Assembly: GCA_034521595.1 (NCBI GenBank)
Contig: JAXHMG010000003.1
Coordinates: forward strand, 288,001 to 352,000
Direction of reading: 5' to 3'
DNA: 64,000 nt
Source of the DNA: Gemmatimonadota bacterium
GTDB lineage: Bacteria > Gemmatimonadota > Gemmatimonadetes > Longimicrobiales > Gaopeijiaceae
Shown here: positions 1 through 64,000 of the stretch, piece after piece
Layout: each line of letters opens with the position of its first letter
Position numbering within the stretch: position 1 is the stretch's first letter
Notes under the pieces: generated by a model
The model's database searches: none
Told to the model about the DNA's origin: nothing
The model's input: the letters and a program-made list of their open reading frames with translations, nothing else
Translations under genes and position numbers: made by a program

Positions 1-1477
1 CACGTCCACGGGCGGTAGCACGGCGCTTCATTTCGCCGCCACCACATCGAGTCAACCGGCGGTGGCCGCGTTGATCGCATACGGCGCGAACGTCGACACT
101 CGTGAAGATCATTGGGACCAGACCCCTCTGATGTTCGCGGCTTCGAAGGGCCGGCTCGAGACCGTGGAGACCCTGTTGGACGCGGGCGCCGACGTGAACG
201 CCATGTCCGGTGTGCGTGACATGCGCGTGCGCGAGGCGGAGGATGATGCCGGTGAGGATATCCGGGACCGGGTCCTCGAAGAGCTTCGGGCCGAGCACGA
301 GGCCAAAAGCGGTGACGAGAACTGGCGGCCGAGCCCGAGCGAAGTGCAGATGGCTCTGCGACGGGCACGTGCGGAGGACGGTCGGGAAATCGAGGGGTCC
401 GAAGACTTGCCGGGCTCGGCATATATTCCGCCGGAGAAGGTGGATGAGTACCGGAGCGAGGAGTCCGAGGAGTACAATCCGTCGTATGCCGCGCTCGTTG
501 GGGGTCAAGGTGGCCTGACGCCGCTTCTCCATGCCGTTCGGGAAGGTGAGCCCGAAGTCGCGCTTCGACTGATCGAGGCCGGGGCTGACATCAACCAGCG
601 GAGCGGTGGTGACGGCACGAGCCCGCTGCTCATGGCCGCCATGAACGGTCACTTCGACATGATGTTCGAGCTGCTCGACCGTGGTGCCGACCCGAACCTC
701 GCGAGCGATGCCGGCACAACGCCGTTGTTCGCGGTGATCAACACTCAGTGGGCGCCGAAGGCGCGGTACCCTCAGCAACGGGCGTACCTGCAGCAGGAAG
801 CTTCGCACCATGACATGATGCGAGCCTTGCTCGACGCCGGTGCTGACCCGAACGTGCGGCTGACCAAGCACCTGTGGTTCATGGAATACACGTTCAGTCA
901 CCTGGACGTGGACATGCGGGGAGCCACGCCATTCTTCCGGGCTGCACACGCTCTGGACGTGGAAGCTATGAAGATGTTGGTGGAGGCCGGCGCGGACCCG
1001 ACGGTTCCGACGAAGAAGCCGCCGGAGCGTCGTCGTCGGTATGATGATGATGAAGAGGAAGAGGAAGAGGATCCATCCGGGCTGCCCCCGGTCGAGGAAG
1101 GCGGCCCGGCGGTGTATCCGATCCACGTGGCCACCGGGCACGGATATGGCACGGGGTACGCCGGCAACTCACACCGGCATGTTCCGGACGGGTGGATGAA
1201 CGCCGTCAAGTACCTCGTGGAAGAAGTTGGAGCCGATGTGAATGCCCGGGACTACCGGGGTTATTCGCCACTCCACAATGCGGCAGCGCGGGGTCACGTG
1301 GAGATGTTGGAATACCTAGTCTCCAAGGGCGCCGACCCCCTCGCGGTCAGTCGGCGGGGCCAAACGACCGTCGACATGGCCAATGGACCGGTGCAGAGAA
1401 TTCAGCCCTTCCCGGAAGCGATCCGCTATTTGGAGAGCTTGGGGGCTGAGAACAACAATCGGTGTCAGTCCTGCTGA
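1..1477 (+). CDS. Ankyrin repeat protein (5'-truncated by window)
   Basis: Repeated TPLxxAA...GADxN ankyrin motifs; frame is open back to the window start (TALHFAA). Confidence 0.9.
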   Translation, partial: TSTGGSTALHFAATTSSQPAVAALIAYGANVDTREDHWDQTPLMFAASKGRLETVETLLDAGADVNAMSGVRDMRVREAEDDAGEDIRDRVLEELRAEHEAKSGDENWRPSPSEVQMALRRARAEDGREIEGSEDLPGSAYIPPEKVDEYRSEESEEYNPSYAALVGGQGGLTPLLHAVREGEPEVALRLIEAGADINQRSGGDGTSPLLMAAMNGHFDMMFELLDRGADPNLASDAGTTPLFAVINTQWAPKARYPQQRAYLQQEASHHDMMRALLDAGADPNVRLTKHLWFMEYTFSHLDVDMRGATPFFRAAHALDVEAMKMLVEAGADPTVPTKKPPERRRRYDDDEEEEEEDPSGLPPVEEGGPAVYPIHVATGHGYGTGYAGNSHRHVPDGWMNAVKYLVEEVGADVNARDYRGYSPLHNAAARGHVEMLEYLVSKGADPLAVSRRGQTTVDMANGPVQRIQPFPEAIRYLESLGAENNNRCQSC

Positions 1478-1527
1478 TGCATAGCAGGGGCTGACACGGG
1501 AGCACGATCCCGGTCGCCGTGAAGTTC

Positions 1528-1568
1528 AAAGGGCCCGACGCCGCTCACTTTGGGCGTCGGGCCCTTTT
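1528..1568 (+). terminator. Rho-independent terminator
   Basis: 15-bp stem AAAGGGCCCGACGCC/GGCGTCGGGCCCTTT ending in a T run. Confidence 0.75.
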
Positions 1569-1692
1569 CGTGTTCTATGTGCTTCGCCGCCATGGATCTT
1601 GCGGGGACAGGTGGCGCGGCCCTACGGTCACCGAGATGCTAACCGAAAGGGAAGGCATCCTCCACATACCTTCGAGAAGGAGCGACACTCCG

Positions 1693-2367
1693 ATGACTAC
1701 GGTAAGGAGCTTCTCAGGGCGTAGCTCGATGGCCCTGAGCCTGTGTGCGGTGGTAACGGTGTTCGCGGCACCGGCCGTCGCGCAGGATTCGCCCGCACAT
1801 GCCCACATGGGTCATGTGGCCGACGGGTTCGGAAACACTCCCGACGGCGCGGGCCTGTTGCCGACCGCCATCGCGGAGGCCGAGGTTGCTCGCCAGCACG
1901 CGGAGTTGGCGTTGCGGGACACGGAGGACCTCGGGGCCATGCAACGGCACGCAGGGCATGTGCTCCATGCGCTGGATCCGTCCAGGATCCAAGGAGGGCC
2001 GGGAGCGGGCTACGGTGTCGTCGAGGGCGCCTCAGGCGTCGTCCGCCATATCGAGATGGCCGGCGAGCACGAGAGCGCGAGCGAGAACATCAAGACCCAT
2101 GCGACACATGTCGCGACCGCGGCCGGGAGCGTCGTCGCACGCGCCGAGGAAGGGGCGACCCTCGCGGAACGTATCGTGAATGCCGGGTCGGCTGCCCAAG
2201 CGGCCGAGCTACTGGAGGAGCTGGCCACGCTGACCGAACGAGTTCTGCACGGCTACGATGCCGATGGAGACGGTCGAATCGGGTGGCAGGAGGGGGAGGG
2301 GGGCTTGGCTCAGGCCGAACAGCACATGACCCTCATGAAGCGCGGAGAGGGAATGAGCGGCGGCTGA
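1693..2367 (+). CDS. Secreted His-rich hypothetical protein
   Basis: Signal peptide ending AVA-Q; many His; C-terminal DADGDG EF-hand-like motif; ATG 1693 chosen over 1519. Confidence 0.7.
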   Translation: MTTVRSFSGRSSMALSLCAVVTVFAAPAVAQDSPAHAHMGHVADGFGNTPDGAGLLPTAIAEAEVARQHAELALRDTEDLGAMQRHAGHVLHALDPSRIQGGPGAGYGVVEGASGVVRHIEMAGEHESASENIKTHATHVATAAGSVVARAEEGATLAERIVNAGSAAQAAELLEELATLTERVLHGYDADGDGRIGWQEGEGGLAQAEQHMTLMKRGEGMSGG

Positions 2368-2397
2368 TCCTGCCATAGAGTCGTACAAGGAGACAAC

Positions 2398-2440
2398 GAC
2401 AAGGGGCGTACCACGCTTTGAAGCGTGGACGCCCCTTGTC
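2398..2440. terminator. Hairpin between convergent genes
   Basis: GACAAGGGGCGT(A)CCACGCT / AGCGTGGACGCCCCTTGTC inverted repeat. Confidence 0.55.
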
Positions 2441-2477
2441 GCGTCCGCTGTTTGGGATCGGGTGACGAGCCCGGTGC

Positions 2478-2852
2478 TCAACTCCCCCCGGGTTCCGAGA
2501 TCTCGACGCTCACGGTGTCGGAGGTGCCGCCGTCTCCCGTCTCGAGCCGGCCGACCACCTCGAAGCTGCCGGCGATCTCGTAGGCGTATTTCACCTCCTC
2601 GATCCGCTCAACCTGGTTGGGCGTCTGAGCGACGATGGTGTCCTGAACGCCGTCTCCGTAATCCAACAGGACCCCCAGAATGGAGGTTCCCGAGGCGTCG
2701 TACGTGAAGGTGATAGAATCACCCACTTCGGCTGACGCCGGGTCGGCCGTCAGGGTGAAGCTCAGGGCGCGCGTCCCGGTGATGTCGTCGTCCAGGCACG
2801 CGGCCAGGACACCGGTGGAAAGGAGTGCCGTTAGGGCGACGAGTTTCTTCAC
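2478..2852 (-). CDS. Lipoprotein with PKD/Ig-like domain
   Basis: Lipobox LAAC; beta-rich sequence with DYGDG PKD-like motif. Confidence 0.75.
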   Translation of the reverse strand: MKKLVALTALLSTGVLAACLDDDITGTRALSFTLTADPASAEVGDSITFTYDASGTSILGVLLDYGDGVQDTIVAQTPNQVERIEEVKYAYEIAGSFEVVGRLETGDGGTSDTVSVEISEPGGS

Positions 2853-2985
2853 GATCTCACTGATCCAGTTTGAGGTGTGGCACGTACGCTAATGAATAAC
2901 GTACCCGGCGGTGGCTCGACAGGGTTCACCCGGAGCCCGGTGGATGACGGCGAGGGAAGAGCCCGGGACCGTGGCAGTGTTGCCG

Positions 2986-3037
2986 AAAAAACGAAAGAGC
3001 CGCTGAAGCTCAACTGCGCTTCAGCGGCTCTCTCGTT
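2986..3037 (-). terminator. Terminator of susC/susD operon
   Basis: GAGCCGCTGAAGC/GCTTCAGCGGCTC stem followed by T run on minus strand. Confidence 0.75.
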
Positions 3038-3102
3038 CAGGCCCGTGGCATTCCGGAGTGCGGACGGTTCCGAAGAACCGCCGCACCCGGAACACCCAGG
3101 GT

Positions 3103-4533
3103 CTAGTTCACCGTCGGAATGTTCGGGTTGGCTTCCCGCTCATCGTCCGGAATGTCGAAGCAGCGAAGACGGTCGGGCCCACCCCTTTGATCGGCGGCTG
3201 CCTTGGCGTCGTCGAAGACCTCGGAGACGAGCTCGAACGGCGGGCGGCGAACGTCGCCCCCCAGACCCTGACCGTCTTCCCAACGACGGAGGTCGCCGAG
3301 ACGGCGGGCTTCGCCCCAGAGCTCGATGGCACGCTCGCGCATCAGGTAGCTCATTGCAGTCGGGACGTCGCTCGCCGGGGGAAGCGGATCCCAGCCCGGA
3401 AGCTGGCCGAACACGTCCGGGGGCGTTCGGTCGAGCTGACCCCCGTTGTCACTCTCGATGCCCTCACGGAGGTCACCGATGATGTCCATCGCTTCCGGCC
3501 AGTCGCCATCGTTGAGCGCGGCCTCGGCTTCGATGAGGCGCATCTCGTCGTAGCTCGCGAGCCGGAAGTCGTCGCCACCGCCGGTGTATTTCTCCTGGTT
3601 GAGCCACGGTGTCTGCCCGTAGCCCTGGAGCGCGGCGTTGGAGAACGGCACGGTCTCACTCTGTGGCAGAACGGAGACCCGGGGGTCGCCCGTCAGCTCG
3701 TAATACCCGTCGAACTCGGGCAGCGAAGGATCCTGGCCTTCGAGATCACTGTCGCTGCCGCCGTAATACGTGAACCACATCGTGTAGCCGCGGTACGGCG
3801 CATCCGCGTTCGCGTAGTACAACCGGTTCCGCGTCGGCGGATCCTGGTTCACCGAGTTGAGCGCGAATTCCCAGCTCTCGTCGGTGATGGCGCCGGCGTC
3901 CGTCTCCGCGCCGTCCCAGTCGCCGAGCCACACCCGTACCTGGGCGCGGCCCGCACGGGCGGCGAGAACCAGCTCCGGGTCCGTGCCGTTGTTGATGGCG
4001 TTGGTGAAGTGCTCTTCGGCCCGTGTCATGTAGACGGATCCGGGCTGAGCTTCGCCCCCGTCGAACACGGCTTGGCACCAGTTCTCTCCAAGGACGCGGT
4101 TGGCGTAACCGGCCCACACCATGGCCTGTTGGATGACCTCGGGCTCGGCTTCATCCTCGGTGCCTTCGACCTCCGCGAAGAGGTCGAGGGCGGTCTCGGC
4201 TACGAAACGTGCCTGTACGGCGTCGTTGAAGTGGCCGTCGAACGAGCCCGGCTCGAGGTAGCCGCCCTGCACGAGCACGTCATGGCCGTGCGCCCCCGTC
4301 TGTCCACCCGGGAAGATCTCCCGGGCGGGCAGCGCGGAGGTGTAGCTGATGAAGTTCATGGCTTCGAGCAGCCTACGGCCGGAGCCGTTCACCAGTGCTT
4401 CGTGCGACTCCTTTTGGGACAGGAATGCGTCCTGAACCGGACCGGGGTTCGTCACGTCACAGGCGCCCATGAAGAGCAAGCCCGTGAGCGCGACGCATCC
4501 CGTGATGGTATGTCGTCTATGTGTAGAGTTCAT
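3103..4533 (-). CDS. RagB/SusD-family outer-membrane lipoprotein
   Basis: Lipobox MGAC; LIEAEA and ERAIELWGEARRLGDLRR motifs; directly downstream of SusC-like gene. Confidence 0.85.
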   Translation of the reverse strand: MNSTHRRHTITGCVALTGLLFMGACDVTNPGPVQDAFLSQKESHEALVNGSGRRLLEAMNFISYTSALPAREIFPGGQTGAHGHDVLVQGGYLEPGSFDGHFNDAVQARFVAETALDLFAEVEGTEDEAEPEVIQQAMVWAGYANRVLGENWCQAVFDGGEAQPGSVYMTRAEEHFTNAINNGTDPELVLAARAGRAQVRVWLGDWDGAETDAGAITDESWEFALNSVNQDPPTRNRLYYANADAPYRGYTMWFTYYGGSDSDLEGQDPSLPEFDGYYELTGDPRVSVLPQSETVPFSNAALQGYGQTPWLNQEKYTGGGDDFRLASYDEMRLIEAEAALNDGDWPEAMDIIGDLREGIESDNGGQLDRTPPDVFGQLPGWDPLPPASDVPTAMSYLMRERAIELWGEARRLGDLRRWEDGQGLGGDVRRPPFELVSEVFDDAKAAADQRGGPDRLRCFDIPDDEREANPNIPTVN

Positions 4534-4548
4534 CGTTGATCATTCCCC

Positions 4549-7524
4549 TCAGAACGTGATCCGGAGCGAGGCCCGGAAGGAGATCGGGTTGGGTACGCGC
4601 TCGGTCGCGCCGAGGCCGCCGGAGTTCGCGCCCTGGTTCCCGAGCATCTCGGGATCCATCCACGGAATGTCCTTCATCCAGAGAACGGAGTTGTTGAGCG
4701 AGAGCGTGAGGGTGGATCCCGTCACGCGGTCCGGGAACGCGAAGTCCATCGGGATCGAGGCGCTGACGCTCCGCAGCTTGAAGTAGTCGGCATCGTACCA
4801 GTAGCCCTCTTCCTCACTCGGCGTGCAGCGTGCGCGCCAAATGGCTGGTGTGTTCGCCTCGTCGAGCGCGACACCCGTCTCGCCCTGATAGTACGGATAG
4901 CAGAGCGGCGAACGCACCGACCGAGAGACCGAAATCGGGTTGATCTCGATGACGTTCCCGCCACGGTACTCACCGCGCGCTGCGAGCACGATTCCGCGAG
5001 GCAGGCGCAGGCTCGTGTTGAGGTTCACCGTCCGGGTCGGAAGCTCGGGGCCCCAGAGGTACTGCTCGTCGTACTCGGGATCCGCGATCTCGTCCGGGTT
5101 GGTGACCCGGAATCCGCGGTTGACCGGTACCGGCTGACCTTCGATGACCCAGCCACCGAGCGCGTCGAATTCGGACGCGCCGCCGAGGTCGATGACTTCG
5201 GACTTGTTGGTGGTCAGGTCCACGCCGATGTCCCAGCTGTAGTCGGCCGTCTCGATGGGCGTGACGTTCAGCCCGAACTCGAGCCCCTTGTTGTTGAGCT
5301 CACCCACGTTCTGGAGCTGTGACTGCGAGAAGCCGGAGGACGGGGTCTGCCCGACGTCGAGCAGGGCGTCCGTCGTGGTCTGGTTGTAGTAGGTGAAGAC
5401 CAGGTTCAAGCGGTCGTTCCACCACGAAGCGTCGAATCCGGCTTCGAACTCGCCGGTGACTTCCGGACCGAGGTCGGGGTTGCCGACGTTCTCCGGCACG
5501 AAAGCCGGCACGTCGCCCCAGCCGATCGGGTCCCAGGTGCGTACCGCGTCGAACGCGCCGGGCGCACGGCCGGACTGTCCATAGGCCGCGCGCAGCTTGA
5601 CCTGACCACCCGCTTCCGGCCAGAAAGATTCGTCGGATATGACCCACGAACCGCTGACCTTGGGATAGACCTGGAGGCCGAAGCCCTCACCGAAGGCGCT
5701 GTTGCCGTCCACGCGCACACCGGTCGTCAGGAAGTACTTGTCGGTGATGTCGAGCACGTTCTGGAAGAAGAAGCCGGCGTTCCAGACACGCTCGCGCTCC
5801 TCTTCGGCGATCTTGATCGACGCCGAGCTGACGGTGGGCTCGGCGGCACCGGGGAAGATCTCACCCCAGCCCTCGAGCTCGCGGATCTCGTCGCCGACGG
5901 CCTGACCACCCCATGAGAAGTTCGAACGGAGCGCGTCGTTGATGTCCAAGCTGTACGTACCGACATAGTCGAACGTGAGCAGACGGTTCTGCCACGTGTT
6001 GTTCAGGAGCGCCCCGTCCGGCCGCTGCTCGAAGCCGAACGGCCGGAGGTTCCGGGCCTCCTGCTGCGAGAAGTCGTACCCGATGGTGAACCGGTTGGTC
6101 AGGTTGTCGAGCGGCGAGTACGTGACCGTACCACCCGTGGTGAACCGCTCGATGCGCTGCTGAATGTCGAACGGAAGAACCTCGCTGATCCGGTCGAAGT
6201 CACCGGACCCGAAGTAGTTCTGGTCCTGACGGAACACGTTCAGCGTGAGTCCCTGGGCGTTGTTACCGCTGGGAGTGTTCTGCTGCCACTGGTTCGTGTA
6301 GCCGGTGTTCAACTGGAGCTGCAGGCCTTCCGTCGGCGTGAACGTGAAGTTCCCCCGCGTGGTCCACTTCTCGAGCTGGTCGCTCGGCAGCATGCCGACG
6401 ACGTCGTCGTACTGTCCGGAGACGAAGTACTGGAGGTCCTGTCCCCCGCCACGCACGGACGCGGAGTAGACCTGCGTCCAGTTGGTGGCGCCCGTACGGA
6501 AGTCGTCGTACATCCGGTTCGGGCTGCCGTCCGGAGCTTCGGGGCCCCAGCCGCCGTCACCGACGCCGAGCCAACCGTCCCGCAGGAACGGCTCCATGAA
6601 GAGGTACGGCACGTCGTCCGTGCCGAACTTCCGGGACCATGCGGTGCCCTGCTGTGTCTCCACCGTCCAGACCGGAGCGCCGGCGGAGCCGCGCTTCGTG
6701 AAGATCTGGATCACGCCGGCGGAGGCTTCCGTTCCGTACAGCGTCGTCGCCGCCGAGCCCTTGATGATCTCGATGCGCTCGATGTCGTTCGGGTTGATCG
6801 CGTCGAGCGGGCTGGCCGTCACGTTCGCGCCCCGCCCGCTACGGTAGTCGCGGCCGGCGGTCTGCGGGAACGCGCCGGACATCATGCGCACGCCGTCGAT
6901 GTAGATGATCGGCTGGTTGCTCATGCTGACGCTGGAGTTCCCGCGTAGGCGGATGACCTTACCCTGTCCGACCTCGCCGCCGGCGGAGGTGAGCTCGACA
7001 CCGGGCGCCGCGGACTGGAGGAGATCCGTCGCGACCGTCGGCCGGTCCGGCACGTCCGAAACGTTGATCTGGGAGATCGTGTTCCCGACCTCGCGGCGCC
7101 GGGAGGCGCCCGCGGTGCCGGTGACGACGATCTCGTCGAGCCCGAGCGCCTCGGAGTCGAGGGCGAAGTTGACCTCGGTCGCTTCTCCGGCCGTCACGTT
7201 GATTTCCTGGACGGAGGCCGCATATCCGATGCGTTCCGCTCGGAGCTCGTACGTGCCCGCGGGCACGTTGAGGATCACGAAGCGGCCGTCGGCACGGCTG
7301 AGCACGCCGAGCCCGGCGCTGGGGATGTGGACCTGGACCTCGCCGAGGGGCGCCCCGGAGGACGCGTCCTGGACTTGTCCGACCACCTGGCCGTTCTGGG
7401 CTTCGGCCGCGCTGGCCGAAGCGCCCAACATGACCGCGAGCGCGAGGCTCGCCAGCCAGCCGAGCCGCCGCGACGAGCTTCCGCTCGCTCGCGGCGTCCT
7501 GGATACAAACTTGGGTAGCATCAT
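4549..7524 (-). CDS. SusC/RagA-family TonB-dependent receptor
   Basis: Carboxypeptidase-regulatory-like N domain, plug (INPNDIERIEIIKGSAATTLYG), GNPDLGPE, C-terminal Phe. Confidence 0.92.
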   Translation of the reverse strand: MMLPKFVSRTPRASGSSSRRLGWLASLALAVMLGASASAAEAQNGQVVGQVQDASSGAPLGEVQVHIPSAGLGVLSRADGRFVILNVPAGTYELRAERIGYAASVQEINVTAGEATEVNFALDSEALGLDEIVVTGTAGASRRREVGNTISQINVSDVPDRPTVATDLLQSAAPGVELTSAGGEVGQGKVIRLRGNSSVSMSNQPIIYIDGVRMMSGAFPQTAGRDYRSGRGANVTASPLDAINPNDIERIEIIKGSAATTLYGTEASAGVIQIFTKRGSAGAPVWTVETQQGTAWSRKFGTDDVPYLFMEPFLRDGWLGVGDGGWGPEAPDGSPNRMYDDFRTGATNWTQVYSASVRGGGQDLQYFVSGQYDDVVGMLPSDQLEKWTTRGNFTFTPTEGLQLQLNTGYTNQWQQNTPSGNNAQGLTLNVFRQDQNYFGSGDFDRISEVLPFDIQQRIERFTTGGTVTYSPLDNLTNRFTIGYDFSQQEARNLRPFGFEQRPDGALLNNTWQNRLLTFDYVGTYSLDINDALRSNFSWGGQAVGDEIRELEGWGEIFPGAAEPTVSSASIKIAEEERERVWNAGFFFQNVLDITDKYFLTTGVRVDGNSAFGEGFGLQVYPKVSGSWVISDESFWPEAGGQVKLRAAYGQSGRAPGAFDAVRTWDPIGWGDVPAFVPENVGNPDLGPEVTGEFEAGFDASWWNDRLNLVFTYYNQTTTDALLDVGQTPSSGFSQSQLQNVGELNNKGLEFGLNVTPIETADYSWDIGVDLTTNKSEVIDLGGASEFDALGGWVIEGQPVPVNRGFRVTNPDEIADPEYDEQYLWGPELPTRTVNLNTSLRLPRGIVLAARGEYRGGNVIEINPISVSRSVRSPLCYPYYQGETGVALDEANTPAIWRARCTPSEEEGYWYDADYFKLRSVSASIPMDFAFPDRVTGSTLTLSLNNSVLWMKDIPWMDPEMLGNQGANSGGLGATERVPNPISFRASLRITF

Positions 7525-7830
7525 CACTACACTCCTGAGTTGGAGCACACGAAAACCCGAGGTCACCGATTCGCCGTGCTCGCTAGACGATCACGACCGA
7601 GAACCGGCCTCGGGGGGAGCGCGACGGCTCCGGGACACGATCGACGTGCCCGGCGCTCGCCGCACCAAAGAAAGCCAACCTGTAAAATGGCTGACATGTT
7701 CGCGATAGAAACCCCCGTTACGAGGCTATCGCTCAGCATGCACGATACGCGGCGAGATGCGTCACTGTCAACTAAAAAATACGGTCGCGGGAAAGCGCAG
7801 CGGGCGGTGGGGCAGGAATGGGGAATGCCG

Positions 7831-8340
7831 TCAGCGGCCGACCGGGATCGAGATGAACGGTGTCGGGATACGGATCTCCTGCGGTTGGTCTGGCTTGCGC
7901 CCCGCGTCCCCCCCGAAAGCGTCCATGATGGAGATGATGATGAACGCGGAGCCCGCGATCGCCCCTCCCGTGAGCAGCGCCGTCTTGCCCGTGTCCAACT
8001 CACGGCGCTCCACCTGGAGGATCTCGCCGCTGGGGACACGGATCGTCTGATCCAGAGACACCGTGTGGAAGCCTTCCCGACGTTGACCGACCCCCACCCT
8101 GAGCAGGACGTCGTTCGCTTCCCGACCCATCAGCGTGCCGCGGAGCGCGGGCACCTCGCCCTCGATGTCGGTGACCTCCAAGAGCTCGCTGGCGCCCTGT
8201 CGGGTGACCAGAACGCGGACGTCTTCGCCCGCGGGGGTGGACTCGAGCGTCGCCGGCACGTAGCTGAAGCAGCCGGAAAGGGAGAAGAGAAGGGCTGTCG
8301 CGGTCAGGGCCGCACGGGTACCGGTAGCAGGTCTGGTCAC
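7831..8340 (-). CDS. Hypothetical lipoprotein
   Basis: GTG with SD, lipobox LSGC, C-terminal hydrophobic segment. Confidence 0.65.
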   Translation of the reverse strand: MTRPATGTRAALTATALLFSLSGCFSYVPATLESTPAGEDVRVLVTRQGASELLEVTDIEGEVPALRGTLMGREANDVLLRVGVGQRREGFHTVSLDQTIRVPSGEILQVERRELDTGKTALLTGGAIAGSAFIIISIMDAFGGDAGRKPDQPQEIRIPTPFISIPVGR

Positions 8341-8378
8341 GGGGTGCCTCGAGGTGGGTGTGTGTCGAGCTTCGAACG

Positions 8379-9716
8379 TCAACGGAGGGAACGGAACAGG
8401 CGGTCCGCGAGCGTCGTCAACGTGGGCACGCCGACGCCGAGGACCACCGATCCGATCGTCTCGCTCGCGCCGGTTCCGTGGATCACGAGCATGTACCCCG
8501 AAGCGATGCCGAGTGCCGCCGTGAGGGACGTGGGGGTGATGCGGCCCCGTGACCGGTCGGTCTGGCCGCCCCACTGGGCGGCCGCGCTGCTTCCGAGCGC
8601 GGGAAGCGCCATGCTGAGGAAGCCGATGCCCGTCGTGGCCACGCCACCGCACCGTGTACGCAGCCCCAGGGAACCGGCGTCGGTGCGCCAGAGGCACTGG
8701 TCGGCAAGCGCGAGGCTCAGCCCGACCCCCACGGCGTTCGCGAGGAACGACGTGGCGAACACCCGCTTCCAGGCATAGGGTCGTGCCTCCTCGGTCCAGT
8801 CGAACCCGGCGTCGAGAGCCCCTTCCTCACCGGGGAGGCCGGTCGATCTGCGGCGTTCGGGGGGACGCCGGGTCTCGACGAGGAGCACGCCGTTGCCCGA
8901 GACGCTACCGTAGCGGGCTCCGGCTTCCGCGGGCGAGAGGATCTCCATGCGCTCGATGTCGGCGGGCCGGGTCGTCGTGTAGAAGAGCCCCGGGTCGGCG
9001 ATGCGCACGCCGTCCACGAACACGGTGAGCTCGCGGCATTCGCCTCCTCCCGAGCGGGCGCCGCGAAACTCGATGCACGCGCCTCCGAGGCGCCCGGGGC
9101 GCATGGAAGCGCCCGGGATCTCTTCGCGGAGGAGTTCATGGAGGCCACGGCCGGCTCGTCCGGCCAAGTCGATCTCGGGGCGTTCCACTTCGTTGATTTG
9201 CGCCCCGGTCGTCACGCGTCGCCGATCGAGATCCGTGAGCGTTTCGACCAGGAGCGGAGCCAACTCGATCGCGCGGGTCGAGATGCGGGCTTCCAGGGTG
9301 AGGTTCTCCGCCTCGTTCACCATGACCCGGCGCGCGTGCTCGCCGTACGACAGGTGCTCCAGCAGAAGCCGTTGCTCTCCGGCGGGGACGTCAGGGAGGG
9401 AGAACATGCCACGCTCGTCGGACAGCGTCTCGTGGTCGGAGCCCTCGATGCGCACCGCGACGTCTTCGACGGGTCTGCGGGTGTCCTCGTCGACGACGCG
9501 ACCGGTGATGGTACCGGTCTCGCTCGGTCGCTCGCCGGTGTCAGGCTCCTGGGCGGAGAGCGGGACGACCGGGATGCCGGCGAGGAGCGTGGCAGCGACC
9601 GCCACGACCGAAGCGAGGCGGGGCAGTGAGGCCCGTCGGGCCTGCCCACCCTGCCGATCCGACGAAGCCTGCGACACGTCGCGCGGGCCTCCCGTGAACT
9701 GCGGCGAAGTGCTCAT
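8379..9716 (-). CDS. Carboxypeptidase-regulatory-like + TonB plug domain protein with C-terminal hydrophobic helices
   Basis: ITGRVVD...; DIERMEILSPAEAGARYG...GVLLVETR plug motif; no beta-barrel. Confidence 0.7.
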   Translation of the reverse strand: MSTSPQFTGGPRDVSQASSDRQGGQARRASLPRLASVVAVAATLLAGIPVVPLSAQEPDTGERPSETGTITGRVVDEDTRRPVEDVAVRIEGSDHETLSDERGMFSLPDVPAGEQRLLLEHLSYGEHARRVMVNEAENLTLEARISTRAIELAPLLVETLTDLDRRRVTTGAQINEVERPEIDLAGRAGRGLHELLREEIPGASMRPGRLGGACIEFRGARSGGGECRELTVFVDGVRIADPGLFYTTTRPADIERMEILSPAEAGARYGSVSGNGVLLVETRRPPERRRSTGLPGEEGALDAGFDWTEEARPYAWKRVFATSFLANAVGVGLSLALADQCLWRTDAGSLGLRTRCGGVATTGIGFLSMALPALGSSAAAQWGGQTDRSRGRITPTSLTAALGIASGYMLVIHGTGASETIGSVVLGVGVPTLTTLADRLFRSLR

Positions 9717-10056
9717 GTTTCGATTCTCGCGAAGGGACGTGTACGATACACGGCCCGCCGAGCGACGGTTCCGGTACCGAAACCGTCGCCGTTGGGGCGG
9801 CCCATCCTGTGGAACGCCCGGCTCCGCGGCACGAGGCGCCCACGCCCCTCCGAACATGCGCCCCTCGGCCCCGGGTCTGCAAGGCTGTTGCGCACCCTTC
9901 GTCGCGCTCTCCTTCGGAACGTGTGAGCGGACCAACGCCGCACTAGCAGGCGTTCCAGTAACTAGGAGAGGCGACACGAGTGGTTGACCCCCTCCGTCCG
10001 CCCGCTACCGTTCGGGCACGGCCGTCCGCTTCCACCATTCCCACCGACTCGAGACG

Positions 10057-11337
10057 ATGACCTCATTGCTGGACGAGCTCCGCTGGCGCGGGCTGCTCCA
10101 AGATGCCACACAGGGAGTCGAAGAGCATCTCGCGGAAGGCTCCCGGGTCGGGTATATCGGCTTCGACCCTACGGCCCGCAGCCTCCACGTGGGGTCGCTT
10201 CTGGTCATCATGGGTCTCGTCCACCTCCAACGGGCCGGGCACACGCCGATCGCGCTCGTGGGGGGAGGCACCGGCCTGATCGGTGATCCCTCGGGCAAGA
10301 CCGCCGAACGTCAGCTGTTGACCGCGGAGGCGGCTCGGGAGAACGCGGAGGCGATTCGGGCGCAGCTCGAGCGGTTTCTCGACTTCGGGGCCGTGTCGAA
10401 CGCGGCACGCATGCGCAACAACCTCGACTGGCTGGGGGGGCTCGGCCTGGTCGATTTCCTGCGCGACATCGGCAAGCACTTCTCCGTGAATCAGCTGATG
10501 GCCAAGGAGTCGGTGAAGCGTCGACTCGAAGGCGAGGATGCGGGGATCTCCTATACGGAGTTCAGCTACGCGCTCCTGCAGTCCTTCGACTTCCTGGAGC
10601 TCTACCGGCGGGAGGGGTGCACCCTCCAGATGGGGGGCAGCGACCAGTGGGGGAACATCACCGCGGGAATCGACTTGGTGCGCCGTGCCGACGGCGGGCG
10701 CGCGTACGGTGCGGTCATGCCCCTCGTGACCAACGCCTCGGGCGCCAAGTTCGGCAAGTCCGAGGGCGGGAACGTGTGGCTGGACCCCGACCTGACGTCT
10801 CCGTACGCCTTCTATCAGTTTTGGGTCAACGTCGATGACGCGGACGTCGTCCGGTACTTGAAGTACTTCACCTTGCTCGACCGGACCGAGATCGCCGCGC
10901 TCGCGGAGGCAGTGGAGCGGGAGCCCCACCGTCGGGCGGCTCAAAAGGCCCTCGCCGAGGACGTGACGCGGCGGGTCCACGGCGACTCCGGCTTGGCCGA
11001 TGCGGAACGGGCGACGGCGGCGCTGTTCGGGGGCAGCCTCGACGGTTTGTCGTCCCCCGAGATTCAGGAGATCTTCGCCGACGTTCCGTCGACCGGCGTG
11101 GCGCGTGCATCGTTCGAAGGCGACGGGAGGGCGCTCGTGGACCTTCTCGTCGAGGTCGGAGTGGCCAGCTCGAAGGGCGACGCGCGAAGAGCGGTCGAAG
11201 GGGGCGGAGTCTACCTGAACAATCGGCGGGTGGAGGCGGTCGATGCGCGGGTCGGCACGGAGGTGGCGATCGATGGGCGGTACGTGATCCTTCGCAAGGG
11301 AAAGCGTCGCTACCACGTCGTGGAGCTGCTCGGATGA
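10057..11337 (+). CDS. tyrS: Tyrosine--tRNA ligase
   Basis: YIGFDPTARSLHVG (HIGH), QMGGSDQWGNI, KFGKS, C-terminal S4 domain. Confidence 0.97.
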   Translation: MTSLLDELRWRGLLQDATQGVEEHLAEGSRVGYIGFDPTARSLHVGSLLVIMGLVHLQRAGHTPIALVGGGTGLIGDPSGKTAERQLLTAEAARENAEAIRAQLERFLDFGAVSNAARMRNNLDWLGGLGLVDFLRDIGKHFSVNQLMAKESVKRRLEGEDAGISYTEFSYALLQSFDFLELYRREGCTLQMGGSDQWGNITAGIDLVRRADGGRAYGAVMPLVTNASGAKFGKSEGGNVWLDPDLTSPYAFYQFWVNVDDADVVRYLKYFTLLDRTEIAALAEAVEREPHRRAAQKALAEDVTRRVHGDSGLADAERATAALFGGSLDGLSSPEIQEIFADVPSTGVARASFEGDGRALVDLLVEVGVASSKGDARRAVEGGGVYLNNRRVEAVDARVGTEVAIDGRYVILRKGKRRYHVVELLG

Positions 11338-11359
11338 CGCTCGCTCCGGGCTCGAGCCG

Positions 11360-12964
11360 GTGACGGGGTCCGGCGTGACGGGCGCTTCCGCGTCCGAGCC
11401 GGACGGGGGGGCCCACGACGGCTACGACATGATCGTCGTCGGATCGGGCATCGCGGGTCTGTACGCCGCGCTCGAGGCACCGGGCCGGGTGCTCGTCGTC
11501 ACCAAAGGGGCCATCGAGGAGGCCTCGACGCGCTATGCCCAGGGGGGGATCGCGGCGGCCGTCGGGCCCGGCGACGATCCTTCGCTCCATCTCGAGGACA
11601 CGCTGGAAGCCGGAGCGGGCCTCGTGGACGAGGAGGCCGCCCGGATCCTCTGCTTCGAGGCGGCCGACCGGGTCGCGGACCTCGTGCGGTACGGAGTGCG
11701 GTTCGACACCGCGGACGGCGAAGTCGAGCTGGGACGGGAAGCCGCGCACTCCAGGGCCCGGATCCTTCATGCCCGGGGCGATGCGACCGGCTTGGAGGTC
11801 GAGCTCTCGCTTTCGGCGCTCGCGCGGAGCCGGGGCACCGTCCTCGAGCATGCGCTCGCGAGCCGGATCGTGACGGAGGAGGGGCGGGTGCGGGGCGTGG
11901 AGGTGTTCTTCGAACGCGAGGGGCGGCATCGGTTCTACAGTGCGCCGGTCGTCGTGCTCGCAACCGGGGGGGCGGGCAGGATGTACCGGACCACCACGAA
12001 CCCTCCCGTCTCCACCGGTGACGGCGTGGCGCTCGCCTACGAGGCGGGAGCCGACATCATGGACATGGAGTTCACGCAGTTCCACCCGACGGCGCTGAAG
12101 CTTCCCGACAAGCCGGTCTTCCTGATTTCCGAAGCGGTCCGCGGGGAGGGCGCCCGCCTCTTCAACACCCGGGGCGAGCGCTTCATGCCGCGGTACGATC
12201 CGGAGCACTCCGAGCTGGCCAGTCGGGACGTGGTCGCGCGGGCGGCGCTTCGCGAGATGCTCGAGACGGAGAGCGACCACGTCCTGCTCGATGCCACGAT
12301 GCGGGACTCGGGGTGGTTGGCGGCCCGTTTCCCGAAGATCTACGCGACCTGCCTCGAGGCGGGCATCGATATGGCGCGGGACAGGATCCCCGTGTCGCCG
12401 GCGGCGCATTACACGATGGGCGGCGTTCGCACCAACACGTGGGGCGAGACGACCGTCTCGGGGTTGTTCGCGGTGGGGGAGGCCGCCTGCACGGGGGTGC
12501 ACGGGGCGAACCGGCTGGCGTCCAACTCGCTTCTCGAGACCGTGGTTTTCGCCCATCGAGCGGTGCAGCGGATCGTGGACCCTCCGCGGCCGACGCCCGC
12601 CCCGCTGGCGCCGGCGGGCGACGCCCATACCTTGCCTCGGGACGCGAAGGACGTGGAGGCGCCGACGGCACGGGACATCCAGGAGCTCATGTGGCGGGAG
12701 GTGGGCATCGTGAGAACGGGCGAGGGACTCGAGCGAGCGTCCGGGTGCCTGGGCGCGTGGGCCGTCGCCACCGACGAGGGTTCGGCGAGCCGCGAGGGCT
12801 ACGAGCTCCGCGCCATCCTGACGTGCGCGCGCCTGGCCACGGATGCGGCGCGTCGAAGGGAAGAATCGCGCGGGGCCCACTTCCGGTCCGACCATCCCGA
12901 GCCCGACGAGCGCTGGCGCCGTCACATCGTGTACCGGCGGGAGCCGCGTGAGGGAAGGGGCTAG
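11360..12964 (+). CDS. nadB: L-aspartate oxidase
   Basis: GSGIAG FAD motif, YAQGGIAAA, QFHPT, LISEAVRGEG, HGANRLASNSLLE. Confidence 0.93.
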   Translation: MTGSGVTGASASEPDGGAHDGYDMIVVGSGIAGLYAALEAPGRVLVVTKGAIEEASTRYAQGGIAAAVGPGDDPSLHLEDTLEAGAGLVDEEAARILCFEAADRVADLVRYGVRFDTADGEVELGREAAHSRARILHARGDATGLEVELSLSALARSRGTVLEHALASRIVTEEGRVRGVEVFFEREGRHRFYSAPVVVLATGGAGRMYRTTTNPPVSTGDGVALAYEAGADIMDMEFTQFHPTALKLPDKPVFLISEAVRGEGARLFNTRGERFMPRYDPEHSELASRDVVARAALREMLETESDHVLLDATMRDSGWLAARFPKIYATCLEAGIDMARDRIPVSPAAHYTMGGVRTNTWGETTVSGLFAVGEAACTGVHGANRLASNSLLETVVFAHRAVQRIVDPPRPTPAPLAPAGDAHTLPRDAKDVEAPTARDIQELMWREVGIVRTGEGLERASGCLGAWAVATDEGSASREGYELRAILTCARLATDAARRREESRGAHFRSDHPEPDERWRRHIVYRREPREGRG

Positions 12965-12968
12965 CGAC

Positions 12969-13853
12969 GTGTCTGGTCATCGAGCGCTCGTCGTGCAGGT
13001 CGAAGCCGTGCAGGGGTGGTTTCAGGAGTGGAGCTTGACGGGCAACGTCGTTCTGACCGCGCTCCTGGTTGCCGGTCTGCTGCTCGCCTACCGCTTGGCG
13101 CGCCGGACCCTGCGGGCGCGTCGGTGGATTACGTCGGAGGTGCGAAAGCGGTGGATCGTGATGGCGCGCAACGCGGCCATCCTGATCCTTCTCCTCGGGC
13201 TGGTGATCGTCTGGGCCCAGGAGCTCCAGACGCTGGCGCTCTCCCTCGTGGCGATCTCCGTCGCCCTGGTGATCGCGGTCAAGGAGCTACTCCTGTGCGT
13301 CGGAGGCGAGATCCTCCGCTCGAGCACGCGCCTCTTCACGGTGGGTAGCCGGATCGAGGTGAACGGGGTGCGGGGCGACGTGATCGACCTCAATCTGCTG
13401 ACCACCACGGTCATGGAGGTCGGGCCCGGCCACGCCGCCCACAAGTACACGGGGCGGGTGAGCCTCATTCCCAACTCGCTCTTTCTGACGTATCCGATTT
13501 ACAACGAGAGCTTCACCGAACCCTACCTTCTCCACACGTTCACCGTGGCCGTGCGCCCGGATGCCTGGTCCGAGGCGGAGCGCGCGATGAGCCGGGCGGC
13601 CAGGAAGGTGTGCGAGGAGTACCTGGACCGGGCACGCCGGCACATCGAGGCGTTGGGGGAGCGGGAGGGCCTCGGCACGCCCTCGACCGATCCCGACATC
13701 TCGCTGCGGATGCCCGATCCGGACCGGATGGAGCTCATCGTTCGCATTCCCGTCCCCATGCGGCGGAAGCACGAGGTGCAGCAGCAGATCCTGCGGCGCT
13801 TCTTCGAGCTCTTCGAAAAGAGCGGGAAGCTGCGGGCGCCGCCTCAGCCGTGA
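12969..13853 (+). CDS. MscS-family mechanosensitive channel
   Basis: N-terminal TM helices, FTVGSRIEVNGVRGDVIDL and IPNS motifs. Confidence 0.85.
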   Translation: MSGHRALVVQVEAVQGWFQEWSLTGNVVLTALLVAGLLLAYRLARRTLRARRWITSEVRKRWIVMARNAAILILLLGLVIVWAQELQTLALSLVAISVALVIAVKELLLCVGGEILRSSTRLFTVGSRIEVNGVRGDVIDLNLLTTTVMEVGPGHAAHKYTGRVSLIPNSLFLTYPIYNESFTEPYLLHTFTVAVRPDAWSEAERAMSRAARKVCEEYLDRARRHIEALGEREGLGTPSTDPDISLRMPDPDRMELIVRIPVPMRRKHEVQQQILRRFFELFEKSGKLRAPPQP

Positions 13854-13884
13854 GCTACGGCCGGGCGCTTCCGCGTCGCCTCAT

Positions 13885-15330
13885 CTACCGCAGCGGCCAC
13901 CCTTGCCGCGTCGTGAGCTCCGCCTCCAGGTCCCGGGAGGCGATGAGGCGGCCGAGGTGGGAGGCCTCGGCCGGATCGGCGTAGCCGCCGGCGTAGATCC
14001 GGTAGCGAACCGAGCGGTCCGTGTAGGTGACCCGGGCGAGCCGCGCGGGCACGCCTCGGTCCCGGACGCGGGCGAGCTCCCTCGTGGCCTCGTCGCGGGT
14101 CGACGCGCCGCCCAGGTCGAAGACGAGGTGGGTGCTTCGGACGATCCAGGAGGCGGCGTCTCCGCCCACGACGGAGGCGAGCTCGGAAGCGAGCGCCGTG
14201 GCGGATGCGGAGTCCGGGGCCAGGCCCGCCAACACGCGATGGTACACGATGCCGTCGACCTCGACCGGGGCGATGAAGCGGGCCACGTCGGGCGCGAGCT
14301 CGGCGAGCTCGTCCAGGTGGGCGCTGGCGCGGGCCGAGTCGCGGTAGGCCGCCAGCGCGACGGAGAAATCCGCCATGGGGGCGATCGGGTGGGGCGCATC
14401 GAAAGCGGTGGCCGCCTCAGCCACGGCGGCTTCCTCGTCCGCGCCCGTCGGGTCCGGGGCCGATGCGTCCACGTCCGGCCGGAGCGACAGCCAGGACGTC
14501 GCCGCGACGGCCACGACGATGAGGGCCGCCGTCATCACCGTGCGGCCCCGCGGACGTCGTCGCTTCCTCCCTTCTGGCGCGTGTTGGGCTTCCGCCCCTT
14601 CCGCCTCGTCGCTCGCGGGACCCGAGGCGTCGAACCCGAGCAGGGGCGCGGAGCCGGCGGGCTGGTGCCCCGTGGGATCGGGATCGGGCCGGGGGAGCGC
14701 CATCGGTCCGAGCACGGCGAGGACGGGGACGTCCGGGGGCAGGGGCCACGTCCGGGAGCCGTGCTGCTCCCGGAGCTCCACGACCTCGGTGGCGGGGGAC
14801 AAAACGTTTCCGAGCCAGGGGACGTCGGCGGCGACGTACGCGACGATCGTCACGCCGGCTTCGGCGAACGCGCGGCAGAACCGCATCCAGCGCTCCCGAT
14901 GGAAGGCGGCCGCCGGATCTTCCGGTGCGATTCCGGCCGGCACGCAGAACAAACGGCCGGGCTCGACGGTTCGTGTGGCGGCGTCCACGGTCTCGGCACC
15001 GGCCATGATCTCCGCCAGGCCGGGCGTGTTGTGCACTCCCAGCGTGTGGTGCAGGCGCGGCCGCGCCAGGCTCGTATCGACGAGGACGATGCGGGGCGTC
15101 GCTTGGTCGTCGAGCCAGGTCCGGGCCAGCTCGGCCGTCACCGATACGGCCCAATCGGAACGGGCCAGCTCCGTGGATGCGACGACCACCACCACCCGCC
15201 CGTCCGCCCGCTCCGCGGCGGGCAGGCTCGGCGCGTCGGCAGGGTCGAACGGCGTCCACGCCACGCCGGTGCCGGGCTGCGGCGTGCTGGGCTCCAGGCC
15301 GTTGGGGTTGACGTCGGGGGAGGTGGTCAA
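13885..15330 (-). CDS. Membrane protein with degenerate CpsD/CapB-like N domain and SPOR-like C domains
   Basis: IVLVD...PRLHHTLGV..TPGLAE; single TM helix; YHRVLAG/YRIYAG SPOR-like motifs. Confidence 0.6.
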   Translation of the reverse strand: MTTSPDVNPNGLEPSTPQPGTGVAWTPFDPADAPSLPAAERADGRVVVVVASTELARSDWAVSVTAELARTWLDDQATPRIVLVDTSLARPRLHHTLGVHNTPGLAEIMAGAETVDAATRTVEPGRLFCVPAGIAPEDPAAAFHRERWMRFCRAFAEAGVTIVAYVAADVPWLGNVLSPATEVVELREQHGSRTWPLPPDVPVLAVLGPMALPRPDPDPTGHQPAGSAPLLGFDASGPASDEAEGAEAQHAPEGRKRRRPRGRTVMTAALIVVAVAATSWLSLRPDVDASAPDPTGADEEAAVAEAATAFDAPHPIAPMADFSVALAAYRDSARASAHLDELAELAPDVARFIAPVEVDGIVYHRVLAGLAPDSASATALASELASVVGGDAASWIVRSTHLVFDLGGASTRDEATRELARVRDRGVPARLARVTYTDRSVRYRIYAGGYADPAEASHLGRLIASRDLEAELTTRQGWPLR

Positions 15331-15579
15331 TGGGTCGAGCGGACTTCGGCGGTCGGGACGTCGGCGGTGGCCGGATCGTCGTGATCGTCACCAATCTACC
15401 GGGAACGGCCGTGCCTGCCAGCGCTGCGGGCGCGTGGGGACCCGGGCCGGTGGCTTCCGTCCGGGCTGATCCGTTCATATCCTTTCAGGTACCGCCGTCC
15501 CGGTCAGGATCCGGGACGGCGGCTTGCTTTCTCCGGCCCTGCGCCGACTCCGGTCCGCGCTCGCTACACGAGGTGCTCC

Positions 15580-16074
15580 ATGCTGAAAGAGATCCGAGAG
15601 AAGATCGAGGGCGAGATCGAACGTCTGACGCACGAGCTCCAGGTGGAGCTGCCCGAGCGGATCAAGATCGCGATGGAGCACGGCGACCTGCGCGAGAACT
15701 CGGAATACAAATCCGCCAAGGAGCGGCAGTCGTTCGTGGAAGCGCGGCTGAATCATCTGACGTCACGGATGTCCGAGCTGTCGAAGATCGACGTCTCGGA
15801 GATGGCGTACGACAAGGTGGGATTCGGCTCACGGGTGAGCGTGCTCGATGTCGCGAACGACGAGGAGTACGAGTTCACCATCACGGCGGGCGACTTCATC
15901 GACCTCGACGCGGGACAGGTATCGCTGGCTTCCCCGATCGGTCAGGGGTTGATGGGGGCCGCCGAGGGAGAGGAGGTGACCGTGGAGCTCCCCGTGGGCG
16001 ACCGTCAGTACAAGGTGCTGGAGCTCCGCACTCTGCCTCAGCAGCTCGAGGACGGGTCGGAGGAGGAGGAATGA
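15580..16074 (+). CDS. greA: Transcription elongation factor GreA/GreB family
   Basis: HGDLRENSEY motif; SLASPIGQGL. Confidence 0.9.
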   Translation: MLKEIREKIEGEIERLTHELQVELPERIKIAMEHGDLRENSEYKSAKERQSFVEARLNHLTSRMSELSKIDVSEMAYDKVGFGSRVSVLDVANDEEYEFTITAGDFIDLDAGQVSLASPIGQGLMGAAEGEEVTVELPVGDRQYKVLELRTLPQQLEDGSEEEE

Positions 16075-16112
16075 CGCTGCCTCTTCCGTCGACCGGGTAG
16101 GCGCAGCCGCGC

Positions 16113-16802
16113 ATGGAGCGGACCCTGGCCGTCGACGTGCGCGCGGTTCGCAAGGGCTACCGAGAGGGGGACCGCGAGCACGTGGTGCTCGACGGCGTGG
16201 ACGCTTCGGTCGCCGCCGGCGAGCGGGTGGCGGTGCTCGGCCCGTCGGGATCGGGCAAATCCACGCTCCTGAACCTCATCGGAGGCATCGACCGACCCGA
16301 CGCCGGCACGATCCGGGTCGGTGGCGTCGATCTCACGGCCTTGCCGGAGCGGGACCGGACCGCGTTCCGCCGGGAGCACCTGGGCTTCATCTTCCAGTTC
16401 TTCAACCTGCTTCCGACCCTCACGGTGCTCGAGAACCTCCTCCTGCCCCTCGAGCTGAACGGAGCGTCGGGCCCGAACGAGACCGACCGCGCGCATGGGC
16501 TGCTGGACGCGGTCGGGCTGGCCGACCGGGCCGGCGCGTATCCGGACCGGCTCTCCGGGGGTGAGCAGCAGCGCGTGGCCGTGGCGCGTGCGATCGTGCA
16601 CCGTCCGCGGCTGGTGCTGGCGGACGAGCCCACGGGCAACCTGGACGAGGACACGGGGGAGACCGTGGTGGGGCTCCTCGACGAGTTGGTCGAACGGGAC
16701 GGTCTCAGCCTCGTGGTGGTCACGCATTCCCGCGAGCTCGCGGGACATATGGACCGCGTGCTCCGCGTCAGTCACGGCCGGGTGATCCCCGACGCCTCGT
16801 GA
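16113..16802 (+). CDS. ABC transporter ATP-binding protein (LolD/YbbA-like)
   Basis: GPSGSGKS, LSGGEQQR, LADEPTGNLD. Confidence 0.93.
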   Translation: MERTLAVDVRAVRKGYREGDREHVVLDGVDASVAAGERVAVLGPSGSGKSTLLNLIGGIDRPDAGTIRVGGVDLTALPERDRTAFRREHLGFIFQFFNLLPTLTVLENLLLPLELNGASGPNETDRAHGLLDAVGLADRAGAYPDRLSGGEQQRVAVARAIVHRPRLVLADEPTGNLDEDTGETVVGLLDELVERDGLSLVVVTHSRELAGHMDRVLRVSHGRVIPDAS

Positions 16803-19345
16803 AGCTCCTCACGCGGTCGAGCCTCCGCCACCTGGCGAGCCACCGCACGCAGCTCGTCCTGTCCGTGCTGGGGGTCGCGCTGGGGGTGGGCGTGGTGGTC
16901 GCGATCGATCTCGCGATCCAGAGCGCCCGGACCGGATTCGAGATCTCGGCCGAGACGGTGTCCGGACGGGCCACCCACCAGATCGTGAGCGACCTCGGAT
17001 CGGTGGACGAGGGGATCCTCCGGAAGCTGCGCGTGGACCTCGGCATCCGGCAGGCGGCTCCGGTCGTGGAAGCCGTCGGAGCGTCATCGCTCGTTCCGGG
17101 TCGCGCGTTGACCCTCCTGGGCGTCGATCCGTTCTCGGAGGGGCCGTTCCGGCCGTACGTCGCCGGCTCGGGCGGGGAGCTGGACGTGTCCGGTTTCGTG
17201 GCGACTCCGTACGCCGTGGTGCTGTCGTCCGAGACGGCCGAGGGCGCCGGGGTCGAGGTGGGCGACACCCTCCCGTTCACGCACGAGGGACGCGCCTACC
17301 CGTTGACGGTCGTGGGCACGCTCGAGCCGCAGGATCGTCTGGCTCGCATCGGGCTGAGCGACGTGCTGCTCGTGGATGTCGCCAGCGCGCAGGACCTGCT
17401 GGACATGAGCGGCCGGCTGAGCCGCATCGACGTGCGGCTTCCGGAGGGCGCGGAGGGCGAGCGCGCGGCGGAACGAGTGCGGAGATCGCTTCCGGACGGT
17501 GCCCGGCTCGAGACGGCCGGGACCCGTACCGAAGCCATGAGCGGGATGATCCGGGCGTTCGACCTGAACCTCACCGCGCTGAGCCTCCTCGCGCTGATCT
17601 TCGGGATGTTCCTCATCTACAACGCGATGACGTTCTCGGTGGTGCAGCGACGGGGCCTGCTGGGCAGGCTCCGGGCGCTCGGGGTGGGCCGGGGCGAGAT
17701 CGTGCGCATGATCCTGCGCGAGGCGTTCTGGATCGGCGCGGTGGGGGCGGCATTCGGGCTCGTGATCGGCGTCGTGCTCGGGCGGGGGTTGGTGCGCCTC
17801 GTGACCCGCACGATCAACGACCTGTACTTCACGGTCTCGGTGCAGGGCGTCGGCGTCGATCCGGGCGTGCTCGTGAAGGGTGCCCTGCTCGGGGTCGGCG
17901 CGACGGTGCTGGCGGCGCTTCCTCCGGCGTTGGAGGCCGCGTCGGTCTCGCCGAGGCTGGCCACGCTCCGGTCGGCCTCGGAGGAGCGAGCGCGCCGGGG
18001 TGTGCCCAAGGCCGCACGGGTGGGGGTGGTGCTCGGGGTCGTGGGAGGCGTGTTGATGGCGATTCCCTCCAGGAGCCTGCTGCTCAGCTTCACCGCGCTC
18101 TTCCTCGTGATCCTCGGCATGGCGCTGCTCACGCCCCTCGGCACCGTCGTGCTCGTCTCCGCCGCTCGCCCGCTGCTCCGGCGGCTGTCGGGGCTGCTCG
18201 GATCGATGGCCGCCCGAGGGGTGGTGACTTCCCTCAGCAGGACCGCGCCGGCCGTGGCCGCGCTGGTGATCGCGGTCTCGGTCACGGTCGGCCTCGGGGT
18301 CATGATCCAGAGCTTTCGCGGCACGCTCATCCAATGGCTGGACGGGACGCTGCAGGCGGACGTGTACGTCTCGGTGCCCGGTCCGAGGAGCGCGCGCGCC
18401 ACGGGGACGCTGGAGCGGGCGCTCATCGACACGGTGGTGACGCACCCCGACGTGGCCGGGCACAGCACGTATCGGGCGATCGACGTCGTGGTGCCCGAGG
18501 GTCCTTACCGTCTCGTGGCGCTCGACCTCGATCCCAGGGGGGAAGATGCGTTCGACTTCCTCTCCGGATCCCCGGACGCGGCGATGCGGGCGTTCCGGGA
18601 GGGTTCCGGCGTGATCGTTTCGGAGCCGTTCGCGTTCCGACGAGGGCTCGATGTCGGCGACTCCGTGTCGGTGCGGGGCTCGGCGGGAAGTCGGTCGCTG
18701 GAGATCGCCGGGGTGTTTTACGACTACGGGGCGGAGGAGGGGACGGTCATGATGGACCGGGAGCTCTACGATCGACTCCACGAGGACGAGGGGGTGACGT
18801 CGTTGGCGCTCTTCCTCGAAGAGGGCACGGACGCGGAGCGGGTGGTGGCCGAGCTGCTCGCCCGGGTCCCCGAAGGGCGAACCCTCACGGTGCGCACCGA
18901 CGGAGCGCTGCGGGAAGCGTCCTTGGCCGTGTTCGACCGAACCTTCCGCGTGACCGGAGTGTTGCGGCTTCTGGCATTCATCGTGGCTTTCGTGGGCGTC
19001 CTCAGCGCGCTCATGGCGCTCGAGCTCGAACGGGCGCGCGAGTTCGGCGTCCTGCGGGCGGTGGGCCTGACTCCGGATCAGGTGCGTCGCCTGGTCCTCA
19101 CCCAGACCGGATTGCTCGGGCTGGTGTCGGGCATCCTTGCCATCCCCGTCGGCCTGGTCCTTTCGTGGGTCATGATCTTCGTGGTGAACAAGCGGTCGTT
19201 CGGCTGGACGCTCGGCATGGAGGTGGGGCCCGAGGTGCTCGTGCAGGCCGTGGCGCTCGCGTTGGTGGGAGCGTTGGTGGCCGGCGTCTATCCGGCGTGG
19301 CGTCTGGCGAAGGCGGAGCCGGCGCTGGCGCTCCGGGGGGAATGA
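16799..19345 (+). CDS. FtsX/MacB-like ABC permease (duplicated domains)
   Basis: 848 aa; two LRALG/LRAVG FtsX motifs; overlaps ATPase stop. Confidence 0.9.
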   Translation: MKLLTRSSLRHLASHRTQLVLSVLGVALGVGVVVAIDLAIQSARTGFEISAETVSGRATHQIVSDLGSVDEGILRKLRVDLGIRQAAPVVEAVGASSLVPGRALTLLGVDPFSEGPFRPYVAGSGGELDVSGFVATPYAVVLSSETAEGAGVEVGDTLPFTHEGRAYPLTVVGTLEPQDRLARIGLSDVLLVDVASAQDLLDMSGRLSRIDVRLPEGAEGERAAERVRRSLPDGARLETAGTRTEAMSGMIRAFDLNLTALSLLALIFGMFLIYNAMTFSVVQRRGLLGRLRALGVGRGEIVRMILREAFWIGAVGAAFGLVIGVVLGRGLVRLVTRTINDLYFTVSVQGVGVDPGVLVKGALLGVGATVLAALPPALEAASVSPRLATLRSASEERARRGVPKAARVGVVLGVVGGVLMAIPSRSLLLSFTALFLVILGMALLTPLGTVVLVSAARPLLRRLSGLLGSMAARGVVTSLSRTAPAVAALVIAVSVTVGLGVMIQSFRGTLIQWLDGTLQADVYVSVPGPRSARATGTLERALIDTVVTHPDVAGHSTYRAIDVVVPEGPYRLVALDLDPRGEDAFDFLSGSPDAAMRAFREGSGVIVSEPFAFRRGLDVGDSVSVRGSAGSRSLEIAGVFYDYGAEEGTVMMDRELYDRLHEDEGVTSLALFLEEGTDAERVVAELLARVPEGRTLTVRTDGALREASLAVFDRTFRVTGVLRLLAFIVAFVGVLSALMALELERAREFGVLRAVGLTPDQVRRLVLTQTGLLGLVSGILAIPVGLVLSWVMIFVVNKRSFGWTLGMEVGPEVLVQAVALALVGALVAGVYPAWRLAKAEPALALRGE

Positions 19346-20529
19346 TGCGCGGTTCGACGCTCGCGATCGGCCTGATCGTCGGTGTGCTCTCGAGCGGCTG
19401 CGACGAAGCCGATTCGGGGAGGGTCCCCGCGGCCCGGCTGTCGCTGTCCGAGACGTTGGCGGGCGGCGATACGGCCGGCTATGAACGGGCGCGCGAGGTG
19501 CGGCGCTTCTCGTTCCCGCGCGATCACGGTGCCCACCCGGGCTTCCGCACCGAGTGGTGGTACGTGACCGGGAATCTCGAGACCGAAGCGGGCCGCCCAT
19601 TCGGGTTCCAGCTCACGATCTTCCGGAGCGCGCTCTCGCCGACGGAGCCGAGCCTCGCGTCGGCGTGGGCCACGAACCAGGCGTACATGGGCCACTTCAC
19701 CGTGACGGACGTCGAGGGCGGGAGGTTCCATGCCTTCGAACGGTTCGCGCGGGGCGGGGCGGGGCTGGCCGGCGCCCGTATGGTCGCCGCGCGGGACACT
19801 TCCGCCGCGCTGCGGGTGTGGGTGGAGGACTGGTCGTTGACGGGAAGCGCGGGAGGCTCCGGCTTTCCGATGCGGGCGTCGGCCGAGGACTCCGGAGTCG
19901 CGATCGATCTCCGCCTGGAAGCCGGGAAGCCCGTGGTGCTCCAGGGCGACCGTGGGCTCAGCCGGAAGGGCCCGGAGCCCGGGAACGCATCGTACTATTA
20001 CGCCCATACCCGAATGCCGGCGTCGGGCTCGCTCGTCGTCGAGGGTGATACCGTGGCCGTCGACGGCCTGGCGTGGATGGACCGGGAATGGAGCACGTCC
20101 GCCCTCTCGGGAGAGCAGGTCGGTTGGGACTGGTTCGCGTTGCAGCTCGACGACGGGTGGGACGTGATGGTCTACCAGCTCCGTCTCGCGGACGGGCGTC
20201 CCGACCCGCTGAGCGACGGGGTGCTCATCGATCCCGAGGGGGAGAAGACCCGGCTCGCGTGGGACGACGAGCTCACGTTGGAGGTCACGGAGCACTGGAC
20301 TTCGCCGATCGACGGGACCCGTTATCCCTCGGGTTGGCGGCTCTCGGCGCCGAATCGGGGACTCGATCTCACCGTGGAGCCGGTCCTCGACGACCAGGAG
20401 CTGGACCTGGCCTTCCGATATTGGGAAGGAGCGGTGCGCGTCCGCGGGACCGGCGTGGGGGGACGTCCCGTGGAGGGACGAGGCTACGTGGAGCTCACCG
20501 GGTACGCGGGGGACGTGCGCGACCGTTGA
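19342..20529 (+). CDS. Lipocalin-like / AttH (CrtC-like) lipoprotein
   Basis: FPRDHGAHPGFRTEWWY, WMDREW, GWDWFALQL, YWEG; lipobox SSGC. Confidence 0.85.
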   Translation: MMRGSTLAIGLIVGVLSSGCDEADSGRVPAARLSLSETLAGGDTAGYERAREVRRFSFPRDHGAHPGFRTEWWYVTGNLETEAGRPFGFQLTIFRSALSPTEPSLASAWATNQAYMGHFTVTDVEGGRFHAFERFARGGAGLAGARMVAARDTSAALRVWVEDWSLTGSAGGSGFPMRASAEDSGVAIDLRLEAGKPVVLQGDRGLSRKGPEPGNASYYYAHTRMPASGSLVVEGDTVAVDGLAWMDREWSTSALSGEQVGWDWFALQLDDGWDVMVYQLRLADGRPDPLSDGVLIDPEGEKTRLAWDDELTLEVTEHWTSPIDGTRYPSGWRLSAPNRGLDLTVEPVLDDQELDLAFRYWEGAVRVRGTGVGGRPVEGRGYVELTGYAGDVRDR

Positions 20530-21187
20530 CGTCTTCGACCATCGCGACCGCCGCCTCCACCTCCTCGGGCACGATCCCGTGGCCGATGGCCGGGTCCGCG
20601 GTGGTCAGGGTCGCGCCGGCGTCGGCGAGCGCGGCACGGCCGCGCACGGCGAGGGCGTGTGGGATCGCGGGGTCGTGGAGCCCATGGCCCCAGAAGATGG
20701 GCGGTGCCTCCGCGACGTTGTCGAGGGAGACGCCGCCGGCCAGGAAGCCCGAGAAGTTGAGCACGGCTCGCACCCGTTCCGGCCGGGACAGCGCGTAGGC
20801 GAGGCTCGTCGTGCCCCCTTGCGAGAAACCGCCCAGCACGATCCGGTCGACGGGGCCGCCGAGATGTCGCGGGAGGGCGTCGAGGAAGTGGTCGAGCGCG
20901 CTCAGGCTCGCGTCGAGGGTCGCCGGGTCGACCCGGTCGTCCTCGAGGTAGCGGTACCACGCCCACCCCGGCCCGTAGCCCCAGGGAGCTCCGGCATGGA
21001 CGGCCCGGGGCGTCACGAGCGTCCACGTGTCGGGCACGAGCCTGCGCAAGCCCTGGAGGTCGTTCTTGTCGCTGCCCCGGCCGTGCAGCAGGACCGCGAT
21101 CGTGTCGCCGGCGGACGGTGGACGGGGACCGCTCGTCTCGAACTCCTCGATCGTGCTGCCGGGTGTCTCGGGCGTGTCCATGCTCAT
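20495..21187 (-). CDS. Phospholipase/carboxylesterase (alpha/beta hydrolase)
   Basis: LLHGRGS and GFSQG nucleophile motif; coupled to VOC gene. Confidence 0.85.
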   Translation of the reverse strand: MSMDTPETPGSTIEEFETSGPRPPSAGDTIAVLLHGRGSDKNDLQGLRRLVPDTWTLVTPRAVHAGAPWGYGPGWAWYRYLEDDRVDPATLDASLSALDHFLDALPRHLGGPVDRIVLGGFSQGGTTSLAYALSRPERVRAVLNFSGFLAGGVSLDNVAEAPPIFWGHGLHDPAIPHALAVRGRAALADAGATLTTADPAIGHGIVPEEVEAAVAMVEDVNGRARPPRTR

Positions 21188-22254
21188 CCCAGTGTGGCGA
21201 GTTGTGCTTCGATCCTGTCCCGGTTCGGCTCCAGCCAGGCCGGGAGCATGAGCTCCGAGCCCAACGAATCGGGATCCTCGTCGACGGCGAAGCCTGGCCC
21301 GTCGGTCGCGATCTCGAGCAGAAGGCCGTCGGGTGCGTGAAAGTAGATGCTTTCGAAGTACTGGCGGTCCTGCACCTCGGTGACTTGGACGCCGAGCGAG
21401 ACCAGATGCTCGCGCCAGGCCGCCTGCTCCTCGGCGTCCCGGGCCCGGAACGCGATGTGGTGGGTTTGTCCCGTGCCCTGTCGGGCCCGGTACGTGGACC
21501 CTTCCCAACCGAAGAGCGTGAGCGAGGAATGCGGCGCCACGGCGGTTCCGTCGTAGCTCGCCCAGAAGTAGTGCAGGGTCTTGGCGTCGTCCTGGTTGAA
21601 CGTCTTCTTCACGAGCCGGAGTCCGAGGGCCTCCCGGTAAAAGGTGTCGGCACGCGCCAGGTCGTCCGTGATCCCGGTGATGTGGTGGATGCCGTCCAGG
21701 CGCATGTCCGCGGTGACCTCCGGGACCGGATCGGGATGGGTCGTCCGGGCGATGGCGGCTTCGTCCCGGCCTTCGGGAAGACGGTCCACGGGTGGCTCGA
21801 CGAGCTGTTCCCCCAGCGCATCGGCCGGCTCGTCGATCGCGTAGCCCGGACCGGCGGTGGCGATCTCGAGGATCTGTCCGTCGGGATCCGAGAAATACAG
21901 GCTGGTGAAATAGCCTCGATCGATCGGGCCGTTGACCGGAACGCCGTGATCCGTGAGCCGCCGCTTCCACTTGAGCTGGGCCTCGGGAGTCGCCACACCC
22001 AGCGCGAGGTGGTGGATGCCGCCCACGCCCCACCCGCCGCGGCGGGCGCGGGGCCATTCGAAGAAGGTGAGCAGCGTGCCCGGTCGTCCGAGGTCGTCTC
22101 CGAAGTACAGGTGGTACGCGCCCGGGTCGTCGAAGTTGACGGTCTTCTTGACGAGACCGAGGCCGAGGAGGTTGCCGTAGAAATCCAGGGTCCGGCGTGC
22201 GTCGGCCGACACCATCGTGATGTGATGGAAGCCGGCGGTCGGGTTGAAGGGCAT
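21184..22254 (-). CDS. Two-domain VOC ring-cleaving dioxygenase (MhqO-like)
   Basis: HHIT..., KKTVNFDDPGAYHLYF, DRQYFESIYF, EIATDGPGF. Confidence 0.88.
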   Translation of the reverse strand: MPFNPTAGFHHITMVSADARRTLDFYGNLLGLGLVKKTVNFDDPGAYHLYFGDDLGRPGTLLTFFEWPRARRGGWGVGGIHHLALGVATPEAQLKWKRRLTDHGVPVNGPIDRGYFTSLYFSDPDGQILEIATAGPGYAIDEPADALGEQLVEPPVDRLPEGRDEAAIARTTHPDPVPEVTADMRLDGIHHITGITDDLARADTFYREALGLRLVKKTFNQDDAKTLHYFWASYDGTAVAPHSSLTLFGWEGSTYRARQGTGQTHHIAFRARDAEEQAAWREHLVSLGVQVTEVQDRQYFESIYFHAPDGLLLEIATDGPGFAVDEDPDSLGSELMLPAWLEPNRDRIEAQLATLG

Positions 22255-22288
22255 GGTGTCCTCTCGGAGTCACGTGACGCGGAAACCG

Positions 22289-22319
22289 ATCATGGTTTAA
22301 CCTTGAAGGAGTGTCAAGG
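22289..22319 (-). promoter_or_regulatory. Sigma70-type promoter with overlapping inverted repeat
   Basis: TTGACA-17nt-CATGAT on minus strand; CCTTGA-N7-TCAAGG overlaps -35. Confidence 0.6.
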
Positions 22320-22329
22320 CGTGAGACGG

Positions 22330-23460
22330 TCAGAGGGATTTCCGAAAGCGCCGGACGGCGAGGCCGAGCCCGCCCACCGCCATCGCGGAAAGCACGCTGA
22401 ACTGGAGCCACAGCGCACCGATGCCCGCGCCCTTCAAGAAGATGCCGCGGACGATCTCGAGAAAGTGGCGGAGGGGGTTGGCCAGCGTGAGGAGCTGGAA
22501 GATCTCGGGCATCGTCGAGACCGGATACAGGAATCCGGACAGGATGATCGCCGGGAGCATGAAGAGGAACATGGCGAGGAAGGCCTCCTGCTGCGTGGCG
22601 GAGATGGTCGAGATCAAGAGGCCGAAGGAGAGCCCCGCCAGGATGAAGAGGGCGGCCGCCAGGAGGAGGGCCAGGACCGAGCCCCGGAGCGGCACGTCGA
22701 ACCAAAGGAGGGCGACGGCCGTCACGGTGGCGAGCTGGACCATCGCGATGCCGGCCACCGGGAGCGTCTTGCCGATCATGAGCTCTCCGGCCCCGAGCGG
22801 TGACACGAGAAGCTGATCCAGCGTGCCGATCTCGCGCTCCCGGACGACGGCCATGGAGGTGAGGAGCAGGCACATGAGGAGCACGACGACGCCGATCACC
22901 GCGGGCACGTTGTAGGTGCGAGATTCGAGCGCCGGATTGAACCAGGCTCGCGCGCGCAGGTCGAGGGCGGCGCCCTCGGCACCGGAGCGGCCGGCGTGGT
23001 CCCGTGCGTGCTCCTGGACGATCCGGGCCGCGTAGCCCTGCGCGACGGTGGCGGTGTTGGAGTTCGTCCCGTCCACGAGGAGCTGCACCGCGGGGGAGGT
23101 GCCGGCGAGCAGCTCGCGGGCGTAGCCGGCCGGGATCTCCAAGCCGACCACGGCCCGGCCACGGTCGAGGGCGGATTCCAGGTCGGCCGGGCGGTCGGAC
23201 GTGCGGACGATCCGGAAGTAATCCGATGCGGTGAGCGCCTCCACGAGCGCGCGCGACTCGGCCGTACGGTCGTGATCGACGACCGCCGTCGCCACGTCCC
23301 GCACGTCCGTGTTCACGGCGTATCCGAAGAGCACGAGCTGGATGAGGGGCGAGACGAAGATGACCCGCTTGGTCCTCGGGTCGCGGAGGAGCTGACGCAG
23401 CTCTTTGGCCACCATCCGACGGACCCGGAGCAGGCTGAGTCGCAGGGACGTACGGCTCAT
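22330..23460 (-). CDS. ABC-2 permease (YbhR-like)
   Basis: KELRQLLRD, VREREIGTLDQL, six TM helices. Confidence 0.88.
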   Translation of the reverse strand: MSRTSLRLSLLRVRRMVAKELRQLLRDPRTKRVIFVSPLIQLVLFGYAVNTDVRDVATAVVDHDRTAESRALVEALTASDYFRIVRTSDRPADLESALDRGRAVVGLEIPAGYARELLAGTSPAVQLLVDGTNSNTATVAQGYAARIVQEHARDHAGRSGAEGAALDLRARAWFNPALESRTYNVPAVIGVVVLLMCLLLTSMAVVREREIGTLDQLLVSPLGAGELMIGKTLPVAGIAMVQLATVTAVALLWFDVPLRGSVLALLLAAALFILAGLSFGLLISTISATQQEAFLAMFLFMLPAIILSGFLYPVSTMPEIFQLLTLANPLRHFLEIVRGIFLKGAGIGALWLQFSVLSAMAVGGLGLAVRRFRKSL

Positions 23461-24587
23461 GCGGAGAGCTCCTTCCGGAACGTCCGCGTGGCGAGCACGA
23501 GCCCGAGCGCGGCGTACACCGCCATGAGGAGGGCTTGCGGCCAGAGTGCCTCCAGCCCGACGCCCTTGAGAAATATCCCCCGCGTGACGGTCACGAAGTA
23601 CCGCGCGGGCACGAGGAAGGTCACCGCCTGGAGGGCGCGGGGCATGCTCGCGATATCGAACATGAAGCCGGACAGCAGGATCGCCGGCAGGTAGGTCGCG
23701 ACCATCGCCACCTGGGTGGCCAACACCTGTGACTTGACCGCCGCGGAGATGAAGATGCCGAGTCCGAGCGCGCCGATCAGGAAGAGCGTCGTCAGCACCG
23801 CGAGGAGCGGAACGCTCCCGTGGAGCGGGGTGCCGAAGATGAGGATTCCGGCGACGACCGTCGTGGCCACGTCGAAGAGCCCGATCGCCAGGTAGGGGAG
23901 GAGCTTGCCGAGCACGATGTCGAGTCGGCTGGCCGGGGTGGCGGCGAGCTGTTCCATGGTGCCGCGCTCCCATTCCCGGGCGATCGTGAGCGCGGTGAGG
24001 AGCGCGGCGATCACGGACATGATGACCGCGATGAGCGCCGGCACGATCATGTGTCGGCTCTCGAGGTCCGGGTTGTACCAGGTGCGGGACTCGAGCGTGA
24101 TGCCTCCGGCGGGAGCTTCCGCGCCCGCGCGCTCCCGAGCGATGCGCGCGCCCATCCGGGTTACGATGGCCTCCGCGTAGTTGAGCGCGATGGTGGCCGT
24201 GTTCGCGTCTCCCCCGTCGAGGAGGAGCTGGACCTCCGCGGGCAGGTGCGGGTCGCCGAGATCACGCGTGTAGCCCGGTGGGATGACGAGGACGCCCTGA
24301 ACGGTCCCCCGCGTGAGGGCGGCGTCCACCGCCCGGCTCGAGGAAGGCCGCTCGCGAACGCTGAAGAGGTTGCTGGCCGTGAAGGCGTCGACGAGCGAGC
24401 GGCTCTCCGCCGTCCGGTCCTCGTCGAGCACGGCCAGAGGGATGTCTTCGACGTCCCAGGTGATGGCGTATCCGAAGAAGAGCAGGAGCACGAGCGGCAG
24501 CAGGAAGGCCAGAATCATGCTGCGCGGATCGCGCCGGAGCTGGATCCATTCCTTGCGCGAGATCGCGAGAAGGCGACGCAAGCTCAT
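23457..24587 (-). CDS. ABC-2 permease (YbhS-like)
   Basis: KEWIQLRRD, AREWERGTMEQL. Confidence 0.88.
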   Translation of the reverse strand: MSLRRLLAISRKEWIQLRRDPRSMILAFLLPLVLLLFFGYAITWDVEDIPLAVLDEDRTAESRSLVDAFTASNLFSVRERPSSSRAVDAALTRGTVQGVLVIPPGYTRDLGDPHLPAEVQLLLDGGDANTATIALNYAEAIVTRMGARIARERAGAEAPAGGITLESRTWYNPDLESRHMIVPALIAVIMSVIAALLTALTIAREWERGTMEQLAATPASRLDIVLGKLLPYLAIGLFDVATTVVAGILIFGTPLHGSVPLLAVLTTLFLIGALGLGIFISAAVKSQVLATQVAMVATYLPAILLSGFMFDIASMPRALQAVTFLVPARYFVTVTRGIFLKGVGLEALWPQALLMAVYAALGLVLATRTFRKELSA

Positions 24588-24592
24588 CGGGC

Positions 24593-25354
24593 CTACCCCG
24601 GGACCGCGCCGCCCTCGGCGCGCACGAGCGAGACGAAGACGTCTTCGAGGGAAGAAGAGGAGGCGGGCCCGCCGAGCTGGTGGCGCAAGCCGCTCGGAGT
24701 GTCGAGCGCGATGAGGCGGCCCCGGTTGAGGAGCGCGAGCCGGTGGCAGTACTCGGCCTCTTCCATGTAGTGCGTGGACACGAACACCGTGGTGCCCCGG
24801 TCGGAGAGGCCGTCGATGAGGTCCCAGAACGTGCGGCGCGCGACCGGGTCGACGCCGGACGTGGGCTCGTCCAGGAAAAGGATCGGCGGTTCGTGGACCA
24901 TGGCGCACCCCAACGCCAGCCGTTGCTTCCACCCGAGCGGCAGAGTCTCGGTCGGGTCGTGCCGGTGCTCCCGCAACCCGGAGATGTCCAGGATCCACCG
25001 CTCGCGCTCCACCAGCTTCGGCCCGTCCACGCCGTAGAGTCCCGCGAAGAGCTCGATGTTCTCCCGGACCGTGAGGTCCCCGTACAGCGAGAAGCGCTGC
25101 GACATGTATCCGATGCTGCGCTTGATCTCCGCGCGCCCGGTGCGGATGTCGTGTCCGGCCACCCATCCTTCCCCTTCCGAGGGGGCCACCAGGCCGGTCA
25201 ACATCTTGATGGTCGTGGTCTTGCCGGCGCCGTTCGGTCCCAGAAACCCGAAGATCTCCCCGCGGCGCACGTCGAACGTGATCCCGTCCACCGCGGTGAA
25301 ATCGCCGTAACGCCGGGTGAGGTTTCGGACCGACACGGCAGGGGCGTCACGCAT
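24593..25354 (-). CDS. ABC transporter ATP-binding protein
   Basis: GPNGAGKT, LDEPTSGVDP. Confidence 0.9.
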   Translation of the reverse strand: MRDAPAVSVRNLTRRYGDFTAVDGITFDVRRGEIFGFLGPNGAGKTTTIKMLTGLVAPSEGEGWVAGHDIRTGRAEIKRSIGYMSQRFSLYGDLTVRENIELFAGLYGVDGPKLVERERWILDISGLREHRHDPTETLPLGWKQRLALGCAMVHEPPILFLDEPTSGVDPVARRTFWDLIDGLSDRGTTVFVSTHYMEEAEYCHRLALLNRGRLIALDTPSGLRHQLGGPASSSSLEDVFVSLVRAEGGAVPG

Positions 25355-26297
25355 CGCCGCCCCCCCGGTGCTCGCCGACGAGTTGGATGAAGACGTCTTC
25401 GAGCGACGGCTCGATCACCCGGATATCGTCGTCGTCGCCGGTCGTGACGCCGCCTCCGGCGGAGAGGATGTCCGCGACCGCGGAGGCGGTGACGTCGTTC
25501 TGGGTGACGGCGTGGATCTCCTCGCCGAAGAGTGAGGCGTTCTCGACCCGGGCGTCGGCTCGGAGCAGGTCTCGTGCGGCCCGCGGCCGGTCCACGCGGA
25601 TCGACCAGACGGTTCCGGACAGCGAGGCCCGGAGGGTCCGAGGATCGTCGAGCGCCAGCAGACCGCCGGCGTCGAGCATGGCCACGCGGTCGCAACGCTC
25701 GGCTTCGTCCAGGTACGACGTGGTCAGGACGACGGTCACCCCTTCGGAGACCATCTCGTGCAAGATCGTCCAGAGCTCGCGACGCGAGATGGGGTCCACC
25801 CCGAAGGTGGGCTCGTCGAGGAGAAGCACCCGGGGTCGGTGCACGAGACAGCACGAAAGGGAGAGCTTCTGCTTCATCCCCCCGGACAGCGCTCCGGTGC
25901 GTCGGGTCCGGAAGGGCCCGAGCCCACTGAAGTCGTACAAACGCTTCAGGCGCGCGGGCCGCTCGCGGCGCGCCACGCCGTAGAGGTCGGCGTAGAAGTC
26001 CAGGTTCTCCTCGACGGTGAGGTCTTCGTACAGCCCGAAGCGCTGCGCCATGTACGCGATCCCGGGCTTGACCTTCTCGGGGTCCTTTCCGACGTCCACA
26101 CCGTGCACGAAGGCCGTGCCCCCCGACGGGCGGAGCACGCCCGCGAGGATGCGGAGCGTGGTGGTCTTGCCGGCTCCGTCCGGGCCCACGATGCCGAACA
26201 GCGTGCCGGGCGGAACGTCGAAGGTGAGCCCGTCCACGGCCGTGGTGTCGCCGAACACTCGGCGCAGCCGTTGGAGCGAGACGGCGGCGGCGCTCAT
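25347..26297 (-). CDS. ABC transporter ATP-binding protein
   Basis: GPDGAGKT, LSGGMKQK, LDEPTFGVDP. Confidence 0.9.
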   Translation of the reverse strand: MSAAAVSLQRLRRVFGDTTAVDGLTFDVPPGTLFGIVGPDGAGKTTTLRILAGVLRPSGGTAFVHGVDVGKDPEKVKPGIAYMAQRFGLYEDLTVEENLDFYADLYGVARRERPARLKRLYDFSGLGPFRTRRTGALSGGMKQKLSLSCCLVHRPRVLLLDEPTFGVDPISRRELWTILHEMVSEGVTVVLTTSYLDEAERCDRVAMLDAGGLLALDDPRTLRASLSGTVWSIRVDRPRAARDLLRADARVENASLFGEEIHAVTQNDVTASAVADILSAGGGVTTGDDDDIRVIEPSLEDVFIQLVGEHRGGGDA

Positions 26298-27283
26298 CCT
26301 CCGGCGTCCTCGAGGGTCACGTCCGCGGGAAGGCCCGGCTTGAGCACGAGATCGGGATCGCCGGTGATGCGCACCTTGACGGGGTAGACGAGACGGGTGC
26401 GCTCCTCGGCGGTCTGCACGTTCCGCGGGGTGAACTCGGCTTCGCTTCCGATGAAGGACACCTCCCCCGTGACGGTCCGGTCGGGGTAGGTGTCGGACAC
26501 GATCGCTGCATCGCCTCCCAGTCGGAGCCGGCCCACCATGTCCGCCCTCACGTAGATGCGGACCCAGCGCTCCGAGGGGTCGAGGAGCGTCACGACCGGT
26601 GCGCCGGGAGACACGGCTTCCCCCGGCTCGCGATGCCGTACGGTGACGGTGCCGTCGAAGGGAGCCTCGATCAGCGCGTGCGAGCGGATCGCCTCGGCGC
26701 TCGCGAGTCGGGCCCGGGTCTGCTCGAGCCGGGCACGCGCGGCCCGGATCGCTTCCGGGCGAGGGCCCTCCCGGACGAGCTCGAGCGCTTCAGCGGCTTG
26801 CTCCGCCGCGGACCGGGCGATATCGCGCTCCGCTTGCGCCCGGTCGTACGCCTGCCGGCTGATGGCCCCACCCTCGAAGAGCACGACCGCCCGCTCGGCA
26901 TTCTCCTCCGCCTCCTCCAGACGCCTGCGCGCGGACCGCAGGGCGGCTTCGGCGCTGGCGATCTCCTGTCCACGCGAGCCCGCTTCCATCTCCGCGAGGG
27001 CCGCTTCCGCCGCCTCGACGTCGGCTCGGGCCGCGTCACGGCGCGCGTCCAGCTCCCGGGCATCGAGGCGCGCCAGCACGGTGCCGGCCGTCACCGTCTG
27101 GCCTTCATCGACCAGGACTTCCGCCACCCGGCCCGCGACCAGAAAGCCGAGGTGAGCGTCCGTGGCTTCGACCGTCCCCGAAGCCGTGAGCTGCACGTCG
27201 TCGCTTCCATTCCCCAGGATGAGCCAGCCGGCCAACCCACCGAGTGCGACGACTACGACCCCGATCACCATGCGCTTCTTCAT
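26294..27283 (-). CDS. HlyD-family periplasmic adaptor (YbhG-like)
   Basis: N-terminal TM, coiled coil, AEFTPRNVQT motif. Confidence 0.88.
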   Translation of the reverse strand: MKKRMVIGVVVVALGGLAGWLILGNGSDDVQLTASGTVEATDAHLGFLVAGRVAEVLVDEGQTVTAGTVLARLDARELDARRDAARADVEAAEAALAEMEAGSRGQEIASAEAALRSARRRLEEAEENAERAVVLFEGGAISRQAYDRAQAERDIARSAAEQAAEALELVREGPRPEAIRAARARLEQTRARLASAEAIRSHALIEAPFDGTVTVRHREPGEAVSPGAPVVTLLDPSERWVRIYVRADMVGRLRLGGDAAIVSDTYPDRTVTGEVSFIGSEAEFTPRNVQTAEERTRLVYPVKVRITGDPDLVLKPGLPADVTLEDAGG

Positions 27284-28680
27284 CGGTTCTCCTCCAAAGC
27301 TCGGGCTAGCCAGTCGCGATTCAGGGTCCCCCGGGCGCGCGCAAGCCGAACGCGGGCCAGCACCCGGTCGTACCGCGCGCGGGCGAGACCCGCGCGTGCC
27401 CGGAACAGGCTCGCCTCCGCCGCCAGGAGGTCGCTCTGGACTCCCGAGCCGGCGTCGAGCGCCAGCGCTTCGATCCGCGTGACCTCTTCCCACTGCGTGA
27501 CGGAAGCCGCGAGCGCGGATTCGCGTGCGTCGGCTTCCCGGATCTCCGCGGTCGCGGCGTCGACCGCGCGGTCCACGCCGCGCTCGGCCGCGGAACGCCT
27601 CTGGCGGGCGGCGGCTCGTTCGGCCTCCGCCCGACGGACCGCGGCACCGCGTGCGCCGCCCGTGAAGAGCGGCCAGGAGAGCGTCACACCGGCTTGCCAC
27701 TCGGCGACGTGCCCGCCCGTGACCGTTCCGTAGTCGAGCAGGCCGGCCCTTACCTCGAGCCGGGGGAGGCGGGCGGCGCGCGCGCCGCCGAGCCGAGCTT
27801 CGGCGGCGCGCTCCTGCTCGAGGGCGCGGACCAACTCGGGGTGTGAGGGCTCGGGAGCGGGGTCGTCGGTGGACGGAGCCAGGGTGATGTCGGTCAGGGA
27901 ACGGTCGACGACCGAGTCGGGGGGCTGATCCATCGCTCGCGCCAGTCCGCGTTCCGAGAGCTCGGTCCGGGCTTTAGCGCCGGCCGCGTCGGCCCGAGCC
28001 TCCTCCAACGCGGCGGACGCCCGCAAGACGTCGACCTCGGGCGCCGAGCCGGCTTCGGCCATCCTGCGCGCTCGCTCGGCTTCCGCCACGAGGGCTTCGA
28101 CCCGGCGCGTGGCCGCGTCCTCGTGCGCGCGGGCCGCGAGCACCTCGAAGTACGCCGTCGCGGCCCGTTCCAGCACCGCCATGCGGCGTGCCCGAGCCCC
28201 GGCTTCCGCCGCCGCGGCGCCCGACCGGGCGGCGCTGAGGCGCGCGCCCGTCGCGCCACCGTCGAAGGCGGTGTAGCGTAGCCGAGCCGCACCCTGAACG
28301 AGGGTCTCGTCGAACCGGGGCGGGGCGGCCGGATCGAAGCTGTGCAGTGGAGCGACGACCATGGGCTCCTGGAACCGGGTCAAGGATCCCTCGAGCGTCA
28401 CGTTCGGAAGCCGTCCCGCCCGAGCTCGGGCCACGTCCGCTTCCGCGCCGCGGTGCCCGGCCCGGGCCGCGGCCAACTCCGGGTCGGTCCGGAGCGCGGC
28501 CTCCACGACTTCGTGGAGCGTGAGGGGAGGCGGCTCCTGGGCACGGGCGGCGGCCGGATCGAACATCAGGGATGCCGTGACGAACGCGACGGCGAACGTC
28601 GCGGCGGCGATGCCGCGAGCGCTCGCCGGGCCCGGGCGGGGTGCCCCGGTCTCGATGGTTCCGTCAGCGTGTGGTCGCAT
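27280..28680 (-). CDS. TolC-family outer-membrane efflux protein
   Basis: Signal peptide, duplicated coiled-coil/barrel repeats, WPLFTGG. Confidence 0.85.
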   Translation of the reverse strand: MRPHADGTIETGAPRPGPASARGIAAATFAVAFVTASLMFDPAAARAQEPPPLTLHEVVEAALRTDPELAAARAGHRGAEADVARARAGRLPNVTLEGSLTRFQEPMVVAPLHSFDPAAPPRFDETLVQGAARLRYTAFDGGATGARLSAARSGAAAAEAGARARRMAVLERAATAYFEVLAARAHEDAATRRVEALVAEAERARRMAEAGSAPEVDVLRASAALEEARADAAGAKARTELSERGLARAMDQPPDSVVDRSLTDITLAPSTDDPAPEPSHPELVRALEQERAAEARLGGARAARLPRLEVRAGLLDYGTVTGGHVAEWQAGVTLSWPLFTGGARGAAVRRAEAERAAARQRRSAAERGVDRAVDAATAEIREADARESALAASVTQWEEVTRIEALALDAGSGVQSDLLAAEASLFRARAGLARARYDRVLARVRLARARGTLNRDWLARALEENR

Positions 28681-29341
28681 CGGGCCTCCGCGGTGGTGAG
28701 GTCTCTGTCTCGTCGGGCCGGAGCCCGGCTTCGACGAACCGGGCCGCGTGCTCCACGGCCTCCGCACGCGTTTCGGGATCGAAGAGATCGAGCCCTCCGA
28801 CCGTCGCGAGCATGGGCGCGACCAGCGTCATGAAGACCGGCTGCGCCACGACGCTGAGCGCCGTGAGGCGGGGGTGGCCGGGACGGACGCTTCCGTCCTC
28901 GACGCCCTCGCCGTGGAGCTTGGTCAGCGTGCCCATGACGCGGTGGAGGATGTCCACGACGGCCGGTGGCGGTGGCTTCCCGGCGGCGACCTCCTGGAGC
29001 AGGAGGTGCGGAATGTCGGGCTGTTCCCTGAAGTGGTCGAAGTAGGCTTCCACGATCGCGCTCATACGCTCCGCGGCCGTGCCGTCGCTCCCTGCCACCG
29101 CGACCACGCGGTCCGCGAGGGGGCTCAACCCGTCGTCGAGGACCGCGGCGTAGAGGGCGCGCTTGGACCCGAAGTGGTAGGTGATCGAGCCGAGGTTCGC
29201 CCCCGCCCGCTCCGTGATGGCACGTACCGACGTTCCGTCGAAGCCCTTCCTGCCGAAGAGCTCCCTCGCGGCGGCCATGAGAGCGTGGCGGGTGGCCTCG
29301 CCGGTGCGGCCTCTGGGCGGAGCTGCCATGGGTTTAGTCAT
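28664..29341 (-). CDS. TetR-family transcriptional regulator
   Basis: AARELFGRKGFDGTSVRAI...ITYHFGSK HTH. Confidence 0.9.
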   Translation of the reverse strand: MTKPMAAPPRGRTGEATRHALMAAARELFGRKGFDGTSVRAITERAGANLGSITYHFGSKRALYAAVLDDGLSPLADRVVAVAGSDGTAAERMSAIVEAYFDHFREQPDIPHLLLQEVAAGKPPPPAVVDILHRVMGTLTKLHGEGVEDGSVRPGHPRLTALSVVAQPVFMTLVAPMLATVGGLDLFDPETRAEAVEHAARFVEAGLRPDETETSPPRRPDATTR

Positions 29342-29351
29342 ACGTTCGTAT
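29340..29351. promoter_or_regulatory. Putative TetR operator
   Basis: Palindrome ATACG-TT-CGTAT overlapping the tetR start, next to an AT-rich -10-like box. Confidence 0.5.
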
Positions 29352-29402
29352 TATTACGCGCCGAACCCCGTTGCACAAGGGTGGATGACTCAAAGGGTAC
29401 GG

Positions 29403-30176
29403 TCAGGCCGTGCGGCCGAGCTCCTCAACGACTTCGCGCACCCGCCGGACGCCCTCCATCAGGCGCGGGCCGGGACGGCCGAGGTACGGCTCTCCCACGC
29501 AGAAGACGCGCCCCTCCCGCACGAAGGGAAGCTCCGCCCAGGCTTCGTTGCGGAGCACCACGTCGGGGCGGTACTTGTCGGGATGGACGCCGCACCACGA
29601 GAGGATGACGGCGTCCGGGGACCGCTCGGCGACCTCTTCGTCGGTCATGGGGCGGCTCTTCACGTCCTCGTCGGCGAGGACGGCTTGGGCGCCCGCGGCG
29701 CGGAGCACATCCGTCGTCCAGCTTTGCTTTCCGGGTGTGATCACGGGCTTGGGCCACCACTGGACGAGCAGCCGGGGCGCCGAATCGTCGGGCTCGGACG
29801 GTTGGAGGGCGCTCTGCATCTCGTGGACGAGGGCTTCGGCCCGGTCCGACACACCCAGGCGGGCTCCGATGTCACGGATGTCCCGGTAGACGTCGTCGAG
29901 GGAGACGGGCTCGGGCGCGATGTAGGGGAGTCCGGCCGCCTCGAGCCGCTCGACGACCTGCTCGTGCCCCGGCACGGTCAGGGTGGCGAGGACCAGGTCG
30001 GGTTCGAGCTCCGCGACCCGCGCCACGTCGATGTCCAGGTCGGGACCGACCTTGGGGAGCGGGTCCACCACCTCGGGCGGGTAGTCGGAGTGGTCGTCCA
30101 CGCCGACGAGCATGTCGGCGCACCCGAGCGCACAGACGATCTCGGTATTCGAGCAAGCAAGGGATACGATACGCAT
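29403..30176 (-). CDS. Cobalamin/iron-siderophore-type binding protein (helical backbone)
   Basis: MRIVSLACSNTEI, LEPDLV, RPGPRL; no signal peptide. Confidence 0.8.
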   Translation of the reverse strand: MRIVSLACSNTEIVCALGCADMLVGVDDHSDYPPEVVDPLPKVGPDLDIDVARVAELEPDLVLATLTVPGHEQVVERLEAAGLPYIAPEPVSLDDVYRDIRDIGARLGVSDRAEALVHEMQSALQPSEPDDSAPRLLVQWWPKPVITPGKQSWTTDVLRAAGAQAVLADEDVKSRPMTDEEVAERSPDAVILSWCGVHPDKYRPDVVLRNEAWAELPFVREGRVFCVGEPYLGRPGPRLMEGVRRVREVVEELGRTA

Positions 30177-30310
30177 ATCCGCCGTTACCCGACGGGCTAC
30201 GTTTCGTTCAGCGCGGCCGGTGCTTTCCGCCACGGGGCGTTGACCCTCGAACGACCTCCGCGTCAATCTTTCAAAGCCGCGATCACTCAGCTCATTCCAC
30301 GGAGACGGCC

Positions 30311-30895
30311 ATGGTCAGCGTCCCTTCGACGATGGTTCCCCTCGGAACCCGCGCTCCCGAGCTCACCCTTCCCGAGCCGGCCACGGGCCGGACGGTCTCG
30401 ACCGAGGATCTCCGAGACGCTCCGGCGCTTCTGGTCGTGTTCCTCTCGAACCACTGTCCCTTCGTCAAGCACATCGCCGACGAGCTCGCGTCGTTCGCAC
30501 GCGAGTACGGTGAGCGGGGGCTGGCGATCGTCGGCATCAATGCGAACGACGTGGAGAAATATCCGGACGACAGCCCCGAGAAGATGGCCGAGGAGGTGGC
30601 GTCGCGCGGCTACACCTTCCCGTACCTGTTCGACGAGACCCAGGAAGTCGCCAAGGCGTACGGCGCCGCCTGCACACCGGACTTCTTCCTGTTCGACGGA
30701 GATCGAAAGCTGGCGTACCGCGGGCAGTTCGACGACAGCCGCCCCTCGCTGGAGAAGCCGGTGACGGGTGCGGACCTGCGTGCCGCATGCGATGCCGTGC
30801 TGGCGGGCGAGGCTCCGCCGAAGGACCAGGCCCCGAGCGTGGGGTGCAACATCAAGTGGCGCCCCGGCAACGAGCCCGCTTGGTTCGGAGCGTAG
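30311..30895 (+). CDS. Thioredoxin-fold (AhpC/TSA-like) protein
   Basis: NHCPFV, YGAACTPDFFLFD, SVGCNIKW. Confidence 0.88.
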   Translation: MVSVPSTMVPLGTRAPELTLPEPATGRTVSTEDLRDAPALLVVFLSNHCPFVKHIADELASFAREYGERGLAIVGINANDVEKYPDDSPEKMAEEVASRGYTFPYLFDETQEVAKAYGAACTPDFFLFDGDRKLAYRGQFDDSRPSLEKPVTGADLRAACDAVLAGEAPPKDQAPSVGCNIKWRPGNEPAWFGA

Positions 30896-30908
30896 ATGGG
30901 GGCAGGGC

Positions 30909-30949
30909 AAAAAATGAGCGCCGCCGGGCGTGCTGCCCCGACGGCGCTC
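30909..30949 (-). terminator. Rho-independent terminator
   Basis: GAGCGCCGTCGGG/CCCGGCGGCGCTC stem then ATTTTTT on minus strand. Confidence 0.7.
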
Positions 30950-31020
30950 CAACTGTCGCAGCCCAGCGCGATGGCCGGGTCCGGCGCGAACAGCGAACTA
31001 CATGAATCTACGGTCCGACT

Positions 31021-31083
31021 TTAGAAGCCGATCCGGCGATCGCTTGCCCGTGCCAGGCTGGACAGGGTACTCGGAATAGACAA
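31021..31083 (-). CDS. Putative 20-aa small peptide MSIPSTLSSLARASDRRIGF
   Basis: AAGGAGGTGATCC directly before TTG start; TAA stop; downstream terminator. Confidence 0.45.
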   Translation of the reverse strand: MSIPSTLSSLARASDRRIGF

Positions 31084-31290
31084 GGATCACCTCCTTTTTG
31101 CGGGTCGACATCGGGCTGAGCACCGGCGGGCCATGTGCCCGCGGTCCACCGGCCGGGTCAATGCACGCATCCCGGCGGGGCCCATCCTGGGACGAATCCG
31201 TCCCGGACGCAGCCATGATACAAACAGCCCCGACTCCCGGGCAAGGGCCGCGTTCACGTCCACGGTCGGTAGGGGACGGGAGGCGGACGG

Positions 31291-31962
31291 TCAGGCCGTG
31301 CGGTACGCGCTCAGGAGCATGCGGCCGCTGAACGCCAGCGCGATACCGATCCAGACGATGCCCCACACGAGGGTCGGGATCCCGGTGATCTCGGCCAGCA
31401 TCGCGGCGTCGGAGCGGAGCTCCGGCCGGTCGAGGACGTCGCTCTTGATGTCGAGGATCGCGTAGAGGCTGCTCGTGAGGCCGAGGGTGAGCAACACCGC
31501 TCGGTTGATGCCCCCGCTCGCGCGGCGGGCGATCCAGAAGAGGGCCGTGCCGAACGCCAACCCGAACGCGATGCCGAAGCCGCTCCGGACGTACAGGAGC
31601 GTGGCGACGACGATGATTCCGGCGATCACGGCGTTCACCGTGTCGGTTCTGGTGCGGCGGCCACGCGCCGCCGCGAACATGGCGCCGCCCCACGCGAGGC
31701 TGCCGAGGTAGCCGGCGCTCAACACCAGGAAGGCGTTGCCGCCGGGGCAGTAGCACGCGCCGCCCTGGTAGGGATCGAGGTCGATCCGGTGCACGGATCC
31801 GCCCGTGGCGAGCGACGCGCCCGCGTGGCTCAGCTCGTGGAGCAGGACCACGAAGATCTTCAGGGGATAGACGACCGGGGTCTCCCAGAAGAACCACAGG
31901 GCGGTGAAGAACACGCCGAACCCGAAGAGGAAGCGCAGCTTGCGCCACGTACGATTCGCCAT
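31291..31962 (-). CDS. M50B-like membrane metallopeptidase
   Basis: HELSH, LSAGYLG, SDA motifs; multiple TM helices. Confidence 0.85.
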   Translation of the reverse strand: MANRTWRKLRFLFGFGVFFTALWFFWETPVVYPLKIFVVLLHELSHAGASLATGGSVHRIDLDPYQGGACYCPGGNAFLVLSAGYLGSLAWGGAMFAAARGRRTRTDTVNAVIAGIIVVATLLYVRSGFGIAFGLAFGTALFWIARRASGGINRAVLLTLGLTSSLYAILDIKSDVLDRPELRSDAAMLAEITGIPTLVWGIVWIGIALAFSGRMLLSAYRTA

Positions 31963-31972
31963 GAGGTGGAGG

Positions 31973-33010
31973 TCAGGCTCCGCCGTCGGCGATCCGGAGG
32001 TCGTATCGGCGCTCGAAGAGCTCGCCGCGCTCCTCGATGTCGGCGCGCGCGAGGTTCGCGTTCTGCCCGGAGCGGGAGAGCGCGTCCAGCGCCGCCTCGG
32101 CCACTTGGCCCTCGCTGAGCCCGTGCTGGAACCCGAACGTCGCGGTCCACTGATACACCTGGTCCTCCCAGCGCCGCTCCAGCTCGGCCCGCTCCGCTTC
32201 GGGCACCCGGACGTCGCGCCGCTCGGCTTCGGCGAGCGCCGCGGCGCGGCGTGCCTCGGGTTCCGTCACGCCCTGGTCGTCGAGCCAGGCGTCCAGCACC
32301 GCTCGCGGGTCTTCGATCCGGGAGGCGACGGTGCGGACGACCGTGCTCCGCGCCTCCTCGAACGGCACGACCTCGCGGTCTTCGAGGCGGAGGATGTGGT
32401 ACCCGTACTGGGTCTCGGTCACGGGGCTGATCTCGCCGGGCTCGAGCGCGAGCGCCGCTTCCCAGAACTCCGGAACCCACGAGCCTTCCCGCCCGGGCTC
32501 GAGCAATCCCTCACGTCCTTCCGCACCCGGCTCCTCGGAGAGCTCGGCGGCGGTGGCCGCGAAGTCCGCCCCGTCCTGCAGTCGTTCCATGGCCCGCTCC
32601 GCCTTGGCCCTCGCCTCGGCGCGGTGCTCTTCCGAGCGCCACCGCTCACTGGTGAAGAGGATGTGGCGGACCGTGAGCTCCCAGGCCGGATCCGTCATGT
32701 ACCTGGATTCGAGCACGTCGTCGGAGACGTCGTTCTTCTCGAGCGTCAGCTCGGCCGCCAGCGCGTCGAGGCGGCGGTCGTCCATCCACCGCTCGATGAG
32801 CGGCGCACCCAGCTCGTCGGTCGTGGAGTCCGCGACCGCGAGCCCGAACGCCGCGAGGTAGGCGAGCATCTCCCGGCGATCCTCGGAGAGGCCCAGGACC
32901 TGGTCTTCGGTGAACGTGACGCCGTCGACGGCGACGGCGGGGGGCTCCGGGTCGCCACAGGCGGCGGCCGCGACGACGGCGATCAGGATCGTCTTGCGGG
33001 TGATGGACAT
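31973..33010 (-). CDS. Parvulin-type peptidylprolyl isomerase lipoprotein
   Basis: Lipobox AAAC; VRHIL, GEISPVTETQYGYHIL. Confidence 0.85.
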   Translation of the reverse strand: MSITRKTILIAVVAAAACGDPEPPAVAVDGVTFTEDQVLGLSEDRREMLAYLAAFGLAVADSTTDELGAPLIERWMDDRRLDALAAELTLEKNDVSDDVLESRYMTDPAWELTVRHILFTSERWRSEEHRAEARAKAERAMERLQDGADFAATAAELSEEPGAEGREGLLEPGREGSWVPEFWEAALALEPGEISPVTETQYGYHILRLEDREVVPFEEARSTVVRTVASRIEDPRAVLDAWLDDQGVTEPEARRAAALAEAERRDVRVPEAERAELERRWEDQVYQWTATFGFQHGLSEGQVAEAALDALSRSGQNANLARADIEERGELFERRYDLRIADGGA

Positions 33011-33146
33011 GTATCGAAAGTGCACGAAGGCCGCCGGGTCGCCAACCGTGGGTGGCGTCGCCGCCGTGGATATGGGAGGTTGACGGGAACCCGGCTGCGC
33101 GCCGGGGTGTTCCCTCCCTCGTATCGTTTCCGTAGCCCCGGATCCC

Positions 33147-33878
33147 GTGGAAATCTTCGCCCTTCTGCAGATCGAGCCGGCCGGAGGCCTGTCCGAGGCC
33201 CTCTCGTCGAGCCCGCTCCTCGCGCTCGCCGTCCTGTTCGGCGCGGGGATCCTCACGAGCCTGACCCCGTGCGTCTACCCGATGATCCCGATCACGGCGG
33301 CGGTCGTCGCCGGGACGTCGCGTGAGGATCAGTCGAAAGCGCGGACCGTCGGCCTCACGCTGACCTATGCGGTCGGGCTGGCCAGCCTCTACGCGTTGCT
33401 CGGTGCCCTCGCGGGCGTGTCGGGGCAGCTCTTCGGCGCGGTGAGCGCGAGCCCGTGGGCGCGGCTGGCGATCGGCAATCTGCTCATCCTCTTCGCGCTG
33501 GCCATGCTCGACGTGATTCCGGTGCCCGTGCCCCGGAAGCTGATGGAGCGGGCCTCGCGGACCGAAGGCGGGTCGTTCGGAGCCGTGTTCGTGATGGGTG
33601 CGATGTCCGGGGTGGTCGCCGCACCGTGCGGCGCGCCGGCGTTCGCGGTGGTGCTCACCTGGGTGGCGGCCACGCAGGCCGGCCTCATGGGCTTCGTCTA
33701 CCTCTTCGTCTTCTCGTTCGGGATGACGGCGCTGCTCATCGTGGTGGGGATCTTCTCGAGCGCGGTGACGCTGCTGCCGAGCTCCGGCTCCTGGATGATC
33801 TGGGTCAAGCGTGCCGCCGCGTTGATCATGATCGGCATGGCGGAGTATTACTTCGTGCTGGCCGGCTACAACTTCTGA
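33147..33878 (+). CDS. CcdA/DsbD-beta transmembrane electron transporter
   Basis: SLTPCVYPMIP and AAPCGAP redox Cys motifs. Confidence 0.88.
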   Translation: MEIFALLQIEPAGGLSEALSSSPLLALAVLFGAGILTSLTPCVYPMIPITAAVVAGTSREDQSKARTVGLTLTYAVGLASLYALLGALAGVSGQLFGAVSASPWARLAIGNLLILFALAMLDVIPVPVPRKLMERASRTEGGSFGAVFVMGAMSGVVAAPCGAPAFAVVLTWVAATQAGLMGFVYLFVFSFGMTALLIVVGIFSSAVTLLPSSGSWMIWVKRAAALIMIGMAEYYFVLAGYNF

Positions 33879-33919
33879 GCGGCTTCGACGCCGCTCGGGT
33901 TTTCACAAGGGGATATCTC

Positions 33920-34447
33920 ATGCGCGCAAAGCTCGCCTCCGCGATCGCGGTCTTCACGCTCCTCGGTCTCGGCACGCTCGTGCCGGGCGTCGCCGCCCAG
34001 TCCTCCGGAGAGGGCTCCGTCTCGCTTCCGATCGGGAGCGAGGCTCCGTCCGTCACGCTCGAGGACCTCGACGGCAACGAAGTCGACCTGCTCGAGCTCG
34101 TCGACGGCCAACCCGCGCTCATCGAGTTCTGGGCGAGCTGGTGTGAGCAGTGTGAAGCGCTGCAGCCGGAGATCGATCGCGTCCAGTCGATGTACGGGGA
34201 CGAGGTCCGCGTCGTCGCGGTGGCCGTCGCCGTGGCGCAGAACGTGCGCCGCGTCCGTCGGCACGTGGAGGGGGCCGGACACGACTACCCCTTCCTGTAC
34301 GACGCGCAGGGGACGGCGGTACGCGCCTACAAGGCACCGACGACCTCGGTCGTGGTGATGCTCGACGCCGACGGGCGGGTCGCCTACACCGGCGTGGGGC
34401 CCGACCAGGACCTCGTCGGCGCCGTGGAGCGACTGCTCGGGAGCTGA
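33920..34447 (+). CDS. Exported TlpA/ResA-family thioredoxin
   Basis: Signal peptide; FWASWCEQC. Confidence 0.88.
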   Translation: MRAKLASAIAVFTLLGLGTLVPGVAAQSSGEGSVSLPIGSEAPSVTLEDLDGNEVDLLELVDGQPALIEFWASWCEQCEALQPEIDRVQSMYGDEVRVVAVAVAVAQNVRRVRRHVEGAGHDYPFLYDAQGTAVRAYKAPTTSVVVMLDADGRVAYTGVGPDQDLVGAVERLLGS

Positions 34448-34448
34448 C

Positions 34449-35093
34449 TCAGGGCTCGACCGGCTCCGGCTCGGGCGTGACGCGGTCGACGATCTCGCCG
34501 AGCTCCTCGTAGGCGGTCGGGTCGACCTGGCGGAACTCGGGGATGACGCCGGCCACGTTTCCGTCCGGATCCACGACCACCACCGTGCGCATGTCGATGT
34601 TCGCGGTTCCGTCCTCGTCCCGGAGCGGCCCGCCGTAGCGCGCATAGGTGCCCGCGTCGTTGACCCCGTCGCTCGCGAAGATGAACGGAAAGTCGGTCTC
34701 GTGGAGCCAGGCGTGCAGCTCGTCTGCCGGATCCTGGGTGATGCCGAGCACCACGACGTTCCGGCCGTTGTTGAAGAGGCTCGCGTACTGATCACGGTAC
34801 GCCGTCATCTGGACTGTTCAGCCACTTCCCCGAGCGCGGAAGAAGAAGGCGAGCACGACCGTCTTGCCCCGGAAGTCGCTGAGGCTGACCGGCTCGTCGA
34901 GCACGCCGTACCGCGTCGCCGCGCGGAGCTCGAAGTCCGGTGCGGGCTCGCCGACCTCGACGAATTCGGCGCGGGCCTCGGACGCGGCGTCACCGGCCGA
35001 CGGTTCGGCCTCGTCCGCGGCGTCGGAGCCGCAGGCCGCGCCTGCCAACGCGAGGGCGGTCGTGGTGAGCAGCGTCATGGGAAATCGCTTCAT
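34449..35093 (-). CDS. Peroxiredoxin-like lipoprotein, probable selenoprotein (TGA 34818-34820 = Sec), 214 aa
   Basis: ORFs 34818..35093 and 34449..34808 are in one frame: KTVVLAFFFRARGSG-U-TVQMTAYRDQY; lipobox AGAAC; hairpin after TGA. Confidence 0.85.
34783..34802 (-). promoter_or_regulatory. Putative bacterial SECIS hairpin
   Basis: GCGTAC-CGTGATCA-GTACGC starting 15 nt after TGA; identical in the paralog. Confidence 0.7.
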
Positions 35094-35142
35094 GGCTATC
35101 GTCCGATGGGTGAAGGTGTCTGTCGGGAGCGAGGCGCGCTGC

Positions 35143-35739
35143 TCAGCCGTCGCCTTCCTCCGGCTCCGGCGTCACGCGGTCGATGATCTCGGCGAGCTCG
35201 TCGTACGCTGCCGGATCGACCTGGTTGAACTCCGGGATGACGCCGGCGATGCGCTGGTCCGGTCCGACGACGATGACCGCGCGGCTGTCGGCCATGTCGT
35301 TGTCGCGCAACCCACCGCCGAACGCCGCGTAGGTGCGGCCCTGGTTCGCGCCGTCACTGGCGAAGAGGAACGGGAAGTCCGCATCGTACGCCCAGGAGCG
35401 GAGCTCCTCGGGGGAGTCGTTCGAGATCCCCATGAGCACGACGTTCTGACCGTTGTTGAAGAGGCTTGCGTACTGATCACGGTACGCTGTCAGTTGGACT
35501 GTTCAGCCACGCGTTCGTACGCGGAAGAAGAAGGCGAGGACCACGGTCTTGCCCTCGTAGTCGCTCAGACGGACCGGTTCCTCGAGCAGGCCGTAACGGG
35601 TCGCGCCCGGCAGCGCGAAGTCGGGCGCCATCTCGCCGACCTCCAACAATCCGTCGGGCTCGGCCTGCGCTTCGACCCGGTCGGGTGCGCCGAGCGCGAG
35701 CAGCGCCGTGAGCATCCCGAGGGATATCGCTTTTCGCAT
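35143..35739 (-). CDS. Secreted peroxiredoxin-like protein, probable selenoprotein (TGA 35503-35505 = Sec), 198 aa
   Basis: In-frame KTVVLAFFFRVRTRG-U-TVQLTAYRDQY (TxxU); signal peptide; hairpin after TGA. Confidence 0.85.
35468..35487 (-). promoter_or_regulatory. Putative bacterial SECIS hairpin
   Basis: GCGTAC-CGTGATCA-GTACGC starting 15 nt after TGA. Confidence 0.7.
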
Positions 35740-35921
35740 CGGTGACTCGTCTCCGTAAAAGATGAAGTGACTTCGTTCATTATGGGATGTCTCGAAGGGT
35801 CAGGCCATCCCCACGCTGGAAACATTTGGCGATATTCGCGATCATTCGCCATCTTTGGAAGGAAATCCCCCCCGATTCGCCACATATCCTTCGTGCTTCC
35901 GTCTGACGAGGTCTCTCTACC

Positions 35922-36380
35922 TTGCTCTCAACCGAGCCGACGCTGTTGGTCGTAGAGGACGCCAGTGACCACGCGGCGCTCATTCGCGTGGCGGCGCGCC
36001 GTGCGTTTCCGGGGCTCGACGTCCGCGTGGCCGGGGACGGCCGGGAAGGGATCGCCTATCTCGAAGGCACGCCCCCCTTCCAGGACCGACGCTCGCACCC
36101 GTTCCCGGATCTGGTCATCCTCGACCTGATCATGCCCGACATCGACGGATTCGGCGTGCTCGAGCACGTCCGGAGCCGGCAGTGGCGGGACCCGTTTCCC
36201 ATCGTGGTCCTCACGGCCTCGCCGGATCCCGACGCACGCGAGCGCTCGCTCGAGCTCGGCGCCGATCAGTACTATCCGAAGCCCGAAGAGCTCGACGAGC
36301 TCGGTCGCGTGGTCGGCGAGATCGTGAAGACCTGGCTGCGCGACCACGTGGCCATGGGCACGATTCAGCCGGCGCTCTGA
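35922..36380 (+). CDS. Single-domain response regulator
   Basis: LVVED, LVILDLIMP, VVLTAS, YYPKP receiver motifs. Confidence 0.88.
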   Translation: MLSTEPTLLVVEDASDHAALIRVAARRAFPGLDVRVAGDGREGIAYLEGTPPFQDRRSHPFPDLVILDLIMPDIDGFGVLEHVRSRQWRDPFPIVVLTASPDPDARERSLELGADQYYPKPEELDELGRVVGEIVKTWLRDHVAMGTIQPAL

Positions 36381-36392
36381 GGGCTGTTGCTG

Positions 36393-36545
36393 TCAGGGTT
36401 CTGACGCGGGTTCTTCCGTGAACTCCTCCGGCACGAAGTCGCGCATGTTCACGTAGATCACCACCGCCCAGACCGCCAGCGCGAGCGCGATCACGATCAG
36501 GCCGGTCTTCAGGTTGATGCGGGCGTCGCGGATCCACTTCAGCAC
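36393..36545 (-). CDS. 50-aa single-pass membrane protein (absent from ORF track)
   Basis: GGAG + GTG; MLKWIRDARINLKTGLIVIALALAVWAVVIYVNMRDFVPEEFTEEPASEP; GC3-rich codons. Confidence 0.6.
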   Translation of the reverse strand: MLKWIRDARINLKTGLIVIALALAVWAVVIYVNMRDFVPEEFTEEPASEP

Positions 36546-36707
36546 GGTGCGCTCCGGGTTGCATATGGAAGGGGCGAGTGCGGTACGATCTCCACATCAT
36601 TGCGCGCCGGAAAGCCTCTGACAGGCAGCGACGACGAGGCACGCGCTTCGTAGCCCGGGCGTCACCTACCGAGATCGCGGCCGGAGGCCTATCTTTCCAG
36701 CCGCACA

Positions 36708-36780
36708 GGGGCCATAGCTCAGTTGGGAGAGCACCTGCTTTGCAAGCAGGGGGTCGGCGGTTCGAGCCCGCCTGGCTCCA
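36708..36780 (+). tRNA. tRNA-Ala(TGC), CCA not encoded
   Basis: GGGGCCATAGCTCAG...CCTGCTTTGCAAGCAGG...GGTTCGAG...TGGCTCCA cloverleaf with G3:U70 pair. Confidence 0.97.
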
Positions 36781-36845
36781 CTGGGGTTTCGTCGCCTTCG
36801 GGCGGTCTGTAGTGGCCGGGGTCCGAGATCCAGGGGGACCATCGG

Positions 36846-37330
36846 ATGGAAGGGCAGGACCCGCGCGCTGACGCCATGCTCATGGTGGGATACGCTCTCT
36901 GGCAACTCCAGGTGCTAGAGGAGGGTCTAGCCACCTTCCTGGTCCTCCGGCATTACGCCACGCTGGGGATGGGCCAAGAGGCTGCCCAGCCGCTGGTGGA
37001 CAAGGCGGAGGCTCGCACCATGGGCTCGCTGCTGCGGGAGCTGGTCACGAAGGGGTCCGTGGACCCGGACCTGGGCGACCGCCTCGCCGGCCTGCTGGCG
37101 GAAAGAAACTGGCTCGTGCATCGTTCCCGCCGCGAGTCGCGCGAGTTGCTCCAAGACGAAGCACGCGTGTCGCAGCTTCTTCTCGGCTCGACCGGATGGC
37201 GGACGAGGCCCTGGCGCTCTCAAAGCGGGTGGCTGAGGAAGTGGAGGCCCACGTGCTGAACGCTGGTGTCTCACGTGCCTACATCGACGCTCAGGCGGCC
37301 AAGCTGGCCGAGGAGTGGGGTCTCGCGTGA
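36846..37330 (+). pseudogene. HEPN-like protein, frameshifted near 37185
   Basis: ERNWLVH (Rx4H) motif; C-terminus ...AKLAEEWGLA* continues in another frame. Confidence 0.55.
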
Positions 37331-38046
37331 TGGGTGCAGTCCAAGCGTTCATCGACGGCGTGGCTCGGCTTCAACCTGTGATCGTGTCCGTCAGTGCAGG
37401 CACGGGTGCCGTGGTTGCGTTCCTGGGTCTTCGGGTATGGCGCGATCAACTGAAGGGGCCACTGAGTATGAGCTGGCCCGCCGGTTCCTTCGCGCGGCCC
37501 TTGAACTTCGGGACGCGATTCGCGACGTCCGCCGCCCCATGATCCTCAGTGGAGAGATTCACGCTGCCGCGAAGGAAGCCGGAATCGAGTTTGACCCCCA
37601 GTCACCCGGTCAAGAAGAGGCGGTGGCGGCCGCAAGAGTGCGTCGATGGAGGGGGGTGCAAGAGGCTACGTCTGCACTGCGTGTGGAAGAGCTGGAGGCG
37701 GAGGTCTTGTGGGGGCCACAGGTCGCCGCGTGCACAGAGGTACTTCATCAGGTTATCAGGTCCGGGTGGGTCGCTGACATGGAGTACAACGACCGGAAGG
37801 CGGAGAGGCATACGGACCGATGAGGATCGCACGCGAATACCGGAACTCCGGCGCATCATGTACGGCTCTGGCATTGAGGGCGACAAAACGGCGAGGGTGA
37901 TCGAAGATGCCGTTAGATCTGTCGAAGCCGAGCTGCGACCTCGGCTCGATCCTGGCTCCTCCGACTCCACACTCGAACGGGGTCGCTGGAATCCTCTATC
38001 GGTTTTGGTGGCCTCGGTGAGGCGCCTGAAGGGGTCTGATGCCTGA
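37330..38046 (+). pseudogene. Membrane-anchored hypothetical protein with two frameshifts
   Basis: TGATG coupling; TM-GLRVWRDQLKG / ATEYELARRFLRA / RIPELRRIMYG segments lie in three frames. Confidence 0.55.
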
Positions 38047-38659
38047 GGAAACGCTGAGGAGCCAGGTCGTCGCTGAGGGAAGAACCCGAATCGCGGCCGA
38101 GCGGGCCAGTGCGGAGAGCCACGTCATCGCCGCTGCCATCACTCTGCTGGGCGCTTTCGTGTTTCTCGTCGCCCTCGACCAGGACCCGGGCGGGGCTGTG
38201 GCCGGCCTCGCCGCGGGAGCGATCGTCTCTTTAGTGCTGAGCCTGGCGTTGCTCCTCTGGCACAAGGTCCGGTACCCCTTGAGGCGCCTGCGACTCGACA
38301 CTGAGCAAGTTGACCTCACCTATCGGTTTACGGACAAGATCCTGAGCTTCCACAAGACGTTCGTGTCGTCCTCGCCCCAAATTGCTCGCGAACTCGAAGA
38401 GGGATTCAGGCAAATCGAGCGCGGCGAAGAGCCGACCGCGACGGCCTACAGGGAGGCGCGGAGCATCATCGCAGCTTTCTTGCGAAACGTAGATAACGAG
38501 ACCCGGAACCTCCGGTCTCAGGTCATGCACAAGCCGCTCCCGGAAAAGCATGGCCGACTTCTCCATGTGATCGACCGGGTCGCGGCAAGCGCCCGATACC
38601 CGCTCTTCGGAGTTGGAGTTGCCCTGATGCTCGGCGCCATCCTGGCTAGGCTCTTGTAG
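38039..38659 (+). CDS. Hypothetical membrane protein (3 TM)
   Basis: 206-aa ORF overlapping the upstream stop. Confidence 0.6.
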   Translation: MPEETLRSQVVAEGRTRIAAERASAESHVIAAAITLLGAFVFLVALDQDPGGAVAGLAAGAIVSLVLSLALLLWHKVRYPLRRLRLDTEQVDLTYRFTDKILSFHKTFVSSSPQIARELEEGFRQIERGEEPTATAYREARSIIAAFLRNVDNETRNLRSQVMHKPLPEKHGRLLHVIDRVAASARYPLFGVGVALMLGAILARLL

Positions 38660-38971
38660 GGGGCGCACGGACACCCCGCCCTGGCCATGAGCACCGCACA
38701 AGCGGAACCAGGACAGGGGCCGTGGCGAGCCTCACCCGCAGGTGAACTGCCCCGGCATTGTCGAAGGAGCGGGCGGACGCAGGCTGGCAGATACCGTGCC
38801 TCCGCTCCTTCGGAGATGCCAAACCGCGAACGGCATGGATCTGAACCTCGCCAACCTTCTCTTCGTGCTGCTCGCGGCGTAGCTGGGCGGCGCATCTCAC
38901 CCTGGACACGCGAACGGGGTGCCCGCCACCTCGGCCGGACACCCCCGTTCACGTCAACCCGCAGGATCGGG

Positions 38972-39825
38972 TCAGTCGTCGAACTCGACCTCGAAGAAGC
39001 CGTTCTCGATCTCGATCTCGAGCTCCAGGAGCTGACCGGTCGTGTCGTAATCCCACTCACTCAGATCGCGCACGAACCCCTGGTTGTCGAGGAACCACAG
39101 ATCGGGCCGTATGTCGATGATGAGATCGCGGTTGGCCACCCCGTCGTTACCGATGACGAGGTTCGGAATGAGGTCCAGCTCGACCTCGACTTCGGCTTCG
39201 ATGAAGGTCCTGAACGTCACGGGCTCCCCACCTTCCGGCTGGAACGTTCCGGTAACGTACATGCTCGCGTTGTCGGGCCAGTCAGGCACGAGCGCGCGAA
39301 CCTCGTCCCTCAGCGCCGCCAGGGCGCCCTCCTTCTCGTCGTCGTCGATATCATCGATATCGATGTCTTCGACCTCGAAGTCGAGCTCATCGTACACACC
39401 CGGAGCGATGAGGGCCGAGAAGACGGAGATCGGGCTGCCGTCGAGCGGTAGATCGATGAGGTGGGGCTCCGCCTCGAAGTCCTCACAGTCGTCGAAAGTC
39501 TGGTCACCGAGGCCGTCGTCGTCGTCACAACCGTTTTCTTCCTCGAGCTCCATCTCGGAGACGATCATGAGGATCTCGTCGATGACGAGCGTGCCGTTCG
39601 TGCCATCGTACTGCACGGAGCGCCGGCCGGTCCGACAACGGAGGCGGCGGGAGCCGCACTCGCGGCGGCATCGGCCGTGCGGAAGCCGACGGTGACATTC
39701 TGGGGCCCGTCCACGCCGAGACTGTCTCCGCAGCCGACGAGAAGGAACGTGGAAAGAAGGGACAGGCCAACCGAGCGCATGCGGCTGGCGGAGGGGCTTC
39801 GCTGGACGGGAATATCTCTGTTCAT
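38972..39825 (-). pseudogene. Acidic lipoprotein, one frameshift near 39620
   Basis: Lipobox LVGC in the 39565..39825 frame; body in the 38972..39838 frame. Confidence 0.6.
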
Positions 39826-40104
39826 TGTGGACTTGCAACCTGTTGAAGTTCGACGGGCCGGATGAGTCAGACTCTTTCTGCCCTACTTACCTGGCAACGA
39901 ATGGGCCAACACGCCTCACTGCGTGCTTACCTTACTGCACCACAATGATTTACGCGATACAACCCACTCTCTTTCGTGCTCGCAGGACTCGAAAAAAAAC
40001 AGATTATGGGGCACATAGTACGCATTTCGCACTGTTTTGGTGGAGAGCCCGCCGGCGTAGGCGACGCAGGGGAGCTGGAGCGGGCGGTCGAGCTCCGTCA
40101 TGGT

Positions 40105-40262
40105 GCGGTCCCCGCGGGAGATCGGATCACGGCCGATTGCGAGGCGCCATTCCCCGTGCGGGCCCGGACTGCGCCGGGTGACAGCGCACCGCACCTGCCG
40201 TGCGCGCGAGCGCGTCAAATTCTCAACCGTCGCTTGTGTCCAAGATCAAGCCGGTGGTGACA
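40105..40262. repeat. Truncated copy of MITE-like element
   Basis: Near-identical to 42030-42307 but lacks 120 bp between GGCGCCAT repeats. Confidence 0.85.
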
Positions 40263-40308
40263 CCAGCCTACAATCCTGCGACTCCAACCGTGGAGCACCA
40301 CCGCTAGA

Positions 40309-40563
40309 TCAGGACTCTGACCCCGTCGAAGAATAGGCCATCACGCAGGATGCCGAGTGCTGCTGGACCTGCAAGCGGACTTGATCTACTCTTCGTCCAT
40401 CTCCGCCCCACACCGGGCCCTGCTCCGGAAACTCGGCCAAGAGCTCAATGCGTTCGAGGAAGCTCTCGAGGAGACGGTCGGCCGCGCCCGGTCGGTCACG
40501 CGCGATATAGCCGAAGATCTCCGCAACTTGGCTCCGAGCCCGCTCGAGCCAGCGGACAATCAC
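40309..40563 (-). pseudogene. RelE/ParE toxin lacking canonical C-terminus
   Basis: VRWLERARSQVAEIFGYIARDRP...FPEQG then diverges; no YRIxY strand. Confidence 0.7.
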
Positions 40564-40853
40564 TCGGCCAGCCGTGACCGGACGATTTCGCGGAGTTCCT
40601 GGGCAACCTGATCATGAGGTATTCCCCGCCCCTCAGCGAGTTCTCGCTCAGAGACTTGGATGTCCCGCAGGACCTCCAACTCCTCGATCAATGCCTCGTA
40701 GTCGGCGGCGCCCAAGAGGACCGCGGAACTGCGACCATGCTGGGTCAAGACGAGCGGACGACCGGTCTCACGCACTTGGTCCACGAAGGACGCAACGTTG
40801 GCACGGAACGCGCTGAGGGGTTGGATGTCTTCGGTGGGCTTGACGGTGGGCAT
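40560..40853 (-). CDS. Phd/YefM antitoxin
   Basis: IQPLSAFRAN...RPLVLTQHGRSSAVLL. Confidence 0.9.
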   Translation of the reverse strand: MPTVKPTEDIQPLSAFRANVASFVDQVRETGRPLVLTQHGRSSAVLLGAADYEALIEELEVLRDIQVSERELAEGRGIPHDQVAQELREIVRSRLAE

Positions 40854-40992
40854 GGCGAGCTCCTTAGGTACACGATACTGTACATACCGTCGTACATAAC
40901 AGGGCCCGAAGCAAGTCGAGGCTGCGGCGGCAGCCGCTTCAGGTCCAACGGATTGGGAATTCTGCTGCGGCTCTCGTCAGGGATGAGTTCAA

Positions 40993-41280
40993 ATGAAGGA
41001 TGAACTATTCAACGAGCTCGTGGAGAGCGTTCGTGAAGGAGGAACGATCCTACGCGGTGAGGCGGACGCTTCCCGCGTCACGGATTGCGAGGATCCCGAC
41101 GTTGCCAGGATTCGCGAGGAGTCTGGACTCTCGCAGACGAAGTTCGCGGCACTCCTGGGGATCAGCGTGCGAACACTCCAGAACTGGGAACAGGGTCGAC
41201 GACACCCTCGGGGTCCGGCCAAGGTGCTTCTTCGCGTCGCGTCGAAGCATCCAAGAGCGGTCCTCGATTCCGTGAAATAG
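40993..41280 (+). CDS. HigA/NadS-like HTH antitoxin
   Basis: LSQTKFAALLGISVRTLQNWEQGRRHP; preceded only by the last codons of a putative toxin (LVRDEFK*). Confidence 0.88.
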   Translation: MKDELFNELVESVREGGTILRGEADASRVTDCEDPDVARIREESGLSQTKFAALLGISVRTLQNWEQGRRHPRGPAKVLLRVASKHPRAVLDSVK

Positions 41281-41331
41281 AGTCGTTACGCGACTCGTCT
41301 CCTGCCTCGGGCGCGATCCCCGACCGGTCAG

Positions 41332-41643
41332 CTAGGGTAACGGGCGTTGACGTACCTGATCCCGGGTCGCAACGGTGAAACGACCTTCGACTTCGATTTC
41401 ATGGTGCTTCAACAAATCCCGCAAAACCCGCGCTGCTTCATCGGGATCGGCCGGAACGAAGCGCAGGTAGATCACACCTGGAGGAGGTGCCAAACCCTGA
41501 CGGAAGATTAGCCTTCCACCTGGTGCCGTCTCGTCTGAAGCTCCAGCACTTGTCTCGGCCACGGACGCAACATCGAATCCTGCTGCCCGAAGTGCATCCA
41601 CCGAAGCGCGGGGAACGTTCTCGTCGGCGAGGAGTCGGTTCAC
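41332..41643 (-). pseudogene. DUF5615 PIN-like toxin with apparent internal deletion
   Basis: LLADENVP, GASD, GVIYLR present; central 'ILLTxDxDF' segment absent. Confidence 0.65.
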
Positions 41644-41879
41644 GCGACACCGAGATCAACCGAATAGAGCGTGTCGTCGTGAAGTACTTCAGAGGCAAAT
41701 GCGAATACCGCCCGCAACGCCTCCGCAGAGAGTTGTGGATAGTTCTGAAGGATTTGATCCTGGGTCCACCCCTCTGCCAGCAGGCCGAGCACGAAATCCA
41801 CGGCGAGGCGCGTGCCCTTGATGACAGGCTTGCCGCCGAGGATCTCCGGGTCGGCATGGATGTGGTTCTGCCAAGTCAT
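41640..41879 (-). CDS. DUF433 antitoxin
   Basis: DPEILGGKPVIKGTRLAV...NYPQL. Confidence 0.9.
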   Translation of the reverse strand: MTWQNHIHADPEILGGKPVIKGTRLAVDFVLGLLAEGWTQDQILQNYPQLSAEALRAVFAFASEVLHDDTLYSVDLGVA

Positions 41880-41952
41880 CGCGCCCCCCTCCGATGAGGT
41901 TCAGTGTCCACTAGAAAATCTAGCTTGACCAGGGGAGTGGCGGGAGCCTCCA

Positions 41953-42307
41953 TGTAGCGGATGCGATTTTCTGGACAAGGGGGCGGCCATATCAGACCGC
42001 AGGCCGGGCATGACGACGGACGAATGGGCGCGGTCCCCGCGGGAGATCGCATCACGGCCGATTGCGAGGCGCCATCCATGGACGCCTGCTGGCCGGCGGC
42101 CGGCAGAGCAGGGAGCACCAACGGAAATGCCAGCGAGAAGGGGGAAGGGACTTCCTGGAACGTCCGTCTGGGCAGGCGACGCTCATCGGCGCCATTCCCC
42201 GTGCGGGCCCGGACCGCGCCGGGTGTCAGCGCACCGCACCTGCCGTGCGCGCGAGCGCGTCAAAGTCTCAACCGTCGCTTGTGTCCAAGATCAAGTCGGT
42301 GGTGACA
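41953..42307. mobile_element. 355-bp non-autonomous IS/MITE-like element
   Basis: Imperfect terminal IRs TGTAGCGG...TTCTGGACA / TGTCCAAG...GGTGACA (TG..CA ends); second partial copy nearby; no transposase. Confidence 0.55.
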
Positions 42308-42335
42308 CGTGCCACCGCCCGACACAGTGCTTGAG

Positions 42336-42493
42336 TTAGCCTGGGCTCGGGTAGGGGACCACGTGCGCCTCGATCCAAGCTTGGAGCTGTTCGCGAGTCC
42401 GTTCGCCTGCAGCTACCGCTAGAACCTCAGATGCGGCGTCGTCGATACCTGCAGCCCACTCGAATCCGTTCCCAGATTGAGATAGCGCGTCAA
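42336..42493 (-). pseudogene. Doc (Fic) toxin remnant
   Basis: Only an RYL start and C-terminal NGFEW...VLAVAAGE..REQLQAWI remain; HPFxDGNKR core missing. Confidence 0.6.
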
Positions 42494-42684
42494 CGCAGGC
42501 GCTCGTATAGCTCCCGGTTCTTCCTGACGAGGCGTGAAGCCACCTGTTCGAAATCAGCCTCCGGCTGGGAAACCAATTCGCGCACTGCCGCTTCAGCAAG
42601 AGTCTCAGCAGGCACTTTAAGGCGCCCGGCGATCTCAGCGAGCCGCCGCTCCTGGGTGTCGGAAAGTTCGATCGCGATTTTCAT
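42490..42684 (-). CDS. Doc-associated antitoxin (RHH-like)
   Basis: Strong SD; ...DFEQVASRLVRKNRELYERLR. Confidence 0.75.
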   Translation of the reverse strand: MKIAIELSDTQERRLAEIAGRLKVPAETLAEAAVRELVSQPEADFEQVASRLVRKNRELYERLR

Positions 42685-42875
42685 GCCTCCTCCTTCGAGC
42701 CGTGTCCGAGGTTCTACTGCCTGAGCTAGCCAACTCTGCTCCCGCCAGGGTCGCTCTGCCCGACCCCTGGGCTTTCTGCAGGTCCACCAGGCCACCGGTG
42801 CACCCGGGGCGGTTCAGTCTCCGCATTCGCGGGGTAGAACCCGTTCGCTAGAGCTTCACATGGGGAGGTTGCGCC

Positions 42876-44150
42876 TCACGATTCGAGAAGACGCGTCGAC
42901 CAGCGCAAGTAGAAGAGGAGATAAGGATCAGGGAGGTCCAGTACGCCGCCGCGCTCATCGTCCCAGTCGAGGGGGCGCTCGAGCGGGAAGTTCCTTTGAG
43001 CAAGCTTGGCCATCTGTTGACAACTGCTGATTACACTTGATCCGACGGGGGCCTCGCCATGACAAATATCGCCTAGTCGTGCTGTAAGGTCCTCATAGGC
43101 CAGTGACAAGATCGGTGGGTCCTGTGCTATCGCCTCAAGGATGGCCCTATAAACGTCTCCACTCGTTCCGTCTACGAAGGAATAAGTCTTCCGTTCCGTC
43201 CCCCGAGTCGCCGGGCCGGTGTCGAGCGCGTCCACAAGTGAACGAAAGTCTGTCATCGTCGATGTCCGTTTGAAGATCGCTTCCAACGCGTCTGAGCCTG
43301 GGGCAAGAGAGGTGGGAACATCTAGCTTTTGTCGCACGTCCATTTCGAAACACGCGTTGAGACAGATGGCCTGCATTAACTGGGGCGAGCCGGAGGCCTC
43401 TTTGACAAGATGGGAGACGGCGAACGAATCGACGGAAGCGTTAAGGAGGCCGAAACCGATATCCGCAATTTGCTGTAGGTATTGAGGCTCCCAGTAGGCG
43501 AAGTCTATCGCTAGGACCCGTCCTCGAAGCTCCGGATTAGCGCGTACGACATCGTCGGATCGGTGAGTCACGGAGGCCGTGATCATACTGACGCCCTGGC
43601 GCACCGCCTCTTTGAGTTGCTTGGCTACTTCATCCTGAACATCACGGGTCATATAGTGGAAGTCGTCGATCAGGACCACGAAGTCCGAATCGGAAATCTC
43701 CTCGATTACCTGTTGCATACCGCGGCGACCACGACTTTCCTCCTCGGCGGCTTCACTCCGATGCCCGAGTTGACCGGAAGCACCAGCCTTACCCTTGGCG
43801 ATGAGGGGCACGCCGGCTTCACCTTCAACTTCAACCGCTGTTCCCAGAGTTCGGGCACTCCTCGATGATTTGGCTTCGGAAGCCGGAACGCTCATCCAGT
43901 CCAGTATTCGATCCCAAAGATCTGACGGATGCGCGATACCTGCGCCCGTTACCGCTGACTGCAGTCGATCCGGGCCAACGACATTCTCGACGAATACCGT
44001 TTTGCCGGACTTTGACGGGCCCGAGATCGAAACCAACTGGCCGGACGTTTCGAGGCCGTCGCGTAGCCGGTCTTCGAGGCCGTATTCCGTACGAGTCACG
44101 TACGTGTGGGTCGGATATGATCCCGGTGTGAATACTTCAGTTGCCCGCAT
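42876..44150 (-). CDS. P-loop ATPase (AAA/STAND-like) of unknown function
   Basis: Walker A GPSKSGKT, Walker B VLIDDFH, GSPQLMQ; lower GC. Confidence 0.85.
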   Translation of the reverse strand: MRATEVFTPGSYPTHTYVTRTEYGLEDRLRDGLETSGQLVSISGPSKSGKTVFVENVVGPDRLQSAVTGAGIAHPSDLWDRILDWMSVPASEAKSSRSARTLGTAVEVEGEAGVPLIAKGKAGASGQLGHRSEAAEEESRGRRGMQQVIEEISDSDFVVLIDDFHYMTRDVQDEVAKQLKEAVRQGVSMITASVTHRSDDVVRANPELRGRVLAIDFAYWEPQYLQQIADIGFGLLNASVDSFAVSHLVKEASGSPQLMQAICLNACFEMDVRQKLDVPTSLAPGSDALEAIFKRTSTMTDFRSLVDALDTGPATRGTERKTYSFVDGTSGDVYRAILEAIAQDPPILSLAYEDLTARLGDICHGEAPVGSSVISSCQQMAKLAQRNFPLERPLDWDDERGGVLDLPDPYLLFYLRWSTRLLES

Positions 44151-44638
44151 CGACCCTCCGAGGTCGCGGTTCCAGCCAACTTTGATTCAGCCCACTCGCG
44201 TATCGGTCCGGTAAGTGAATCAGAGTCTATCGTGTTACGAATGTGTCGTTCTTGTCGCCCTCCGCCCTGTCGGGGGGGGTACTTCAGGGCCGCTTACAAT
44301 GGGCCACGGATTTCGCCGAGGGGCTCGATACCAAAAAGCGACCTAGGCGACCCATGCAGTCTGGCCCCCCGCCGCCCTTCATCTTGGACGTGCGGAGTCC
44401 GACCCGAAAACAACATATCCCACAACATTTGACGTTCAGGTGTTTCCAGCGGGGTCACCACCGAGAGGCCCACCTTACCTTCCCGAGAATACGCTGCACT
44501 TTGCTATCGTGCCACAACAGCTCAAGGCCATGTAGGTGGAGCGGGCGAAGCCCGCGGAAGTGGAAACGTACTTGTTTAAGACGTGTGTCGCCGCTCGACA
44601 AAGCCGCACGGTGAGATCTCCTGGACGCTATATTATGA

Positions 44639-44729
44639 GGCTAATCGTCTTGATCCAGCGTCTCCCGTTGCTGCTGCGCGACGCTAATGATGACCGAGCC
44701 ATCGCAACAGCAGAAAACGCATATTAGCC
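44639..44729 (-). other. Degenerate attC-like palindrome
   Basis: GGCTAAT...ATTAGCC ends with inner CTGCTG/CAGCAG arms; stop codon of upstream gene lies in the inverse core. Confidence 0.55.
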
Positions 44730-45819
44730 AGAGATCGGTTGTTCTGACTCCGAGGGAATCAAGGTCTCTAGCCAATTAACACATTTGCTGGCCGCCTCGG
44801 TATAAGACTTCGAGAGGTCGGATCCGAGATCCGTTCTTCTGCCATCCACCACGCCCACGGCCTTCCCCGTGTGGGCACATGAGTGCCGGGAAAGCCACAA
44901 GTCCGAAACCACAGCATACACGTCCGGCTTTTCCTCCTGCAGCGATCGGCCGACGAATCGTTGCATGTCTTCATGCAGGTGGGAGCGGAGGTCGTCCCCC
45001 TTGAACACCCTCCTCGCCTTAAACTGTGTACCCGGAGCCTTCTGCTCCCAAAGTCTGTCCGCGACGTCCCAAAGCGCCTCCTCGCAGGCGACCGCTGCGT
45101 CCAGGGTGGCTCGCCTAAGGGCTCCCGCGTACGTGTTGTATCGGGCATCCATCAAGAGAAGGTGGTGCACGGCAGGTTCGCGATACTCACTCAGCGCTTC
45201 GACCACCAAGGCCCACGATTCTTGGGTTAGCGCCACCTCATCACCGTGCGCCGTGACCGGACCCATGTAGGCGAACGCGTTCTCTTGCGGCTCACCTACT
45301 TCGTTACTCGGGAAGCTGATCTTCGCATGACCGGAGGGCGGTGGATGTCCGATCCACCACTGTCTAGTATAAAAACGAATCCACGAGATCACTCCGGCCA
45401 CGAAAACGCGTGGACTGAAGTCGGCGTCAGCGTGAAGAACATCGATCCTTAAGGTGTCTGCTGGAAATGGATCGAGCTCTTTGTCAAAGGTGGCGTTCTG
45501 AGCGATGACTACGGAGAATTCGTCTTTGCTGGTGGGGAGGCCCGGGTATGACCGCGGCGATCGGCGCTCTAAGGCGTCTCCGGTCCGGCTGCGCCTTTGC
45601 AAGAAACGGCACACGACTTGGTCGCACGTAAGGCGTTGGTACAAAGTTGGCCTCACCCATTCGGGTAGGGCCATACAGCAGCACTTCAGTATCCCCGACC
45701 GCTACCCCGTCCGCCCTTCGCTGGAGGGCGAACTCTGTCCAGAAACAGTAAGGAAACGTGTAAACGTAACCGTGATATTTGGCCTCGTCCGAGGGTCCTG
45801 AATCGGTTTCGGTGGTCAA
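44724..45819 (-). pseudogene. HEPN (ApeA-like) domain protein, frameshift near 45540
   Basis: SRHSCAH Rx4H motif, AAVACE helix; N-part in 45484..45819 frame with SD + TTG. Confidence 0.6.
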
Positions 45820-46328
45820 AGCCTATCCTCCGTATAACCTATGATTCTCCCGGTCAGCGTATCGGCACGGTCACGGCATGAGCGCCATTATACATGCCCG
45901 AGATGGTATGCTGTCAGGCTGGTGTCATCGAATCAGAGAGCTGCGGATTACCCCGAACCGGTACTTTCGCACGACCCACGACTCTGCAAGTCCGTCGCGT
46001 AGTCCCTCGGGATCCCACCTGAAGACACACGTTCAGACAACTGCCTGCACACGACCTCCACGTATCAGGAACATGCAACCGCCCGACCCATCCGACCCAT
46101 TCACCGTTGGGGAGCGAACGGTTGGCCTTTCGCCGCCATAGCAACCACGCCCACCAATCGTCGCATGCCCCCGCCTCGAACCCGCGCCAAGATCGATCAC
46201 CGACCTTCCATGCCCTCCGCCACCACCCCACCGTAAAAGCCCCCCCACCCCTGCGCCTGTCGCACCCCCATACTACATTGCGCCGCTAGGTTGCGCTTCC
46301 CCTTCCTGACACCGGCCGCTACGCCACG

Positions 46329-47813
46329 ATGACCCTCACCCTCCAACAGCTCGAAACCCACCTCTGGAAGGCCGCCGACATCCTGCGCGGCCGGATCGAT
46401 TCGGGGGAGTACAAGCACTACATCTTCGGGCTGCTGTTCTTCAAGCGGCTGAGCGACGTCTGGCAGGAGGAGTACGAGGAGCGGCTCGAGCGGTACAACG
46501 GCAACGAGGACCTGGCGGCCGACCCCGACGAGCACCGCTTCCACATCCCCGAGGGTCATTTCTGGGACGATGTCCGGACCCAGACGACCGACATCGGGGC
46601 CTCGCTCAACCAGGCGCTCGATGCGATCGAGGACGCGAACCTCCGCCTGAAGGGGATCTTTCAGGACGTCGACTTCAACAACAAGGATCGGTTCACGGAC
46701 GCGGTGCTCGAGGAGCTCCTGCAGCACTTCGACCGGTACCGTCTCCGTCGCTCGGACGCGGAACCCGACGTCCTGGGCGCCGCGTACGAGTATCTCATCG
46801 CGCAGTTCGCGGACGATGCCGGCAAGAAGGGCGGGGAGTTCTACACCCCGAAGATGGTGGTTCGGCTGATCGTCGAGATGCTCCAGCCGGACGATGGGAT
46901 GCACGTCTATGATCCGGCGTGCGGCTCAGGCGGCATGCTCCTGGAGGCGCTTCACTACGTTGAACGCCAAGGCGGCAATCCCAGGTCCCTCAGCTTGTTC
47001 GGCCAGGAGCTCAACCTGAACACCTGGGCGATCTGCCGGATGAACCTGTTCCTGCACGACATCGACGGCGCCGAGATCGCCCGGGGCGACACCCTCCGGG
47101 ACCCGAAGCACCTGACGCCCTCGAACACGCTCCGCCGCTTCGACCGGGTGCTCGCCAATCCCCCGTTCTCGCTGAAGCAGTGGGGGCACAAGGAGTGGAA
47201 GGACGGCGACCGCTTCGGCCGCGACGTCTACGGCTGCCCGCCGAAGTCCTACGGCGACTACGCGTTCGTGCAGCACATGGTGGCGAGCCTGAAGAGCGAT
47301 GGGATGCTCGGCGTCGTCCTGCCGCACGGCGTGCTCTTCCGCGGCGGCGCCGAGGGCCGGATCCGCGAAGGGCTCGTGAAGGACGACCTGATCGAAGCCG
47401 TCGTGGGGCTCGGGCCGCACCTGTTCTACGGCGCGGGCATCCCCGCGTGCATCGTGGTCATCAATCGCGCGAAGCCGGAGGAGCGGAAGGGCAGGGTGCT
47501 CTTCGTCCACGGCGCCGAGGAGCTCGTCGAGGGCAAGGCGCAGAACCACCTCTCCCAGGAGAACGTCGATCGCCTGGCGGCCGCGTTCCACGCCTGGGAG
47601 GACGAGGAACGGTTCTGCCGCGTGGTGGACCTCGATGAGATCGAAAAGAACGACTTCAACCTGAACATCCCGAGGTACGTCGATACCACGGAGCCGGAAG
47701 AGCCGATCGACGTGGCGGAGGAGCTTGGGACGCTGAAGGAGTTGATGGCCGAGCGGGACGAGGCGGAGCGGAAGATGCTCGGGTATCTGGAGGAGTTGGG
47801 GTATGGGGCTTGA
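46329..47813 (+). CDS. hsdM: Type I RM methyltransferase subunit
   Basis: LWKAADILRG, GEFYTP, YDPACGSGG, NPPF. Confidence 0.95.
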   Translation: MTLTLQQLETHLWKAADILRGRIDSGEYKHYIFGLLFFKRLSDVWQEEYEERLERYNGNEDLAADPDEHRFHIPEGHFWDDVRTQTTDIGASLNQALDAIEDANLRLKGIFQDVDFNNKDRFTDAVLEELLQHFDRYRLRRSDAEPDVLGAAYEYLIAQFADDAGKKGGEFYTPKMVVRLIVEMLQPDDGMHVYDPACGSGGMLLEALHYVERQGGNPRSLSLFGQELNLNTWAICRMNLFLHDIDGAEIARGDTLRDPKHLTPSNTLRRFDRVLANPPFSLKQWGHKEWKDGDRFGRDVYGCPPKSYGDYAFVQHMVASLKSDGMLGVVLPHGVLFRGGAEGRIREGLVKDDLIEAVVGLGPHLFYGAGIPACIVVINRAKPEERKGRVLFVHGAEELVEGKAQNHLSQENVDRLAAAFHAWEDEERFCRVVDLDEIEKNDFNLNIPRYVDTTEPEEPIDVAEELGTLKELMAERDEAERKMLGYLEELGYGA

Positions 47814-49076
47814 GCGTGCCGCACCGAGCGACTGGTCGCGAGTTCCGCTCGCTCAGGTGGCTACCGAGGCGAACGATCGCCTCAACGGGAGTGACCTCCC
47901 AATCCTGAGCGTCACCAAGCACGAAGGCATCGTCAGGGCGTCTGAGTACTTCGATCGCACCGTCCATGGTCGAGATACATCCTCGTACAAGCGACTCGGA
48001 GCGGGTCAGTTCGCCTACGCAACAATCCATCTGGATGAAGGATCGATCGACTACCTGACCCCTGACGTGGCGAGCGAAGCTGGATCGGCCGATGTACACC
48101 GGCATTCTCGGTGTCCGGACGGCCGGGTCTGATCCGTACTTCGTTGACGTCGATTGGTGCGTCCTACCGCGCCATGCGATCTGGGATCGCATCGGACAGG
48201 GCGAGCGTCACACGGCGGACAGTCGATCTCACGTCTCGAGGATCTCATGGGAGAACGGCTCCTCCTCCCACCCCTCCCCGAACAACGAAAGATCGCCGCG
48301 ATCCTCTCCAGCGTGGACGACGCCATCGCGGCCACGCGGAAGGTCATCGAGCAGACCGAGCGGGTGAAGCAGGGCCTCCTCCAGACGCTCATGACCCGCG
48401 GGATCGGGCACACCCGGTTCAAGCAGACGGAGATCGGGGAGATTCCGGAGGAGTGGGAGGTGGTGACCCTTGAAGACGTATGTGAGGTCCGGACAGGCGA
48501 CCTACGGAGCCGGTGAACAGTCCAGAGCGGCCGTATCCGTCCGGACTTGCTCCGGTACTCGGGATCGTGAAGCGTCGACGATCGATCGACGACGGATCGC
48601 TACGACGATGCAGCTCGCGGACTTCATCGCCGAGGATGGGCGCAGAACTTCGTGGAGGCGGCGACGTGCTGATCGCCAGTACTGGTCCGCGACCGTGCGG
48701 CAGAGTCTCGGGTCTCGGGAACGCAGGCATGGCGTCCTAGTGCACGACTATCGCGATCAGGTGTCGCGCCGAACCGAACGGCTCTCTGCTCGGTACTCTG
48801 GATGCTGTGGCGCACTCTCCCGGACATTGAGCTGAGTGGCGAGACACAGCTGCGGCATGGCCGCAGCCCAACGATCGATGCTACGGAGTATCGAGCTCAC
48901 GCCGATCGCGCTGCCTCCGGTGTTCGGAGCAGGAGCTGATTCGCGGAACGATGCTCGAGCGATCGAGTCGAGTCCTCGAAGCGCCGCTCGAGGCGATGGA
49001 CCGCCGCCTCGAACTCCTCAAACGCGGCCTCCTCCAGGACCTCCTCACCGGCCGCGTCCGCGTGACCCCGGACTGA
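47803..49076 (+). pseudogene. hsdS: Type I RM specificity subunit with multiple frameshifts in both TRDs
   Basis: PPLPEQRKIAAILSSVD...GEIPEEW and LKRGLLQDLLTGRVRV conserved segments intact, TRDs broken. Confidence 0.85.
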
Positions 49077-49083
49077 CGCGCCG

Positions 49084-52000
49084 ATGCCCGGCCCCGAGTT
49101 CAGCCTCGTCGAGAGGCCCGCCATCGACTTCCTCACGGAGCTCGGCTACACCTGGCTCTCGAAGGAGAAGGCCGAGCTCCAGCGGAACGGGCTGAACCAG
49201 GTCATCCTCCGCGACCACCTCGTGGACGCCGTCCAGCGGCTGAACGACGTGGACCCTGACCTCGCCCACCGCGTCTACCACGAGCTCCTCGCCGTCTCGG
49301 ACAACGAGCGGTGGCTGGAGTACCTCCGGGGGAGCTACTCGCGGGCCGCGGCGGGGGAGGCCACGCACCGGACCATCCGCCTCCTCGACTTCGAGGACCC
49401 GGCGAACAACACGTTCACCGTCACCAACCAGTTCCGCGTGGAGTCGCAGCATCCGCGCGTGGCGGACCTCGTGGTGCACGTGAACGGGATCCCGCTGGTG
49501 GTCCTCGAGGCGAAGAAGCCGGGCGCGGGCAAGCTGCTCTCGGCGTACGAGCAGATCCGGCTGTACGAGCAGCAGATCCCCCGGCTCTTCCACGCCAACG
49601 CGTTCAACATCGTCACCGACCGACAGACGCTCCGCTACGGGACGACGGGCGCGGACTGGGCCTACTGGGGGCACTGGCGCGACCCGTGGCCGAGGGCCGG
49701 GGACGACTTCAGGAGCGAGATGGAGCAGGGCCTCTGGGCGCTCCTCGAGCCGTCCAGGCTCCTCGACCTCGTCGCCCACTTCATCGTCTTCGAGCGCGAG
49801 CCGGAGACGGGGCGGGTCGTCAAGAAGATGGGCCGGTACCAGCAGCACCGGGCGGTCCAGCGGGTCTACGAGCGGGCGCAGGACGCGGAGCGGCGCCGCG
49901 GGCTCATCTGGCACACCCAGGGGAGCGGAAAGTCGCTCACGATGGTCTTCTCGGTGCTGAAGCTGAAGCTCCACCGCACCGACCCGAGTCCGCTGCTGCC
50001 GAGCCCGAACATCCTCGTCATCACGGACCGCAAGGACCTCGACCGCCAGATCGCGGCCACGTTCCACGCCTGCGGGCTCCCGAACCCGAAGCCGATGGGG
50101 TCGATGGACGAGCTCCGCCGGACCATCCACAGCGGCGTCTCCGGGCTCACCGTCCTCTCCACCATCCACAAGTTCGAGGGCTCGCGGACGCCGGTGGAGA
50201 ACAGCGGCGACTGGATCGTGTTCGTGGACGAGGCGCACCGCACCCAGGAGCAGGACCTGGGCGCCTACCTGCGGGCCACGTTCCCGGATGCGTGGCTGTT
50301 CGGGTTCACGGGCACGCCGGTGAAGAAGGACGACCTGGACACCTTCCGGAACTTCAGCCCGGAGGGCGAGGCGTACCTCGACCGGTACAGCATCGACGAC
50401 GCGGTGGCCGACGGCGCCACGGTGCCGATCCGCTACACGTCCCGGAAGGCCGAGTGGCACATCGATCCGGCCGAGATCGACATCCTCTTCGACAACTGGT
50501 TCGCCGACGAGCCCGAGGACGTCGTCGAGGCGCTGAAGGAGCGGGGCGTGACCATCGCCGAGCTGGCCAAGCACCCCCGGCGGGTGGAGCTCATCGCCTT
50601 CGACCTGTGGCAGCACTTCAAGGGCCACGCGATGCCCGACGGCTACAAGGCGCAGATCGTGGCCATCGACCGCGAAGCGGTGATCCTCTACAAGCGCGCC
50701 CTGGACCGCTTGATCGCCAAGGAGCTCGTGAGGGACGAGGGGCTCGACGAGGCGGAAGCGCTCGAGCGGGCCGAGGCGATGTCCGTGCCGGTCTACTCGT
50801 CCAATCAGGACGACGCAAAGCCCAGCGACGACGCCCGGGTGAACGAGCTCCGCGCCGATCTCCGGAAGTACGCGCTGGACGAGGACGGGGAGAAGCAGGC
50901 CATCGCGCGCTTCCACAAGCGATGGGAGCCGCCGCACTTCCTCATCGTCTGCAACAAGCTCCTCACCGGGTTCGACGCGCCCCACGAGAGCGTGATGTAC
51001 CTGGACAGCCCGCTCCGGGACCACAACCTGCTGCAGGCCATCGCCCGCACCAACCGGGTGGCGGACGACAAGAAGCGGTTCGGGCTCATCGTGGACTACA
51101 TCGGCATCACGCGGAAGCTCGACGAGGCGCTCGATGCGTACCGCGAGGAAGACGTCGAGCACGCCATGCGGGACCTGGAGGTGGAGCGGGACGCCCTCCG
51201 GCAGGCGCACCGCGAGCTGTTCGAGATGGTGGGCGTCTCACGCCGGAAGGGCCGGGAGAGCGAGGAGTACGAGGCGCTCATCGAGCAGCTCGGCAGCGAG
51301 GACGTCTGGTACACGTTCCGGCGGAAGGCCGACGCGTTCATCCGCGCCTACGAGAGCCTGAGCCCCGATCCGGAGGTGCTCGACTACCAGGGCGACCTCA
51401 AGTGGGTGGTGAACTTCCTCGCGGTGGCCACGCCGGAGTTCGAGAAGAACCCGCCGCCGGACCTGAGCGGCATGAGCGGCAAGATCCGCCGGCTCCTGGA
51501 GGAGCACCTCGAGGTCACCGGCCTGAAGACCGTCGTGAAGCTCCGCCACATCACCGATCCCGAGTTCTGGGACGACTTCGCCGGCGACCGCCCGGCGCGG
51601 GAGCTCCGGCAGGCGACCATCCGCAAGGCCACGGAGCTCAAGCGCATCACCTACGAGAAGGTCCAGGAGAACCCGCTCCGCTACGAGACGTTCTCCGAGC
51701 GGGTGCTGGAGGTGATCCGGCGGTTCGAGGAGGGGCAGCTCGCCGCGGCCGAGGCGCTCGAGGAGTTCGAGGGCATCGCGAAGGATCTGGTGGACGAGGA
51801 CAACGCGCACGAGGCCAGCGGGCTGAATCCGCGGGCGTATGGTGTGCTGAAGATCCTCGAGTCGCTGATGGACGAGGAGGGGGCCGAAGGCGATGACGAG
51901 GACGGTCCCGCGCCTCCCGAGGGCGGCACGGCGAAGGAAGGGCAGGGGGGCGCCGGGGGGAGCGGCCCCGATCGCCTGGCCCGCCTCGCCGAGGAGATCG

Positions 52001-52185
52001 ACGCGATCTACGGCGACGACGCGCGGGCGCCGGTCGAGTGGCACCTGAAGGAGCAGGTCCGGAAGGAGCTCCGCCAGGAGGTGCGCTACCGGGCCCACCA
52101 GGCCGGGTTCGAGAAGGTGCGGGAGGTCGCGGACCGCGTCGAGCAGTACGCGCTCCGTCACTACGTGAAGCTCCCCGCGGCCTGA
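49084..52185 (+). CDS. hsdR: Type I RM restriction subunit
   Basis: DLVVHVNGIPLVVLEAK nuclease motif, HTQGSGKS, DEAH, FTGTP, LLTGFDAP, QAIARTNR. Confidence 0.95.
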   Translation: MPGPEFSLVERPAIDFLTELGYTWLSKEKAELQRNGLNQVILRDHLVDAVQRLNDVDPDLAHRVYHELLAVSDNERWLEYLRGSYSRAAAGEATHRTIRLLDFEDPANNTFTVTNQFRVESQHPRVADLVVHVNGIPLVVLEAKKPGAGKLLSAYEQIRLYEQQIPRLFHANAFNIVTDRQTLRYGTTGADWAYWGHWRDPWPRAGDDFRSEMEQGLWALLEPSRLLDLVAHFIVFEREPETGRVVKKMGRYQQHRAVQRVYERAQDAERRRGLIWHTQGSGKSLTMVFSVLKLKLHRTDPSPLLPSPNILVITDRKDLDRQIAATFHACGLPNPKPMGSMDELRRTIHSGVSGLTVLSTIHKFEGSRTPVENSGDWIVFVDEAHRTQEQDLGAYLRATFPDAWLFGFTGTPVKKDDLDTFRNFSPEGEAYLDRYSIDDAVADGATVPIRYTSRKAEWHIDPAEIDILFDNWFADEPEDVVEALKERGVTIAELAKHPRRVELIAFDLWQHFKGHAMPDGYKAQIVAIDREAVILYKRALDRLIAKELVRDEGLDEAEALERAEAMSVPVYSSNQDDAKPSDDARVNELRADLRKYALDEDGEKQAIARFHKRWEPPHFLIVCNKLLTGFDAPHESVMYLDSPLRDHNLLQAIARTNRVADDKKRFGLIVDYIGITRKLDEALDAYREEDVEHAMRDLEVERDALRQAHRELFEMVGVSRRKGRESEEYEALIEQLGSEDVWYTFRRKADAFIRAYESLSPDPEVLDYQGDLKWVVNFLAVATPEFEKNPPPDLSGMSGKIRRLLEEHLEVTGLKTVVKLRHITDPEFWDDFAGDRPARELRQATIRKATELKRITYEKVQENPLRYETFSERVLEVIRRFEEGQLAAAEALEEFEGIAKDLVDEDNAHEASGLNPRAYGVLKILESLMDEEGAEGDDEDGPAPPEGGTAKEGQGGAGGSGPDRLARLAEEIDAIYGDDARAPVEWHLKEQVRKELRQEVRYRAHQAGFEKVREVADRVEQYALRHYVKLPAA

Positions 52186-52193
52186 GGCGTCCC

Positions 52194-52919
52194 GTGCCCA
52201 CCGTCACCGTCGGCCGCCGCGCCATCCCCTACGACGTGCGCACCAGCGCCCGGGCGAAGCGCAAGCGCATCGAGGTCACGCCCGGCCGGGTGGAGGTCAT
52301 CGTCCCCGAGGGCGAGAGCGACGAGGACGTGGCCCGGTTCGTGGCGTCCAAGCGGCGCTGGCTCCACGACAAGACCGAGGAGATCCGCGAGGCCGTGGAG
52401 CGCCTCCGGGCGGATACGCCGGAAGGCTATCACTCCGGCGCGAAGATCCTCTTTCGCGGGCGGTATCTGAAGCTGCGGGTGGAGGGCGCGGACGTCACCG
52501 AGCCGTCGCTGACGTACCGGACGGGGTTCCACGTGCGGGTGCCGGCGGGGATGGACGCCGGCGAGCGGGAGCGCGCGGCGCGGGCGCTCGTCGAGGCGTG
52601 GACCGAGGAGCGGCTGGTGGAGGACGCGTGGGCGGTGGTCCGGGCGCGCGGCCGGCCGCACGGGCTCGAGCCCGCCGGCGTCCGGATCCGCGACCAGAAG
52701 ACGCTCTGGGGGAGCTGCGGGAAGGACGGCGTCATCCGGCTCGACCGGAAGCTCGCCCGCGTGCCCCGGCCGGTGTTCGAGTACGTGGTGGTGCACGAGC
52801 TCTGCCACCTGCGGGTTCGGGATCACTCGCCGGCGTTCTGGGAGCTGGTCAGGCGGGTGATGCCGGACTACGAGGGGCGGAAGGCGTGGTTGGAGGGGCA
52901 CGAGGTGCGGGTGGGGTGA
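52194..52919 (+). CDS. YgjP/DUF45 (M48-like) metallopeptidase
   Basis: WGSC, YVVVHELCHL, HSPAFW; typical hsdR neighbour. Confidence 0.88.
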   Translation: MPTVTVGRRAIPYDVRTSARAKRKRIEVTPGRVEVIVPEGESDEDVARFVASKRRWLHDKTEEIREAVERLRADTPEGYHSGAKILFRGRYLKLRVEGADVTEPSLTYRTGFHVRVPAGMDAGERERAARALVEAWTEERLVEDAWAVVRARGRPHGLEPAGVRIRDQKTLWGSCGKDGVIRLDRKLARVPRPVFEYVVVHELCHLRVRDHSPAFWELVRRVMPDYEGRKAWLEGHEVRVG

Positions 52920-53028
52920 CCCGGCGGAACACGAAGGGTTGAAAGGTCGGACCGCCGGTCCGGCTCCGCAGAATCCACGATCGTACTTGTCCGCGGTGAG
53001 GTCCGGAGCCGTTCAGTTGTGCGTTCAG

Positions 53029-54000
53029 CTAAAGATGATTCTTGAGCCAGTCCGACAAGATCGCGGTAGTCTCGGCCAGACAATGGACGATCTCCGGTCC
53101 CCGGAATCGGGTCGGATCGGGCACAGGTATCTCGTTGAAAGTGAAGGGCCGTCGAAACTGCTCCAGAATGTCCCGGGCTTTGGACGCGAGGACGCGAGGA
53201 CTGTTGGGCACCTGGGAGTCCTGGAGCCGCGACCACTCGGCGACGTGCGCGAGGTACGCATAGAGTTCAGCCCAGCAGCGCCAACGTGGGACCTCTGGGT
53301 CGGTGTCCGGGTCCTTGCCTGGCGAGTGCAGGCTGAGCGCCCTCGCCCAGTCCCTACTCGGGGTGAAATACTCCGCCGGTCTCCCTCGTGTCTCTCGCAC
53401 GAGTCCGGCGAGCGCCATTTCGCTGACGGCCTTCCGAATCGAGACATCGCTGTAACCGGTCGCGCTCGAGATCACTTTGACACTTGCCCGAGCTCCGCGC
53501 AGGCCCAGCAAGAAGGCAAACGCATCAGCCTTTGCGCCGACCCCGAATCCCGCGCGCAGGCGCAGCCAAAGTGTGCTCGGATGCACGAGCGCGAGCTCTC
53601 CCGGACCCTTTCCGCTGCGGGATACCCAGGAAACAGACGGTGTAGCGTGGCCTTCCCACCGTCGATCACCGGCGTCGAGAGCGAGGCGGGCGAACTGCTC
53701 GAAGGCGTCTGGCCCGGAGCCGGCTGGAAAGCGGCCGGAAAGAGTTCGAAGCCTGTGAACGCTGGTGAGGTTTGCGCCGGCGTGTGCCCACCAGGAAACA
53801 AGGTCTCCCAAGCGTCGCTCTTGCTCGCGGAAACAGAGGCTAGCCAGCACGAGAGCCTCGGGGTCGATCATCGACTCGGCAGATCGAGAGTCGGCAGGTG
53901 AGGCCATCGAGCCAAGTGCAACCCATTGGGTCCAGCTGGTCTCGACGGCTGCCCGGCTAGCGTGAGTCCCGATCTCCTCTAGCAATTGTGTCTCGTACAT
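53029..54000 (-). CDS. Hypothetical wHTH protein, putative type IV TA antitoxin-like
   Basis: WTQWVALG, IDPEALVL, central HTH; adjacent to a nucleotidyltransferase fragment. Confidence 0.55.
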   Translation of the reverse strand: MYETQLLEEIGTHASRAAVETSWTQWVALGSMASPADSRSAESMIDPEALVLASLCFREQERRLGDLVSWWAHAGANLTSVHRLRTLSGRFPAGSGPDAFEQFARLALDAGDRRWEGHATPSVSWVSRSGKGPGELALVHPSTLWLRLRAGFGVGAKADAFAFLLGLRGARASVKVISSATGYSDVSIRKAVSEMALAGLVRETRGRPAEYFTPSRDWARALSLHSPGKDPDTDPEVPRWRCWAELYAYLAHVAEWSRLQDSQVPNSPRVLASKARDILEQFRRPFTFNEIPVPDPTRFRGPEIVHCLAETTAILSDWLKNHL

Positions 54001-54002
54001 AT

Positions 54003-54128
54003 TGGACGAACCGCTTCGAGCAGATATTCCGGAAGCGGCTGGGGAGAGATGAGGACCCGCTCGCCGTCTTGCTCAACCGCTCGCGCGATGACGTCAACAT
54101 CCTTCGTAACGCGATCCACCCAGCCTAG
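54003..54128 (-). pseudogene. Fragment of DUF6036-like nucleotidyltransferase
   Basis: LGWVDRVTKDVDVIARA...PQPLPEYLLEAV (R-x-T-x-D-x-D NTase motif) with no start or C-terminus. Confidence 0.5.
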
Positions 54129-54480
54129 GATTATCTTATGTATAACACAACATTATCTTATCTTCGTGTTTGATTCGCCTCTTCACTACTCCGCCCGCAA
54201 GGCCACCTTCGGATTGACTCGTGAGCCGCTCCCTGCCGTTTCACGGAAACCATTTGCGTTGAGTGACCCCGGCGTCGCTGAAGTCGCGAGACTGGTGTAG
54301 TGCTGCTCTTCAGCCCCCACGGAGTCCGACCTGCTGGACCGGCAAGAACGGCGGCTCGGGCAGCCCATCAATGAGTTAGTGTGCGTCTGGCGGGAGTAGG
54401 CATGGTGGTGAGAGCGACCTCCATCTTAGGTTCGGGGGTATGAACGGACACTCGCCATTGCGCCGATCCACGGAGGCCTC

Positions 54481-54678
54481 GTGAAGACGAAGGAGACCGT
54501 GCGGGACCTGCTCGAAAGGCTTCCGGACGACTGCACACTCGAAGACGTGCTCTATCATCTCTACGTAATCCAGGCCGTTGAGCGTGGCCTCGAGGACGCA
54601 GAGGCTGGACGAACCGTGTCGCACGAGGAAGTTGCCGAGGAACTACGGCGGAAATGGGTCTTCGGCGCCGCCGGGTAG
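54481..54678 (+). CDS. Type II antitoxin
   Basis: LPDDCTLEDVLYHLYV...GLEDAEAGRTVSHEEV. Confidence 0.82.
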   Translation: MKTKETVRDLLERLPDDCTLEDVLYHLYVIQAVERGLEDAEAGRTVSHEEVAEELRRKWVFGAAG

Positions 54679-54968
54679 TCTGGACACGAGGAGCGAGCCA
54701 GGAACTCGACGAGAGTATCGAGTTCATCGCAGAGGACTCCCGACAGGCCGCAATCGATGTGCTCGAGCGCATCCTCGAGGCTGCCGAGTCCTTGGCCGAC
54801 CTGCCTGATCGCGGACGCGTCGTCCCAGAGCGCGGAGACTCGGCGATCCAGGAACTCTTGATCGAGCCCTTCCGACTCCTGTACTCGGCCGCTGAGGAGG
54901 AAGTAACGATCCTGGGCTTACTCCATCAGCGGCGAGACTTCGCAGGCTGGGATCGATCGGATCGGTAA
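54654..54968 (+). CDS. RelE/ParE toxin (apparently intact)
   Basis: VVWTRGA...FIAEDSRQAA...PDRGRVVPE...FRLLY...HQRRDF. Confidence 0.85.
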   Translation: MGLRRRRVVWTRGASQELDESIEFIAEDSRQAAIDVLERILEAAESLADLPDRGRVVPERGDSAIQELLIEPFRLLYSAAEEEVTILGLLHQRRDFAGWDRSDR

Positions 54969-55072
54969 GACGACCGGCCGCACACTAACATGCGCTTGGC
55001 GCTGACGCGCTCCGAGCCCGCCTGGCTCCCCTCCGTCTACGGCATCCCACGGCTCGCCGAGCTCATGGGCCC

Positions 55073-55282
55073 TCAGGACCCGGCGGCCACATCGCCACTC
55101 CCCCGCCCGCCTTCCGGCGACTCGATCGCCTCGCGCGCCATCCGATTGGCGGCGATACAAAGGGCGCAGTGGCTGTCCCGTGTCATGCGCTCGATGGCCT
55201 GGAGGGTTTCGAAGTCCGACCGCCGGACCCGCTCGCTCGCTTCTCTGATCGCGCGTGCCTGCTCCTCCTCGATGTCGCTCAC
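55073..55282 (-). CDS. Small hypothetical protein with CxxC
   Basis: GGAGG + GTG; MSDIEEEQARAIR...HCALC. Confidence 0.45.
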   Translation of the reverse strand: MSDIEEEQARAIREASERVRRSDFETLQAIERMTRDSHCALCIAANRMAREAIESPEGGRGSGDVAAGS

Positions 55283-55357
55283 GCCTCCGCTCCCGGTCCT
55301 CTGGAGTCGCAACCCGTGAGCCGTGCGGCTCACGTCCTGCTCTAATCTCGAACGGGG

Positions 55358-57331
55358 GTGGGACATCACGGACGCTCGAGGACCCTGGGCGGTTTCCACG
55401 CACGGCCAGGACGTCGGCCGCGCGCGTGGCTCGGGGGATGGCTCCCGCCTCGGTTCCCCGTTCCTCCACCACGGCGTAGCTTCACGAGCAGCCACACGCC
55501 AACGAGGGAGAGGGGACCCATCCGCTTTCTGGATTTCCGGGGGATATTCGGCAACGTCAACACGCGGACGATCTACTTCTACTCCATCGTGATCGGCGTG
55601 CTGGGCGGGGCCGCTGCCGTCCTGTTCTACGAAGCGCTCCAGGCGGCCACGCATCTCACGATGGAGGTGCTGGCTCGCCATTCCGTGCCCGAGCCTCGCG
55701 GGGAAGCCGTCGGTAGCGACCTCGCTCCCGGCTCGACACGGCGCGGCGTGCTCGTGCTGCTTCCGGTGCTCGGCGGTCTCGTCTCGGGGGTGCTGGTGCG
55801 CAGGTTCGCCCCGGAAGCCGAGGGCACGGGCACGGACGGGTACATCGACGCCTTCCACAACAAGAGCGGTGTGATGCGCGGGCGCGTCCCGGTGATCAAA
55901 TCGCTCGCCACCATCGCGACGCTCTCGACCGGAGGAAGCGTCGGCAAAGAAGGACCGACCGCGCAGATCGGGGCCGGCATCGGAGCGGCATTCGGACGCG
56001 TGATCCGGATGGGGGCACGGGCACGCCGCACGCTGATGATCGCCGGAGCCGCCGCCGGGCTGGGTGCGATCTTCCGGGCCCCGCTCGGTGGAGCCCTCAC
56101 GGCGATCGAGGTCCTCTACAAGGAAGATCTGGAGACGGACGCGCTGACCCCGGCGGTCCTGGCTTCGGTGACGGCCTACACGGTCTTTTCGACGGTGAAC
56201 GGCTTCGAGCACGTGTTCGCGTTCGAGTCGGAAGGCTTCCACGCGCCCGCGCAACTGTTCGTCTACGCCCTGCTCGGACTCCTCTGTTCCGGGCTCGGTA
56301 TCGTCTACGTCAAGTTCCTCAGCGGATCGAAGGCTCACTTCTTCGACCGTCTGCCGATCAGCCGGTATCTCGTTCCGCCCCTCGGCGGCCTCCTGGTCGG
56401 CGCGACCGGCTACTTCTTTCCCCAGGTCATGGGCCACGGGCTCGGCTACGTCCAGCAGCTCGTGCTCGGGGAGCCGATGACCGGCATCGCGGCCACGACC
56501 GGCGTCCTGGCCGGGCTGGCGCTTCTCAAGATCTTCACCTCGTCGTGCACGCTCTCCTCCGGTGGATCCGGTGGCGCCTTCGCGCCCAGCCTGTTCATCG
56601 GTGCGATGCTGGGCGGGAGCTTGGGTCAGGCGGCGCAGGGATGGTTTCCCACGCTCGTGCCGGACATCGGGCCTTTCGTGGTCGTCGGCATGGGAGCGTT
56701 CTTCGCGGGCGTCGCCAACGCCCCGATCGCGTCCATCGTGATGGTCAGCGAGCTGACGGGAGCCTACGATCTGCTGCCGCCGCTCATGTTGGTGGCCACG
56801 ATCGCGCTGGTCACGACGCGGCGGTGGTCCATCTACTCCGGGCAGGTGGACAACCGGTTCTCCTCACCGGCCCACCTGTGGGAGATGAGCCCCGGAGCCC
56901 TGCGCCAGATGACCGTGCGCGAGTTGGCGGACGGCGCGTACGACGAGCGTGCGATCGTGCCCGCGGACGCCACGCTCCGGGACCTCGAGCGGCACTCGGC
57001 CGAAACCGGGGAGACCGACCTCGTGCTGCGCGACGCCACGGGGGCCTACGCCGGCCTCGTCTCGATGTCGGACCTGGCGGTGGTCGATGGCCTGGAGCAC
57101 CTGGACGGCCTCGTTCTGGCTCGGGACCTGGTGAACCATCGAGGCATGACGCTCACCCCCGAGGACGACCTGATCCGGGCGCTCGAGCTGTTCGCCGGCC
57201 GCGAGTTCGACAACATCCCCATCGTCGATGCGCGCGAGGGACGCGAGCGCCTGCTGGGGCACATCGCCTACGGGGACATCGTGGCGTTCTACAAGCGCGA
57301 GCATACACGCAGAGGCTCGGCCGCGGAATAG
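55358..57331 (+). CDS. ClC chloride channel/antiporter with CBS pair (start uncertain)
   Basis: GTGTD, GKEGP, GGAFAPS, C-terminal CBS domains. Confidence 0.9.
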   Translation: MGHHGRSRTLGGFHARPGRRPRAWLGGWLPPRFPVPPPRRSFTSSHTPTRERGPIRFLDFRGIFGNVNTRTIYFYSIVIGVLGGAAAVLFYEALQAATHLTMEVLARHSVPEPRGEAVGSDLAPGSTRRGVLVLLPVLGGLVSGVLVRRFAPEAEGTGTDGYIDAFHNKSGVMRGRVPVIKSLATIATLSTGGSVGKEGPTAQIGAGIGAAFGRVIRMGARARRTLMIAGAAAGLGAIFRAPLGGALTAIEVLYKEDLETDALTPAVLASVTAYTVFSTVNGFEHVFAFESEGFHAPAQLFVYALLGLLCSGLGIVYVKFLSGSKAHFFDRLPISRYLVPPLGGLLVGATGYFFPQVMGHGLGYVQQLVLGEPMTGIAATTGVLAGLALLKIFTSSCTLSSGGSGGAFAPSLFIGAMLGGSLGQAAQGWFPTLVPDIGPFVVVGMGAFFAGVANAPIASIVMVSELTGAYDLLPPLMLVATIALVTTRRWSIYSGQVDNRFSSPAHLWEMSPGALRQMTVRELADGAYDERAIVPADATLRDLERHSAETGETDLVLRDATGAYAGLVSMSDLAVVDGLEHLDGLVLARDLVNHRGMTLTPEDDLIRALELFAGREFDNIPIVDAREGRERLLGHIAYGDIVAFYKREHTRRGSAAE

Positions 57332-57360
57332 AGCCGCGCGGTCGGACCGGACGCGACGCC

Positions 57361-57828
57361 TCAACCGCGGGTCGAGAACCGCCCGACCACGGGGTTCACG
57401 AGCCGCTCGAAGTCCGTGTAGGGGAGCCGCATCAGCTCGGTGTGACTCCCGGCGTTGAAGGTGATGTGCTCGTCTTCCCGGAGCCGCTCGTCCACGAATA
57501 CGGTCAGATCCCACAGATTCCCGAACGGGGGCATCGCGCCGAGCTCACAGCTCGGAAAGAGGTCGGCGAACTCCTGCTCGGAGGCGATCTCGGCACGGTC
57601 GGTGCCGGCGGCCTCCTTCAGGTGTTCGATGCTGACCTGGTCCGGTGCCGGCAACACGACCATGGCCGTGTCGCCGTTCAGCTTGACCATGACGGTCTTC
57701 GCCATCTCCTTGCCCGGCACGTGCGCGGCCGCGGCGACCTCCTGAGCCGTGAACGCCTGCGAATGCGAGATCGTGACGAACTTCACGTCGTGCTCGTCGA
57801 GGAATTCCTTCAAGCGCTCCACAGGCAT
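57361..57828 (-). CDS. YbaK/EbsC aminoacyl-tRNA deacylase family
   Basis: AKTVMVK, FPSCELGAMPPFG, FNAGSH. Confidence 0.88.
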   Translation of the reverse strand: MPVERLKEFLDEHDVKFVTISHSQAFTAQEVAAAAHVPGKEMAKTVMVKLNGDTAMVVLPAPDQVSIEHLKEAAGTDRAEIASEQEFADLFPSCELGAMPPFGNLWDLTVFVDERLREDEHITFNAGSHTELMRLPYTDFERLVNPVVGRFSTRG

Positions 57829-58085
57829 CTGTAACCTCCCGACATGTGACGGTGCGGCACGGGGTCTTGCTGTCGGCCCTGCCGGACTCGACCGGCGGAG
57901 GCACGACCATCGGACACGGACCGTCAGGATGGTGGGGCGAGGAACGAGAAAGCAAGGGGCTTCCCCCGGCCGTCCCGACGGACGTGGCGCAGGGCCGCCG
58001 CTCCTTGTGGGGCCGTGGCGAACCCACAAGATTGCGCCTTCGGGTGCCATGGCATCGAACCTGGAAACGCAGATGGAGTGACGAG

Positions 58086-59114
58086 ATGGATCTGTCCCGC
58101 CGCGATTTCGCTTCCATCGTCGCCGGCGCCGTCGCCGGCCTCGCCCTTCCCGGATCGGCCCGAGGGCTGGACGACCTCGGAGTCCGGATGCTCGGCGGCC
58201 GGGCACGGGGGCGTCATCAGGTCCGCTACTTCCAGTGGCACGCGATCGGCGAGAGGGTCCGGGTGGCCATGGGTGGTGGTGGAAACACGTTGCTCTACGT
58301 GGGCTCGAACGGTGCGCTCCAGAGCGACGGCAAGAACTTCGGCCTGGGCCGGATCCTGCGGCGCGAGGCGGAGGCCGAGGGGCGTCCGGTCACGCGGTTC
58401 GTGAACACCCATCACCACGGAGACCACTCCGGCGGGAACGACGGCTTCAGCGACCTGGTCCGCCTGGCCCACGGCAACGCCGAGCCCCGGATCGTCGCGA
58501 CCGCGGAATCCAACCTCGACCGTGCCCGCGAGGCGCTTCCGCGCACGCTCGCTCAGCTCCGTGAGCAGGACGCCCCGTCCGCCGCCGTCGCGGACGTGGA
58601 GGCCATGCTCGCCGCCCTCGACGACCTGACGCCGGGAGCGTTCGCGCCCACGGAGACCTTCGAGTCCGAGCGGGAGCTCGCCCTCGAGGGCCGTCCGGTG
58701 GAGGTGCGCTGGGCGAGCCGGGGTCACACGGACGGCGATGCCTTCCTGTACCTGCCGGAGGAAAACGTGCTACACTGCGGCGACCTTCTCTTCCACGGCC
58801 GGCACCCGTACGTCGACGTGTCCGCGGACGCGACCCCGGCCGGGTGGATCCGCTGCGTGGACACGATGCTCACGCTGTGCGACGGCGATACGGTGGTCAT
58901 CCCGGGCCACGGCAACCTCACCGACCGAGGTGGGCTGGCGGCCCAGAAGACCTACTTCGAGCGACTCCAGGACATCGTGGCCGAAGCGATCGAGGAGGGG
59001 CGCTCCAGAGACGAGGTCACGGCCCTCGCGCCGGCGGATCTCGCCGCCCTCCCGGCGGCCGAGCGGATGCTCCCGCAGAACCTGGGGATCGTCTACGACG
59101 AGATGGTGGGCTGA
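58086..59114 (+). CDS. Tat-exported MBL-fold metallohydrolase
   Basis: SRRDF Tat motif; THHHGDHSGG, GHTDGD, GDL, IPGHG. Confidence 0.88.
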   Translation: MDLSRRDFASIVAGAVAGLALPGSARGLDDLGVRMLGGRARGRHQVRYFQWHAIGERVRVAMGGGGNTLLYVGSNGALQSDGKNFGLGRILRREAEAEGRPVTRFVNTHHHGDHSGGNDGFSDLVRLAHGNAEPRIVATAESNLDRAREALPRTLAQLREQDAPSAAVADVEAMLAALDDLTPGAFAPTETFESERELALEGRPVEVRWASRGHTDGDAFLYLPEENVLHCGDLLFHGRHPYVDVSADATPAGWIRCVDTMLTLCDGDTVVIPGHGNLTDRGGLAAQKTYFERLQDIVAEAIEEGRSRDEVTALAPADLAALPAAERMLPQNLGIVYDEMVG

Positions 59115-59156
59115 GCCGCGGCCGGCGCCCGCTGCCGACCGCGGCTGCCTCCCGAC

Positions 59157-61208
59157 TCACCTCGGTGACGACTCCTCGGTCGCGGCCGGCGTGCGCGCGT
59201 GCCGCTCGAACCAGCCCCGCAGGTAGAGCTGCGTGCGCAGGAAGTTCGACGGCCGGGACGTCGTGCCGTGCCACTGGTTCTGGAACCGGACCATCACGGT
59301 CGGGACCTGGAGCAGCTTGAGCGCCTGGTAGTACTCCTCGGTCTGGGGCATGGGCGTGCGCAGGTCCTGCTCACCGGTCATGAGCATGGTCGGCGTGGTG
59401 ACGTTGCCCACGTACATGAGGGGGGAGCGGCGCAGGTGCTCCGAGGGGTCCTCCCACGGGAGCTCCTCGAAGTTGTGGTACCAGTTCGGGCTGTCCGTGG
59501 TCCCGACGAAGGAGAGCCAGTTGGTCACCGGGCAGTTCGCCGAGGCGGCCGCGAACCGGTCGGTATGGCCGACGACCCAGGACGTGAGCACGCCGCCGCC
59601 GGAGCAGCCGTAGACGAAGAGGTTGTTCTCGTCCACGTAGCCTCGTTCGAGGACCTCGTCCACGCCCCGCATGAGATCGTCGAAGTCCCTGCCGGGATAG
59701 GCGTTCTCGATGGCGTTGCCGAACGGGCTTCCGTAGCCGGAGCTCCCGCGCGGGTTGGTGTAGAGGACGACGTAGCCGTTCGCGGCGTGCTCCTGCCAGC
59801 CGAAGTTGAAGCCCACGTTGTACATCCCGTGCGGCCCTCCGTGGATGGCCAGCATGAGGGGATACTCCCGCGACGGATCGAAGTCCGGGGGCTTGACGAT
59901 CCAACCCTGGATCTCGAAGTCGTCCACCGACTCGTACCGGATCTCCTCGACCTCGCCGAGCTCCACGCCGGCGAGGACGTCGTCGTTGACGTGGGTGAGC
60001 TGCGCGACGCGTTCCGGCGCATCGGTGTCGAACCGCACCAGGTCCTCGGGCGTCCGCGGCGCGCTGCGGGTGCCGACCATGACGGCACCGGCCTCGTCCA
60101 TCGAGTTGAAGGAGAGCATGTGGTCGCCTTCGGTCACGGGACGGGGCTCACCGTCGAGGGGCGCGAACCACACGTTGCGCACACCCTCCATCGAGGCGTT
60201 GAAGTAGACTCCGCTCGCGTCGGGCGCCCAGGTCACGTTGCCGAGCGAGCGGCCCATCTCACCCGCGATCCGCCGCGGATCGGTGCCATCGGCGTTCATG
60301 ACGTAGAGGCCGCGCTCCACGTACGCGTCGTCGGTCATGTCGTAGCCCTGATAGGCCACGAGCCGTCCGTCGGGTGAAGGCACGGGCGACCCGTCGGGGC
60401 CCTCGCGCGTGGTGAGCTGGCGGATCCGGCCCGTCGCGACCTCGACCGCGTAGATCTCGGACTCCCGCCACTCGTACTCCGCGTTCTCCACGCGGAGGCC
60501 GGAGAAGTAGAGCTCCGAGCCGTCGGCCGACCAGGTCCCGCTCCCGTGGTCCCAGTCTCCGTCGGTGAGCTGGCGCGGGGTGCCGCCCTCGGCGGGAACG
60601 ACGAAGAGATGTCGGTACCCGTCGTCCGTGTAGCCCTGCCGGTCCTGTCGGTAGTCGAGGCGGTTTACGACCTTCGGCTCGCCGGTCCAGTCGGCGCCGT
60701 CGGGCCGGTCGGGAAGGTCGACCCTCCAGGGGCTCTCCCCTTCGACGTTCATGCTGAACGAGAGCCGCGTGCCGTCCGGGGACCACTCGACCGACGAGGG
60801 GCCGTGCTCGACGCGCGTGACCTGGCTCGTCGCTCCCTCGGCGTCCATCCAGCGCACGAAGATCTGGGTGCCGTCGGGCTCGCCCTCGGCCGTGTAGGCG
60901 ATCCGGGTCCCGTCCGGCGACCAGCGCGGCGACGATCCGTCGACGAGGAAGCGGTTGCGGGACCCGTCGGCGTTCATGATCCAGATGGCGGACTCGCGGC
61001 GGTCGTTGACCCGGTCCACCCAGGACCGCGTGTACACGACCCGCGTGCCGTCCGGGGAGATCTCCGGGTCGTCCACCCACTCCCAGTCGAGGTACTGCTC
61101 GAGGCGGAGGTGGTCGGCGTCCTGGGCGGCGTCCTGCGCCGTGAGCGGCGCGGCGGCGGCGAGTGTCGTCGCAACCGCGAGCGCGCATGCGAGCAGCGGG
61201 GAATTCAT
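59157..61208 (-). CDS. Secreted S9 prolyl oligopeptidase-family peptidase
   Basis: PD40 beta-propeller repeats, IHGGPH, GCSGGG, EQDLRTP, WHG. Confidence 0.92.
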   Translation of the reverse strand: MNSPLLACALAVATTLAAAAPLTAQDAAQDADHLRLEQYLDWEWVDDPEISPDGTRVVYTRSWVDRVNDRRESAIWIMNADGSRNRFLVDGSSPRWSPDGTRIAYTAEGEPDGTQIFVRWMDAEGATSQVTRVEHGPSSVEWSPDGTRLSFSMNVEGESPWRVDLPDRPDGADWTGEPKVVNRLDYRQDRQGYTDDGYRHLFVVPAEGGTPRQLTDGDWDHGSGTWSADGSELYFSGLRVENAEYEWRESEIYAVEVATGRIRQLTTREGPDGSPVPSPDGRLVAYQGYDMTDDAYVERGLYVMNADGTDPRRIAGEMGRSLGNVTWAPDASGVYFNASMEGVRNVWFAPLDGEPRPVTEGDHMLSFNSMDEAGAVMVGTRSAPRTPEDLVRFDTDAPERVAQLTHVNDDVLAGVELGEVEEIRYESVDDFEIQGWIVKPPDFDPSREYPLMLAIHGGPHGMYNVGFNFGWQEHAANGYVVLYTNPRGSSGYGSPFGNAIENAYPGRDFDDLMRGVDEVLERGYVDENNLFVYGCSGGGVLTSWVVGHTDRFAAASANCPVTNWLSFVGTTDSPNWYHNFEELPWEDPSEHLRRSPLMYVGNVTTPTMLMTGEQDLRTPMPQTEEYYQALKLLQVPTVMVRFQNQWHGTTSRPSNFLRTQLYLRGWFERHARTPAATEESSPR

Positions 61209-63328
61209 CTCTTTCCTCCTCGGTTGTCCTGCTGCGTTACGGATCGTGCGTCGTGCGTGCCCCATCGCTCGAACCACTTCCGGAGATAGAGTTGCGTCCG
61301 GAGGAAGTTCGACGGCTGGGAGGTGGTGCCGTGCCACTCGTCCTTGAAGCGGACCATGACCGTCGGGGTGCCCACGATCTGGAGGGCCTGATAGAACTCC
61401 TCGGTCTGGCCCATCGGCGTGCGGAGGTCCTGCTCGCCCGTCATGAGCATGGTGGGCGTGGTCACGTTGCCCACGTAGAAGATCGACGACCGGTCCATCC
61501 ACTCGGTCGGGTCGTCCCAGAAGTACTCCTCGAACGTGCGCGTGTAGCTCGTCGCGTCGGAGGTGCCCATCGCCGACATCCAGTTCACGATGGGACAGTT
61601 GGCCGAAGCGGCGCGGAAGCGGTCCGTGTTGCCCACGATGTAGGTGGTCAGGATTCCGCCGCCCGAGCAGCCGTACACGAAGAGGTTCTCCTCGTCGACG
61701 TAGCCGCGGTCGAGCAGCTCGTCCACGCCCCGCATGAGGTCCGGCATGTCGGCGCCGGGGTAGTCGTGGTCGATGGCGTTGGCGAATGCGGTGCCGTAGC
61801 CGGTGCTTCCCCGCGGGTTCGTGTAGAGGACCACGTAGCCGTTGGCCGCGTGCTCCTGGAACGCGAAGCTGAAGGCACCGTCGTACATGCTGTGCGGCCC
61901 GCCGTGGATGGCGAGCATGAGCGGGTATTCACGGGACGGATCGAAGTCGGGCGGCTTCACGACCCAGCCCTGGATGCGCCATTCGTCCGAGTCGTACCCG
62001 ATCTCCTCGACCTCGCCCAGCCGAACGCCGTGCAGCACGTCTTCGTTCACGCGGGTGAGGCGGGTGCGCTCGGCGGGGTTCGCGAGGGGGAAGCGATACA
62101 CGTCTCCCGGCTCGTGCGCGGTGGCCAGGGTCCCGACCGCAGTTCCGTCCTCCGAGAGCGACGAGAACTCGAGCACGTGCGCGCCGTCCGTGACTTGCCG
62201 CACGCCGCCGTCCACGCTCACGAAGTGGAGGTTCCGGTATCCCTCGCGCCGCACGTCGAAATAGAGACCACTTCCGTCCGGGGCCCAGGTCATCTCCCCG
62301 ATCTGGCGGTCGTAGTCGCTGCTGATCACCCGCACGTTGGAGCCGTCCGGGTCCATCAGATGGATGTCACGGTTCCGGTACGTGTCCCGGTGCTCGTCGG
62401 TGCCGGTGTAGGCGATGAGCCGGCCGTCGGGAGAGGGGGTCGGGTTGCCGTCCGGACCTCGCCGGTCGGTGAGCCGGCGCACGGCCCGCGTCGCCACGTC
62501 CACCGCGTAGATCTCCGATTCCTGCCAGTGCTCGGGCCGGTCGTGATCGGGTTCGCGGTAGGAGCTGAAGTAGATCTCGGTCCCGTCCGGGCTCCAGGCG
62601 ATGTCGCCGTGGTTCCAGTCCCCGTCCGTGAGCCGGCGGGGCGTGCCGCCCTCGGCCGGCACCACGAAGACGTGGGTCCAGCCGGTGTCGATGTAGCCCG
62701 CGCGGTCGCGCTTGTAGGCCGCCCGCTCCACCACCTTGGGCTCGTCGGTCCACTCGGCGCCGTCCGGGGGGCGGGGCAGGGGGACGCCCGCGAACTCCGC
62801 TTCGTCGTCGACCCGGCTCGTGAATGCGATCCACTCGCCGTCGGGAGACCACGTCAGGTTCGAGGGGCCGTTTTCCAGGCGCGTGACTTGCGTGGTCGCG
62901 CCCTCGGCGTCCATCCACCGCACGAAGATCTGGCTGCCCGAGGGCTCGCCGGGCGCGGTGTACGCGATACGCGTGCCGTCCGGTGACCAGGTGGCGCCGG
63001 AACCGTCGAGCAGGTGGCGCGCGCGGGCGCCGTCCGCCTCCATGATCCAGACCGACGACTCGCGGCTGTCCTCGGTCTTGTCCACCCACCGGCGGGTGTA
63101 GACGATGCGGCGTCCGTCCGGGGAGATCTGGGGGTTCGAGACCGACTCGAAGTCGAGGTACTGCTCGATGCGGAGGTGCGAGGCGTCGGAATCGGCTTGC
63201 CCCAGGAGGGGAGCCGGCCCTGCGGCGGTCGCGCAGACGATCCCGAAGAGGGCGGCGAGCGCCGGGCTCGTGCGAGGGGCCGGTCCGCCCATGAGGGGCG
63301 GGTCGGCCGGCGGGGCGGCGAGAAACAT
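61205..63328 (-). CDS. Secreted S9 peptidase (tandem paralog)
   Basis: Same architecture; ATG 63328 with AGGAG; ATGA overlap with next gene. Confidence 0.92.
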   Translation of the reverse strand: MFLAAPPADPPLMGGPAPRTSPALAALFGIVCATAAGPAPLLGQADSDASHLRIEQYLDFESVSNPQISPDGRRIVYTRRWVDKTEDSRESSVWIMEADGARARHLLDGSGATWSPDGTRIAYTAPGEPSGSQIFVRWMDAEGATTQVTRLENGPSNLTWSPDGEWIAFTSRVDDEAEFAGVPLPRPPDGAEWTDEPKVVERAAYKRDRAGYIDTGWTHVFVVPAEGGTPRRLTDGDWNHGDIAWSPDGTEIYFSSYREPDHDRPEHWQESEIYAVDVATRAVRRLTDRRGPDGNPTPSPDGRLIAYTGTDEHRDTYRNRDIHLMDPDGSNVRVISSDYDRQIGEMTWAPDGSGLYFDVRREGYRNLHFVSVDGGVRQVTDGAHVLEFSSLSEDGTAVGTLATAHEPGDVYRFPLANPAERTRLTRVNEDVLHGVRLGEVEEIGYDSDEWRIQGWVVKPPDFDPSREYPLMLAIHGGPHSMYDGAFSFAFQEHAANGYVVLYTNPRGSTGYGTAFANAIDHDYPGADMPDLMRGVDELLDRGYVDEENLFVYGCSGGGILTTYIVGNTDRFRAASANCPIVNWMSAMGTSDATSYTRTFEEYFWDDPTEWMDRSSIFYVGNVTTPTMLMTGEQDLRTPMGQTEEFYQALQIVGTPTVMVRFKDEWHGTTSQPSNFLRTQLYLRKWFERWGTHDARSVTQQDNRGGKR

Positions 63329-63532
63329 GCACGTCTCCTGGCGGCGGGGCGGTCCGAGGCCAGCGATGCAGGCTCGTCCCACGCGGGCCGACAGGAGGGC
63401 TCGCGTCGGCCCTGAAGCATTTGAGCCGTTGCGCGGCCGGCGCCCGACCCAGAGCCTTACGCATGTCGAACCGTCCGTCGCCGTAGCCCTCGTGCTACAG
63501 CGCTACGAAAGTCCCGCCCGTCGAGGTTGCCC

Positions 63533-64000
63533 GTGACCTTGCCTCAATCCGAATCGAAGCTCGATCGCGTATCGGAGGCGCTCGAAGCCAAGCTCGAGCG
63601 GTTCGAGGCGATGGTGGCCAAGATCGGGTCTCGGCACGGGCTCCAGCCGGTGGACAGGGACCTGTTGGTGCAGGAGGTCCGCATTCGGCTGTGGCGCAGC
63701 CTGCGGGAGCGTGAGAAGATCGCGGGCGTGTCCGCGTCGTACATGTACCGGACGGCCATGTCGGCCGCCGTGGACTTGATTCGGCGACGGAGGGCGAAGG
63801 GTGGAGACGCGACGATCTCGGTCGACGAGAGCGGACCGGTGCCGGCGGGACGGCGGGACGCCGCCGACGAGGGTGTGCAGCGGGCCGAGCTCGAGCGGGC
63901 GCTGGGGGATGCCGTGGACGAGCTGATCGAGTCACGGCGAGCGGTCGTCCGCATGCACCTGGCCGGGTACGACAGGAGCGAGATCGCCTCCCTGTTGGGC
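63533..64000 (+). CDS. ECF sigma factor (3'-truncated)
   Basis: DLLVQEVRIRLW, YMYRTAMSAAVDLIRRRR, RRAVVRMHLAGYDRSEIASLLG. Confidence 0.85.
   Translation, partial: MTLPQSESKLDRVSEALEAKLERFEAMVAKIGSRHGLQPVDRDLLVQEVRIRLWRSLREREKIAGVSASYMYRTAMSAAVDLIRRRRAKGGDATISVDESGPVPAGRRDAADEGVQRAELERALGDAVDELIESRRAVVRMHLAGYDRSEIASLLG

Follow-up and report, generated by a model that had tools for sequence, protein, structure and literature searches.

Peroxiredoxins that use selenocysteine (Sec, U) are not new in themselves. A Prx selenoprotein family (PF00578) with a TxxU motif has long been catalogued in Sargasso/GOS and genome surveys (PMC2398784, Table 2; PMC13188914), and an earlier note on the DNA described here was right to treat such proteins as known. 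In its account of the family, PMC13188914 describes the motif PxxxTxxU as 'highly conserved'. Four residues are called absolutely conserved in peroxiredoxins in PMC3322552, the active-site Pro and Thr among them. The same paper describes PprX of Caulobacter crescentus, an exported BCP/PrxQ peroxiredoxin whose reductant is TlpA, which in turn draws its electrons from ScsB or DsbD. The literature searched on selenocysteine peroxiredoxins in Gemmatimonadetes held nothing on the topic, judged by title, and the term 'Gemmatimonad' is absent from the main text of PMC5029168.

We analysed a stretch of 64,000 nucleotides (the window) from a Gemmatimonadota genome, in which two adjacent genes on the minus strand, here called A and B, appear as four ORF pieces under translation table 11, two for each gene. 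The pieces of gene A lie at 35503..35739 (78 aa) and 35143..35439 (98 aa), and those of gene B at 34818..35093 (91 aa) and 34449..34808 (119 aa). When one TGA in each gene is read as U, the pieces merge into two continuous frames. The motifs around the codon are FFFRVRTRG-U-T in A and FFFRARGSG-U-T in B, and those further downstream are DSRAVIVV and DMRTVVVV, respectively. Both TGA sites are covered by DNA contigs from runs X1 and X2, which come from one sample, possibly the source of the genome; no other letters are listed at either site. TGA is also the ordinary stop codon of gene A, of gene B and of a neighbouring thioredoxin gene. A scan of positions 34300-36000 for consensus promoters and terminators found none. 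The features of the locus are collected in Table 1.

Table 1. Features of the two-gene locus and its neighbours; positions are those of the window, and functions are predicted.
Feature	Position	Strand	Details
Gene A, exported 1-Sec peroxiredoxin	35143..35739	-	198 residues + TGA stop; AhpC-TSA, AF2 model, Foldseek
Gene A signal peptide, residues 1-24 (MRK, hydrophobic core, VEA/Q)	35668..35739	-	-3/-1 rule
Gene A Sec codon, UGA, U79	35503-35505	-	residue 79
Gene A SECIS-like hairpin, GCGUAC-CGUGAUCA-GUACGC	35468..35487	-	start 15 nt past UGA
Gene B, lipoprotein-type 1-Sec peroxiredoxin paralogue (FFFRARGSGU)	34449..35093	-	214 residues + TGA stop
Gene B lipoprotein signal, lipobox Cys21 (…ALALAGAA-C-GSD)	35031..35093	-	by rule
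Gene B Sec codon, UGA, U92	34818-34820	-	residue 92
Gene B SECIS-like hairpin, identical 20 nt	34783..34802	-	start 15 nt past UGA
TlpA/ResA-like exported thioredoxin (WCEQC), proposed reductant	33920..34447	+	convergent with gene B, stop codons 1 nt apart
CcdA (DsbD_TM), proposed membrane electron carrier to the thioredoxin	33147..33878	+	151.9 bits

The in-frame TGA stands exactly where peroxiredoxins carry the peroxidatic cysteine, as the earlier note had claimed for both paralogues. In phmmer alignments with solved BCP structures (2cx3, 2ywn), U79 falls on the Cys of an FFPAAFSPVCT-type motif, and U92 is aligned to the same motif Cys. The Pfam AhpC-TSA domain spans the TGA in both proteins (residues 34-165 of A and 47-181 of B; 73.2 and 73.3 bits, cut-off 26) with the frame kept on both sides, confirming that the reading frame runs on through the rest of the fold. 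The AF2 model, which covers gene A only, has a pLDDT of 83.3 and places the beginning of a helix (77-93) at the Sec position; the best Foldseek matches of this model are BCP/PrxQ and AhpE proteins, with a TM-score to the target of 0.8-0.85. The conserved Arg that the note had recognized is present in both proteins as R153 (A) and R169 (B), in invariant columns. The remaining active-site claims were borne out by the sequences as well. Gene A keeps the active-site Thr/Ser as T76, giving TxxU, whereas gene B and all six B orthologues have Gly at this position, giving GxxU; the conserved Pro is replaced by Phe in both proteins. No resolving cysteine is present: gene A encodes no Cys at all, and gene B only the Cys21 of its lipobox. 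We consider it probable that both genes are intact and that each encodes a peroxiredoxin of the BCP/PrxQ fold with a peroxidatic Sec, decoded, exported and recycled as proposed below.

The genome encodes a complete set for selenocysteine synthesis and insertion, which the note had proposed to look for. It comprises selA (542 bits), selB (313.5 bits, above the cut-off), selD (375 bits), which itself contains one in-frame TGA, and tRNA-Sec (68.9 bits), called by ARAGORN as tRNA-SeC with the anticodon tca. Downstream of each UGA, within the coding sequence, lies a hairpin with a stem of 6-7 bp and an 8-nt loop, CGUGAUCA, which begins 21 nt after the UGA. The apical loop of a bacterial SECIS element lies ~16-37 nt downstream of the UGA and carries a G close to its beginning, and the hairpins of both genes fall within this range of positions. 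The 20-mer is identical in 31/31 Sec forms of the relatives, and the Cys form differs from it at three positions, two of them synonymous third-codon positions. An exact-match scan for the hairpin, with one genome per species, recovered at least 120 loci, and in every one of them a TGA lies exactly 15 nt upstream in the frame FFxxxRTxGU-T. Both the TGA and the hairpin are present in a MAG of Gemmatimonas phototrophica and in one of Gemmatimonas sp. The seventh, flanking pair of the stem is made of two third-codon positions and forms a Watson-Crick pair in 70 of the 99 distinct sequences (CG 28, GC 24, UA 17, AU 1), a value reached in 0 of 5000 shuffles. The stability of the hairpins resembles that of shuffled sequences and is not unusual for their composition (z = -1.34 and -0.19); it is therefore not counted as evidence, and the case for the hairpin rests on its conservation and on one co-varying pair. 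An Rfam scan of positions 34400-35800 returned no SECIS family, the sole match being a chance-level sRNA (E 6.6). We propose that SelB and tRNA-Sec would insert Sec at the UGA, guided by the hairpin 15 nt downstream, while the terminal UGA of each gene, which has no such hairpin, would terminate translation.

The conserved spacing of TGA and hairpin, the presence of selA, selB, selD and tRNA-Sec, and the existence of Cys homologues argue that genes A and B very probably encode real selenoproteins. Two other accounts of the TGA codons have to be weighed against this one. The codons might be nonsense mutations, in which case the ORFs would be relics of two dead peroxiredoxin genes, or truncated pieces alone would be made. 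Table 11 does interrupt both genes, and public databases hold the family mostly as C-terminal pieces of ~114 aa (102 of the best 120 matches). However, 31 of the 32 relatives' genes in the alignment keep the TGA, the remaining one having TGC, and it is likewise kept in 148 of the 150 phylum matches listed (the other two have none) and in all of the hairpin loci. The two halves are never out of frame with each other, and Nei-Gojobori dN/dS is well under 1 (0.075-0.31 for gene A and 0.04-0.26 for gene B, 15 pairs each). Moreover, no Met directly follows the TGA in gene A, and its C-terminal half is left without an obvious start of its own. Judged by these comparisons, the nonsense-mutation account is close to refuted and its probability is negligible; the note's argument that two identical nonsense mutations at the active site are implausible holds. 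It is also very unlikely that the UGA is decoded in some other manner, either by near-cognate read-through with Trp or Cys or with Cys carried on tRNA-Sec under selenium scarcity. Cys does function at this position in many homologues, but this account has to face the full selABCD set, the fixed-position hairpin that accompanies every UGA with a conserved loop and has decayed in the Cys form, and the use of TGA as a normal stop in genes A and B and in the neighbouring thioredoxin gene.

The note's expectation that homologues would have Cys aligned to the TGA stands for the one relative with TGC and, among the full-length database homologues that show the motif, for 110 of 112, which carry Cys within P-x3-T/S-x2-C. 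It fails for homologue P0122, which has Leu at the Sec position (1/112) and for which we have no explanation. A single Cys is found in 99 of these 112 proteins, and one of the Cys forms, P0003, combines Cys with the Phe typical of Sec forms (1/112). The only RNA runs, X20 and X21, contained 0.06 of the words sampled, a small share in a run being no evidence of habitat, and their contigs are sequences of relatives (80-90% likeness, <95%), so that they teach nothing about the transcription of genes A and B.

The family is matched in 331 of 401 sampled Gemmatimonadota genomes (E<=1e-25), and its clade extends over the phylum as a whole. The genome studied here also encodes a Prx-like lipoprotein selenoprotein with a UxxC motif. 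In the comparisons made, copy B is present only in this genus, where it is under purifying selection. The B clade joins the tree at an unresolved fork, which leaves a duplication of A within the genus as one possible origin, and its stem is long (0.4 changes per column vs 0.098 for A). Across the family, the residue at the Pro position follows the identity of the peroxidatic residue: it is other than Pro in 155 of 165 Sec forms vs 1 of 108 Cys forms. In trees built quickly on 139 columns, ~7-8 phylogenetically independent contrasts agree in pairing Sec with an aromatic residue and Cys with Pro, and none shows the opposite.

The N-termini of both proteins suggest export, in agreement with the signals that the note had assigned and which we judged by sequence rule. 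Protein A is predicted to leave the cytoplasm by a Sec-type signal peptide and would be soluble in the periplasm; its full-length homologues keep an N-terminal hydrophobic stretch that ends in A-Q. Protein B would be exported and lipid-anchored at Cys21, with the Ala/Asp/Glu/Pro-rich segment after the lipobox acting as a flexible acidic linker. A Cys follows the hydrophobic stretch in all six B orthologues, and the strict lipobox pattern, L/V/I-x-x-C, is matched in three of the six.

The absence of a resolving Cys from A and B suggests a 1-Sec catalytic cycle. In the cycle that we propose, the selenolate would attack peroxide and be converted to selenenic acid; the first Cys of the TlpA-like WCEQC motif would then attack the selenenic acid to form a selenosulfide, which the second Cys would resolve, and CcdA would re-reduce the thioredoxin with cytoplasmic electrons. 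The gene neighbourhood is consistent with such recycling. Among 58 loci compared with flanks of 1.5 kb, 36 have a TlpA-like gene directly beyond the 3' end of the Prx gene and on the other strand, and 33 have ccdA there; a response regulator stands on the opposite side in only 6. This conserved adjacency suggests periplasmic recycling of the kind described for Caulobacter PprX, and we consider the assignment of the tlpA-like/ccdA pair as the reductant of A and B, made by analogy, to have a little more in its favour than against it.

The competing possibility, which we rate below an even chance, is that the pair serves the maturation of cytochrome c or of a copper centre, that its position is inherited gene order, and that some other periplasmic thiol recycles the peroxiredoxins. 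TlpA, ResA and CcdA are known in such roles (PMC3322552), the convergent orientation provides no operon or co-transcription with the Prx gene, and 22 of 58 loci, among them all those of one genus and that of the one Cys form inspected, lack the pair next to the Prx gene. The TlpA-like protein scores 60.8 bits on the ResA model (cut-off 170). Against this, the adjacency of the tlpA-like and Prx genes persists down to ~44-50% TlpA identity and across three family-level groups while the opposite flank varies, and it is B that the pair adjoins in the two-copy genus. Two further DsbD_TM genes elsewhere in the genome could handle cytochrome maturation, and no PF05140 match to ResB of System II cytochrome c maturation was found in the genome, which at 93.25% completeness does not prove that ResB is missing. 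A second doubt concerns the activity itself: one or both proteins, B above all, may be true selenoproteins and yet not scavenge peroxide, acting instead as selenol-based thiol-disulfide oxidoreductases, redox relays or envelope sensors built on the Prx fold. The missing Pro and Thr of B and the long stem of its clade would fit a change of function, an exported Prx-like protein without detectable peroxidase activity, PrxL, is described in PMC3322552, and the UxxC protein shows a further Prx-like selenoprotein in the same genome. We nevertheless regard this as unlikely, given that the Arg and the remaining Prx core are invariant, that Sec sits precisely at the peroxidatic position, that A retains both Thr and Arg, and that the closest solved structures are all peroxidases. 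A peroxidase function is accordingly predicted with good confidence for the product of gene A; for the product of gene B, which lacks two of the four residues called 'absolutely conserved' in PMC3322552 and whose activity is for this reason uncertain, peroxidase function is only marginally favoured.

More speculatively, and with the balance of our judgement somewhat against it, Sec at the peroxidatic site may rewire the Prx active site, Pro giving way to an aromatic residue in nearly all cases of Sec and being kept or regained in nearly all cases of Cys, and Thr becoming dispensable only in the presence of Sec, as in copy B, all as part of a periplasmic peroxide defence fed by CcdA and TlpA. 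If so, these bacteria would possess a selenium-based periplasmic peroxide defence supplied by a DsbD-family relay, copy B would be a membrane-tethered selenoperoxidase without Pro and Thr, and the family would amount to a natural experiment on the roles of these two residues in Prx catalysis. For one and the same predicted exported 1-Cys/1-Sec peroxiredoxin it supplies more than 160 Sec forms alongside more than 100 with Cys, and the loss of Pro and Thr tied to Sec offers a handle on why peroxiredoxins need these residues and what selenium buys. It also offers a testable periplasmic route, from CcdA through a TlpA-like thioredoxin to a selenoenzyme; in the literature searched, a route of this kind is demonstrated only for the Cys enzyme PprX. 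Most of the sampled Gemmatimonadota genomes encode this protein, which public databases keep mainly in truncated form as a 'redoxin/peroxiredoxin' fragment, and both the envelope oxidative-stress capacity and the selenium dependence of a phylum common in soil and water are consequently under-counted.

Among described systems, the Prx TxxU family, whose founder is PrxU of Eubacterium acidaminophilum, shares with the present proteins the AhpC-TSA domain, the substitution of Sec for the peroxidatic Cys (with TxxU in gene A), the bacterial SECIS just downstream and, according to the surveys, Cys homologues that are far commoner overall (PMC2398784; PMC13188914). Genes A and B nonetheless fall outside the PrxU equivalog, scoring 41 and 46.6 bits on NF040737 (cut-off 270). 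In contrast to the PxxxTxxU motif of that family, the Pro is replaced in the great majority of Sec forms here, and in B the Thr as well; export is also predicted for both, and neither contains a second Cys. PprX, an exported envelope enzyme, resembles them in being of the BCP/PrxQ type, and TlpA-type and DsbD-family genes, corresponding to the partners of PprX, here adjoin the Prx gene. In PprX, as described in PMC3322552, the active residue is Cys and a disulfide links two cysteines that lie far apart, whereas A and B each contain one Sec and lack a resolving residue; the carrier of PprX is ScsB, while a plain CcdA is the proposed membrane carrier here. The best sequence and fold matches are 1-Cys BCP/AhpE proteins (2cx3, Aeropyrum pernix BCP; 3drn/3hjp, Sulfolobus Bcp1/Bcp4; 1xvw, M. 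tuberculosis AhpE), which differ in being cytoplasmic, in using Cys and in retaining the Pro-Thr-Cys-Arg set. The selenoprotein is of a real and known kind, and its active-site variant is new: what the sequences appear to add is a Sec accompanied by the loss of catalytic residues thought to be invariant.

Under the standard code, the minus strand between 34449 and 35739 yields four ORF pieces, which an earlier note, made from the sequence alone, had taken for two tandem exported peroxiredoxin-like (Prx) selenoproteins, here genes A and B. Reading the in-frame TGA as selenocysteine (Sec, U) joins the pieces into two genes; the translated frames match exactly the motifs that the note had quoted, and the Pfam AhpC-TSA match runs across the TGA in both (73.2 bits in A and 73.3 bits in B, cut-off 26). 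In phmmer alignments with the solved BCP structures 2cx3, 2ywn and 3hjp, U79 of gene A takes the place of the Cys in an FFPAAFSPVCT-type motif. The AlphaFold2 model of gene A, made with a 20-row alignment (A1), has a pLDDT of 83.3 and a pTM of 0.78, and places U79 within the first turn of a helix at residues 77–93. Its top Foldseek matches are BCP/PrxQ proteins and the 1-Cys AhpE, with TM-scores to the target of 0.8–0.85. The remaining active-site features described in the note were also recovered: the conserved Arg (R153 in A, R169 in B) falls in an invariant alignment column, a resolving Cys is lacking (gene A has no Cys and gene B only Cys21), the Pro of the PxxxTxxC motif is replaced by Phe in both genes, and its Thr by Gly in B.

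Features of the window around the two peroxiredoxin genes
Feature	Position	Strand	Details
Gene A	35143..35739	-	TGA read as U: 198 residues and a TGA stop; U79 at 35503-35505
Gene B	34449..35093	-	TGA read as U: 214 residues and a TGA stop; U92 at 34818-34820
TlpA/ResA-like thioredoxin	33920-34447	+	predicted exported; WCEQC; convergent with B; Pfam Redoxin 69 bits
CcdA	33147-33878		upstream of the TlpA-like gene; DsbD_TM 151.9 bits
Thioredoxin-fold (AhpC-TSA/Redoxin) protein	30311-30895	+	no signal peptide; single-Cys motif N-H-C-P-F
M50B peptidase	31291-31962
PPIase	31973-33256

The selenoprotein reading presupposes Sec machinery, and the full set was found in the window's genome (3.49 Mb, 93.25% complete): selA (542 bits), selB (313.5 bits), selD, which carries an in-frame TGA of its own, and a tRNA-Sec with the anticodon tca. 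A set of 61 related genomes gave 32 strong matches with loci, and the codon aligned to the Sec site reads TGC in one of these (genome G038) and TGA in the other 31. Across the phylum, 331 of 401 evenly sampled genomes contain a match at E<=1e-25; the in-frame TGA is present in 148 of the 150 matches listed, with 203 more beyond these, and absent from two (G038 and G357). Both tallies take in five unpublished genomes (G037, G056, G116, G212 and G234), and the analysed loci come from none of these.

The best 120 database matches to A comprise 18 full-length proteins and 102 pieces of 111–120 aa beginning just past the TGA, the latter named, where a name is given, 'peroxiredoxin' or 'redoxin domain-containing protein' of Gemmatimonadota or Longimicrobiales. 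A second search seeded with a Cys form brought the total to 113 full-length homologues, with the motif visible in 112. The expectation that these carry Cys at the TGA column holds for 111 (PxxxTxxC in 109, PxxxSxxC in one and FxxxTxxC in protein P0003) and fails for protein P0122, which has Leu (FxxxTxxL). P0003 and P0122, both full-length proteins in which the Pro position has the Phe typical of Sec forms, may be real variants or artefacts of gene calling at a TGA. Because 99 of the 112 homologues have a single Cys, the whole family, in its Cys and Sec forms, is putatively an exported enzyme with one redox residue.

In both genes a hairpin, GCGUAC-CGUGAUCA-GUACGC, begins 15 nt after the UGA. 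Its 20-mer is identical in 31 of 31 Sec forms despite covering seven codons; the single Cys form has three positions changed, two of them synonymous third-codon positions. An exact scan for the 20-mer in one genome per prokaryotic species found at least 120 loci; in all 120 listed, a TGA in the frame FFxxxRTxGU-T precedes the 20-mer by exactly 15 nt. Gemmatimonadota lineages (Gemmatimonadales, Longimicrobiales, Gemmatimonas) account for 77 of the 80 record titles shown, the other three being an uncultured bacterium, a Phycisphaerae MAG and an Acidobacteria MAG. The bases flanking the 20-mer, both at third-codon positions, pair in 70 of 99 distinct sequences (CG 28, GC 24, UA 17, AU 1), a count reached by none of 5000 shuffles in a test that is inflated by the relatedness of the sequences. 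Relatedness notwithstanding, it is hard to see how else synonymous sites would show four types of pair. Two results speak against the hairpin: its stability shows no excess over shuffled sequence (z of -1.34 and -0.19), and an Rfam search with the region matched no family. Many soil, sediment and lake metagenomes (runs X3–X21) contain 6–14% of the sampled 31-mers of the window, which may reflect the nucleotide-invariant UGA-hairpin segment common across the phylum.

The loss of Pro accompanies Sec. Across 162 distinct genes with the hairpin, the Pro position is occupied by F in 107, Y in 37, P in 11, I in 4 and A, V and S in one each, and the Thr position T in 150, S in 8 and G in 4. We compared Sec and Cys forms over 150-residue windows around the site, taken from loci L021–L204 and the full-length proteins; only rows that fitted the motif pattern and contained no stop were kept, and the rest were dropped uncounted, which left 287 rows, 274 of them distinct. 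A residue other than Pro was found in 155 of 165 Sec forms vs 1 of 108 Cys forms, and Gly at the Thr position in 9 of 165 vs 0 of 108. On trees built with the active-site columns left out, about 17–18 changes are needed for Sec/Cys and likewise for Pro/non-Pro, a number that is rough because the trees were built quickly, from 139 columns. Supported branches provide nine independent contrasts with FastTree and eight with quick IQ-TREE; the Pro state moves with Sec in about 8/9 and 7/8 of them, and in the opposite direction in none (sign test, median p of 0.008 and 0.016). The roughness concerns the number of switches and not the association itself.

Of the seven genomes in the genus, six (the window's, G001, G003, G004, G005 and G006) show the B-type active site; in G002 only a C-terminal piece is present, at a contig end. 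In each of the six genes the hydrophobic stretch at the N-terminus is followed by a Cys, the linker is rich in Ala, Pro, Asp and Glu, the motif reads FFFRARG[RS]GU, and three extra residues are inserted ahead of the conserved Arg. The lipobox consensus is L/V/I-x-x-C; its strict form fits three of the six genes and a relaxed form the other three. In a tree of 71 rows (63 distinct locus genes and 8 Cys proteins, after removal of 5 exact duplicates) the B clade has support of 100/100 and a long stem of 0.4 changes per column, the A clade support of 100/98 and a short stem of 0.098; the point at which B joins is not resolved in this tree. Gene B is not decaying: dN/dS, calculated with our own Nei-Gojobori script and leaving out the TGA codon, is 0.04–0.26 for B (15 pairs) vs 0.075–0.31 for A. 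G009, a genome of another genus, also has a second copy in which Gly replaces Thr (FFYRVRGGGU); its signal peptide is of the ordinary kind. Copies A and B lie next to each other in the window and in G004, and about 3.4 kb apart in G003 (L199 1502-4931) and G005 (L200 1337-4705); in G003 another ~2.7 kb lies between B and the tlpA-like gene.

With 1.5-kb flanks, the TlpA-like gene lies directly 3' of the Prx gene in 36 of 58 loci, on the opposite strand every time, and ccdA is present in 33; a response regulator occupies the other flank in six loci only, all of the window's genus. In the two-copy genus the tlpA-like/ccdA pair remains beside B; it is not beside the Prx gene in one whole genus, nor beside the single Cys form examined (G038). 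The tlpA-like and gene B stops, both TGA, are 1 nt apart (34445-34451), and a scan of 34300-36000 found no terminator-like site, so the convergent transcripts would overlap. The best NCBIfam model for the TlpA-like protein is ResA (60.8 bits, below the cut-off of 170). For CcdA the best NCBIfam match is to the selenoprotein model TsoB, in its DsbD part (164.5 bits, cut-off 805), which is only domain similarity; the genome has two further DsbD_TM genes.

In Caulobacter, a route from ScsB (or DsbD) through TlpA to PprX, an exported BCP/PrxQ peroxidase, was shown experimentally (PMC3322552). The arrangement here mirrors that route, and we therefore propose a 1-Sec cycle, all of it by inference: peroxide would oxidise the Prx selenolate to selenenic acid, a selenosulfide would form with the TlpA-like thioredoxin and be resolved by its second Cys, and CcdA would re-reduce the thioredoxin.

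A third candidate exported selenoprotein of thioredoxin fold lies about 2 kb from selD (C3:3027242-3028168), at L205 509-1366 (-), corresponding to G000:C3 ~3030308-3031165 of the window's genome. It has a lipoprotein-like N-terminus (…LITAC…), an AhpC/TSA-like domain and the UxxC-type motif F-F-R-G-H-W-U-P-Y-C.

The TxxU peroxiredoxin is an already catalogued selenoprotein family: the GOS survey counted 253 genes (PMC2398784, Table 2), it occurred in 78 of the more than 5200 sequenced organisms of another survey (PMC5029168), and a 2026 review lists it (PMC13188914). The PrxU equivalog was rejected for genes A and B, which score far below it (41 and 46.6 bits vs a cut-off of 270). The window adds the tandem pair, a putative lipoprotein copy without Pro and Thr yet under purifying selection, the quantified and repeated coupling of Sec with Pro loss, and evidence for the hairpin at the nucleotide level. 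The same review describes the PxxxTxxU motif of Sec peroxiredoxins as strongly conserved; the Gemmatimonadota clade departs from it in having the Pro replaced in most Sec forms.
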